From Narcine bancroftii (lineage: Eukaryota), in NCBI RefSeq assembly GCF_036971445.1, contig NC_091473.1:128898001-128962000 (forward strand): a stretch of DNA of 64,000 bases, read 5' to 3'. This document shows positions 1-64,000 of this stretch, piece by piece. The position numbers and the translations under genes are program-made. Within the stretch, counting starts at the first letter, position 1, and each line of letters opens with the position of its first letter. The notes beneath the pieces are model-generated. The model was not told the origin of the DNA and did no database searches. It saw nothing but the letters and a program-made list of their open reading frames with translations.

Positions 1-374
1 AATTAATATCTTTTGATACAGTGCTCTCAAAGCATGAAGTACAAATATAAATCTCTGGATAGAAACCATCATAAATTCAATTTAGCTCATGAAAGAAAAC
101 ACAAAATATTAATCAAAGACACATCATGAAAAAATAGAAACAATTGATTGGTTCCATTGAACAACATATGAGTTAGATCATCAAATTAATTCCATATTTA
201 ATCTTGTTTTTATTATTAAAAATACATGATTTTAACAGTCAATACACTTTTTAACCTTGGAAACTAATAATATCTATTTAGAGTTAGATCTTTTCATGTC
301 ACCTTTGGCAGTGTTAATGTTTCCCAACAATTCCACACTATTTCTATAAAGTGACGTAAATAACAAAGATTTTA

Positions 375-954
375 ACCATTTTCTACATCCCTTTGGTCTG
401 GTTGCAGATTCCAGGAAAACAGAGGACTGGCACAGGACACCAAAAAAATGGGAAGAATACACCCCATTTGAGAAGGAGAGACAGAGGAGGCAACCCATGG
501 GATGGTAACCATGGCGGCAGACCAGTGAGGGGCTCCGTGGCTGAAGAACACAGTGGGCTGTCGGCAACTCAAGGTCAGGAACCCACGCAGGTTGCAGGCT
601 GCTGGCGACTGGGATTCACACCAGGCTAGGGACTGCTGGAGATTGGCTGAAGGGGATCCAGGCATTGGAACGGGGAAATAAGAGGGTGTCGAGGACACTG
701 AAGGTTTCTGGATTGTTTCGAGGTTCAGGTTTGGATGGTTTGGACTGGACTCTGTGTGATTACAGGAGCACTGGAGGCGAATCCATGGACACTTTGTGAC
801 TCTGAGGTGACTCTCTTTTGCTTCTTTTTCTCTGACAGTAAGGGGGACTTCAGGCAGTTTCTGCTGCGGGCAAATCAGCCTTACGGCAGACAAACAAATT
901 CTGTGTAGCATTGCACTGTTTTATTACATGACAGTAAAGGAATCTTGAATCTTG
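375..954 (+). mobile_element. Unclassified non-coding retroposon (SINE-like or long LINE 3' UTR), copy 1
   Basis: Clear similarity to 41965-42387 (ggtttggactggactct, ctctcttttgcttct). Ends in GACAGTAAA followed by a (GAATCTT)n tail, like Rex1/L2-type 3' ends. 5' boundary approximate. Confidence 0.6.
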
Positions 955-1049
955 ATATATGACATGTCAGAAAGCCAAGCTAAAGTGAAGTATTCCAGGG
1001 TAAGAAATTTTTATGGTCTGATAAAAATGTGAATACTTTTCTCAAAGGA

Positions 1050-1152
1050 AAATAATGACTTACTCAACAAGAACATGGAAGGACTCAACCAGTCAGGCAG
1101 CATCTATGGAGCAAAGTAGATAACTTTTCAGATCAGGATCCTTCGTCCAGAC
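1050..1152 (-). mobile_element. Penelope-like pLTR terminus with degenerate hammerhead core
   Basis: Reverse complement gtCTGGACGA-A-GGATC-ct-GATCT-GAAA-agtt followed by ccatagatgctgcctgactggttgagt, the recurrent PLE end in this window. Confidence 0.6.
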
Positions 1153-2382
1153 ACATAACCACATAACCATTTACGGAGCAGAAACGTATGATCTTACCTA
1201 TTCATTTTGGAGAAGTTTAAATGGTCTAAGGTCCATGCTTGAATATGGCTAATTCTTCACATATGAATTATATTTACTCCCCAAACTTTGGAGCCAGGTT
1301 TTGATAGTTAGACCCCATAAGAACTATTTAATTGCAAACAGCTTTTGTCTCCCTGCCCAGTTGTGAAATGTCTTACAGGTTTATCCTCTCCACTGTTGAA
1401 TGGAACATAATGTGAGCTCTGAGTGATAGTTTATTTAATGCTTGTTTGATTCATTAATCTGCCTAGTTTAAATGTCAGAACAATAAGTTTCCCCATAGAA
1501 GCAAAGTGATGCCAAACTATCATCGCTAGGCAGTAGGCATTTCATATTGAAGTGAAATAACCTAAAGAGGCATCATTTCACTTCACTTCAAGAAGGAGTA
1601 GTCATTATTTGGAATTAAAGGTCTTTGCATTTAGCTCTGGATAATTCCACAATTTCCATAAGGTAGTGTGTCCAAAGTAGAGAGGCCAATGTACCTGCAC
1701 TATTCATAATGGTTACAATCCAATAGTTCCCAGGGGAAATCCAGCGGCTCACCACCCTAAGCTGAGGCTGTTGCTAGTAGCCAGATGATTTGTGTTGATT
1801 TAAACATTTGCTACGCTGATAGAAGATTCCAAAAATGTATTTTGAGCAGCATGTTGATCATCTCAGCTAAGCAACAAAATGTACAGGAACATTTCCCATG
1901 TCCTCCCGACCACAGATTGTGACCCATTGAATTGTGGATCCATGTAGAAAGCCTGGAACTTCAGTTGCTTTCTGAACTATGAATGAATTAAGATATGCAG
2001 AAAGCCTGTAATTTTACTGGACATAGCTTTCCAACTGCTATGTTTCCCAAGCAGAACAGCTTGGGCTGCACTAAATACTCACATTGTTTCAGGATCATCA
2101 GTCAATCAAGTACCTTGAAAAACTGTGATCAAACGTGTTAAATAATGTGTGCAAAAGCATAGTTGTTTATACTGGATACTATAATTTGTACTTCCCTTCT
2201 CTTTTGTTCTCATATGGAAGGTGAGATTGTGCAAATTTTATTTTACAAATAATACAAGAATAAATGGAATAAAATTTCTAATAAGTAAGATTGATTATTA
2301 GTTTTGTAAAATGAACAAAATGAATACATGGGAATTATAAATGTGGGCAAAGTCCAGTTATAATTTAGCTTCCTTAACCTAC

Positions 2383-2442
2383 CTCATACTGTTGTTTGCA
2401 GCAAGTACAACAACTGCTTGATCTTCCAGTTTCACTGATGAT
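2383..2442 (-). other. Candidate 60-nt exon of an unidentified host gene
   Basis: Minus strand shows acceptor ctcttcctctctAG and donor GAG|gtaggt. Open in two frames (IISETGRSSSCCTCCKQQYE or SSVKLEDQAVVVLAANNSM). No homology recognised. Confidence 0.25.
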
Positions 2443-2992
2443 CTAGAGAGGAAGAGATTGTAATGTGTCATTCACTTCCTCTGGAGAGACAAAGAAAGTA
2501 AAACAAAGACTGCCCTTTTCACCCCTCCCACTACTCTGTCTGTCAAGGTTTGGTTTGCCAAACTGTCAATTAAAGTCAGGAACTTGAATTGATGTGATAC
2601 AAATGGTAGCTGTGTACCTATTTTAGCGAAGCCTCTGCCACATACAATGACTAGAATGGACACAAGTAGCATTGGAATTAACTCAATAATTTCCTACTGT
2701 CCCAAAACTGATATAATATGCAACAACAATATGGGTTTGCGCTCAGCAATAAATATTGCTCAAAATGGGTTCTGAATTTCTGGGACTGGGCTATTTTGCA
2801 GGCCAAATCTCAGTCTACATTACAAGATTTAAAAAAAAACATTCCAGTCCATCAAAAAAACTAACTAAATGTTACATAAAAACCATCATTCCAAGTGTCA
2901 ATCTTCTCATCAGCTACATTTCCCTTCAATGCTACACAAGGACAAAATTTACCAGTATGTGTCATCATGCAGAGCAATTGAATATTTAGTTT

Positions 2993-3284
2993 TGTGGTGT
3001 TACACCACTGGCCTACTGCAGGGGGCAACCTCTGTACCTGCAGAAGAGCATGGGGACAAGACTACACCTGGCCGGCTGTCAATCAGCCGACCTGAATAGA
3101 CCAAGCCCCACCCGGTCGGGTGTCAATCACCTTCCGGGATTATAAGCCTGAGCCGGCCCTTCAAAGACACTCTCAGAGTTTACAGCAGCTCTCCTCACAG
3201 CTGGCTCTGTGGAAGTTTATGTCGAATAAAGCCTGTTGTACAATCTTTTGGCTTTGTGTGTTTGCTTCTGACCGACAACGCACC
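2993..3284 (+). mobile_element. Solo LTR (Gypsy-type)
   Basis: Starts TGTGGTG and ends ...GCACC. TATAA near 3141, AATAAA near 3225. GC-richer than flanks. TSD unclear. Confidence 0.6.
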
Positions 3285-3549
3285 TGTTCTCAAGCCCATT
3301 TACAAATCTGTTCAAAACTTGCAGTTGACTTAAATGGCAATTACAGCAAGTAAATTTTTATGCGTGATAAGATATGAAATCCACAATGCCAAGTTAATAG
3401 TACAATCGACTGGTACTGATCAGTAAAGCCTGCAGAGAAGCTTTGCAAGTAGGCTTTGAAAATAATACATTGATCATTAAAAGCATGCTCCACCATGTTT
3501 GATTGAAATAAATATCCAAAGCATAAAAAACTTTGCATGCTTGCTAAAA

Positions 3550-4785
3550 TGCTAAAGCAACAAACAAGCTATAGCAGGAACTCAGTAGATCAATTACCAT
3601 CTTCAGAGGTAAAGGGATCATCAATGTATCGAGTCAAGACTCTGCATCAAGAGCGCACAAGAGAAACAGCCACTATAGAGTGGCAAGAATGAGGGTTGAA
3701 GCGGGACTTTAACATGTTAGGAGTTACCAGATGAGGAGAGGGAGGAAGTGGTGGGGGTGGGGGTGGGGAGGTGGGGGGGGGGAAGAGAGAGATTCCATCT
3801 CCCAAACCTACAAATACTTTGGCAATAGAACATAAGGCATGGTGTTTACGAAGGCTCCACATTCCTTCTGTAATGGGATGACCAGAATTATACACAGCCC
3901 AGTGCATTCTGTTGCCTGGAGATAAAGCAAAAAGTCTGTAGACACTGATTGTAATTCAAGAGAGAGAGAAAAGCCAGATGGGGTAGAGACAAAAGTGGAC
4001 TTTGTTTTCTGTGGCTGGTGGGTGATAGGTAGTGACAAATTAAAAAAAAGGAAAAGGAGCAAACAAACTGCTGAAGTAACTCTCAGGATCGAGCAGCAGT
4101 TGTGAGGGGAAAGGGACTGTTGACTGTTTGGATTAGATCCAAACCAGTAGTGGAAGGGAAATGGAGAACCAGAAGGTGAAAGGCAGATGGACATTGAATT
4201 TTCCAACTTCAAGTAACCCATACTCCTGTGCTTTTTTTCTCTATCCTTCTGGTCCTCACCCAAACTTTGCTATGACCTAGCTAAATTCCCTCACCCAAAC
4301 ATTTCTGCCTACCTATCACCAATGCATTATGCTTTCTGATTCACCTAACCCCACCCCAATTGGTTCCACCCATCCTTCCTTATCTGGTTCCACATATCTG
4401 ATTCCAAATCTGCAACCTTTTTTTCCACAACACCTTCCAGCCTCTGTCTCTACCTCCATTCTCCCCTCTCCCACTTCACTCCATCTCCCTCCTTTGTTCC
4501 TCAACTCATCTGTCTCTACCTATCATGTACTTGCCACTGACTCCATCATTTCCCTTCCCCACCTGGCTCTATCTCCCTCCTAATTTGGTTCCACAAAACA
4601 CCAGCCAACCACTCCTCACCCCTCTGCTCACTGCTTTATATTGGCTATCTTTCTTCTCCATTCTCAGTTCTGATGAAGGATTTGACCTGGAATGTCAAAT
4701 ATTCCTTTGCCCCCATAGGTATGGCATGATCGATTGAATTCTTCCAACTGTTTTTTTTTGCTCCAGGTTCCAGTTTTGTGTTTTC
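3550..4785. mobile_element. Old Penelope-derived segment with pLTR termini in inverted orientation
   Basis: Minus-strand pLTR end at about 3570-3655 followed by a purine-rich tract. Pyrimidine-rich tract followed by a plus-strand end with CTGATGA at 4670-4676. Confidence 0.55.
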
Positions 4786-4797
4786 TTTCTAAAAAAA

Positions 4798-5500
4798 ATC
4801 TGAATCAGAATTTATTGTCATGAACATGAGTCACAAAATTTATTGTTTTTTAGCAGCTTTACAGGAGCAAAATTGCTATAAATTACATGTTTTAAATAAA
4901 TCAATTAGTGCAAAAGAAGAGAGAAAGTTAGATAGTTTCTGTGGTTCATTGTCCATTCAGAAATCTGATGATAGATGGAAAGAAGCAGCTTTTGTACTGT
5001 TGGATGTTTGTCTTCAGGGTGCCTGGGAATGGGGGTCCTTGATCATAGAGGCTGCTTTCTTGAGACAGCGTCTTTTGTAGACGTCCTGGATGGAGTGAAG
5101 ACAAATGGCCAGCATGTTTCAGAACTCTTTGTGGCCTTTTCTTGCCCTGTGCATTGGCACTCAATACCAGACTGTGATGCAACCAATCAGAATACTCTCC
5201 ACGGTACTCTTGTAGAAATTTCCAAGAGTCTTTGGTAAGTGTGTCTCAGGCATATCTCCTCACTCCTAATGAAGTATAGCTGCCTTCATGAGTGCATCAG
5301 CATGAAGGCACAGGATAGACCTTCAGAGGTGTTGACATCCACGAATTTGAAATTCTTCACCCTTTCCTTTACTAATCCATCAATAAGGACTGGTTTTTGT
5401 TCTCCATGTTTCCCCCTCCTGAAGTCCACAATCAATTCTTTAGTTTTGCTAACGATATTGTCGTGAGAACACTCACCAATCCATCTTCCTCCCGTACTCT
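4798..5500 (-). mobile_element. Rex1/Babar LINE 3' fragment
   Basis: Minus ORF 5286-5561 contains VSKTKELIVDFRR...VERV..FKF. Tail reads gacaataaattctgattcaga. Confidence 0.8.
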
Positions 5501-5827
5501 TCCTCATTTGTCTGTAGCTTCCAGAAATGCGACTTACAAATTTACCACCGAATATTAACAATAAACTCAGATATTTCAGACTATTTGCTTTGTTCTTTAA
5601 CTGGATTTATTGTGGATTAATTCAACCTGTACATATTTTCTTTGATTAAAATAATTATGGTAAATAGAAGAAAATTATTGAGCATGAGAAATAAATAATT
5701 ATTAGATTAATGATCAATTTTTATCAAGAAAAACACTGACTTTGTTACCACACATAAAGGAATCCCAGTCAAAACCAATAATGTGTAAGAGAGATTTGCC
5801 AATTGTCCGTCCCATATATGTACTGTA

Positions 5828-6536
5828 CAGTAAAATCCCCAATCCAGAATTAAAGCAACTGGCAACCCCCCAAAATATCAAGGACCTAAATACATTTAAA
5901 AAAAAATAAAATAAAAAAATGTATATAAAAGTTTAAAATTGTAAAATAAATGTTCTCTGAAGCAACTCACAACACCTTGGTGAAGATGGGAGTAAACATT
6001 CAGCCAGCAGAGCGTACCAATCGTGCCCTGCCTACAGCAGCTGTTTGAATAAAGTTTCAATGAAGTTGTATTTGAATAAAATGATATTGCCCAGAATGAA
6101 GACCTGGCCGATGCTACTCGCCGCTGAGGCGACTCTCCCAAAGTGTCTCCCTATCCCTACCTCGTAAGAGTCTTTATCTTTCTTTATTAGTATATTTATT
6201 AAGTATATTAATAAGGCTTTAATCTGTAAACTTGGGAGAGGGAGGGGAGGTTAATTATGATAGTAGCATGTGTTTTAGCACAGCAATGACCGGGGTTCAA
6301 ATTTTAATTTTAATTTTGTACGTTATTGGAATTATGTGATGAAAGTGAACTTTACATAATTAAGGTCGACACCTGTTTTTTTTTCAAATTACTTTACATT
6401 TTGCACTGCCTTTTGTCTTTTAAGCTGCTTATTCTTAATGTAGGTGTATTAATTAGGCATTGTCTCAGGCATGCAGAAAATTCGCATAGCCGACATTCGC
6501 AATCCCCACAGGGGCCGGATACTGGGAATTTTACTG
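5828..6536. mobile_element. Tigger/pogo-like MITE, copy 1
   Basis: TIRs CAGTAAAATCCC / GGGAATTTTACTG flanked by TA. Colinear with 10295-11040. Confidence 0.8.
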
Positions 6537-9500
6537 TAATCATTTATTTTGTTACAAGTCCCAAATGAACAAAAAATTGTGATTGCCAAGGTTCAATTTA
6601 GATCTTATTTCCATGTGAGCAGTAGCAGTACAGAAATGAAATAAATGATCTAATTGAATAATATTTCCCTTCAAAAACAAAGTTATGAAGGTGCTCAAAG
6701 GGAAGCAGAAACAAAACTGCAGGAAAATCTCTGCATCAACAAAACAAAATCAAAAAGATTTCATGCTAATCAGCTTTCATCAGAATTTATATCAATACTG
6801 AAAAGGAATGATTGAACTTAAATGAACCCTTCTCACGGAACTAGGTGTGACAATAAACTTGAGCATTATCAGTTCCTCTCTTCACAGATCAATCCTACTA
6901 AGTAGTTCAAGAATTTTCTGATTTTAGGACAGATTAAAGAATGGAAACTCATCCTTAGTTGCCTATCTTACCCATACAAGTTGCATTGCAAGTTAATTTT
7001 ATCCAAAAATTTGGTTCCATTGATTTGAAATTGAGAGGATGACACTTGGGAAAAGTGGCTCTTGTATATCCCAAAAATTGAGAAGACATTTTTTGATTAA
7101 TACAAATTTATCACTTAGAGATTCACAACCAATTGTTTAATGCAACCATATATTCTTTGAAAATATTCCATAAATCCAGATAATGACTGCCAAAAATCCT
7201 AGCTGTGTGGTTATGACATACAATATGGTTAATCAAATAAACTTGCATGGAAACAGATTTTGAGATGATAGAAGTCAGGATACATATTTTAACCAAAAGC
7301 ATTTCTCTCTAATTCATAATTTTATTTGGAGATTATGCCAATTTAGAGGTCTTTATAGACCATGATCCAATACCGTTTAAGGTTATCAAATTCACAAACG
7401 ATAAATTAGTTAAGTTTTTATTTAAAGTAGTATGGAAATATATAACCCTGGGGTAAAAAAAATCATACCATTTAGCAACTGTGGTGTAAAATCCTATGCG
7501 AGTTAATGTAATATTTGAAATATTTACAGAATTTGAAACAGGTCAAATGTGTCATGGCTCTGCAGTTATTTGAATGACTGTTCACAGTTTGTTAGATCTT
7601 ACACTGATCGATTTATATTAAATTTTATTTTGTTACAAGTATAACTCTCAATGGAAAAAAGAATGCCAAAGTTCAATTTAAATAATTCTTGTATGTGAGC
7701 AAGAGAATCCATGGTACAGAAAATAAAACAAATGAATAGCATTTTCCTTTACATTTCTATTCTCTATGTCTCATATTTACATCCAAATGCCATATATCTC
7801 ATTCTGTCATGTATTCTCAGTATCACATATTTTGGACATTGATAAAACCTCTTAATCTGCCTTCATGCAAAACAAACTTGCCCCACTTCCTAATGGCACC
7901 ATTTCAGAAGAGGGGAGAGAATTGAACGATCAAGTCTCTAAGGAGAGGGATAAAAAGAATAAAGCTGAAAAATACTTCTTGAATGTTAATATTCTAACTG
8001 GTTTAGAACATACCACATTAAAATATTTCATTTGCAAGTCATCTTTATCATTGTATTTTAACAAACTGACCCTCAGCAGTTGCTTTCCACCAAAGCTTTT
8101 GAAATAATATTTACTGTTAATAACATTGAATGGTTTTACTCGTGAATAGAATGAAAATGTATGTCTATCTTTCTGAAGAAGGAGAATTCTGTCACCCAGT
8201 GCTTCTCTAGTTTTAAATTGAGTGATTACATCATTTGCCTTCCAGAATCCTTGGCCATGTGACCTATGTGGAGTTGACTGCTTGACAAGAAGGGAGGATA
8301 AATGTGGCATTGGAAGGTTTTCTTACATTTAAATCTTGAATAAAAGTGATGGTTGTTGCAATTGCACTTAACATTTCACCTCGCTACTGCCAGGAATGAA
8401 CCAAATGAAATTATTGATTTAAAAAAAAATTCTAGACCCTTTGACGTTCATTCTCTGTCCCATTTACTCCATCTAACTCTGTTGTTATGCACAATACATT
8501 TGCTCAGTGAATTTTCCAGATGTAGCATTAATTCTGTACATTCTGATACTGCTGCTAATGCTTTCTGTTCATCATTCAGTGCTACCTTAACTTCATGTGC
8601 CCCAAGATTATAGCACCCTGCAGGCATATAATACATTCGAGTTCATGTATTTGAGTTTGGGTTGAAAGATGCATGGGAACTATGGGAAAAGGTGGGGAAA
8701 ACTCCATAGGTAGAATAGCCTGTTTCTGCTCCTATGTCTTAATGGTCCAAATGACTGGGTAGGTATTCAAGTATTAAGAAGAGACAGGAAAAAAGAAACA
8801 CAGAGAGAAGCATAGAGAAGGACAGTTAACATTCAATTTATATTGACACTTTGTTTAATCATGGCAGGATCAATTGAACAATCAAAATCAGTTTAATTCT
8901 GGCTACATACTACTGTATGCCTTTAAGATTATTGAGTTTTTTTCTACATGTAATACCTGGATTGGATTGTGAATCAACATAGTTAGGGCAAGTTATGTGC
9001 TGACCTCAAATGGATGGAGATGTGCACATAATACAAATCAAGGCTTTCCAATACACCACAATACAAATTTTATGTGTGAGCTATACTCGGTTAAATATTG
9101 CTTGAATTCTGTCAGTATGCAGACAATCTGATATTACCCGTGTGCAAGCTGAAGGCCTTGTCTAGTCTGATCTGTTATTACGGCAATTGCTAGAGGCTCT
9201 TGTGCTGAGATAAATAATAATGGAGATAACAGACAGTCCAGTCCAATGTCTGTTCCTGATGTAAACAGCGTCAAAATCATGACATGTACTACAGATGCTG
9301 GAGGGGCTACGTATAGAATGTGGATTCATTTAATAAAACCAGAGCCAATTTGCTCATCTCTTTCATTAAATCATCCAATCATTTTCTGACATTGCTGGAA
9401 AAATTGCAATTGTGGTGAACGACTGCATTGTTGAATGATGGAAAGAAACTGCAGCAACATATATCGAAGTGCTACCTGTTTGACATGATCAATTAAATAA

Positions 9501-10294
9501 ATCTGCTTCAGCACTCTTATAACTAGAAACGTTCTATTTTTACCAGAAAATTAATAGCATCCCCTACTTTTGTTTAAAAGACAAAGGGAAACCCCAGGGG
9601 GAACAAATTTGTTGGTGTTGCAATCATACACTATAATAGCAATACATAAGGGACACTCCATTTTGCCTTCTACTTCTCACATGAGAAATGTGTACATGGC
9701 CCTTTAGACAATATGTTTAAATATGCCCATCCTTGCTGATTTATTTGCAATATCAAATAATGACAACATAATTTCAGGTGCACTACAAAACGGCCAAATA
9801 TAGCCTGCTTCAACAGTATTATTCCCTGACCTCTTAGGGGGAAGCAGGCAAATCAAATGACTGCCAGAAGATATTGCGTAGTTTAGGAAGCACTGAATTT
9901 GAAGATGTAACGAGCACCCTATTTATCTGATGCTGTTTTAGGCCTTCTTGTGAAAGTGGTAAATCCTAGTTTAGATCCTGCAAGTTTAAGGGGCCCAGAA
10001 AGCACCTAGAACCCAATGAGAAAGCAATAGGAGCAGGTGGTCAGGGGAACCATACTGTGCACAGCTCACACTGTGTATTAGTTACTCTATTTGACAGCAT
10101 AGGAAACAAATGAGTGTTATAAATGGAGATAAGCCACAATTATGTCAACTGTATAGACCAAGGTGGACCACACACATATATACACCTCCACCGGAGGGGC
10201 ACCAATATTGTCTCAGGAAGGGGCGGCCCAGGAAGCTTGGTGGTCAAATGTTTTCATTAACATTTTAAACTTTATTGTGCTGTGGATCCCTATA

Positions 10295-11040
10295 TAGTAA
10301 AATCCCTGTTCCTGGAATTCAAGCAACTGGCAGCCCAAGCAACCAGCAAAAAAAAATTGAGGAAATAAATAAATAACTTTTTAAAATAAGAATAAATAAA
10401 AGTTTAAAACTGCAAAAGAGTCATAAATGTTCTCCGAAGCAACACACAACCCCTTGGTGTAAATGGGAGTAAATATTCAGCCAGTCTGGCTGGAGCACCC
10501 CAGTCATGCCCCACCGCAGCAGCTGTTTGAATAAAGTTCCAATAAAGTTGTGTTTGAATAAAATGGCATCGGCCATGATGAAGAGCCTGCTGATGTCACT
10601 CGTTGCTGAGAAAACTCTCCCAATGTGTCTCCCTATCCCTGCTTAGTAAGAGTCTTTAACTTTATTAATATTAAGTCTATTAGTAAGGTTTTATCTGTCA
10701 ACTTTAGGGAGGGGGATGGATTAATTATGACAGCGACCTGGTTAGCACAGCAGTTAGCTTAACACTGTTACAGCATTCGCGAATGCAGTCTGAATTTAAA
10801 TGTAAATTTTGTAAGTTACGGGAATTACCTGATGAAAGTGAACTTTACATAATTAAAGACTATAATACTGATTTTTTTTTTCAAAGTACTTTTCATTGTC
10901 CACTTGCTTTTATATTTTAAACTGTTTATTCTTAAGACAGGTGTACAGTTAGGCATTGTTAGAATGTGTCAGGCAACCGGAAAATTCACATGTCTGACTT
11001 GCTCAATTCCAGTCGGTGCTTGATACTGGAGATTTTACTG
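10295..11040. mobile_element. Tigger/pogo-like MITE, copy 2
   Basis: TIRs (T)AGTAAAATCCC / GAGATTTTACTG, TA flanks, same internal sequence as 5828-6536. Confidence 0.8.
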
Positions 11041-12149
11041 TATTTAAAATGAATCACAAGTATATATTTAAAATGGAAATCAAAGAATTTTGTCACTGAA
11101 TCTCTTTAGCATGGTTAATAATCAGAATATGTAATTCAGCTGTTGAAGTTTCCTACAGAACTATTACTAAGCTCATGCATTCACGTTGTTTACTGTGTCT
11201 CTCTAATAAAATGTATGCTGGTGACAGAATGATAAAAAGTGTGGTTTCTGAAATAATAGATGTAAAATAATAAAGACTCTATCAACATACTAACCTCTTG
11301 AGAACCTCTTACAAATCCAACAAGAATTAGCTCCGGAATATATTTAAGCCTGATTGAAATGACAATTCTATTCTGCATGCTTGACAGATTATCCCTTGTC
11401 ATAGTTTGCATCAACACACAATCAACATTATGACCTCAACATTTTGGTATTGATACATCAACCTAGAATTGAGTTTATTCTGTTTAACTCCCTCAAATTC
11501 ATGGTTTAGTATACAACTGCAAATCAATTGGTTTCTAGAACCATAAATCATTATCACCAACAAGCCCAAATAATTTTCCCATCTGCTTAAATCACCAGTG
11601 AGAGTCTGAGCAGTATATAAATGCAGTTTCCAATGGTGATGTGGTCTCTGATGGCAATTCCTTCCTATGCATAACCATGTGAGCAAAAATAAAATCCAAT
11701 CAGGACACTCAAAGTCTCTCAAAGTATATCTCAATGATAAAATATGAAGCAAAGAATCAATAAATAATTTGCTGTGTGTGTGTTATTGCAATTTTAGATC
11801 ATATCGTTGGAAGATTGAGTGATGGCCTCATCTAAATAAAGTCAATGAGGATTTACAGAAAATACAGATACAATCCGAAGTGTCATCACACGCAAATAAT
11901 TTCTTGCACCTGAGGAATATGGTTTCGAAGTTACACAATACCACAAAAGTGAAAATTCAATATTGGTTCCAACAAATTTAAATTTCAAACATTCCTGAAA
12001 CTTTAGATCTTTATTTTAAATGTGTAAATATACAGACAATAAAAGATTAACCTAAAGTTTAACATTTTAAGGAAAGTATTGAAAAGGCCAATTAGGTATT
12101 TTTACATTTTGATAAATAATTGATAGGAATAATTTCACATTTACTCAAA

Positions 12150-13126
12150 AAAGCGCACCTCAGCGCTGTGTGCTCAGCCCGCTCCTGTTCACACTACCGA
12201 CCCACAGCTGCATCGCTAGATCCAACTCTAACGGTGTAACCAAGTTTGTAGATGATGCAACAGTAGTTGGTCTCATCAGAAACAACAATGAGTCGTGCTA
12301 CAGAGAAGAGGTGGAAAAGCTAGTGAAATAATGTGAGAGTAACAAGCTGAGTCTTAACATGGACAAGACGAAGGAGATGATAGTGGACCTCAGAAATGAC
12401 CACTCTCCACTACATATCAACAACTCTATAACAGAGAGAGTGGAGAGCTCCAAGCTTTTTAGAGTTCACTTAACCGGTGACATATCGTGGGCACTCAACA
12501 TCTCCTCACGTGTCAGGAATGCTCAACAGTGACTGCACTTACTGAGAAGTCTGAAGCAGGCAAAGCTACCAGCCACCATTATGTCAACCTTCAATAGGAG
12601 GTCTATAGAAAGCATCCTGACCGGCTGCATCACAGTGTGGTACATCCGCTGCAAAGAAATGGATCAGAGGCCAATCCACAGGACCATAAGAGTGGCAGAG
12701 AAGATCACTGGAGTATCACTCCTCCTTCTATTGATGTGATCTACTGGATTGACTGAAGAGGGCACACAAAATTATTGAGGTCCCTTCCACCCTGCACACA
12801 GTTTCCCCCATCAGGAAAGAGATATGGGAGGATCAGAGCCAGCACCACCAGGCTGAGGATCAACTTCTTCCCACGGGCAGTGAGAATGCTGATGAACAAC
12901 CAAAGGAACTACTCACACTAATCATCCAATACTCTCATATTCACAAAACAATATTTTATTCATTAGTATAGATAAATGCTTGTCCTGCATATGTATTGTT
13001 TGTCTGTATATATGTGTGTTTATGTCTGGTCATCCACCTCCAAATTTTTGCACCAAGGACCAGAGAACGCTGTTTCATTGGTTTGTACTTGTGCAATCAA
13101 ATGACAATAAACTTGACTTGACTTGA
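12150..13126 (+). mobile_element. Rex1/Babar LINE, 5'-truncated
   Basis: Degenerate RT motifs APQ.CVLSPLLF and KFVDDATVVG, then KTKEMIVD. Tail GACAATAAA followed by (ACTTG)n. Confidence 0.85.
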
Positions 13127-13320
13127 AAAATGCTGAAAACAGTCATCAGGTCAGTCATCACCCATGTAAAGTGAAGCAGAGATCTGGGTTAGGATCCTTT
13201 AATAGAAAAAGACAGTGGGTCTGTGACTTAAAATATTTTTCTTTCAACAGATGTTACCTGATTCGCTGAGTGCTTCCAAAATTTTCTCTTTTTGTTTCAG
13301 ATTTACAGCATCTGCAGCTG
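13127..13320. mobile_element. Short inverted pair of Penelope pLTR termini
   Basis: aaatgctgaaaacagtcatcaggtcag... mirrored by ...acctgattcgctgagtgcttccaaaatttt...cagcatctgcag. Confidence 0.5.
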
Positions 13321-13654
13321 TTGTTTTTTTTATAGATTTTCAAAGATCTTAGCTTCACCCTGCTCTTGGTTTAGAGTGAGTGAAGTGGGACCATTGGAAT
13401 CGAGATTGTAAATGTTCATGATAGCATTGAATCTGCACATTTTATGGTTATCGGCAAGATGCCGAAACTGCCATACCCAATCTTGCAACAATCTTTTTTT
13501 GGCTATGTGACTCAGGAACTTTGTCTGGATTTGAAGATGACATGCTTCCACACCAGCTCTGTGGTTCCCATTGAAGCTGAGTAGGTTAGGCTGATGTGAT
13601 ACCGACAATGTTTAGGCAAAAGATAATGCTGAGAGTGGATATTTTGTGACGCGG

Positions 13655-13987
13655 TAAAGGACTGCCTAAAGAAATCTCTTGGTGCCTGCCACATTGACCG
13701 CCCCCAGTGGGCTGATAACGCCTCAAACCGTGCATCTTGGCGCCTCACAGTTTGGCGGGCAGCAACCTCCTTTGAAGAAGACCGCAGAGCCCACCTCACT
13801 GACAAAAGGCAAAGGAGGAAAAACCCAACACCCAACCCCAACCAACCAATTTTCCCCTGCAACCGCTGCAACCGTGTCTGCCTGTCCCGCATCGGACTTG
13901 TCAGCCACAAACGAGCCTGCAGCTGATGTGGACTTTTTACCCCCTCCATAAATCTTTGTCCGCGAAGCCAAGCCAAAGAAAGAAAAA
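13655..13987 (+). mobile_element. RTE-clade LINE 3' fragment
   Basis: Encodes KDCLKKSL...SWRLTV...FEEDR...FPCNRCNRVCLSRIGLVSHKRAC*, an RTE C-terminal Zn-finger-like motif. A-rich tail. Near-identical copies at 56080-56357 and 58410-58597. Confidence 0.8.
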
Positions 13988-14144
13988 TTCCTTCTGCTGT
14001 TTACACTGAGCTTCTTTGCACCAATGAACTCAAGGATTTCAATCTAAACTGCTCCTCCATTTTATGTAGTCTCTGGCAAGAAATTCTTTCATTTTAATGG
14101 GAAAGTTACAGATTTGTAGACACCTCGATAATATTCTTCAATTA

Positions 14145-14530
14145 TTTATTTGACTTGCCTGGGAGTCTTTTGTACTAATTGAGCTCAGAGTACAGAGTAC
14201 AGTGTGGCATCTGCACCTCTTTCCTGATGGCAGCAGCAAGAACAGAGCATATGCTGGGTGGTGTGCATCTTTGATGATTGCTACTGTCTTCTGACAGCAG
14301 CGTTCCCTGTAGATATACTCATTAGTAGGGAGAGTTTTGCCTGTAATTTTCTGGGCTGCATCCATTTCCTTTTGGAGACCTTTATGCTCAGGGGTATTGG
14401 GGTTCCCATTCAGCCGGTCAACCCACTTTCCACCGCACACCTGTAGAAATTTACCAGGCTTTCTGATGTCATACCAAACCGCCACAAACTCCTGAGGAAG
14501 TAGAAGTGCTGATGTGCTTTCTTCATGGTC
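14145..14530 (-). mobile_element. Rex1/Babar LINE fragment
   Basis: Minus ORF ...AAQKITG...IIKDAHHPAYALFLLLPSGKR, a typical Rex1 C-terminus. Confidence 0.8.
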
Positions 14531-14783
14531 TAAATGGCCACCAGGAGAAGATGGCTGAGGAGAATCCTGGCAATGACTTTTCTTGGAGTAGGCAGCGGGG
14601 GGATCTTTTTGTGGTTACCACAGTTAGACATCTCCTTTCTTGAAGATACTCACAATCATGGTATCTATGAGATAATAAGGTTATGATTGAAGTCTCTCTC
14701 AATCAAGTTTAAGAAATTCAGCAGGAATATTATGTTCTTCAGGTCTTGTTATTGCTCAGGTTCAACTTCTTGTTGATCTCGGA

Positions 14784-15807
14784 CAGGGGTGTCAAACTCA
14801 AATTCACGGAGGGCCAAAATTAAAAACTTGGACTAAGTCGAGGGCCGAACTAAATATTTATTGAAAATTTTCAACAACATCTGCATGTTTTCTCTTCTTT
14901 CAACATATGTAATGTTAAACTTTTTCTTATTAAAATAAATGTTTAATAATAGTTTTGGATAAACTCTTTCCAGAAGCATTTACAAATGAGAAATAAAATA
15001 TTCAATAAATAATATTTCTCTATAGAGGATTTGTCAAATGTTGCTAGTGTGCTGTCGAATAGTAAAATCTGAGGGCTATTGAGAATGTTGGAGAATAACA
15101 TGATTCCTGAAACAATCAAATGGGTGACTGATTGTGGGCATGAACTCTAGCAGGGTTATTTGCCATGCCCTTTTTCCATTGGTACAGATATCCTTTGATT
15201 TACACACTTTTCAAGTTTTATGCCTAATGAGCTTGTATCCAGGTGCAGGACTATTTTTAACCAGGAATATATTTATCACTGTGACATGAAACTATTGGAG
15301 GATCGTTTTATCCTGAGATTAAAGTTCATAATCCTTACTCAGGCCTGTGTGCGGGAGGGCGGGGTTTGCGGGCGATCGGGTTGGACAACAACAGTGCGGA
15401 GGCATTGGCTCTCGCTGCAGGGCGGCATCTCGGCGGATCAATGGCCCCGTCACCGTGAGTCACGGATCGGCCTGCGGCAGGGAGGGGGAGTGGGCAACGG
15501 TCCTGGCGAGGTCAGGCCCGAGGCCTCCGGTTCCGGGTGCTGGGAAGCGGCCTTGGCTTCCCCTGACACTGGCCAGGCCCCAAAACCAGAGTCCACGGTG
15601 AGACCCTGCAACGTAAACAGAAGAGGTGGGGGCGATTAGCAGGCTGACGCCAATGCATTCTGGGATTTGTTGTATTACTGTGCATGCGCTATACTGGCGC
15701 GGCAGCCAGCGGGCCACCTCTAATACATTTTTGAAATGATCTTGCGAGCCAAATATAATTATATCGCGGGCCAAATTTGGCCCGCGGGCCAGAGTTTGAC
15801 ATGTGTG
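14784..15807. mobile_element. hAT (Charlie-like) non-autonomous element
   Basis: TIRs CAGGGGTGTCAAACT / AGTTTGACATGTGTG. 8-bp TSD ATCTCGGA/ATCTAGGA. GGCCCGCGGGCC subterminal motif. Confidence 0.85.
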
Positions 15808-15924
15808 ATCTAGGACAATGGATGGATGCAACTAAATATTTTGTCATGAAATGGATACACGTGTCAAAAGCAGATACATAGTTGAGTTCTTGGAAGTGGT
15901 CTACTAGATGGTCATGTAGTACAC

Positions 15925-16957
15925 AAACGTGCTGGAGAAACTCTGCTGGCCATGCAGTGTTTACAGAAAGAGAAATGATATAAGCAATATTTCAAGTTCT
16001 GAGCCCTTTGCCAAATACAAGCTAAAATCAGGTAGGCACCTGAATAAAAATGTTGGAAAGAGAGGAGAGAGGGAAGTAGGGGAAACAAGCAAAGTGGATA
16101 TGGGTGAGAGGACAGAAGAGGACAAAGCTGAGAAGTGATATGAGGAGGGGGTAGCTTCCTGAATTGAGAGGGAAGAGGATGTGCAGCAGAAAGAAAGGAG
16201 ACAGAGTGATAGGGAAAGAGACAGGGAAGAGGTCTAATGGAAACTGGAGAAGTTGATGTTATTGCTATATGGTTGAAGAGTGCCCAAACAGAACAGAAGA
16301 TGCTGCTCTTCCAATTTGTGGGTAGTCTTGTGGCAGTGCCACAAGCCCATGGACAGGCTTGTCAGTGCGGGAATGGGGTATGGTATTAAAATGGTTGGGA
16401 GGTCCTTGTTATTGCAGCAGACAAAGCAAAGGTGCTCAGTGAAACAATCTCCCAGTCTGCAATGTAGAGAAGGCCGCAACAGGAGCATGAGATGAAGTAG
16501 ATGACCCCTGCAGATTCACAAGTGAAGTGTTGCTTCACTTGGACGACTGTTTGGGGTCCCAAATGATAGTGAGGAAGGAGGTGTGAGTGCAAGTGTAGAA
16601 TTTCCTGTTGTCATTGAGGTTGGTATCGAAGGCCAACTAGTGAGAAGGGATAAGTGAGTGAGGGAGTCCAAGAGGTGGGACCATGTTGTAGGTGGTGGAA
16701 ATTGCGGAGGATAATATGTTGGATGCAGAGAATGGTGGGATAGTAGGTGACAATAAGGGGAATCCTGTCCTTATTGTGTCTAGGGTCAGAGGAAGTCAGG
16801 CAGATGTATGGGAAATAGAAGAGATGCAAACAAAGGCTGAGTTGATGGCAATAGAGGGGAAGCGATGTTTCTTAAAGGAAGAGAACATCTTGGATGTTGT
16901 GGAATGGAAGACCTCAGGTTTGATGGAGGCAGAGGAATTGTGAGAAAGGCATAGAAT
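15925..16957 (-). mobile_element. Penelope-like element fragment (GIY-YIG region plus pLTR)
   Basis: Minus-strand VKQHFTCESAGVIYFISCSCCGLLYI, RLGDCFTEHL, KLEEQHL.F.LGTLQP and DRIPLIVTYYP. pLTR end at about 15930-16015. Confidence 0.85.
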
Positions 16958-17220
16958 TGTAGTGAAACCACTATTCTACATATTCACTATTACCTTTCCT
17001 GATTGACCCTTCTCTCACTTGCTGGTCATGACTCCTCCCCTATCTTCCCCATAAAGGCTGTCATGTCACAACCTTGCCCTCAGTTCAAGTCCAGGTGTGA
17101 GTGACCAATGCAGGGATGCTGTCCATCTCTTGCAAAGAAAAGCCTTCAGTTTCGATTACTTCAGTCTTTGTGCAATTGATCGTGCACCAATTTTATTTGC
17201 AAGATTTTTTTTCCTGGAAC

Positions 17221-20200
17221 ATGGACAAGTGCATGAAGTTGGATTGCCTAGAAATCAACCCGAGAGAACCCATGGCAGCTAACAAGTTCACGCTCTGGCG
17301 CCACTGTTTCAAAAAGTTCCTCACAGCCTCCGCAACAGCTATCCAGGATGACGAGGATGAGGTCCACCTGCTATTCTCGTACATCAGGAATGGGACTACC
17401 AGAGTTGCAATGGATACCCTGAAGGACCAGTATAAAGTCCAGGTGAATGAGGTCTATGTGTGGCACATACTCCACTCATGCAGGCAGTGACCTGGGGAAA
17501 TCTTCAATTACTTAGTCAGAGCCCTGCAGGAGCTTGCAATTGACTGCAATTGCCAGGATGTGAGTGCAGAACAACATACACAGCTGCTGATCAGAGACGC
17601 CAGTGTAACATGTATCCGCTCTGACTACGTGAAACAGAAGCTACTCGAACAGAGACAACTGAGCCTACCTCATACCATCGAACTGGCGAACACTCTAGAG
17701 GTAGCCATCCACATCGCTGAATCGTTCTCCAGCGAATATGCAGCCACCTCATGGGGAACAAAGGGGCCACCATCTTAGGAGGTGGGATCACAAGGCCCCT
17801 CCCATCCTGAACTGACCACCATTGCTGTTAGCGACCACCTGACCTGATACTTCTTCAGGCAGGCGAAGCACCTGAGGAAACGCTGCGCTGCCAGGGACAC
17901 CATCTACTCTAACTGTGGGTAGAAAGGACACTTTGCGAAGGTCTGTAAGTCCAAACAAACCCCGAAGCGCCGCATGCGAGCAAATGCAGCCATCTTCGAG
18001 GCTGTCACTTCCGGGCACCTGGGACAGCCACACATGCACTACATTGAGACCGCTGACCTCGGTGACATCACTTCTGCCTTCTCCTTTTCTATTTTTGCAC
18101 CATGGGGTGGGGGGGGGGCACCATCTTACTGGACTGCCAGCAGCCAATGGAACTCCTCAGATGACAAGCTGATACTGGCATCAGTAACTCTGGATCAGGA
18201 CACACCCATCAACTCTCCAGGGTCATGATGGACATTCAGATAAACAGCCACCCCACCACTTGCCCATTTGACAGTGGAAGCACTGAAAACTTAATTCACC
18301 CAAACATTGCACAACACTACTCCTTTGGGGTGAAGCCTGCGAGTCACATTATTTCCTTAGCATCCAAATCCCATTCAGCAAAGGGTCATGGCAGTTTCAC
18401 AGTAACACTGACTGTCCAGGGTTTGGTCTATCGTGACTTTACACTCCTCGTGCTGCCACAGCTCTTTGCACCCATCCTAATGGATTAAACTTCCAGTGCA
18501 ACTTAAAGAGTGTCATCATGGAGTATGATAGGCCACATCCCCCCACATGGTCTGTAACGTGCAGTTTTTAAACTACCTGCTCCCCATCACCATGTAGCCG
18601 ACCAGCAGCCCCAAACCCACAGGGCCAACCAGCAACCCCGAACCAAATCACCACGTCTGACATGTGGTCTCTTCATGCTCCAGCTCTCTCCCCCATCCCT
18701 GTTCGCTAATCTCACCCCTGACTGTAAGCCTGTCATCACTAAAAGTCGGCAATGTAGTGCCGGGGGCAGGGCATTTATATGTCAGAGGTGGTGATTTATA
18801 TGTCGAGGGGGTTACAAAAAAGATTGATGAAGGGAAGGCTGTGGATGTTGTCTATTTAGTCTTTAGTAAAACTTTTGACAAAGTTCTTCAAAGGAGATTA
18901 GGAAAAAAGGTGGAGGCATTAGGTATAAATAAGGAGATAGTGAAATGGATTCAGCAATGGTTGGATGGGAGGTGTCAGAGAGTACTGGTAGAAAATTGTT
19001 CATCAAATTGGAGGCCGGTGACTAGTGTGGAGTTCCTCAGAGTTCGGTCCTGGGTCCACTATTGTTTGGTATCTATATTAACGATCTGGAAGAAGGGGTG
19101 GTGAATTGGATAAGTAAGTTTGCAGAGGATACAAAGATTGGTGGTATTGTGGACAGTGAGGAAGATTACCGTAGCTTAAAAAGAAATATAGGAAAGCTAG
19201 AGGAGTGGGTTGAGAAATGGCTGATGGAATTTAATGGGGATAAGTGTGAAGTGTTGCATTTTGGAAAGGCATATCTAAATAGGTCATAAACATTGAATGG
19301 TAGACAATTGAGATGTGCAGAGCAACAAAGGGATTTAGGAGTTATGGTAAATAGTACCCTCAAATTTGATACTCAGGTAGATAGAGTGGTGAAGAAGGCA
19401 TTTGGAATGTTGGCCTTCATAAATCAGAGTATTGAATTCAAGAGTTGGGATGTTATGATGAAATTGTACAAAGCATTGGTGAGGCCAAATTTGGAGTACT
19501 GTGTACAGTTTTGGTCATCAAATTATAGGAAGGATATAAACAAAATAGAGAGAGTACAGAGAAGGTTCACGAGAATGTTGACAGGATGTCAGGGTCTGAG
19601 TTACAGAGAAAGGTTGAGCAGCCTGGGGCTTTTTTCTCTGGAGTATAGAAGACTGAGGGGGGATTTGATGGAGGTGTTCAAGATTTTAAAAGGGACAGAG
19701 AAAGTCAACGTGGATAGGCTTTTTCAATTAAGAGTGGGGGATATTCAAACCAGAGGCCATGGTTTGAGATTGCAGGGGGAAAATTATAAGGGGAACATGA
19801 GGGGAAATTTCTTCACACAAAGGGTGGTTGGGATGTGGAATAAGCTTCCGGCAGAGGTGGTTGAAGCAAGGACGTTATTTACGTTTAAGGAAAGACTCGA
19901 TAATTACATGGAGGGGAGAGGATTGGAGGGGTATGGACCAGGTGCTGGTCAGTGGGACTAGGAGGGTGGGGATTTGTTCCGGCATGGACTAATAGGGCCA
20001 AACTGGCCTGTTCTGTGCTGTATATGGTTATATGGTTATATGGTGAGACTCTTCCTTGCTGAGGGGATGATAGAACAAAGTACAAGCCTCTGGAGAGCCC
20101 AGATAGTGGTGATGAAGAGTGGGGAGAAACACCAGATGGTCATCAATTACTCCCAAACCATCAATAGGTTCACCCGGCTGGACGCATACCCTGTCCCGCA

Positions 20201-22310
20201 TAGCTGACATGGTGAACCAGATTGCACACGACAATGTCCTCTCCACCATAGTCCTTGAGTCCGCATACCACCAGCTCCCCGTCACCCCGAAGTCCGACAG
20301 TATAATCGCCTTCAAGGGGAATGGCCGGCTTTACCATTTCCTGAGGGTCCACTTTGGAGTCACGAATGGAGTGTCAGTCTTTCAGAGACAGATGGATTAG
20401 ATGGTGGATGAATACAGGCTACGGGCCACTTTCCCATACCTTGACATTGTCACCATCTGCGTCCATGATCAGCAGGGCATGATAGGAACCTCTAGAAATT
20501 TCTCCACACTGCAAAATGCCTCAACTTGATGTTTAACACAGGGATGTGTCTCTTCAGCACATGTCACTTGGCTATTCTAGGCTGTATTGTGGAGAATGGA
20601 GTCATCAGTCCCGATCCCAACTGCATGCACCCACTGTTAGAAATCCCTCTCCCCCATTCCCTCAAGGCTCTGAAAAGGTGCCTGGCGTTTTTCTCTTATT
20701 ACGCTCGGTGGGTCCACAGCTACATGGAGAAGTCCCGACCCCTCATCAGGTCCACTGTTTTCCCCCATCAGCAGAAGCCTGGAAGGCATTCGACCATATA
20801 AAAGCTGACATTGCAAAGCTATGATACATACAGTGGACGAATCCATCCTGATCCAGGTTGAGACCGATGCATTGGCCCTTGCCCTGGCCACTACACTTAA
20901 CCAGGCAGGCAGGCCCATAGCATTTTTTTGCGTACCCTCCAGGGCCCTGAGATCCAGCACTCCTCCATTGAGAAAGAGGTCCAGGCTATCGTTGAAGCGG
21001 TATAGCACTGGAGACATTATCTCACCAGTAAGAATTTTACCCTGCTGATCGACCAATGAGCAGTCACTTTCATGTTTAACAATCAGCATCAGGGTAAAAT
21101 CAAAAATGATAAAATTCTGAGGTGGAGAATCGAGCTCTCCACATACAATACAATTATGACACTGCACCGGCCCAGAAAATTCAACGAGCTCTCCAATCCC
21201 CTGTCTCAGGGGAATTGCGCCAGTGATTGATTGCAGGCTCTGCCACCCAGGGATCACTCATTTTTTTCACTTTATCAAGGACCGTAATCTCCTCTACTCC
21301 ATTGAGGACATCTGGACGCTGACCAAAAATTGTCGGGATTGCTTCTACCAGCCTGACCAGTACGCCACTTGCCCCTTTGAACGTTTGAGTATGGACTTCA
21401 AAGGACATCTATCCTCCATGAATCACAATGTGTACTTACAATGTGTACTTCATCACCCTCATCAAAGAGTACTTGCAGTTCCCCTTTGCCATCCACTGCC
21501 CAGACATGATTGCAGCTACTGTCAAAAAGGCTCTGAATAACTTGTTCACCATCTTCGGATACCCCTGCTATGTCCACAGTGACAGGGATTTGACCTTCAT
21601 GAGCAACGAGCTGCATCAATATTTGCTGACCAAAGACATCATCTCTAGCTGGACCACCAGCTATAACCCCAAATGGAATGGCCAGGTGGAACAGGAGAAC
21701 GGCATGGTCTGGAAGGCAGTACTACTGGCCTTAAAGTCCAAAGGCTTCCCATCCCCCACTGGCAAGAAATCCTCACAGAGGTGCTCCATGTTATCTGGTC
21801 CCTGCTGTGTATGGCCACCAATGAGACACCTCATGAGAGACTGTTTACATTCCCCAGGAGACTGGTGTCAGGAACCACCTTACCTACCTGGTTGATGTTC
21901 CCCGGGCCGGTCCTACTCCACAGGCATGTGAGGACCCATAAGTCTGACCCTCTAGTCAAGAGTGTCCAGCTGCTCCACACAAACTCACAGTATGCCTATG
22001 TGGCATTCCCAGACAGGCACAAGGAGACGGTATCTATCCGGGACCTGGCACACATGGGATCCTCTGGAAATCCCCCAAACCAGTCAACAGGTATGCCACC
22101 CCAGCTCTCCAGGGCCTAATTTCCCAACTCCCACCACCCCTGCCAACCTGACAGTTGACACACACACATACCCCCATCCCCTGGCCCAGTCAAGTACCCC
22201 CGCCAAGCCAACCAGGATCAGCTGAAGTCGACGGAGACTGCTAGAGACCCCCGGACAGGGACTTGCCGGTAACAATGCCAAAGAAGACCATTGGACAGAC
22301 TGAACTTATG
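17221..22310 (+). pseudogene. Gypsy gag-pol, disrupted by stops, frameshifts and a CR1 insertion
   Basis: ATG at 17221. Zn-knuckle remnant CGxKGHFAKVC at about 17910. Protease FDSGS at about 18270. RT motifs DAYP, SAYHQ, FGVTNG and PYLD at 20180-20445. RNase H ETDA at about 20860. Integrase VHSDR and NGQVE at 21570-21690. Confidence 0.88.
18795..20040 (+). mobile_element. CR1 LINE, 5'-truncated, inserted in Gypsy pol
   Basis: DVVYL.FSKTFDKV, YINDL, KFAEDTK, RPNLEYCVQFW and FFTQRVV motifs. (TATGGT)n tail. TSD TGGTGA at 18789-18794 and 20041-20046. Confidence 0.93.
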
Positions 22311-23059
22311 AGGGTCGGCTGACCACACTATGCACCCCAGGACTTTCTTTTAAAAGAGGGGGTGAATGTAATGAAAGCACTATTGTACATATTTGTCATA
22401 TGTAAATTACATGACCTTTCCTGGTTGGCCCTGCTCTCACTGGCCAGTTCGTGACTCCTCCCCTTTCTTCCCATAAAGGCTGTCATGCCACAACCCTACC
22501 CCCAGTTCAAGTCCAGGTCAGTGTGAGTGACCAACACAAGGATGCTGTCCATCTCTTGCAAACAAATGCCTTCAGTTTCGATTACTTCAGTCTTTGTGCA
22601 ATTGATCGTACATCAAAAATCCTTCCAGATATGTGTCTTTTTTTTCTCCTTCATTGGTTCTCATCTGTTCTTGGCTATCAGTAAAGTGGGCTTTTGGGTG
22701 TTTTGATTGCATTTGTCCTTGACAACATTGGAGAAACTGCTCATTTCATTATTTCATGGTTATCTTTAGGTTACTGGACCACATTCATTTCACCAACTAT
22801 TGGTTTTGAGCTGAGCCTTCAGGTGCCCATAGAATTGTTTCATCCCCCCCACCCCCCCCCCCTCCTGAGATGTTATTGATTTCCTTGCCCTTGTAGTTAA
22901 TTAGCTCCTAGATTTTCCAGTCTTTCTTATTAAACCTGGACTACATTTTCTTCATTGATATCAATGCTGCTTCTTCACATGTGCTAATTAGGAGGTCTTC
23001 AGGGCAGCCTATACACTGAATTCTCTCTGCTGCTGTTGGTTGATCATTATCAGATTGAC

Positions 23060-23126
23060 TTTGTGAGGCCAAATTTGGAATATTGTGTGCAGTTTTGGTC
23101 ACCAAATTATAGGAAGGATATAAACA

Positions 23127-23187
<61 letters not shown>

Positions 23188-23662
23188 AGAGGAGATTTAC
23201 GAGAATGTTGCAGGGGTTTCAGGGTTTGAGTTAAAGGGAATAGTTGAGCAGTCTGGGTCTTTATTCCCTGGAGCGTAGAACATCGAGGGGTGATTTAATA
23301 GAGGTATTTAAAATTATGAGGGGGACAGATAGAGTCAATTTGGTCAGGCTTTTTCCATTAAGAGTGGGGGAGATTCAAACAGGAGGACATGGTTTGAGAT
23401 TGAAGAGGAGAAAAGTAATAGGGAAACATGAGGGGGTATTTCCTCACTCAGAGGATGGTGGGAGTGTGGAATGAGCTTCCAGCCAAAGTGGTAGATGCGG
23501 GTTCAATTTTAATATTTAAGGAAAAGTTGGATAGGTATATGGACGAGAGAGGTGTGGAGGGTTATGGACCAGGTGCGGGTCAATGGGACTAGATAGGAGT
23601 AGGTGTTCGGCATGGACGAGAAGGGTCAAACTGCCCTGTTTCTGTGCTGTAATTGTTATATG
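23060..23662 (+). mobile_element. CR1 LINE 3' fragment
   Basis: VRPNLEYCVQFWSP.YRKDI and RGDLIEVFKI motifs, CR1 3' UTR. Confidence 0.9.
23132..23186. repeat. (GA)n microsatellite inside CR1 ORF2
   Basis: Pure GA run. Confidence 0.95.
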
Positions 23663-24379
23663 ATCTGAGAAGAGAAGACTTCATAAGAACTTCAACATTA
23701 ATTTTCTTGTAATGGAATTTCAGTTACCACTGTTGGTTTGGTTGCAGGTCAGTGGAGATAACAGAGTAAATTATGCTGCAGTGGACATCTCCTCTATTTC
23801 TAGCATTGTATGCAGCCATCTTTCTAGTCCCTTGTTTGATGTTATCATAAGGCCCTTTCAGACTTGTGTCCCGCTAAATCGGCTGTTCAGTGTCCCGGGA
23901 TAGGAATGGCTGTTTAGCTTTTCACGTTTTGACCATTCCTAACTGGGACACTATATGCTTTCACACTTGCAAGGAGCCATCCTCGCGTTAGCTCTGTTCT
24001 ACCTTCAATCAGAAGTGCTAGAATAACGCAACACACAAAAGGCGGAAGTGATGTCATCTCATTCTGTACAACGGCAGACATCAGACAGATAGCTTTGGAC
24101 ATCCTGAAGATGTGCAAATCTATCACCAAACAGTCAAGTCTTATCATGCTCCTTATCTGTAATTTGGTGCAAAGAGTAACTGGTTCTGAAAAAAAAACAA
24201 CGGACACTTGATCTCAAGTGACAGAATTTTAATATCTTGTGTCGAACCTGTGAAGTGTTTGAGGAGGAGAGTGCGGTTGAGCTGGGAGACCACCGTAAAA
24301 TCGCTTGGTTATAATGAAGTATCTTGATAAGGTACCTAATAGCAGAAGTATAGGGAAGAAGGAGAGACCTCAGAGACCG

Positions 24380-25590
24380 TATTCTGGAATGAAGTCTTCG
24401 AAAGTTATGATGATGGCCAGTGGCATGAGTATCTACGAATGTCTTGTGCTACATTTGATTTCATTGCTGGGATACTGGAGCCACACCTGAAGTGTAAGAA
24501 CACAGAAAGTCCTCTGGAATCCCAGGTCAGATTTACAATAGCCTTGTGGTGGTATGCCACACCTGGAGAGTATCATTCCATGAGTGTTCTTTTAGGTGTT
24601 GGCATCTCCACTGTGTTCAGGTGACTGCCTCAATGAAAAAAACCTCATGCCTTGTTTCATTAGGCTGCCAACTGGGGAGTGTCTTCAGGAGACCACATGT
24701 CTTCAGGCATTTGAAAAAAGGGGTGGTTATCCGATATGTGCTGGTGCTGTCGATAGCAAACATGTTCTCATCATTATCACACAGGATGATCCAGCATCCT
24801 ACTATTATCGAAAAAGATGATACTCCATCATTCTTCAAGCTGCTGTCGACCACAACTGCTGGTAAGGTTGAATTATCCATTAATATCAGATTTCCTCACC
24901 TGAAAATGTTGGCATTATGTCGTCCTCGCTTTCACCTCTCGTGTTTCCAGCTTCACAGATGTGTATGTGGGTTTGCCAGGTCACACGCATAATGCTCACA
25001 TTCCTCTGAACACTCCCATTTACAGAATGGCTGAGGATGTAGACGATTATTCTATTCTCCAGTGATGTAAGTAAATCTAACACAGTGCATGACAATACTT
25101 CAACATGTACACGTTATCATCTAAAGTGTTGGATGGGCCCTTGCTTTGAACGTGACACATGATACTGGTGAGTTGGCACTGCCATTGTTTCCTTCTGCTT
25201 CAAGCAAATCTCATTGATTTTATCATAGGTCTTCAGGAATACCTACATATTTGGTCGGGGAACTCACCTATCCACTGAGAAAATGCCGATGGAGGGATCC
25301 ATCATCCTGAGCTCTGTAAGAATGGTTGTGGAGAATGCGTTTTGGCCATCTCAAAGGTCACTAGAGCTGCCTGTCGAAACAAATAGGTATTAATACCACC
25401 TTTGCGTCAGAGGTTGTTGCTGCCTTCTGTGACTTGCATAATATCTGCAAGCGTAACAAAGAGCACTTCCTGATAGAGTGGAGGGCCTGATGCATCTCAT
25501 CTCCCTCCTCCAGAAAAAAATCCCTGACAGACAGAGGCCATGGTCTGCAAACCATATGTGAGGCTATTGTGACAGTCCTGTGTGGAAATG
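24380..25590 (+). pseudogene. Harbinger DDE transposase (HARBI1-like), intron-containing, disrupted
   Basis: IALWWYATPGEY...GVGISTV, CAGAVDSKHV (GAIDG.H), YYYRK, VDH, FTDVYVG, VG..TYPL and RMVVENAF motifs. GT-AG intron 24862-24950 restores C|FTDV. A second GT donor lies at 25067. Confidence 0.8.
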
Positions 25591-25631
25591 AAGATAATAA
25601 CTGACTCATTTCCCTTAAAAGTCAATAAAAC

Positions 25632-27805
25632 TGCGGTGATCCCACAGCTATGCTATTTGTTCCATTTGTACTGTCTCTGTGTGTATGGCTGGCCCGCCTC
25701 TTTGCTGACTATCCCTGTGACTCCTCCCCTTGGAATTCCTTGATAAAGGCAGTTATGCCCAAGTCCATCCTCCAGTACGAACCCTGGAATCGGACCAGCA
25801 ACATGAGGGCACGTTCAGTCTTATTGGAATAAAAGCCTATCTTTTGGTAACTTCCATTCTTTTGAAGTTATGTATAGTGTATCATTTTTTTTCCCCATAA
25901 TTTTTTAACGCGATGCACAAGTTGATGAGGCTGGACAAGGTAGACCTTGATACGCAATCGCTCAAAGCCCCAGATCGATTCGAGCTCTGGCTACATTGTT
26001 TCAATGACTTTCTTCAACCCTCTACTCAAATTGTGGGATCAGCTTTGTCTACTACAATTGTGGATTGGTCACCACACCTATACAGTGATCGGAGGCTGCA
26101 CTACTTATGAAGAGGCAATGGAAAAGCTCCAAAACCAGTACAGGCCGAGGACAAACAAGGTCTACACAAGACATTTTCTGGCCAGTCGCTAACAGCAATC
26201 TGGTGAGCCCCTCAAAGAATACTTTCGAGTCCTGCGTGAACTCGGGCGAGCCTGTGGCTGCAGGGATTTTACTGCAGATGTCTATACAGACGAGCTCATT
26301 CGGGACACCTGTGTAGCAGGTGTCCGATCAGATTATATTCTCCAGCAGCTGCAGGAACAGCATGAACTGACCTTGCAGAGGAGATACCCAAAACATTTGA
26401 TGTAGCCCTCAGTAACACGGTCTCATTCTCCTCCGACAACACATGGGTGCTGCATCTTGGGACATGGAGAATCACAGGCTGCCACCATGCAGGGGCACCA
26501 CAACTTCACTTTGGCTGCCGCCACCATTGACCACTTGAAATGCTACTTCTGCGGTCAACAGAAGTACCCCGGGAAGTGATGCCCAGCCAAGAAAGCAGTA
26601 TACTCAGGATGTGGAAAGAAGGGACGCTACGCAAAAGTTTGTAAGTCCAGAATTCTCCTTTCCATAGCAGCACCGCATGTGGGCAGTGGTGGCAGCCACC
26701 ATCTTTCCAGCATCACTTCCAGCGACACTTCTGTCCTCGAGCAACAGCACTGTGTGCACCACGGAGGCTGCCATCTTACCAGTTTAGATCGCTGGCGCGA
26801 CCTTACTGGTCAAGATTGGACAGTGACCTGGACAACCACCTAGTACTGGCATCAATCACACTCAACCAGGATAGCCCTCACCTGCTTGCCTTTTTGATGA
26901 TGGACGTGAAGGTAAATGGTTGCTTAATGAGCTGTCTGTTTGATAGCGGGAGCACTGAGAGTTTTATACACCCCAATACTGTGGAGCATTATTCACTCAT
27001 GGTGACCCCAGCACATTTCAGGATCTCTATGGCCTCCAAATCCTCCTTGGTAGAGATCTGCAGCTACTGCATAGTGACATTGACCATACGTGCCACGAAG
27101 TATAAAAACTTTAAGCTGCTCTGTGCGCCCATGATACTGAGGTTGGACTTCCAATGCCATCTCAAGAGCATCCTTATGGAGTTCAATCCGCCCCATCCTT
27201 CCCCAGGGTCTGCAACCACCAGTTTTTAAACTGCCTGCCCTCCCCTCTGCATGTAACCAAGCAGCAAATCGCGATCCACCCACCACAACCAACCTGCAGG
27301 CTGTCCATCTTCCCCCGACCCTGTTCACCAATCTCACCCTCAATTGTAAGCCTGTCGCTACTAAGAGCAGGCGATACAGAGGAGAGACGGGAGACAGAGG
27401 TAAAACAGCTTCTGTGTGAGGGGATTATTGAACCTAGAGAGCCCACAAACCCCAGGCAAATGGCCAGGTGGAAAGGGAAAACACCACCATGTGGAAGGCA
27501 GTCCTCCTAGGCCTGAAACTGAAAGGCCTGCCCATTTCCCATTGGCAAGAGGTCCTCCCTCAGGAGCTCCACTCATTTAGTCCCTCCTGTGCATGGCCAC
27601 CAGCACCACGCCACATGAACAAATATTTTCTTTCCTCCGGAGGTCCACGTCAGGGACCACACTGCCGTCCTGGTTGATGTCCCCAGGACCAGTTCTGCTC
27701 CTCAGGCATGGACTGTCATAAGATCGACCCACTGGTCTCCTCCACGCCAACCCCCAATATCCCTATGTGACAAACCCAGATGGGCATGAGGACATGGACT
27801 CCAGC
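25632..27805 (+). mobile_element. Internally deleted, 3'-truncated Gypsy (second family)
   Basis: LTR 25632-25884 (TG...CA, AATAAA at 25828). gag ATG at 25913. CYFCG and CGKKG knuckles. Protease LFDSGSTES. Jumps to integrase ERENTTMWKAV with RT/RH missing. Paralogous to 16958-22615. Confidence 0.85.
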
Positions 27806-28519
27806 TTGTCAGCAGCACATTTCCCCACTGGCTTTAATGTGTTCACGCAAAAAAATGGTGTCTTTCCTATCACGTAATGCAATTGCCCATTCTACACTTG
27901 CCAAATCATAATGTTGGTGTCTGCAGGTGCTGGGGATTGTCAAAGGGGTCAAGGCAGTCAATCCCCAGCATGAGATGCCAGCATTGAGAATATTTTCCTT
28001 TCACACTAGACCCTTATTAGGCTGATTAGCCGTTAATTCCCGGGACCACTTACAAGAGTGAAAGGGGCTATAATCTGTCAGGAGGTCGAGCCTGGATTAT
28101 AGTTGTATCTGTGAGGTCTTGTGCTTGTATTTCTGACAAGAAAGTCATTGGTTGTGATAAAGAAATGCTCCAAGCATTATGTCAGAAGGAGAATCATATT
28201 TGAGTTGTCTTTCCCAACTAACTCCTTTCCAGAGAATTGCATATTTTTCAATCATGGCATTGAAGTCACCCAGAAGGGTGCAAACCAGGAATTTTTTTGC
28301 ATTCAGAGTATATGACTCCCTTGGCTTCCTCCTTAGCTGCCAGAGTTGATTACGATAATTCAGTGTTGTACTAGAATAAGTTTCAGATAAAGAATACAAG
28401 GTAACTGAACCAATGCATGCCCAAAATGGAGAAAAGGTATGCTGCATGCAATACGTACACACTTTTCAGAGCCAAAATCTAGACATCATGATCTGCTTTA
28501 TGGCTATGAGTTAAATGTG

Positions 28520-28780
28520 ATTGAATGGGATTGAAAAATGGCAGAGGGTCGAAAGAGTTCGATAAATGCCAGGGGGGGTTGATTGAACCTTTGGGGTAAA
28601 AAGAATTGTAGAGCCCGAAGTCCCCGCTCCTGCCCAGGAGACCCAGGCAACTTCTTTGATGCGGACGGCACTGCACCCAACGTTGAGAATGGATTCACCC
28701 TCACCGACTCCGGCTGTAGCCGAAGCTGAAGACTTGGGCCCAGCTCCGTTTGGCATCTTCCCGGCCAGAAGCTAAGGGTT
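28520..28780. repeat. GC-rich segment of an unclassified repeat
   Basis: Motif gtccccgctcctgcccaggag is shared with 30460-30545 and 60590-60730. Confidence 0.4.
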
Positions 28781-29929
28781 TTTTTTTAACTGTTATTGTA
28801 ATCACTTACTTTCTTAATTTACAGATTTGTTACTTGGTGATTGGGGTGTTGTAACAAAGTTTGAGTTGTTGCTGGGAGGCCCGGACACCAGTCTCTGACA
28901 CGTTACTTGCAGCTGCTCTGAGGCGATGAGCAGAAAATTGGCAGGAAGTCTTGCTGATACACATTTCTGATTTATATATAATTAGTTTTTATATTCTGAT
29001 TACTTAAACATTATGATAATAATATAGATATAATAATTTATATTTTGTTGGAATCACAAGACAATGGACTGTTATCATACCTATTTCCACATGAATGAAT
29101 TGATTTGGATTTTCTTTACTCATTTGCTTTGTTTTGTAAAATATTTGATAACTATATTATTCATCATTAGCATGGAAGTGTTGCTACATTTTAAAACATT
29201 TTAGCTTAGTTTAGCTTTATTTTCAATATGAAACAAAAATTTGTGTTGTGGCAACGCTAGGCTGAGTACCCCGGCCAGATCATTTCCTGCCTAATGGCAC
29301 CAACTAGTCCAGAGACATCCAATGCATACTCATGCAACATATTCATTTATCCTGCTGTATTTCCACTTATTTTGGTAAGCTTAAAAACTTTTATGTTGGA
29401 TTCAAAGATTATATTCAATATTTTGTACATTTCTCATGATTTCCACAATAACAGAGAACAGTTTTTCCTTTTAGTGTCACTATATTTCATGAGATTTTCA
29501 AGGGGGGAGGGGATACAGAACACAGTCTCACAGAGACTCACAGAGTACATGGAAACTGCAAGTCTACTTAATATTTATTATATTTTTTGTACATGGCTGT
29601 GGATCTATGAGGGATCAAGGATTCCATGAAAGGGTCGATGGTCTAAAATGTTTGGGGACCCCTGCTCTAGAAGATGCTGGAATCAGCTGATATATGAACT
29701 TCAAATATTTTATCACAATTTTTCTTTGTAGCCTTACTTTGATGTGTCCGCGGAATTTTTTTTTACCCTATCTTCCTGCAAGCATTCTCTACTTTCTCAG
29801 GTTTGGTTACAATGCATTTTCTTTTACCAGTACTTTTCTTTATTATTTGTTCAGGCTCACTTATGATATCATAAAGAAATTGATTGTATTCTCTGCGAGA
29901 AAATAAAGAAAGTCTTACATCTAGTTGCG

Positions 29930-30210
29930 CCGCTCTAGAAGGATATCAATAAAATGGAGAGGGTGCAGAGGAGATTCACCAGGATGTTACTGGGCCTGAA
30001 AGGATTGAGTTATAGGGAGATGTTGGATAGGTTGGATCTCATTTCATTCGATTATAGGTGGTTTAGGGGTGACCTTAGAGGTTTAGAAAATCATGAGGGG
30101 CAAGGTAAAATGAATGCTCCTAGTCTTTTGCTAGTGCAAAAGATTTTAGGCACAGGTTTAAAGTGAGAGAATTAAGAGTGTCCCGAGGGGCAACTTTTTC
30201 ACTCTGCAGG
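29930..30210 (+). mobile_element. CR1 fragment
   Basis: MERVQRRFTRML.GL.GLSYRE.LDRL. Confidence 0.85.
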
Positions 30211-30278
30211 TAGTCCATTTCTGGATTTAGCCAATTTTCATACACTGAAAAGCCATGCATAGGAAAGCAATGATGATA

Positions 30279-30612
30279 CAGTGAAACCCCATTCAAATGA
30301 GATCGTTGATTTCCATAAGATCTCATTGTGAAAGAAACGGGGTCGCGCTAAATCGGGGTTTCACTGTATTTCCCTTTTTAATTTGCATACCTACATCATT
30401 TCCATTTCTCCTTTATTTGGAACATCCCAGTCATTCTGTATGCATTTTAATTCAACCTGGGAGCCCAATGTCCCCGCTTCTGCCGGGAACCTGATGCTCC
30501 GCTTTTGCTGGGAGCCTGACGTCCTGATGTCCCCAATGCCCGAGTCCAATGACTCATCGCCTTATATCCAAATCTGCATTAAATCAGGGTGCGCAAAATC
30601 AGGGTTTCACTA
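30279..30612. mobile_element. Tigger-like MITE with an extra internal TIR
   Basis: TA-CAGTGAAACCCC ... GGGGTTTCACTG-TA (30279-30366), plus a second right end AGGGTTTCACTA-TA at about 30601-30614. Confidence 0.7.
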
Positions 30613-32083
30613 TAATTTGTCTTGTGCATTGATTCAAGGTTAATATGAACTGCAATATAATGAGCAAAACCTTATACTATCTTGAAACATGGGACAAATT
30701 AGGTTCAACCAAAAAGGCAGACTTGTGCTTTGTTCACCATCTCATTCATAAGGCAGCAGCTATGAGAGTTACACTCATCAACTTTAACCAAGATTTTGTG
30801 ATGTTAACCTGTACCTAATTCAGATATGTTATGTAAGTACAAGTTGTTATTGAAATACCATATTGGTATTGAAATACCAATTGTTTTTACATTACCCTTC
30901 ATCTCTCTTGCAAACTAAAAACTGTATTTAATGCAGATGGGATGTAGTCAAAACGCAAGTGATGGAACAAATTAACTGAATGAAATATCTCGGCAACATA
31001 ACTTCATTCGATGTTTTAGAGGAATGGCACACTTGTTTATTCTGTTCAAGAATACATCATCTCAGAAGATAAAGAATTTTTAAATGAAGCTGGACATGAA
31101 ATAAAATCAGAACAGGACAACAAAAGATTACTTGACTGATAATTTAAATATTCCAGGATATATTCTCCATAAGTATTAGACATCAAACCGGTTAAAGCAG
31201 TTGTGACATGGAGTTTCTTGTAAAACATCAAATTTAAGACAAGATTCAAAGTGGTTTTAAGAAGGGCAAACTACTTGAGACATCTCTGTTGCAAAAAAGT
31301 AACGTAAGTGTCAATAATGATAAAACATCTCTGTCTTTTTTCATTAAAATCTCACTCTGTCAGCAGTATCCCTTTGGATCAAAACTATTGCCTGCCTTAT
31401 TTGAAAATATATCATGCATTTAAATATTTATTGGTTTTACTGTATGATTCTCATTGAGCAAGAGAAAATATTTATTGGAGCTTGTAGAGAGGTAAGTAAG
31501 GAAATTAGATTTTTGCATTTAGCACAGATGGGGGATGAAATTCTTTCAGCTGGAAAGTAATCAGATGGTGTAGAAAACCAGAAATCCTCAAATTAATCTG
31601 ACAGAAGGTGAAACTGAGAGCTGATATGTAAAATTAATTAAAACTTCATACATTATCTTTTTAAACATTGATAAATAAAATTGACTTGGTCACATAAAAA
31701 AGGCTTAAAGCAATTAAAAACATTAAAGCAAAACAAAGTAATGTCAGAAAAGTGCCCTTGCCTTCTAAATCTGTGTATGACAAATCCCAGAGAATGAAAT
31801 ACGAAAGTCTGCAGATTCTGAGATTATAGTAAAAACACAAAAATGCTGGAGTAACTTAGCAGGTATCGCAGGGTCCATACGAGATAAAGATATGTAACCA
31901 TGCCTGAACCCTTCTTCGAGGTATGAGCAACAAGCAGGAAGATGCCTGAATAAAAAAGTTGGGGAGAAGGGAAGAGAGAGCAGAGGAAGGAGCACAGGCC
32001 GAGAAGCAAAAGCAAAAATTGGACATGGATAGGTGGACAGGAGAGGAAAAGTGAGAATTGATCGGGGCAAAGGGATGGCTCTG

Positions 32084-32288
32084 TGTAGCGTAGTTCTCCC
32101 TCCAGTCAGAGGGAGAACTAACGTTTTTATCAGCTTACAACACAAGTAGGGTTCATGAATAGGCTTCAGAGGGGTTCTGGATTTAGGCGGGAAACCAGGG
32201 TTATATACGGGCTCCTGGGGGGAGGAGCCAGGAGCGGGGGAACCAGTCATTAGTACAGCATACTTCTCGTGAGTCCCAGTTCGCTACA
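32084..32288 (-). mobile_element. Solo LTR
   Basis: TGTAGCG...CGCTACA terminal inverted ends, perfect 5-bp TSD CTCTG, TATATAA on the minus strand. Confidence 0.85.
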
Positions 32289-32615
32289 CTCTGTGAGTGC
32301 AGAGCTGGAGGAAGGAGAAATAGGAAAAGGGGGAGCAATGGAAACCAGAGAAATTGATGTTAATGCCACCTGATTGGAGGGTGCCCAGATAGAATATAAG
32401 GTGTTGCTCCTCCAATCTGCGGGCAGTCCCAGTTTGGCAGTGCATAAAACTATGGTCAGCCACGTCATCATGGGAGTGGGGAATTGAAATAGGTTGCGCC
32501 TGGCAGATCCCCACCACCAAAGCAGATAAAGCAAAGGCACAGAACTAAACAGTTTCTCAGTTCACGCCCAGCCTCCCTGACGCAAAGAACACAATGAGAG
32601 CTGACTCCTGCAGAT

Positions 32616-32808
32616 TGGGGTGATATGTCATTACACCACTAGGTCACCAGGGGTCATCCCAGTGACCTTGTCTATCAAGCAGTCCAGAGCTACAGTCTAG
32701 CCTTCCAGGTTCGTCTTGCAGAGAGACAAGACCTCTTAGTGTACCCATTAGTTTATTAAAGCTGTCTTATACTCGCACTGCTGGTGTGGTTATCTGTGTG
32801 GTACACAG
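32616..32808 (+). mobile_element. LTR-like insert
   Basis: TG...CA ends, ATTAAA near 32755, interrupts the PLE sequence. Confidence 0.5.
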
Positions 32809-32916
32809 ATGACTCCTGTAGATTCATGTAAGGTATTGCTTCACTTGGAAGGACTATTTGGGGAGCTGAATGGTGGCGAGAGTGTTGGCAACACTTCACT
32901 TGTGAATCTGCAGGGA

Positions 32917-32920
<4 letters not shown>

Positions 32921-32958
<38 letters not shown>
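32921..32958. repeat. (TC)n microsatellite
   Basis: Pure TC run. Confidence 0.95.
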
Positions 32959-32961
<3 letters not shown>

Positions 32962-34629
32962 CTTCTCTCCTACTATTTCCACCCAAATCTTCCCCATTCT
33001 CTTTCATTGACAAGTAAATATTGATTGTTCTGTGATCTCTATATTTTTCTTACCCTAGAAAGCTGATGTATTCACTTAGGTTTCCTAAGTACAACTTAAC
33101 AATGGACTTCAATGCTGTATGCATTTGCATTTTGTTTTTCCATTTACTGAGAGTTATTAAGGAGATCAACAAAACCCCATAACAATGAATTAGATGCATC
33201 AGGTTCTTTCAAATTGCATTTCCTTCCTGTTAGGAACCATTAGAGAGTCACAAACAAGGATGTCTTTGAAACTGCATTATTGCATCTGCCCTTCAGCAAT
33301 GTTTCCAGGATGGAAAATATTGCACATATTATAGGCAATTACACCAAAGCTCCGATCCATTAGTAGGCCAATTTTTAGTTCTGCAAAAGCCTACTGGCTT
33401 GTTTGATATTCTCAATATCAGTAACATTTCTTAAACTGCATAGTTGATACAAAATATTTGGTGTTTTGTGACATAGCCTATTAGATATTAAGACTGCAAA
33501 AGAAGCATTGCATTACATGTACCTACCTATTCGGCATTACATTTTTATTAGAAATATTATGCAGAATAATACATATGATATAATTCAATGGCAAGATTTG
33601 CTGGAAATGTTAGCAACCACTGTATCAGAGATCCTGCTTCATAAGCACACCAAATTAAAGCAATGTAACTGGTAACTCCAGAAAAATGTGTAAAGGTAGA
33701 AACAGGATAGCAAGCAAAAATAAGGCCAGGAAAGTTGATTTTCAATGTTGAGACAAGTTTGATTAGAGAATCGCCAAAGAGAAATTTGTACTAAACAGAC
33801 CAGACAGAGTCATGCAGACATATGCCTTTATATGCAAACAAACAATGCAATGAGTTTAAGATTAATTCAGCTATAGAGGGGACAATTGGGGGTCAGTAAT
33901 ATGCACATTAGGAAGTCCTGGATAGTGCCATTAACCTAAGAATATATCTTTAGGATCTATTCTGGCAAAGCAAAATGGAGTTTCTCATAATAACCAAAAC
34001 GAAACTATACATCATGGTAGCGGACAACACTGTGGCATGGAGTCAAAGAGTTCCAAGCATGGAAATAAGCCTTTTGACTCAACAAAGCTGATCCCATTTC
34101 TCTCCAAACCTTTCATATCTTTGAGCCAATTTAAATGTCTTATGAATGTTACAGTTGCCACTTCTGGCAGCTCTTTTCATATGCTCACCATCCTCTGTGT
34201 AAAAAAAGGTGCCCCTCAAGTCCCCTTTCACCTTAAATCTATGTTCTCAAGTTTTATATTCCTTTACCCTGGGAAAAAAAAGTTTTGGTGATTTAATTCA
34301 ATTATGCGCTGCATGATCTAAAATAGAAACACTTAAACTGTCTTTCCTTTCACCTCTGACACTCCAGGGAGAAAAATTCTTAATAATACAAGCCCATAAA
34401 TTATGGAAACATTGCTGTGAATCTTTTCTGCACCCTTTCCGGCTAAATGCTTCCTACAGCTGGGTGACCAAACCAAACGTACAATACTCCAAATGTGATC
34501 TCACCTATGTCTTGTATAGTTGTAACTTGATCTCCCTGCTGCTAAATTCCATGCCTAATTATGAAGGCAGTTTTCCAAATGTCTCCTTCAACACTCTGTC
34601 CAAGTGTTGCCATTTCATGGAAGGAACAT

Positions 34630-34815
34630 GGAGGACACAGTTAGTTACAATAGAGCTTAGTGCAATGTTATTGCAGCACTACCGACCTGTGTTTGAATAT
34701 GGTGCTGTGTGTAAGGAGTTTGTATGTTCTTTGTGTCCAGTGTAGGTTTTCCCCAGGTGCTCTGGTTTCCACCCATGTTCTAAAATACACGCAAGTGGTA
34801 GGTTCATTGGGTTTA
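34630..34815 (+). mobile_element. tRNA-derived SINE (V-SINE/HE1-like)
   Basis: Conserved core gtaaggagtttgtatgttct...gtaggttttccccaggtgctctggtttcc. Confidence 0.75.
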
Positions 34816-34953
34816 AATAGCTAGAATCCATTTCTACCATGTTGTGGATACATATACATTTAATTTTTTGTACCTGATTTCCAAGTTTCTGTCCTCCAAC
34901 ACTCCCCAGGGCGCGACTATTCACCACATAAACCCTCCCCTGGTTTATCCTAT

Positions 34954-35940
34954 TGTGACAGATTATGTTATATTTTATATTGTAAATAGATATTTTTAAA
35001 GGAGAAAAATTGGGACAGGGTTTTAGTGTAGGTCATATACAAACATTTTAGAACAGATTTCATGTAAAATACTGGAGCTCTGCTCAAGCCAGACAGGCAG
35101 GCTCCAATGACCTTTGCAAAAGCTTTGGGAAGTGCCAATAGAGGCTTCACTAATGGATTGTTGTTTTGAAAAGCAACAAATGAAAGAACTCAAGAGAATC
35201 AGTTTAGGAACCACAGTCTGTCTGACTGCAGTTTGCTGTTCTAAGAGGGTCATGTGGTTTTGCAAGCAGAGAGTAAAACCAGCTTTTTTCTCTGGAAGAG
35301 AGATAGAGAGACAGTTCTACAGTTCAGCAGCAGCAGCTGGGACTGGAACAGGACAAGCTGGAAAGCTTGTGGAAAACCCCATTTTGAAGACAGGTTGTGA
35401 GTTCTTAGTTCAGCCTGGTCAAAGCCATTATGGTCCATGCAAGAGGAGAGGACTGGCTGCTTAAAGTTTCATTTGAAATAAGAGAAACAAAAAGGAACTC
35501 TGTGGTGACCTGAAAGAAAGAGGTTATCATCTAGAAAACCCTGACATAGCTGATTAGAAGGAATCAGTTTGTATCCAGCGATCAACAAATCTCTGAAAAC
35601 TAACAAGAACCTTCCTTAGCAGTACTTTTCAAGCCTGGTAAAATTCATCAATTCTGTCCATAGTATAAGAATTGCCTGCAACCAGTGAACTTGGAGGAGT
35701 TAGAAGTTAGATTGTACTGTGAATTAAAGAACTTTTCTAAACTTACACACACACATTACAAACATGTGCGCTTAGAATTAGAAGGGGGTTAAGTTAGGTT
35801 AATTCAGTTAATAGTAATAAGTTAGAGTTTGATCCTGTTTTCATGTTTAATGATAATTAAAAGCAATTTTGTTTAAGAAACCATTTGTCTTGGTGAATAT
35901 CTATTGCTGATGGATTTTGGGGTCCTCTGGGTTCGTAACG
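34954..35940 (+). mobile_element. Long solo LTR
   Basis: TGTGACA...CGTAACG with 4-bp TSD CTAT. Related to 57823-58996. Confidence 0.8.
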
Positions 35941-36634
35941 CTATCAAAGTATTACAGCTCATTCTTGTCCAATTTAAATTCTATTTGCCATTCTTGGGCT
36001 CACTTTCCTATCTTATCCAGATCCTGTTGTAATCTTTGATAACCTGTATCAATGACCACTGTATCACCAATATTGGTGTCATTCTAAACTTACTGACATT
36101 GATAACCATATTATTATTTTAATATAGATGTCACGGAATAGTGGATTCAGCACCAATCCTATCAGCACACAACTGGTCACAGGCCTTCCAACTGAGTAAC
36201 CACACTCTGTCTTCTACTATCAAGTCAACTCTGTATCCAATTGGCCAGCTTATCCTGGTTCGCATTTAATCTAAGCTTCCAGATCAGCCTACCATGTGGG
36301 ACCTTGTCGAAAGCCTTGCTAAAGTCCACGTGGTCCTGCTCTCATCAATTTTCCTCATGAGTGTTTTTCAAAACACTCAATCAAATTCATGAGAAATGAT
36401 TTCCCATGCTCACAATCCCTAAATAGTCCTGGCCTTTCAAAGTGCAGGGAGATCCTGGATCTCATAATCTCCTCTGGTACCATACCGATGAGTGACATTA
36501 AGTTCACTGGCCAGCTGTTCGCTGGTTTATCCTTAAGGTCCTTTTGAAACAAAGTCGTATTATTATTCACCCTCCAGATTTTGGCTTCTCACTTGTGCAT
36601 AAGATTGAAGTAAATATCTTTGTCAGAGATCCTG

Positions 36635-37566
36635 TAAACAACTTCTGCTCCTCACTATTCTCAACACAGGCGCATCCCAAGGATATGTGCTTAGCCCACT
36701 CCTCTACTCGTTATACACTCACAACTGTGTGGCCAGGTACAATTCCAATGCCATCTACAAGTTTGTTGATGACATCACAGTTGTCGGCAGAATCACAAAC
36801 ACCAATGAGGACGTGTACAGGAGGGAGATAGATCAGCTCGTTGAATGGTGTAACGACAACAACCTTGCACTCAATGTCAGCAAAATGAAGGATATGATTG
36901 TGGACTTCAGGAGGAAGTCAGGGGAATATGACCCAGTCCTCATCGAGGGCTCAGTAGTGAAGAGGGTAAAGAAATGTCAACATCTCTGAGGATCTGTCCT
37001 GGAGCCTTCACTTTGATGCAATCACAAAGAAGGCTTGCAGTGCTTATACTTTGTGAGGTGTCTGAGGAGCTTCAGTCTGTCACCAAAAACTCTCGTAAAT
37101 TTCTACATGTGTACTGCGGAGAGCATTCTGGCTGGTTGCATCACTGCCTGGTATGGAGGCGCCAACTCTCAGGACAAGAGTAAACTCCAAAGTGGCCTGC
37201 GACTTCACAGGCACCAGACTTCACTTCATGAGGCGGTCTTTAAAATGTAGCCTCTAACCTCAAAGACCCCCCACCACCCAGGCCATGCCCTCTTCACACT
37301 GCTATCATCAAGAAAAAGGTACAGGAGCTTAAAGATGAGCACTCAACAGCAAAAGGATAGCTTCTTCCCCGCTGCCATCAGATTCCTGAATAATCAATGA
37401 ACCAAAGACATGACCTCACTTTTCGTGCAGTCTTATTATTATTATATTTTTATAGCAATGTTGTAAGAAGGTTAAAATATGGATGTTTGTTCTATGACGC
37501 TGCCACAAAACACCAAATTTCATGACTTGTTCATGAGAATAAATCTTGATTCTGATTCTGATTCTC
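36635..37566 (+). mobile_element. Rex1/Babar LINE, 5'-truncated
   Basis: LSPLLYSLYTH.CVA...YKFVDDITVVG motif. (ATTCTG)n tail. Confidence 0.9.
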
Positions 37567-37874
37567 AATTTCTCCCCTGGCTTCACATAATGTCCTGGGA
37601 TGCACTTCATCAGGCCCCCCAGGCACTTATCTACCATTATGCATTTTAACACCTTCCGTACCACCTATTCTGTAATGTCTCTTTAAGACTTCACTGAATT
37701 CCCTACTCTCGATTTTTTCACCATGGTAAATACAGATGAGAAACACTTGTCCAGGACCTCATCCATCTCCAGGAGCTCCACACATGGATGCCTTTTATTA
37801 TCCTTAGGGGCCCTATTCTTTCCCCAGTTACTCTTTTGCCTTTTATCAATAGAAACAGGGAAACCTTTTGTTTT

Positions 37875-38534
37875 GAGAAAATCTGCAGATACTGGGGTCC
37901 AGTGCAATATCCAAAAGAGAAACTCAACAGGTCATGCTGCATTCATAGAGAGCACAAGGCAGTCAATGTTTTGGGCCTGAGCCCTTCAATATGATATCAG
38001 GCAAACACCTGAATAATAAGTGATGGGAAGGGGGTGTTGAAAGGGGAGGAGAAGGGGTAGCCTTAAGTAAGGGGTAATAGGTGGATACAGGTTTGAGGTT
38101 GAAGAAGCTGAGAAATAATAGGGGAGAGAGCTGATAACAAAGTAAGATAGCTCTGATAGAAGCAAGGGAAGGGGGTGAGAAGCTGAGGAAGGAAGATAGA
38201 GGGATGAGGGAAAGTGAGAGAACAGGGACCAATTACTGTTAACCCCTCCCCCACTTTCTCGCTTTCCCTCATCCCTCTCTCTCCCTTCTTTCTGTCAGAG
38301 AGCTATCCTTCTTAGCCCTGGGGCCTCCCTCCCTATCACCTCAGCTTCTTAGCAGCTTTCTCTTCTGGCCTCGCATCTGTATCCACCTATTACTTCTTAC
38401 CTGTTAGCCTGTGCTCCTCCTACTTCCTCTCACCTCCAATCTATTTATTCAAGCATCTGCCTAATATTCAGCATTCCTTAAGAAGGGCTCAGGCCCAAAA
38501 CATTGACTATCTTTTACTTTCTCTATATGCTGTG
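37875..38534. mobile_element. Palindromic Penelope-derived element (two inverted pLTRs)
   Basis: 37950-38230 mirrors 38240-38510. Both arms contain gaagggctcaggcccaaaacattgact. Confidence 0.75.
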
Positions 38535-38622
38535 TGTTATATAGTCAGGATATTGTGAAATATTTTGTAACCATGTAAGAATAATCCCTTCTCACTGTTA
38601 TAACTGTAGTGCATCACTGTGG

Positions 38623-38625
<3 letters not shown>

Positions 38626-38656
<31 letters not shown>
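38626..38656. repeat. (TA)n microsatellite
   Basis: Pure TA run. Confidence 0.95.
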
Positions 38657-38661
<5 letters not shown>

Positions 38662-39171
38662 AATATACATATATGAACAGTTTGCTGAGATGATGGAAGA
38701 TATCAGTAAGTAAAGTCTCTTCTGTTATTTGAATCTTGCATCTCCAAAATATTTAAGAAGCCTTCCAAGTAACACAGAGACATAATACTGTGTAAGCTGT
38801 TGAATTTCTCTGGCACTTTTGTGTACTAAACTCTATTTTGAAATGTTTGATCAAAGAATTGTAAAGTACTTTGGAATATGTACTTAGTAAAGGTAGTTTG
38901 CAACTAATATAAGATGAGCTTCTAGAATCACTCTGATCAAAAGAACTTATGCTGGGATTATGGGAAAAAACACCCATGTGCTCTTAGGCCTAGTTAAATA
39001 AAATGGCAAGCCAATATACTACAAGCCTACAATAATATTATGCCTACTGAAAACTTAAGAGAAAGAGCTGACCAAACGCAAGTGATTCTAATTCTCCACA
39101 CCTCGCCCCATGTTTTTATTCAGGTGTCTGCCTGATTTTCCACATTCAGGCCCAAAAGGTTGAATGCCTTT

Positions 39172-39799
39172 AACACCAACACACAAATGGTGTCGTGAAG
39201 AAAGCACATCAATGCCTCTACTTCCTCATGAATATGCGTAGGTTGGGTATGACATCAGAAACCCTGGCACACTTCTATGGATGTGTGGTGGAAAGTGTGC
39301 TGACCTAATGCATCATGGTTTGGTGTGGGGACACCAATACCCCTGAGTTGAATGCCCTGAAAAAGGTAGTGGACACAGCTCAGGACCTTTCCCACCAATG
39401 AGAATGTCTACAGGGAACGCTGCCGTTGGAGAGCAGCAGCAACCATCAAGGATCCACACCAACCAGCACACACTACGTTCTCACTATAGGTACCAAAGGA
39501 CTCACACCATCAGGTTCAGGAACAGCTGCTACCCCTGCACCATCAGACCCCTCAACAATAAACTGAATCAGGGTCTCTTACTTTTGCACTTTTTTTTCTT
39601 TCTCTGCATTACATAGTCAATTTGTTTACATTTCTCTATTTGTTTAATTTTGTTCGTTGAGTCAGTTTTTTTATTGCAGTACCAAGAATGGTAATTCTGC
39701 TTCATTCATAGAGAAAAGAATTACAAGATTGTATGTAATTTCGTGTCTGTACTCTGAAAATAAATAAGAAAGCAGAAATCTGAAAATCTGAAATCTGAA
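39172..39799 (+). mobile_element. Rex1/Babar 3' fragment inserted into a Penelope pLTR
   Basis: KKAHQCLYFL...VESVL...RFRNSCYP motifs and an (AAATCTG)n tail. PLE end sequence on both sides (39100-39171 and 39800-39885). Confidence 0.8.
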
Positions 39800-40334
39800 C
39801 TTCCTATGGATATTGCATGACCTGGTGAGTTTTCAGCACTTTGTGTACTGTACAAGACCCCAGCATCTGCAGATTTTCTTGTTCACCTCAAACAACAGTG
39901 TTCAGTCAACACTGCACAGATGGATAAAAAAAGTTTTCAGTGGGAGAGAAAGTGGAGAAGAGATGGGTTGAATAAAAAGACCATTTCTGATTGGGTGAGA
40001 CCAAATGAATTAATGTGACATTTAGAAATGGATTACGTGCCTTTATCTGTCCTATTTGTTGCTAATAGCAGGACTGTCAGATGTGCCCAGCAATACTAAT
40101 AGAAAATCTGTGAATCCAAATTGCAGACTGATGGAGACAAAAATTTCCAGTTCTGACACAAACAGAAAGAAGGAGCAGTTTACCGAAAGTTGGAAGGCAG
40201 CAATGTGCTAGATGGAAGATGGGATGTTGTTCCTCAGGATTGTGCTGACCCTGGGTGGAAGAATTCAGGAGGTGTCAATGGGAGAGTTTTAAGTCACTTT
40301 GTGGACACTAGTCATGAAAAACCCATGAACTTAA

Positions 40335-40800
40335 AGATTCTTAAATTCTGAAAATAATACAGAGCAGAAACAGGCCCTTTGGCCCACTCATGCATGTGGT
40401 CAAAGGTGCCTATCTAAGCTGATCCCACTTCCATGAACATGACCTATATCTCTCTATACTTTCCTCTCTATGTACCTGCCTAAAACAGTTTAAACAGCGT
40501 AACTTTACATGTCCCCACCACCATCGCCACAACTCATTCCATGTACTTACCACCCTCTGTTTGAAAAACCTGCCCCTCAGATCCCTTTAAATGCTTCCCT
40601 TCTCACCTAAGCATGTGCCCTCTAGTTGTAGATTGCCCTTTCCCATGCCCTGGGAACAATACTGCGACGATTATGATTTTAGAAATCTCCAGAAGATTAC
40701 CATTGAGCCTCATTTTCCCCAGGGTAAAAATGTCAATTGCTCATTATAACACGTCTCCCAATCCAAGCAATATCTATTCTGCACCCTCCCTTATTTTAAG
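40335..40800 (-). mobile_element. CR1 3' fragment
   Basis: acagagcagaaacaggccctttggccc...caccctctgtttgaaaaac matches reverse-complement CR1 3' ends elsewhere in the window. Confidence 0.7.
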
Positions 40801-40895
40801 CATCTTTTAATTTAAAAAAAATGTAGACATACAACCAGGTAACAAGCCATTTTGGCCCACAAGTCCAATGCCGCCCAATTTACAACCAATTAAAC

Positions 40896-41208
40896 CAGGG
40901 TTGGCCCCAAGGGGGGCATCTGTGGGCATTGTCCTCCAAATGATGTACTGTGTGCCCTCAAACAAGGTCTTGTACCCCCACCCATACAGTCGCGGCCGTC
41001 CCTGGCCATCGCTAGTCAAGTGTCAGTAGCGTCTAGTGATGCTTGACGCCATTAAAAAAAAAGCATCATAATGGCAGGTAGGTCCCAGCCAGCACCTCCC
41101 ACTGCCTTCAACAGGTCCCTGTCAGTCAGCCTACCCCCCCCCCAGCAGAATAAGACCCCTCAAAATCATGAATGCCTCCCTCTAAAATACATTTTGGGGC
41201 TAACCCTG
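40896..41208. mobile_element. hAT-type MITE inserted in a SINE tail
   Basis: TIRs CAGGGTTGGCCCCAA / TTGGGGCTAACCCTG. 8-bp TSD AATTAAAC/AATTAATC. Confidence 0.8.
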
Positions 41209-41452
41209 AATTAATCTACACCGCTGGTGTGTTTTCTATCACAGGGCCACTGGAACTGCACACAATAGTGCACGTTAAGTGTGGTGGAATTAATGTTTTG
41301 TACATGTAGATAGAAATGAAGCACAATGCACATGATCAAATATATAATGCAGTGACATTGTACTTAGTTACAGCTGCCAAGCCTGAACTAGAAGCCATCT
41401 TCTCTGGCTGCCTTTCCTATCAGATAAAATGGCTTGTGCTCCATGCTATCTT

Positions 41453-41531
41453 GGAGGTGGGGGGGGGAGGTGGGGTGGGGGCGGAGGTGGGGGGGGGAGG
41501 TGGGGGGGGAGGTGGGGTGGGTGGGGGGGAG
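41453..41531 (+). repeat. G-tract array (potential G-quadruplex)
   Basis: Many consecutive G3+ runs with (GGAGGTGGGG)-like units. Confidence 0.7.
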
Positions 41532-41857
41532 AACTCATAATGACACCAATGCTCCTTTGGCTCATCAACAGTGAGTACCATCTAATGATTGGGTGCTGAT
41601 TTGTGCCTTTGATTAAGAATTATGAATTAAGTTCACTTGGCTTTTTAAAATAACTATCTGATTGGTTCCATTCCCCTACACTCTTCTTCATGAGCTTGAA
41701 AATGTTTTTATGTCTACTCAATTCCATTTTGAAGGTTGAATCTGCTTCCATTATTCTTTTAGCTTGGATATTCCACTTCATAACAAAGGAGAAATGGAAT
41801 GCTGCAGACAAGAGTGCTGGAGAAGCTCTGCAGGTCACACAGTATCCATGGAAAGCA

Positions 41858-41887
41858 ATGCTTCGGGCCTAAGCCCTTCTTCAAGAG
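41858..41887 (-). ncRNA. Degenerate minimal hammerhead-ribozyme-like motif of a PLE pLTR
   Basis: Reverse complement UUGAAGA-A-GGGC-UUAG-GCCC-GAAG-CAUU: CUGANGA-like box, 4-bp stem II, GAA box. Core substitutions mean it is probably inactive. Confidence 0.5.
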
Positions 41888-41964
41888 TGCCAAGAATCAG
41901 GCCTGAATAGAAATGTGGGAGAGGTGGAAGGAGCAGAGGTTAACAGGTATAAGGTATTGGGCGA

Positions 41965-42387
41965 GGAACTCATGGAGGCTATGTGCTGCTGGAGACCTGA
42001 TGGAAGACTCGTGCCGGGCTGCGGACTACTGGAGACTGCCTCGAAACTGCCTGAGGGGGTACCAGGTATCGGAACCGGGATGTGAGGGGGTGCGGAAGGT
42101 GTTGAAGGGTTCTTGACTGTTTTGGAGGTTTGGATCTGAAGCTTGGGTTGCCAATGGTTTGGGCTGGACTCTATGTGGCTGCAGAAGTGGAAGTGCCACT
42201 GGTGAATCTATGGACACTCGGTGACTCTGGGGGACTCTCTTTTGCTTCTCTTTCTCTGATTTGTAAGAAGCATTTCAGGCAATTTCTGCCAATGGTAAAT
42301 CTGTCTGCATTGCAGCAGGCAAAAGCCATTTCATGTAATATTACACTGTTTTATTTCAAAGACAATAAATTGAGTCTTGAATCTTGA
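41965..42387 (+). mobile_element. Unclassified non-coding retroposon, copy 2, inserted in PLE
   Basis: Homologous to 585-954. GACAATAAA followed by a GAATCTTGA tail. Confidence 0.65.
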
Positions 42388-43760
42388 TGTGGATAGAGGT
42401 GGGAGGCTAGAAGAGAAAAAAACTGAGAAGTGATAGGGGAGAGGTCAGAGAGCTAAAAAAAATAACTCGTTCACAGAAGGAAGATAAGTGGGTGGGAAGC
42501 TGGATGAAGGGAGCAGAGGGATGAGGGAAAATGAGCAATGGGGAAGGTGATATAATGGAAATTGGAACCATCAGTCATGATGCTGTCTGGTTGGAGAACG
42601 CTGTAACAGAATACAATTTACAGGTGGCATAAACTTGGCAGTACATGAGGCCATGGGCAAATATGTCAATGTGAGAGTGGGGTGTGGAATTGAAGTTGTT
42701 GACCACTGGGTGTTCCTTGCTGTTAGTATGGACCGAGCAAAGATTCTCAATGAAATGATCTCCCAGTCTGCATTCATTCTCACCAATGTAGAGGAGGCAG
42801 CATCGGATGCAGTAAATTACCCCTACAGTTTGACAGGTGAGGTGTTGCTTTACTTGGAAGGGCTGTTTGTGGCTCCAAATCATGGTGAGGGAGGAGGTGT
42901 AAGTAAGTGCAAGTATAACACCTCTTCTTATCATAGGAGTAAGTACCGGGGTGGGGTTTAAGGGATGATCGGACGAGGGAGTCATGGTGGGGAGATGCAC
43001 TGGGCCACGGCATCTGCAGATTTCTTGCTTACCAATATAAAATGCTTCTACTTTTGGTAATTATATAAAATCTGTGGTTACTGACCTTCTTTGAAGTGAA
43101 AACAATCTCTCTTTATTTACTTTGCCAAATCCTTCCCATCAGTTTGAAAAGCTCTGTATGATCGCCTCCTCACTCAAAAGAAGACCAGTCTCAACTTCTT
43201 TTGCCTCCTGCTAAGTGCTGCAGCATTTGCCTGTGGGTTCTTGGACGTGAACCTGTCTCTTGACTCTCACCTGCTCCATGAAAATTTTCAGGTATGTATC
43301 AACTGAAACTGGACATCCTCAAATATGTTGTGGAAAATGTCGAAGATTCACTTCAAATTGCTACTTATTTCAGTTAACCTCTACGATGCAGCTCATTTTC
43401 AGTAGCTCTCTGGCTGCTGGAAACTTTAGCTGAACAAGTGGTGAGTTTGCAATAGCAAGGTTGCTAGCTCACCTCTTGTAAAATAGGCCTAATTATTGAA
43501 ATAGTTTTGATAACATGGCCTGTTTCAAATGACCTCACACACCATCTGCCTAATTACTGCAATGTCTGTTACTGCAAAATCATTATGGAGGAGTTTGGTT
43601 GTCACAGTAAAGATATCTTCAAACACTGCTTAAGTTCATTTGGGATAGCTATAGAATATCGTAGGTCATCAACATTTCTTTTCATTTGCCTCTTACGTAA
43701 TTAAAATATCTTACCGTCTTTTTTGTTGAATCATTTTAATGGAACGTGGATTGTCTATTC

Positions 43761-44433
43761 CAGGGGTGCTGAACCACAGCTTGTGAGCCACATGCGGCTC
43801 TTTGACATATCAAGTGTGGCTCGCGGAAATTATTGTACGAGCCAGTGCTCAGAGTGGAAGTGTCAGTGGGTGTAGCATGTGATTGAAAATATTTGGTACA
43901 TATATGTGTGTGTACTTTTTGATTATTGAAACTAATACAGATTAGCAGTTTAAAAACTACATACATGAATATTATTATGTGCATTTATTTCTTAATATTG
44001 ATATAAATTTTGGCCATAAAAGGGCAGCACAGTCGGCGAGGGCAGCATGGTGGGTGTAGTGTTTGGCGCAACGCCTTTACAGCACCAGCGATAGGGACCA
44101 AGGTTCAAATCCAGCACTGTCTGTAAGGAGTTTGTATATTCTCCCTGTGTCTGCTTGGGTTTTCCTTGGGGGCTCTGGTTTCCTCCCACCATTTGAAACA
44201 TACAAGTGGTGTTGGTTCATTGGGTGTAAATTGGGTGGCACGGACTCGTTGCCTGAAATGGTCTGTTATCGTGCTGTATGTATAATTTTTTTTTAAATTA
44301 CATAAAAAATTTAATTTAAAAAATACATGTAAGAGTAAAAACATGTTTGTAATTTTCTTCATGTCTTGTGATACTCAAACACCTTTACTTTATCATATGT
44401 GGCTCTTGTGTTAAGCAAGTTTGGCCACCCTTG
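43761..44433. mobile_element. hAT (Charlie-like) MITE containing a SINE
   Basis: TIRs CAGGGGTGCTGAAC / GTTTGGCCACCCTTG. 8-bp TSD GTCTATTC/GTCTATCC. Confidence 0.85.
44022..44285 (+). mobile_element. tRNA-derived SINE (V-SINE/HE1-like)
   Basis: B-box GGTTCAAATCC near 44102, then core gtaaggagtttgtatattctccctgtgtctgcttgggtttt. Confidence 0.85.
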
Positions 44434-45189
44434 GTCTATCCCAAGAACTAACGAGCTGGACCATATCAGAAGTCATTTATAAGTCAACCTCATTGGTGAC
44501 TCTGATTCACATATTGGCCTGTCCTGATTGACATGGTGGGTTTTACTTTCTTGATGGAAATTAACAGATCAGATGAATAAATTTACAGTCACCATTTTCA
44601 TTTAATTATCAAGTTAAATTTGAAGTAATTTTCTTCAGTCAATCTTCCTCTTGAGGTCCATCTCCATTACAAAACGTGGTCTTCAATAAATATGATTCAC
44701 ATAACAAGAAATGGGTTAGAGTTCTTGCTTCTGCAAAGTCAGTGGGATCGGGCATCAACTCAGAGGACATGTGCTGCAGAACCTGATGTTCTTCGATCCA
44801 GCAGAGTTATAACATTGGCAATGTGAACAATTATCCAAGAACGTTCTGTCCGCATTTAGCAAAATTGATCCAATTCTGCTAATTATTGTCCATTCAACTT
44901 ACTCTTAATCAATTGCAAAGTGATGGAAAATCCTGTAAACCATTTCTTAGTATCTAATCGACAGTTCAAAGGAACTCAGTTCTGTTTTGCCAGTGTCACT
45001 CAACTCCAGATCCCAACACAGCATTTGCCCAAAATGGAGAAAAGGCTTGAAAAGGAAGGGAAAGTTCAGAGTGACTTGTCATCAGTATATCACTTGCATA
45101 AGAATTGTGGTATCAAAAAACTGACAAAACTGGTCTATGGTATTAGGGGGAAAACTCAAAGGAAAGTGGTTTGTGGTTGTTATAGACCT

Positions 45190-46710
45190 GTTCCTAGACA
45201 TCACTGAGGGAAACTTTCAGGGCAATGTCCAAACCCCAATGATCTTCAGTTGCTGCATCAGTAACTTGTCTCCTCGATAAGAACAGAAGTGAATTGTTTA
45301 TGATAGTACAATCATCAATTCTATTTGCAAAGTTTCCCATAATTAAGAAGATCATGCAAGAGGACATATTGCAGGCAAAGTCTGAAGGTAACACAGGTCA
45401 CCTTCAACCTGAAAGTATAACCAACAATCCTCTTCATTCAAAAGAATTAACGTCATAAATCCTCTGAGTGTGTGTAAGGTTACTATTGATCAAAAACCTA
45501 ATTAGTCCAGCCACATAATTGTTACTCTGGGAGCATGTCAATGGCTGGGTACCTGAAGAGAGTGACTCACCTACTTGGCTAAAGATTTTCACCTTCTACA
45601 AAATCGGACCATGATAGAAAACTTCCCAATTGCTGTAAAGAGTACAGCTCTACTGATTTTCTAAAACCCTGATAGCATTTAAAGCAAAGCAATCCATTTG
45701 ATTGATGATCCTTTTAAAACACTAATATTCACTTCTTCCACCTCCAGAGACCAGCCAAAGTTCCTTCCAGAGAAACTTAGATTGAGATATATTTATTATT
45801 TTCACATGTACTAATATGCGGCAAAAATGTTTCTTTTGCATGGCATTAAGCAAGCTTGCAAAGTGCCTCCATGTTATGGCGCCATCTTGCAGAAAAAAAA
45901 GAAGAGGAAAAGAGAGGGGTTACAAGAAATAACGTCCCTTCAGAGACAAAGAGAGGTCAAGGATCATGCCACCTGTAAGGCAATAGCCACGACCTCTTGT
46001 TTCGACTGTTCATATTGTTCCTGCATGTCGTCCAAGCTCAAATTTATTGTCAGAGTACATACATGACATTACATGCAACCCTGAGATTTATTTTTCTGTG
46101 GGCCAGGCAGAATTTCAACTTATCGGTAGTGTAAACTATTATCAAGAGAAAGATACGTATGTAAATAAGGAAAGAAATTTTCATTTTGACATTCATCACA
46201 GTAATAGACCCTTTTAGCCAACAAGCCCGTGCCACCCAATTATTCCCAAATGACATACAACCCCGTTATATTTTTGATTGGTGGGAGGAAACCAGAACAC
46301 CCAGAGGAAACCAACACAGACACAGGGAAAACATGCAAACTCCTTACAGACAGTGCTGGATTTGAACCCCAGTCGCTGGCACTGTAACAGCATGGCGTTA
46401 AATGCTGTGCTAACTCGTACCATCCTCATGTAAACAAACTGACTGTGCAAATCCATGAACTACTTCACCGAGGAGGATCAAGGAAGTAGACACGTTAGCA
46501 TCACTACAAGTTGTACAACATATGGACGGAACCATACAGTGTTCTCCTTCATTGTTGCTGGGTGAAAATACTTTCAGCTCTGTGAAAGCTGACTACTGCA
46601 CTTCTAGGAGTTGGCTCACCATCACTATCTCTTGGGGAATTAGTGATGGTCAATAAATCCAAGCCTTGCCAATCATAGCCACATCCCCATAAATGAAAAT
46701 AAATAAATAA
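45190..46710 (+). mobile_element. Old CR1/L2-type LINE remnant with younger inserts
   Basis: Degenerate RT-like sequence at about 45200-45320. 3' UTR ggctcaccatcact...caataaat...cacatcccc at 46610-46705. Confidence 0.45.
46205..46415 (-). mobile_element. tRNA-derived SINE (V-SINE/HE1-like)
   Basis: Reverse complement of the same SINE core and B-box (ggatttgaaccc). Confidence 0.85.
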
Positions 46711-47912
46711 GCATGATGAAAGGATGAAATTCAGTACTTGTCCCTTGATCAATAGTCCAAGGGTTGGATTTATAGTCAGTGACTGAAAAATTCAGCCAGC
46801 CTTTCTTTGCATTATTTTTCTGAATGAGAAGCTTTCTGTCTGTGAGTTCTCTCTTTCCGAACATATATTCTTTTATGTGGTAAAGAAGTGGAATATACTG
46901 AAGGAATATCTTTTAGTTCTTCGTTTAAATTGTTCATAAAAAATGATTTGCCAATTATACATAAACATTGTTTGTGTCAAATAATATTCTGCAAATTACT
47001 CAGTTGTCTTAGATATTAAGTCTCATTAAAATAATATAACTATGTATTTTGAAACTGTATCTATTAATGCATATTGATAAAAAGATCCATTTTATGTAAT
47101 TAGTTTCAGGAAAATGCAACTTTTCTCTTAGATAATTAGTCCCATGGAATTACTCATGATGGAAATACTGTTTAATTCTCGATCACTCTGAATCAAGAAT
47201 ATTATGATTCATTCTGAAGCATTTTTCAAATAGCTCTTAATTAATCAGTGTCATTCTTCATTATTAGTTAAGCTCGCCGACACTAATAATTTAGTGAACC
47301 AGTCAATGCTGATAGGTTGTTGGAGATCTCATCAAGCCAACCAAAGCACAACGTGATGTAGGTCAGGCAGAAAACAACATATAGTGTGTCTGTGCACTGT
47401 CAAAAGAAGTGATTGGATCTTGTTCATGTTGCAAACCAATTTAAAATAACGATTGAACATGGATTAAAGATGCAATAATATGTGTTGAAGTAATTTAGCC
47501 TTTTTGGAAAAACACTGTAGTTCTTTCATATTTAAGTCACGTCATTACATGTGTCAGGATTAAGTAGAAATTCTTTTGATTGCAGAGGAAACAGAAATAA
47601 TTATTAATTCCAAATGGTTCTTAAAATATTTTTAAGTTCCTGTACCCTCTGAGATATTAAGGGGAAATAATATTTCAACTTTGTCAATCATTCTAAATTA
47701 TTTTGACTCCAGTATTTGGAATTTCTACTTGCTTCCAGAGATTTTCTTTTACAATAAATCCCACTCCTTTGAAATCTACCAGTGTCATTTGAACAATTGG
47801 GTATCTGCATTGGCAAAAGCATATGTAGGAGAATGTTACAAATTAGATGGTTCATTCTGAGTGGCCATACCCGTATAATGTAATAAAAGTTCCACCTGCA
47901 ATGAAAGAATGC

Positions 47913-50900
47913 TAGTGATAATTTTGACCACAGGAGGGAGTCAGAGACATGTTGTTGCAGTGAGGAGTAGATTCAAAATGGATGCATCCACAAGGATGCA
48001 TATATATTGTTGATACTGGAGTGGAAGAAACACTCGCGTGTGCAATGTGAGAATCAGTCGATAGCAGCAGAAAAAAATAAAGAGTGTAAACTCTTGATGC
48101 TGTAAAGTGGACTGTAAATGTCAACCACAACTAGAAGATGTTCAAACAATGATTTAAGCTATATATACAAGCATTGGACTTGATTACAAACCTGATGCAT
48201 GGAAGATTGCACTGTTACTTACCATGACGGGAACTCAAGCATGAGAGATTTTCAATACATTTGTCTTTGGCGAGGCAGTTGACTAGGGGAAGTTCAACAA
48301 GGTTATCAAGATGTTTGATGAACACTATTCACCAAAGAAAAATGAAATGTTTGAGAGGTATGTGTTTTGCTTACACATGCAGCTGCAGGGAAAGAGCTTT
48401 GATACTTCTTTAAATGACTTAAAATTAAAAGCAAGAACAGGCAATTTCAGACCACTGCAAGATTCAATGATCCATGATCAAATTATGAAAGTGAGAGATT
48501 CAGAGCTTACCTTAGCTGGAGCTGTGAAGATATGGCACACCAGTGAACTAACTCAAAAGCATGCAAAAAAGTTTGGTGATAGTACAAAAGCCAGTGAAAA
48601 TGAAGGTAGAGTCATACTCACAATGTCTGGACACACACCTAAACAAAAAAAAAATGAGACATAGGAAACAACAAAAAGATGGAGAGACTTCAATGGTAAA
48701 CAATGCCCAGTCAATGGAAAAGTCTGTAATAAAAATCATTACTCAAGGCAATGTTTTTTTCAAAGGGAAACAAAATAGAAGTGAAGGCATGCATACTGCA
48801 CACACTATAGAAGTATCTACTCTCAGTGATGCACTCTTCATTGACATGGTAATGCAGAAAAATTATAAACCATCAAACACTGAACAGATAAGTGTGAACA
48901 GAGTCAAGCAGGATAAATGAACTGTGTCACTGCACACAAATGGAACAAATATTCCTTTCAAGCTGGACGCAGGAGCAAAAGTCAATTTGATCTGTGAGCG
49001 TGATCTCAGGGCAATGAGGATGAAGCCATACCTCTATGCAAATCCTGAACAGATCAAAGCCAACAATGGACAGAGCAACGACACAAAATGTAGATGTAAA
49101 CTCAAGGCGAAAGTTAAAAATGAAGAGCACCATCTCAGATTCACAGTAGTCCCAGATGGACATGAATCTCTGCTTGGTGACAAAGCCTGTGAAAACTTAA
49201 GCCTAGTCAAAACCATGTGCCTAAGGAAGTTGTTACAGGACAAATATGAATTTAAATGGACAAACAACCATGAGGAAGAATGGGGATGATTGAAGACCAT
49301 TTTAACTACAGAACCAGTGCTTTTAATATTCTTTGATACATCCAGAAGGATGAAAATATCTGCAGATGTTTCAAAAGATGGGCTAGGCGCCGTACTACTT
49401 CAGGGTGTAGGAGAAGATTGGAGGCCAGTAGCATGCACATCAAGGGCGATGACAACATCTGAATGTTGATATGCACAGATCGAGAAAGAGTGTCTAGGTC
49501 TGGTCTATGGACTCAAGAAATTCCAGTTATGTGTATAGTCCACCAACGTTTATGGCAGAGAGAGACCACAGCCATTAATAGTGATAATCCAGATAAATCT
49601 CAGTGAAATATCACAGTGAATCAAAAGATTGATGATGAAGCTACAACGGTATGACTTTAAATTGATGCATACACCAGGGAAATTTATTGTGTTAGCTGAT
49701 GATTTATTGAGGGCAATGACATAGAGTGAAGCATGCAATGAGAGTTCCACAGAGCCAAATGTGAATCTCCATGTGAATCTGATCACTGAATCTCTTCATC
49801 TATCTGACATGAAATCCAAGCAGATAGCAGCTGAAACAGAAAAAGACACAGTTCTATCGAAGGTCATCAAGAATCTGAATGAAGGATAGCTTAGAGGTGA
49901 ATATCAGCCATATATCAGTGCTGAGCTGAGTGTTGTCAATGGGCTTCTATTCAGAAAGAGCAGAATTGTCATTCCTCAATCACTGTGACAAGAGATGCTG
50001 AAAGGGTTCATGAGGGGCACTTAGGAAAGGAAAAATGCAAGAGGAAAAATAGAATTGTTTATTTGCCAGAGATAAATGGTGACATTGACAGGATGGTTTC
50101 AAGTTGTGAGACCTGTTTGAAGCATCATGCAAACTAGACAAAGGATCCCATGATCACAACTGACTTACTAGCAGATCCATGGCAGAAAGTTAGGACTAAT
50201 CTGTTCCACATGGTTGGAAATAATTACTTGCTGGTTATTGATTATCTATCAATCGATCTGGAGATTGCACTGCTTCCTAACATGCTTGTGCCCATAGTTT
50301 AATGGTAAATCAGAGAAAGGTGTTCACATAGTTAAACAGTTGCCCAAGAAAGCACATGATATTGGCTCAGATCCTTATCTAGCTCTACAGATATATAGAG
50401 ATTCACCACTTGAACAAGGCATGTCACTCACTGAGCTTCTGATTGGACATAGACTATGCACAACACTTCCTACTCTGCAGACCCAAACAAGAAGAGTGAT
50501 GTCAAAGATGTTGAATGGAAATAAAAGCATCTGCAATGGGGACAGAAAGCAAACAATGACAAGTCAGCAAGAAACTTAGGACACAATGAGACTCAGAAAT
50601 TCAAACATTTGAGACAAAAAGGCTACAGTTCTGGAGGAAGTAAATTCAAGATCCTATACTATCAGAGCAGAGAATGGTCAAATACTGAGGAAGAATCGAA
50701 AGAGCCTGCTGAAAATGCAAGAGACACTGCAAAAACAGACAAGTGCAAAAGGTCCAGCCTGCTCAGCAACAGAGGAAACTACCAGTGCTGGATAGTAGTG
50801 AACCAAAAGAGCCTAAACAAGCACCTGTGTTGAGAAGATCCACACATATTATCAAAGCACCTGACAGACTGAATCTATAAAAGAAAAAGAACTGCACACT

Positions 50901-51190
50901 TAAAAAGTTTGCGCTGCTGATATGTGTGTTTACATTTGTGTTGAACTTTAAATTGAAATGTATATTGTATTAGTGTGTCATGTTGTTAGATTAAACATCT
51001 CAAAGAAAGGGGATGTGATAATAGAGTACAAGTGATAATCCTGACCACTAGAGGGAGTCAGAGACGAGTTGTTGAAGATAGAAGTAGATTCAAAATGGAT
51101 GCCTTCATGAGGTCATGAGTGCTATAGCTAACAAACTATAGTTGTTGTAAAATAACCCAAGTTTCTTTATTAAATAAAAGAAACATCACA
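47913..51190 (+). mobile_element. Internally deleted Gypsy LTR retrotransposon (third family)
   Basis: 3' LTR 51014-51190 (TGTGAT...ATCACA) after PPT AAAGAAAGGGGA. Partial 5' LTR match at 47913-47985. gag KKNEMFERYVF, protease FKLDAGAKVN, RNase H ADVSKDGLGAVL and AQIEKE, integrase HEGHLG. RT core deleted near 49215. Confidence 0.85.
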
Positions 51191-51686
51191 TCACCTAGGA
51201 CTGGAATTCATTAGAATAATAGAATACCCGATTGCTAATTAGGTACTCTCTGCTCATCTTGCACGATGCATACATTATCGTGCTCTGGAAAACTGTCCAA
51301 TTGTATGTTCAGTGGCAAGTTGGGGTTTTAGCCAATGAATGACCCTGAATATTTTTATAAAAATTCTCTAAAATTATTGCATGTTTGCTAATATAAACTA
51401 ATGTTTTAATTTGATGGCATAATTGAGGTGGCATCAATGCTACCCTGAAATAGAACACAGAACAGTAGAGCTCAAGAAGAGTTCCTTTAGCTTATGTGTC
51501 TACGTTGAATATTATGCCCAAGTTAAACTAAAGCTACTGCTTGCAGATGATACATATGGATAATCCCTGCCTATTCATGTGTATGTTTAGAAGCCTCTTC
51601 CAGCCCTTTCCAGATCAGGGTTATGTCTGTGGCGATCTGGTTCCAGTTTCCTTACAGCAGCACTAGACCTTGACATATATTTCTTA

Positions 51687-51925
51687 GGGCAACACAGTAG
51701 GCGAAGTGGCTATCACAACATCTTACAGTGCCGGTGATCCAGGTTTAAATACAGCACTCCCTGTAAGGAATTTGTACAGTCTCTGTGTTTTGTCAGGGTG
51801 CTCCAATTTCATCCCACCTTCCAAAATTTATGGGTTAGTAGGTGATTGGTCATATGGGTGCATTTGAACAGTGTAGGCTTGGAAGTGTCTCTTGCCATGC
51901 TTTATCTCTAAATAAAAAAAAATAA
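51687..51925 (+). mobile_element. tRNA-derived SINE (V-SINE/HE1-like)
   Basis: Same head and core as 44022-44285, with an A-rich tail. Confidence 0.75.
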
Positions 51926-52169
51926 ATGAAAAATTTAATTAAGAATCAAGTACTTGAAGGTATATAATTTTCTCTCCTTTATGAGCCTGCTGCTCTCTCC
52001 CACAATTTAAAGTAGTCCATAGGGCTCACGTGTCCAAAGTCAAGCTATCACTTTTTTAAGTGAATGTATCTCCTCATTCTGATAAATGCAACAATGGAGA
52101 TGCTTCATTAATTTATATGTTACGGACATGTCAGAGTCTTGAGAAATATTGGAACAAAGTTGAAGAGCA

Positions 52170-52392
52170 CGTTGAAAGAACCAAAGACTTGTTGATCCAA
52201 ACCAAGACTTTTATTAACTAAAAGACTGGAGCATATCACATGTAGGTCGACCAGTCCAGAATGACCTGGTCTGGCCAGGAGCAATCCTTTAAGACCTGCC
52301 AGTAGGTGTGGCTACACTCTCAGCCAATCACAGTCATCCTACACTACCATCTGTACATACACACATTGGTGATAGAATCTGTACTATCACCA
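52170..52392 (-). mobile_element. Probable solo LTR
   Basis: TTTATT near the left end (minus-strand AATAAA), CCAAT, discrete higher-GC block. Terminal hairpin GGTGATAG...CTATCACC. Confidence 0.5.
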
Positions 52393-52984
52393 AAGTATTT
52401 CAAAATTTCTCTGTACTTTTAAAGTTTTATTTGGTATTGTAGAGAGAGAGAGGCATAACATTAATGGCATCTGAGCTGCGTGTATTAGCTTTTATTTCTC
52501 TTTCGCTAGGTGGGCGATGTTGCTCAGAAGGAGGGATGCTACCCCACCTCATCATGCTCCGCAGCTATGTGACGTCATGTCATGTTTAAATTTAGAGAGA
52601 ATTAAATGCTCATTTTCCGATTTGAATTCAAATTTTCAAACACTGTGGGGACTCTTTCTCAATTACTTTTACAGTCTTTGATTTATTATGAACTGTTGAT
52701 TAATGAGGTAATTTATCTCTCTGATAAGAATTCTGTCTTCTTTTTTGGCCAAACAGCTTCTTTCTTGGTAGTGGGTTTAGATTTTCCTTTTTTTGAATAA
52801 AATAATAAAATATCAATACAATATAATCTATTTGATTAAAATGTGGGATACCTTGGATGAAATGATATGATTTAAGTGTAATGTATCTTCTTGACTTTTA
52901 ACATTACTCAGTAATTTTGGATGTGAAATTTTCATGTTAATACAAATATTGAAAAAGAAAAGATGTATAATTCAATATTGAATC

Positions 52985-53255
52985 TAGAATGCTGCAAAAT
53001 CCTCAAAAAATGGGGTGCTGTTCCTCAAGCTTAGTGACGGTACATGAGGCTACAGTCGTCAGAGTGGGAGTTGAATGAAGCATTATAGTGGCAGGAAGCT
53101 CAGGTTTGCCTTTGAGGACAAACCTCTGCAAAGCAATCACCCAATCTACATTTGGCTTCTTCACGAGACCGCACGAAGAACAGTGATTACAGTACACTTG
53201 ATTGGAAGGAGTGCTTTTTGGGTTCCTGGGGGTGAGAAAGGTTAAGGTGAAAGGT
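52985..53255 (-). mobile_element. Penelope-like fragment
   Basis: CS.CGLV...KLEEQHPIF on the minus strand. Confidence 0.6.
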
Positions 53256-53264
53256 AGGTTTAAA

Positions 53265-53515
53265 GCCTAAAGCCGGAGTGGGGAGGGGGAATCGATTTAA
53301 AAGGGATCTGAGGAGAGCTTTTTTCACAGAGAAAATGGTAGGTGTGTGGAACAAACTACTGGAGGAAGTGGTCAGGTCAGGTTCGTGTAATTGCAAATTT
53401 TTGTGGGACATGGACCGTACACAGGAAAACTGGATCAGCTTTGGTGGAGAACTTAACCACCATGGATATGTAGGGTGATGTGGGCTATTTCTGTGCTGTA
53501 AAACTTTATGACTCA
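53265..53515 (+). mobile_element. CR1 3' fragment
   Basis: RFKRDLRRAFFTEKMVGVWN.L.EEVV. Confidence 0.75.
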
Positions 53516-54029
53516 GTAACAAGTATTGCATCGCCTGCGGTTACACTTCATAAGGGTATAGATAGTGGGAATAGACTTGTTTTAAGCTTATTATCATGGC
53601 CACAGCCAGTTTCCATGATCAGGAACATCACCTCCTTTCCCACGCTCTCTGCAGTTTTTTAAGCTTCTCTTGTTGTCTTAGTAGGTTGGACAAAGAGTCT
53701 CTCACTTTCCCACTGATGTGCCCTGATCTGCGGAGAATTTCCAACATTTTCTGTTTTTGTCCTTGAATCCTAGGTTTGCTTATAGTTCATGCAAAGGATT
53801 GAGTTCTCCTGCTTTGCTCAGCTTAGTCATCAAAGGAAGGAACTGTAAAAACCTCATCTCACATCGATTAATGCAGCACTTCACTAAGTATTGAAGTTCT
53901 GATCCCGAACCAGAACTTGGAAAGATGGTAAAAATTAAGAGGAGCAGTGAATGTGGTAGTGCCATCTATACCCTGCTTTGGGGCTCTGAAGCTTCACACT
54001 TAGCTTCTGAAGAAAACTGGGTAAAATCC

Positions 54030-54500
54030 TGAGAAAGGTAGTGGACACAGCCCATAAAATCACAGCCAAAACCCACCCCACCATCAAGAACATGTACGGG
54101 GAACACTGCCGTTGGAGAGCAGCAGCAATCATCAAGGATCCACACCACCCAGCACATGCTCTGCTCTCACTGTTACCATCAGGAAAGAAGTATAGATGCT
54201 ACAAGACTCGCTCCACCAGGTTTAGAAACAGCTACTACCCCTCCACCATTAGACTCCACAACAATAAACTCGATCAGGGACTAATTTAAGGATTCTTACT
54301 TTTGCACTTTGTTTCTCTTTTCTTCTCGGTATTGCAAAGTCAGTTTGTTTACATTTCTTTATTTGCTTAACACATGCACATTGTGTACAGTTTTTTTGCA
54401 CTACCAATAAGTGATAATTCTGCCTCACTTGCAGGAACAAGAATCTCAGGATTGTATGTGATGTTATAAATGTACTCTGACAATAAATCTGATATCTGAA
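54030..54500 (+). mobile_element. Rex1/Babar 3' fragment
   Basis: IIKDPHHPAHALLSLLPSGKKYR...RFRNSYYP. GACAATAAATCTG tail. Confidence 0.85.
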
Positions 54501-54569
54501 AATTATCCATTCAGAATCATACATGCATGTTCTCATGAATAATAAGGTGCAAAATAACAATGAACAGAA

Positions 54570-55200
54570 CAACCTTGCGATTCAAGTTCATATTTCCCTG
54601 AAAGAGATAGATAGGGTGGTGAAAAAGGCCTATTGGCCTTCATGGATTTGGGGACAGAATCTAAAAGTTGGGACTTTTTTCATGCAACTTGACAAAACAC
54701 TGGATGGAATGCAATTGGACTCAAGTGTAGGGTTCTGGTTGCCACACAATAAGAAAGATTTAGTGGTGACATCCATCAGGATGTTGTCTGGATTGGATGA
54801 TTTTAATTATGGGGATGAATTTAGACAGGCAGGGATTGTTATCCCTGGAGCGAAGGAGGATTGGGTGGGGGGGCAGTGGGTAACCTGATAAATGTTAAAA
54901 GAATTATAAGAAACACATAAATAGTCAGAACCCTTGTTTTTCTTTCCCATGATAGGGTGATCAAAAACAAGAGAGCAATGGATTATAGTCAGTGAAAGGA
55001 GATTTAAAGGGAACTTAAGGAGAAAGGTTTCATGCATAGAGAGAGGTTGCTACCTGGAAACTTACTGCTAGAGGAAGTGATGGAATCAGATACTGTCATT
55101 GTGTTTAAGAGACATTTAGATATTCACTTGAATAGGCAAGGCACAGAAAGATACAGACCTCATGTGGGTAAATGGGATTCAGGTAGATGGGCAGAAGAGT
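54570..55200 (+). mobile_element. CR1 fragment
   Basis: DRVVKKAY...FW.PH.KKD and FKRHLD motifs. Confidence 0.7.
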
Positions 55201-55734
55201 TGGTATGGAACCTCTCAGACTACAGATTATCTCTCAGCTTCCAGAACTAACAAATCACTTATGCTGTTTCCAAGCCAGACGAACAGCTGTTTAAAGAATT
55301 TATGCCAGTACTGGAACAGAGAAGTTAGCCAAAATTAAAAAAAGATCCAATGGCTAAATGACATCCAAAAAACACCCAAAGATGTCCAGAAAGGATCAAT
55401 TTTCTAATTAACACCACTGCAAGATCTTAATTATTAATGGTCATGGAGAGTCATAGAATCCTGCAAGATTCGAACACACCACTTGACCCAACACATTCAC
55501 GGCATTAATCCTATCTCCCAGCACTTGGTCCCTTGCTTTCGAGACAAGGTGCTTTGGCAGATCAGTTTAAACAGTTCAACAATGTTTGTTTTAATAGTCA
55601 ATCCTGTTTTTACATTCTTGTGGCAACAACCGAGGATATCAAAGGAGCACCTGATTCAATTTAACAGGTACCACACTTTACCTTGCAGCCAAGTGCATAC
55701 TACAACCTAATGCAAAGAAAAAGAAAACAAATAA

Positions 55735-56650
55735 AAGCACAGATGCTGGAATCCAAAACAAAAACAGAAACACTAGAAGAACTCAGCCAAGTGAGGAGTA
55801 TCTATAAAAAGAAAAAGCAGTAAATGTTTTGAGGCAGAAACTCTTCCTCAGTAGACACTGATATCAATTTAAATTTTTAATTAAAAAAATTTAGACATAC
55901 AGCCTTTCCTTCCCTTGAGCTTGTGTTGCCCAAATACACCAATTAATACATAACCCTTGTATGTTTTGAAGGGTGGGAGGAAACCAGAGCACTTGGAGGA
56001 CACCCAAGCAGACATAGTGAGGACATATGAATTCCTTACAAACAGTGCCGGATACCAATGCAGGATACTGACATTGTAATTTTTCTTTCTTTTTTTTCTT
56101 TGGCTTGGCTTCGTGGAGGGGTAAAGTCCACGTCAGCTGCAGGCACGTTTATGGCTGACAATTCCAATGCGGGACAGGCAGACACGGTTGCAGCAGTGGC
56201 AAGGGAAAATTGGTGGGTTGGGGTTGGGTGTTGGGTTTTTCCTCCTTTGTCTTTTGTCAGTGAGGTGGGCTCTGCGGTCTGCTTCAAAGGTGGTTGCTGC
56301 CCACCGAACTGTGAGGCGCCAAGATGCACGGTTTGAGGCGATATCAGCCCACTTGCGCTAACCTGACTTCATGTCTAAACAATAGATTTGGAAAAGTCTA
56401 AATTCTCAGCCATCACATTTTAATATAAAGTTTACCTTCAGGAAGAAATCTGGTGTGCCCTCAGCTTGAAAATTTTTAAATGAAACTATTGGTACTTGAA
56501 AATACGACAATTTAAACAACTGTCTCAGCAAAGGGTCTGATCCAAAACATTGACTGACGATTTTTCTCCATGGGTGTTACAAGACCCATTGAGTCCCTCA
56601 GATTTTCATTTGCTCCAGATTCCAGCATCTGTAATTCTTGTGTTTGTCTT
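55735..56650. mobile_element. Inverted PLE pLTR pair enclosing a SINE (55885-56075, -) and an RTE fragment
   Basis: Minus pLTR end at 55735-55855. Plus pLTR end at 56525-56650 (aagggtctgatccaaaacattgact...ccagcatctg). Confidence 0.6.
56080..56357 (-). mobile_element. RTE-clade LINE 3' fragment
   Basis: Near-identical reverse complement of 13700-13987. Interrupts the SINE head. Confidence 0.85.
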
Positions 56651-56774
56651 AGGTTCCAACGTATTTCAATACTAACAATCACTAATGCAAACAGGATAGT
56701 TCACAGTTTTATCATCATTATTGGATGAGTTGGAATTCAGATCAGTTCCATAAAATAAATTACAGAAAATAAAA

Positions 56775-57750
56775 TAAATAATTTATTTCAGCTGTGAATA
56801 CTTTATTGCAGAAGATGACTTTTAAACAGGGGATGAATAGGTTTAGACAACATTGGGAGACAGATTTAAATACTAATATTGATGAAATAAATTGGTTAGA
56901 TTTGTCCCAAGATAGTATGACAAATACTATAAATGTTAGATATAGGTTAGTTCAATATAATTTTTTACATCAATTATATCTTACACCACAAAAGTTAAAT
57001 AAGTTGGTCAGATTTATCTGATCAATGTTTTAGATGTGGTCAGGAGGTAGTCACTTTTTTTTACATTGTACTTGGTCTTGCTCCAAAGTGAGGCCCTTTT
57101 GGTCAAATTTGGCAATTTAATTTGAACCTTATAGGAATTAAATTCCCACAAAATCCAATGTTATTTTTATTAGGTAATATTGAAATCATCTAAATATCAA
57201 AAAGAATATCTAAAGATTGCCTTAGCAGTAGCAAGAAAATGTATGGCAGTTACATGGAAATCAGACACCCACCTAGGTATGGAGAGATAGAAGGCAGAGA
57301 TGCATAGCTGTGTTCCATTGGAGAAGATCACTTATAGTCTGAGAAATAAGTATGATGTATTTTAGAAAATTTGGCACCTGTATTTATAAATTGAGGGAAT
57401 TAACTTATAGACCCTTCCCTTAAGCTTTGAACCTCATTAACTTCTTTGGATGTATTAAGAGCTATAAATGACTAACACCATGTGGCGAGGGGGACCCTCC
57501 AGTAACCAGGTTTCTATTCTTGTTTTTTTTAAACTTTTCTTTATTTTTTTTCTGTCTTTTCTTGCTTTCATTTCATCTCTTTTTCTTTCCATTTCTTGGG
57601 GTTGTTTAGAGGGAGGGGATTGGGGGGTTGGGATTTATATAATAATGTAATGGATTTGATATTAACATCTGACTATTACATTTTATTTTTAGTTATGATG
57701 ACATGTATGGAAAACTTTTAAATAAATATTTTTAAAAAATAAAATAAATC
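56775..57750 (+). mobile_element. L1/Tx1-clade LINE 3' end
   Basis: WETDL...RLVQYNFLHQLYLTPQKL, CCHC knuckle CFRC...HC.WSC..V.PFW, G/T-rich 3' UTR, AATAAA and A-rich tail. Confidence 0.85.
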
Positions 57751-57822
57751 TGGAAAATCTGATCCCAGCTCTAGCATGGATAGTTGGATGGCATAAAAAT
57801 CTAAATCCCATCCTGTGAAGAC

Positions 57823-58996
57823 TGTGACAGAGTATTTAGAGGTGGCATGGGAGGAATTGCTAGAGGAGCTTGCACACGCAACACATAGAAAGCATAGAAT
57901 TTTGGCAGAAAGCAACAAAGTAGCAACATCCAGCAGCTTACCTGGGAGAGCATGTGATCTTTGCAGGCAGATGAGAACAGTTTTGCTCTCAGAGAGGGAG
58001 GGTGTGAAACAGAGAGAGAGGAGACAGAAATCAGTTCTAGAAGGACAAAGCTGGCAAACTTTTGGAAAACTGTCTGGTCAAAGGAGAAGGCTGTCTGTCT
58101 GAAAGGTAACCTGAAAGAAGGAGGATCATCTGGAGAACCTGAAGGGGGCAAGTTTCATCAGCAAGACTAATTAAATAGGAATTAGGCGCAGATGTCCTGC
58201 AACAAAAAGGAATCTGTCTCTGTCATGTGCCAGATAATAAAGATATCAAAGGCAGTGTAGTTAAATACATACCATGGCTTTTATTAGTAAAAACTTAGTA
58301 GTACAATAATGAATGATAATGGGTGCGTACACAGTTATAGTCAAGGGGGAGTGCCCTTGGTGGTAGAGATAATCCACGTCCAATGCCAGCAGTGCAGACT
58401 AAGCATTTGACAAAAGACAAAGGAGGAAAAACCCAACACCCAACACCCAACCCCAATCAACCAATTTTCCCTTGCAACCGCTGCAACCGTGTCTGCCTGT
58501 CCCGCATCGGACTTGTCAGCCACAAACGAGCCTGCAGATGACGTGGACATTACCCCTCCATAAATCTTCGTCCGCGAATCCAAGCCAAAGGAGAAAAGAC
58601 TAAGCATAGTGAGAGATTGACAGCATGACACAGATTTACCACACTCTGAAGACCAACTAGAATCCTCCTGAGTGGTAACCATTGGCCTGTAAAGCACCAA
58701 AGACTGGTGAACGTTGCTAATGCCAACTTTTGTGCACAGTACAAGAATTGGGTGCAACCCATGAGATTGGACTGTGATCCAAAGAACTTTTCTAATCTTA
58801 AATATACATTACACACACCTGCGCTGTATTGGGGGGGGGGGGGGTGGGATTAAATAGGTTAGGTAGGATAAGTAAGTAGGTTAAGTAATAAGTTAAAATT
58901 TAACTCTGTTTTCTTGTTCAAATATAATTAAGTGACCCTGTGTTGTGGGGCACATTTATTGCTGGTGGTTTTTGGGGTCCTCTGGACTCCGTAACA
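57823..58996 (+). mobile_element. Long solo LTR with nested insertions
   Basis: TGTGACA...CGTAACA with perfect 4-bp TSD AGAC. Related to 34954-35940. Confidence 0.85.
58410..58597 (+). mobile_element. RTE 3' fragment inside an LTR-like insert (about 58221-58643)
   Basis: Matches 13800-13985. Flanked by the duplication AGACTAAGCAT. Confidence 0.8.
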
Positions 58997-59029
58997 AGAC
59001 ACAAACTAAACAAGGTAATGTCAATATGC

Positions 59030-59131
59030 TAGTAAAAACACGCCGCTGGAGAAACTCAGCAAATCAAGCAGTCTACTTTATATAGATAAAGATGATAACC
59101 AACATTTTGGGCTTGAGCCCTTCATCGAGGT
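59030..59131 (-). mobile_element. Penelope pLTR terminus with hammerhead-like core
   Basis: Reverse complement cctcGATGA-A-GGGC-tcaa-GCCC-aaaa-tgtt...gctgagtttctccagc. Confidence 0.65.
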
Positions 59132-59484
59132 TAATTTCACAGTCTTCAATGGGTCCTCTTCTGATGTTCCCTGTTCTTGTGGTAAGAGTCTTAACCCGCA
59201 TTTATGCTGCATCTGAATTGGCTAAAACCTTAAAGCTGTAATAAGAACTCATGGAAGTGAAAGTTTTGGAATGGAACATGTTTCTACTTTGAGCATGTAA
59301 TTTTAGCACTCTTAAATCAGGTAAAACAGAGCCAGGAGTGGAATGGTAATCCATCCGTTCCTCCCAAATAAATATGTTTCGGCCATCATTTGAGCAGAGC
59401 ATATCTACTATGGCAGAGTCGGTTCTTCAACATCCCATGTAGTTGACAAAAATGGGGAATTTAGCCTGAAAGTGCCTGAAATAT

Positions 59485-60404
59485 TGTAAATATGCAGACG
59501 ATACTAAGATAGGCGGAATAGTGGATAATGAAGAAGGTTTACAAGGATTGCAGAGGGATTTGGGCTGCTTAGAAAAGTGGGCTGAAAAATGGCAGATGCA
59601 ATTTAATGCTGATAAGTGTGAGGTGCTTCATTTTGGTAAGAAGAATCAGAATAGGACATACGTGGTAAATGGGAGAGCATTGAGGAATACAGAAGAGCAG
59701 AAAGATTTAGGAGTAACGGTACATCGTTCCCTGAAGGTAGAAACTCACGTGAATAGGGTGGTGAAGAAGGCTTTTAGTATGCTGGCCATTGCATGGAATA
59801 TAGGAGTTGGGAGGTGATGTTGAGATTGTATAAGACGTTGGTGCGGCCTAATTTGGAGTTCTGTGTGCAGTTCTTTTTATAGGAAGGATATAAACAGAGT
59901 GGAGAGAGTGCAGAGAAGGTTTACCAGAATGTTACCTGGGTTTAAGCATCTAGAGTATAGGGAGAGATTGGACAGATTAGGTCTTTATTCTTTGGAGCGT
60001 AGAAGGTTGAGAGGGGATTTGATAGAAGTATTTAAGATTATGAAAGGGATAGACAGAGGGGATGTGGATGGACTATTTCCGTTAAGAGGAGGAAAGATTA
60101 AAACAAGAGGACATGAGTTAAGAATTAAGGGGCAGAGGTTTAGAGGTAACATGAGGGGGAACTTCTTTACTCAGAGAGTGGTAGCCATGTGGAATGATCT
60201 TCCGGGAGAAATAGTGGCGGCGGAGTCAATTGTATTATTTAAGAAAAGGTTGGACAGGTATATGGATGAGAAGAAGATGGAGGGTTATGGGCATTGTGCA
60301 GGGAGGTGGGACTAGAAAGGGGTGTTTGGTTCGGTGCGGACTAGAAGGGCCTAATGGCCTGTTTCCGTGCCGTAATTGTTATGTTATTGTTATGTTATGT
60401 TATG
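59485..60404 (+). mobile_element. CR1 LINE, 5'-truncated
   Basis: KYADDTK, LQRDL..L.KWA.KWQMQFN.DKC and FFTQRVV motifs. (TTATG)n tail. Confidence 0.92.
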
Positions 60405-60418
60405 AGTTTCAGGCAGCT

Positions 60419-61172
60419 ATGGGTATATAATCTTTTATCTGAAATTTTGAAAACATAAACAGCCCAATACTGAACACTTTTTCCATGGATGTCATCTGAA
60501 CACCAAAGCTCACGTCTGGCCCCAAACAAGGCCTGATGCAGCCCACCTCCATACAGCATCATGTCTCAGTGCTCCTACCAGTAAGACGACCTGGGAGCTC
60601 GAGGTCCCCGCTCCTCCCCAGGAACCCGAGGTGATATTTTTGATGCAGACAGCCATCGGTCCCCGACAACCCCCCCACTGCCGCCACTGGTGCCCGATTA
60701 TGGTCCCCACTCCTGCCCAGGAGCCCAATGACACTGGAAGAACTCTTTAAAAAAACTCCAACCTGAAGATGATGGTCTCCATATTTTGAGGGTTTAGCTT
60801 AGTTTGAGTCAATTTATGCTTGAAGTTTTACTATACGCTTTACTTAAAAATAACAAGTACATGAGTCATTTTACAGACTATCTTTATCTACATCATTTAC
60901 CACACCCCCCTCCCCGCCCAGCACTGCCACAACCCCTATCCTGCGTCCAGCCCCTCCCCCATCCAGCACCTCCATCACTCCACCATCCAGCACCGCCGCA
61001 ACCCTTCCCCACTCAGAGACCCTTCTAGTTGGAATGTGTCTTTGTTTTGTGTGAATCCGAAATCTGCATAATTACTTAACGTATTCTATTAACTGAATAA
61101 TTCAGAATTCCAAAAAGTGTCTGGACCCAAGGGTTTTGCCAAGGGTTTTGGATAAAAGATTATGTGCCAATT
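60419..61172. mobile_element. Degenerate Tigger-like MITE
   Basis: Inverted ends ggtatataatcttttatc / gataaaagattatgtgcc, GC-rich interior. Confidence 0.5.
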
Positions 61173-61784
61173 ATATGAATTAATTTTGTTGGACATGTTA
61201 CAGACTGAAACTTTCATCCTGTTTATTCTTGAATGAATTTGTCTTCTGGAATGTCTCAGCATATGACACTTTGAAAAAGGGTTTTAATTCATACTGATGA
61301 TAGCATTTTCCCTCCGAACTGACTGTAAGCATTCCAACACCAATTGACTTCAACAATTCTAAATGATATAGATCCCATAATATCCAACTCTCAATTTTAC
61401 TAAGAGAAAACGGAGATAGTTATTTATCCATTGTCCCCAGTATTATCTAAATAAGCAAACATGAACTTAAATCACATTCAAATGCATAATTTCAAAGCTA
61501 ATGTCCTGTCAATTAATGGTAAACAGTTCTTGGGAATGAATAATGAACCCACGTGCCATGTATCATCAGTGAGAGGCAAATGGATTCTGGTTTCTGTTGT
61601 GAACACCAGTATCAGCAAGTTTATCGGTGCAAATAAAAAGAATCTGAGAATTGTATGTGATATCATACTCTGACAATAAATCTGAACTTTGAACTTTGAT
61701 ATTGACTCTGTTATTTTTAAATTTCCAGTTTCCAGCTTTCGGCAGAGATGGGCATAAATAAGATGGCGGTAGATAAGCTGTTTC

Positions 61785-62060
61785 TATTGGTGGGAGAGTA
61801 GAGGATAGTAGATTTAGGACAGAGATGAGGAGGAACTGCTTTTCCAAGAGATTAGTAAATCTATGGAATTCGCTGCCAATTGAAGCAGCGGACGCGACCT
61901 CAGTAAATATATTTAAGACAAGTTTGGATAGATTTTTACATAGTAGGGGAATTCAGGGATAAAGGGGGAAATAGGTAAGTGCTGATGAGGCTATCATCTA
62001 TCAGCCATGATTTAATCTGGCTTGTAAGGCCAGATGGCCTGCTCCTATTTTTTATGTTCT
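61785..62060 (+). mobile_element. CR1 3' fragment
   Basis: tttaggacagagatgaggaggaac...gtaaatctatggaattc...tttaagacaagtttggatagattt. Confidence 0.75.
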
Positions 62061-62106
62061 GCATTATTTTGCTTGTGTATAATCTGCAAGCAGACCTCTT
62101 CTACAA

Positions 62107-62677
62107 ATTCTTGATGAAGAAAAACATATGAAAATTGTGTCCATAATAAAAGGTACTATACATTCGTTATCCACTTGAATTATTTTCCACAGAATTATGT
62201 CTGGCTGGATTACATTTGCCCTTTCTTCGAATTAGCCCAACAGCTCATTATTCTTGGATCTACTGCTCTCCTGTCTGATGGAATTTTTATCATAGAGTCA
62301 TGATATTGCATAGAATGGAAACAGGCCTTTTGGCCCAATGTGTCCATGCCAACCAACCCTATTCGCCTGCAGGAGAAAGCCTTCAAAGCTTCATCTGGTT
62401 GGCAAGAGGGGGGAAGGAGGTTGGCAGGATTCATTAATGTGAACTACCATGAACATGGCAGGTGATGGGACGGCATTTTCAGGTATAATCAGAGGAAAAG
62501 AACTGGGAATAACCTTTGTACTTGATCCAAGAATAATCAGCTGTTCGGCTAATTCGAAGAAAGGGCAAATGTAATCCAGCCAGACATAATTCTGTGGAAA
62601 ATAATTCAAGTGGATAACAAATGTATAGTACCTTTTAATATGTACACAATTTTCATGTGTTTTTCTTCAACAAGAAT
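62107..62677. repeat. Long inverted repeat, 154-bp arms (62107-62260 and 62524-62677), 263-bp spacer
   Basis: Manual alignment gives 7 mismatches, no gaps, and a perfect core of about 70 bp. Confidence 0.92.
62514..62591 (-). other. Candidate 78-nt exon within the right arm of the inverted repeat
   Basis: Acceptor attattttccacAG and donor AAG|gttatt. Open in phase 0 (NYVWLDYICPFFELAEQLIILGSSTK) and phase 1. An upstream gtaagt donor at 62693-62698 would give a 107-nt intron. Confidence 0.25.
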
Positions 62678-63821
62678 GATTTACAAATGATTACTTACTT
62701 TGAAACCACCTTCAGTCCTAGGAAGGTGACCCATTATGTTCCAACTGCAGATTGCCAGTGCCATAAACACACTGAATAATAATGTAATTGGTTCTCAACT
62801 ATAATAATGACACAACTATTTTTCTTTACTTCAATGCTCACTGCCTTAGGTTCAGATAGCAAACACAATGTGGAAAAGCAACTTTAAATAAATTTCATGG
62901 AGTCTGTCTTCACAGGCACTATGTGGAAATTGCATCTTCTTCATTGAAAACATACCCCTGCAGTCACCAGTCTGAGGGTGGAAAGCAATCAACATTAAAG
63001 TTTAAAACACACAATAGAATATTTTATGGCCACATTCATCTTCGATGGTGGCAACAAACCTAAATCATTGTTTTTATCTTTTCCGTAACAGGACCCTTAT
63101 TAGAGATGGGAAGTCACCCCAGCCAAAATTTTCAACACAGGAAGAAAGTGGATGATATCTTTATTTTGTTCTATTGGAGATTCAGGACAGTTCTGACTGA
63201 TCCACTGCATTAATGACAAAAAGGAATTTCACTTTCAGTTTTACTTTGCAGATTTAATGAAGGTTTAGCTTTTAGGTTTTCTTCCAGCTGTGTCCCTATG
63301 CCATAATAAATAAGTAGATTGTAAAACTATTGTAATATATGGTGTAATAAATGAAGACATATGTCATCAGGGGCAAATCTCATGGGTGAATAGCAGTGGT
63401 TCCAAATGGAACCAGTGACGTTTAGCTGTTTGAACACATGGAATATAGTGCCATAGACCCTCCTTGCTGGAATTACAGTGAGAAGTTATTTATTGGATCC
63501 TGGGACAAGATCCATGTCCCATCGACTTCTATGAGAATTGTTAATCGATGGATTAGAATTTCTCATTGGATTCTGTGTTTGTTGATTAACCAAGCTGCAA
63601 GCCTTTGCAATTTGGGGGGAAACACTGGTGGTCACAAAAAGTGCATAACAAGTTCTGTGCAGACAGTCCCTGAAGTTGTCACCAGCCCTGGAGTTGCAAC
63701 TATTTAAAGTCTATGTGGATGCCTTGTATAGTGGAGCCTATGTATTTCAGCCAAATTTGTTAATAATTCAAATATAGGTGGGATAGTGTTGTGAAAGGAC
63801 ATGTCAAGTCAGGTGAACTTT

Positions 63822-64000
63822 ATTTGTCGTTCATACCATGCATTGCACAATAAAGACAAGATAGCATTTCTCCGGGTCCAAGGAGTAGATTTATTTAAAT
63901 ATAAGTTAAAATATTAAGACATATACAATAAAAGTCCACATATATTCTGGGAATTCAGGAGCCTGATGGTTTGGGGAAAAATACTGTTGCCCAATCTGGA
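63822..64000 (-). mobile_element. Rex1-type LINE 3' end running off the window
   Basis: gtcaagtc...tttatttgtc tail and ttcaggagcctgatggtttggggaaaaatactgtt. Confidence 0.55.

Follow-up and report, generated by a model that had tools for sequence, protein, structure and literature searches.

We describe a lineage of Ty3/Gypsy LTR retrotransposons in which the 5' LTR is followed at once by 12-19 nt complementary to an arm of the element's own LTR that ends in TAAA(A) and lies 35-66 nt upstream. We conclude with high confidence that this lineage primes reverse transcription with its own RNA, and the primer is probably a 50-65-nt 5' piece of that RNA, cut after AAUAAA(A). To our knowledge, fission-yeast Tf1 is the one element with demonstrated self-primed reverse transcription, which is assumed for its chromovirus kin; the lineage described here most likely represents a second, independent form. 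For a fuller account we put the chances at about even: that in a widespread animal Gypsy lineage self-priming evolved independently of Tf1/sushi, that a capped 50-65-nt front piece is cut at the poly(A) signal, that one stem provides both the primer and the silencing of 5' polyadenylation, and that hundreds of fold-backs record start, cut and primer. If a second self-priming Gypsy lineage is real, tRNA-free priming would be common in animals, and self-priming could use an internal segment linked to the poly(A) signal.

The window analysed is a 64,000-nt stretch of the Narcine bancroftii genome (contig NC_091473.1, positions 128,898,001 to 128,962,000), and the element occupies 16958-22615 of its forward strand. 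It is a Ty3/Gypsy LTR retrotransposon, as judged from its LTR pair (16958-17189 and 22367-22615, 84% column identity), a short target duplication (AGAAT at 16953-16957 and AAAAT at 22616-22620, a 4/5 match), its polypurine tract and its protein order. The 5' LTR, bounded by TG...CA in the LTR pair and the family alignment, ends with CA at 17189, and the gag ATG stands at 17221, 31 nt past the LTR. Gag and protease remnants (17221-18485) carry stops and frameshifts throughout, a LINE fragment lies inside the element at approximately 18790-19990, and broken remnants of RT, RNase H and integrase follow in Gypsy order at 19990-22120; the order protease-RT-RNase H-integrase was seen in these pieces together with the polyprotein of a sister family. 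The polypurine tract (22352-22366) has TGAA at its end, as in a young family, and the 3' LTR that follows contains the arm (22554-22567) with no leader partner downstream. The window element is a dead, decayed copy.

The sequence-only reading of this DNA had noted that no TGG tRNA primer-binding site (PBS) follows the 5' LTR and that the leader 14-mer is instead a 13/14 reverse complement of a segment of the LTR; the coordinates of both proved exact. After a 1-nt spacer, A at 17190, the leader TTTTATTTGCAAGA (17191-17204) pairs at 13 of 14 positions with the arm TCTTGCAAAGAAAA (17128-17141), and a match of at least 13 was obtained in 1 of 20,000 dinucleotide shuffles, in which 222 of the 232 LTR bases were shuffled. 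The arm ends in the poly(A)-signal site, where the 3' end of the self-primer is predicted. The loop, made up of the rest of R and U5 (17142-17189), begins with GCC, and the predicted cut falls between 17141 and 17142. A TATA-like box, CATAAAGG, is predicted at 17050-17057, in the same place in family copies and with similar boxes in other families, and an Inr-like TCAGTT lies at 17080-17085; TATA spacing puts the predicted transcription start at about 17082. The arm had been suggested to lie some 50 nt past the likely start, and about 46 nt separate it from the start predicted by the TATA and Inr motifs. The suggested priming geometry, with the 3' end of the pairing strand 1 nt from the U5 edge, was borne out as well; the 1-nt offset is kept in other families. 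ARAGORN detected no tRNA in the window, and Rfam returned no match for the leader and arm.

The genome-wide collection of copies that had been advised as a check showed the complementarity to be conserved within the family and the stems of other families to be compensated. The family set comprised 30 aligned copies, including the window copy, of 40 scored from 2,239 candidates in the 3.3-Gb genome. Arm and leader form 11-14 Watson-Crick pairs of 14 in 30/30 copies, perfectly in 10, with a 1-nt insertion in the arm of one copy ignored by the column count; AATAAA lies within the arm in 23/30, and no leader among the 30 begins with TGG. The predicted MFE fold of the window copy does not contain the stem, and folding z-scores of ray copies were not significant (-0.2 to -1.0), no better than shuffles. 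Two invertebrate copies fold better than shuffles (z of -6.7 and -4.3). Candidate additional pairings of the bases before the arm with the end of U5 were noticed by eye and are not established.

Changes in the stem are matched by changes in its partner across the clade. The lineage has a second, distant family on the forward strand of the window (25632-25900), with a 5' LTR, an arm at 25821-25834 and a decayed leader; its stem differs at 4/14 positions, all four of them compensated, and 18 of its 25 leader-bearing copies pair at 12 or more positions. The element to which it belongs (25632-27750) has an internal deletion that fuses the protease region to integrase. Dozens of other families in the genome have a stem at the same place with different, compensated letters. 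The pattern AATAAAA...TTTTATT, the rest being free, was found at 3,585 genome sites versus 19 for its control, and the ATTAAA version at 4,833 versus 569. One hundred pattern loci were examined, 71 of which were gag-confirmed by profile score, with 50 distinct leaders among these. In the 50 leaders, 303 of 372 positions outside the fixed pattern pair, compared with 47% when arms and leaders were swapped and 92/300 just outside the stem. The loop begins with GCC at 57 of the 71 gag-confirmed loci.

Against circularity, loci were also selected by RT and integrase protein motifs alone. A matched gag start was available for 37 of 87 such loci from metagenomes and MAGs, and 31 of these 37 carry the stem; three lack the 5' end and three (L174, L200, L201) are without any stem. 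Among 16 distinct outside families, each family's own leader paired at 12-14 of 14 positions and another family's leader did so in 9/240 swaps, a test that omits L171, which the pattern missed. About 8 of the 16 have a small hairpin past the arm. Genome copies selected by RT share the same leader among the matches listed, one ATTAAA element included. Constant features of the lineage are the leader start 1 nt past the CA of the LTR, a loop of 35-66 nt, and the TAAA(A) arm end, followed mostly by GCC or ACC. Other Gypsy groups of the genome have ordinary leaders, one of which is TGG at the same 1-nt offset. In an integrase-first Gypsy family (L301-L310), leaders begin TAATTTGGGG, several bases ahead of a tRNA-like segment. 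A search for gag homologs gave no matches, and a scan of IMG/VR found no relatives. Animal-type LTR elements lying within bacterial MAG contigs (L221-L227) are likely host contamination of the assemblies.

A further check advised was to place the RT in a Gypsy phylogeny and see whether it falls in a known self-priming clade. The lineage lies outside the chromoviruses in a quick RT tree and is without a chromodomain. Chromo and SH3_Tf2-1 domains gave no match in the whole polyprotein of the sister family or in the scanned window pieces and are absent from the Pfam lists of the 120 nearest homologs, whereas they are present in the chromovirus set. In a quick, unrooted maximum likelihood tree of RT-RNase H (53 rows, no Tf1 row among them and a long branch for the window row), the lineage, with 33 rows, stands on one side and 14 fish elements with a chromodomain on another, with SH-aLRT of 100 each. 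The tree has four separate groups: the lineage, the fish chromoviruses, the integrase-first Gypsy elements and the TGG family. Because of the missing chromodomain and the separate RT group, we do not regard the lineage as a member of Tf1/sushi, although part of its proposed mechanism is shared with that group. Its RT motif is YLDN and its gag has two CCHC-like knuckles. For the sister family, the best protein match, at 99% identity, is an entry whose name points to an electric ray, and relatives, by entry names, come from sharks and rays, a sea anemone and nematodes.

Other placements were considered. We take "Gmr1-like" to denote integrase-first Gypsy elements and "Mag-type" to denote tRNA-primed ones. 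A Gmr1-like identity is ruled out, as integrase does not precede RT, and a Mag-type identity was rejected with 0/30 copies having a TGG PBS while a control family in the same genome has one. Saci2/lennie was rejected as a clade name, those elements being reported with tRNA PBSs and lennie with 4-bp duplications. A literature search on the YLDN motif for a published clade name gave no match.

The closest known parallel is with Tf1 and Tf2 of S. pombe, Tj1, Tosmo and other Tf1/sushi chromoviruses, which, in the available text of 10.1101/2022.12.06.519325 and PMC4600332, have no tRNA PBS and carry a post-LTR site complementary to their own LTR RNA. In both groups the primer would arise by cleavage on the 3' side of the paired stretch; the Tf1/sushi primer, however, is the very 5' end of the mRNA, held in a three-duplex 'pretzel', and the chromodomain is present. 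In the lineage described here the stretch of LTR that pairs runs up to the poly(A)-signal site, a predicted 50-65 nt from the RNA 5' end, there is no chromodomain, and the RT forms a separate branch. Self-priming has also been predicted from sequence in plant Tcn1 chromoviruses and in the TAR elements (Houba, Osr-1) of Ty1/copia, which points to repeated origin (PMC6317226, available part); these are other lineages in other hosts, and that part of the article contains no link to a poly(A) signal. Fungal GalEa Copia elements, as far as the accessible text of PMC5445492 goes, have no PBS and have a Conserved Hairpin Site, an inverted repeat beginning at the LTR end, but that repeat has both arms downstream of the LTR, no partner within the LTR was found by the authors, and the elements belong to the Copia superfamily. 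No description of the present arrangement stands in the available parts of PMC3601003, PMC6934838, PMC12471100, PMC6317226, PMC4600332, 10.1101/2022.12.06.519325, PMC4558846, PMC13524379, PMC5445492 and PMC11042837. The literature search as a whole gave no description; the original Tf1 papers, Repbase entries and supplements were outside its scope and may hold a prior mention. Elements of the lineage escape PBS-based annotation and presumably also silencing by tRNA fragments.

We propose that priming starts from the complementarity between leader and LTR arm. Transcription would begin about 50-65 nt before the arm end. The RNA would then be cleaved on the 3' side of the paired arm; the element's own RNase H is the probable enzyme, by analogy with Tf1, in which RNase H cleavage yields an 11-nt primer. 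The cut would leave a 3'-OH one base from the U5 edge. Minus strong-stop DNA would then run back only to the cut and would jump to the RNA 3' end by means of the few bases that arm and poly(A) site have in common, a step that fossil products support; poly(A) spacing is 10-30 nt. Of five sequencing runs listed, all contigs and none recorded as RNA, four were aligned and revealed neither transcript starts nor ends; an A-rich loose end 11 nt past the arm in one run is too weak to use. Plus-strand synthesis would copy the primer back into the PBS, and we propose that arm and PBS are kept matched for this reason. As a secondary effect, in families with the poly(A) hexamer in the arm, this hexamer would be hidden by the stem at the 5' LTR only.

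Independent support for self-priming comes from fold-back inserts, in which the LTR end and 1 nt are followed by the reverse complement continuing upstream of the arm. Four families contain 254, 191, 39 and 3 such junctions, with the smallest count in the window element's own family, and each control has 0. The 254 belong to the young sister family and show LTR sequence where the tRNA-primed control carries tRNA-like sequence. A perfect 5-bp target duplication flanks 11/14 palindromic inserts whose two ends were exact; 5-bp duplications also flank 7/7 composite inserts with both ends in view and 3/5 double fold-backs, and therefore the fold-back molecules were made before integration. The inverted flanks of L370, another palindromic insert, mean that it is of genomic origin.

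Ninety of the 254 young-family fold-backs were mapped, 43 with a whole left LTR and 47 with a partial left piece. In the former the inverted arm reaches LTR nt 1, or breaks off early and switches to another place. Of the partial left pieces, 31/47 start within nt 181-202, around the arm end at 192, and 0/47 at the predicted start (nt 136-143). Nine of 18 short right arms end at nt 136-143 (seven independent events, the Inr being at 141), seven at nt 148-171 and two in U3, a count that omits L327, whose arm continues to the LTR start. In five double fold-backs the inverted U5 turns back at nt 190-194. The simplest reading is that plus-strand synthesis sometimes copied the whole primer and that minus strong-stop DNA ends at the arm edge. 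Arms that reach LTR nt 1 can, however, arise by snap-back from any primer matching the PBS, and the 181-202 cluster need not reflect an RNA cut, because the boundary of the hairpin stem and loop lies at the same place and DNA snap-back can be its source. Breakpoints within 10 nt of the arm end recur in two older families (7/14 and 6/13 mapped partial pieces). The start-site cluster is confined to the young family: in the ATTAAA family 0/30 fold-backs end at the 53-57 nt predicted in advance (breakpoint mapping was without result in 14/30), and in the third family, where mapping was without result in 8/30, short arms of about 39-47 nt did not replicate it. In one further case, L383, the left LTR lacks nt 142-190, so that the predicted start is joined to the arm end.

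A tRNA-primed family provides a control for this approach. In a TGG-PBS Gypsy family of the same genome, 20 copies (15 of them examined) captured about 25-55 nt of tRNA-like sequence by the same accident, reading through the tRNA T-arm before jumping. Rfam did not call these pieces tRNA outright; it gave a T-arm match to a tmRNA model of the tRNA clan and a match to a plastid family that reads like antisense tRNA, and on these matches we presume them to be tRNA. Several captures in this family (L473-L487) stop near the anticodon region. Integrated read-through products thus offer a general and cheap method of reading primer identity, validated on the tRNA-primed control.

The fold-backs also bear on whether the primer might act in trans, as the arm of the 3' LTR after the RNA 3' end is trimmed or cut past AAUAAA, or as a second or prematurely terminated RNA. 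Most fold-back arms do pass through U3 to LTR nt 1, two events (L356/L357; L434) run past the LTR start into the polypurine tract or internal sequence, as a 3'-end template would give, and one left breakpoint in the third family (L460) lies at the predicted start. On an uncut template, however, strong-stop DNA should reach the start, where none of the 47 left breakpoints falls while 31 lie at the arm end, and 16/18 short arms have their end in the interval from the predicted start to the arm; we consider this source of the primer unlikely. More doubtful still is plain priming of the Tf1 type, in which transcription would start at the first base of the arm and the primer would measure 12-19 nt. 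RNA starts are predicted here from motifs, and short invertebrate LTRs have no clear TATA box, which leaves this explanation some room, but in many ray families a TATA-like box lies about 85-95 nt and an Inr-like motif 50-65 nt before the arm end, and short fold-back arms of the young family reach back to the upstream Inr. Motifs and these fold-back ends point to a start some 40-50 nt ahead of the arm, a position that the fold-backs of the two older families did not reproduce. We judge plain Tf1-type priming very improbable.

The stem might alternatively serve only to hide the poly(A) signal of the 5' LTR, or serve packaging, with an unspecified host RNA or tRNA fragment as primer. The arm always ends in TAAA and contains AATAAA or ATTAAA in 9/16 outside families, and the 5' LTR is the one place where the stem can form, all as such a role would have it. 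The leader, though, always starts 1 nt past the LTR end, like the TGG PBS of the control family, and, with dozens of different stems, a host primer would need to be a different one for each. Moreover, read-through products contain LTR sequence rather than host RNA, and a canonical hexamer lies outside the stem in 3/6 families with non-canonical arms, so that we hold this explanation to be improbable, somewhat less so than the plain Tf1 type. Against half-tRNA priming, in which the PBS would match an internal tRNA segment, the number of different stems is the only argument. A chance match of A/T-rich sequence has next to no probability: half of the stem is A/T-rich and the folding z-scores of ray copies are weak, but the shuffle, swap and outside-stem controls speak against it and covariation excludes it. 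Self-priming by the cut 5' piece remains our preferred reading.

Beside priming, the sequence-only reading had proposed that the stem, forming locally only at the 5' LTR, could mask premature polyadenylation. The restriction to the 5' LTR stands and masking is likely as a side role, but it is not universal. The hexamer of a young copy is enclosed by the stem in the 5' context; in the 3' context it falls within a local hairpin that is weaker. Seven of the 16 outside families have no canonical hexamer in the arm, one by likely mutation, and three of the other six have AATAAA or ATTAAA in the loop, outside the stem. Because these three keep a canonical hexamer outside the stem, masking cannot be the universal reason for it, and with seven such arms priming looks primary and masking secondary. 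In HIV-1, base pairing in the poly(A) hairpin hides AAUAAA at the 5' LTR; unlike the stem described here, that hairpin is local within R and present at both ends, and priming is by tRNA.

Several inserts of the lineage have unusual structures. In palindromes of 433 bp (L323, L324, L328, L347, L348 and others), one LTR is joined to an inverted U3-R and both ends are U3; these inserts have 5-bp target duplications and could be mistaken for MITEs. Two young full elements (L132, L134) have internal inversions between near-identical LTRs, which suggests frequent template switching by the RT of the lineage. Fold-back junctions also occur in tandem arrays with 278-bp and 90-bp periods (L462-L464, L421-L424 and G000:C9:30112841-30114257).
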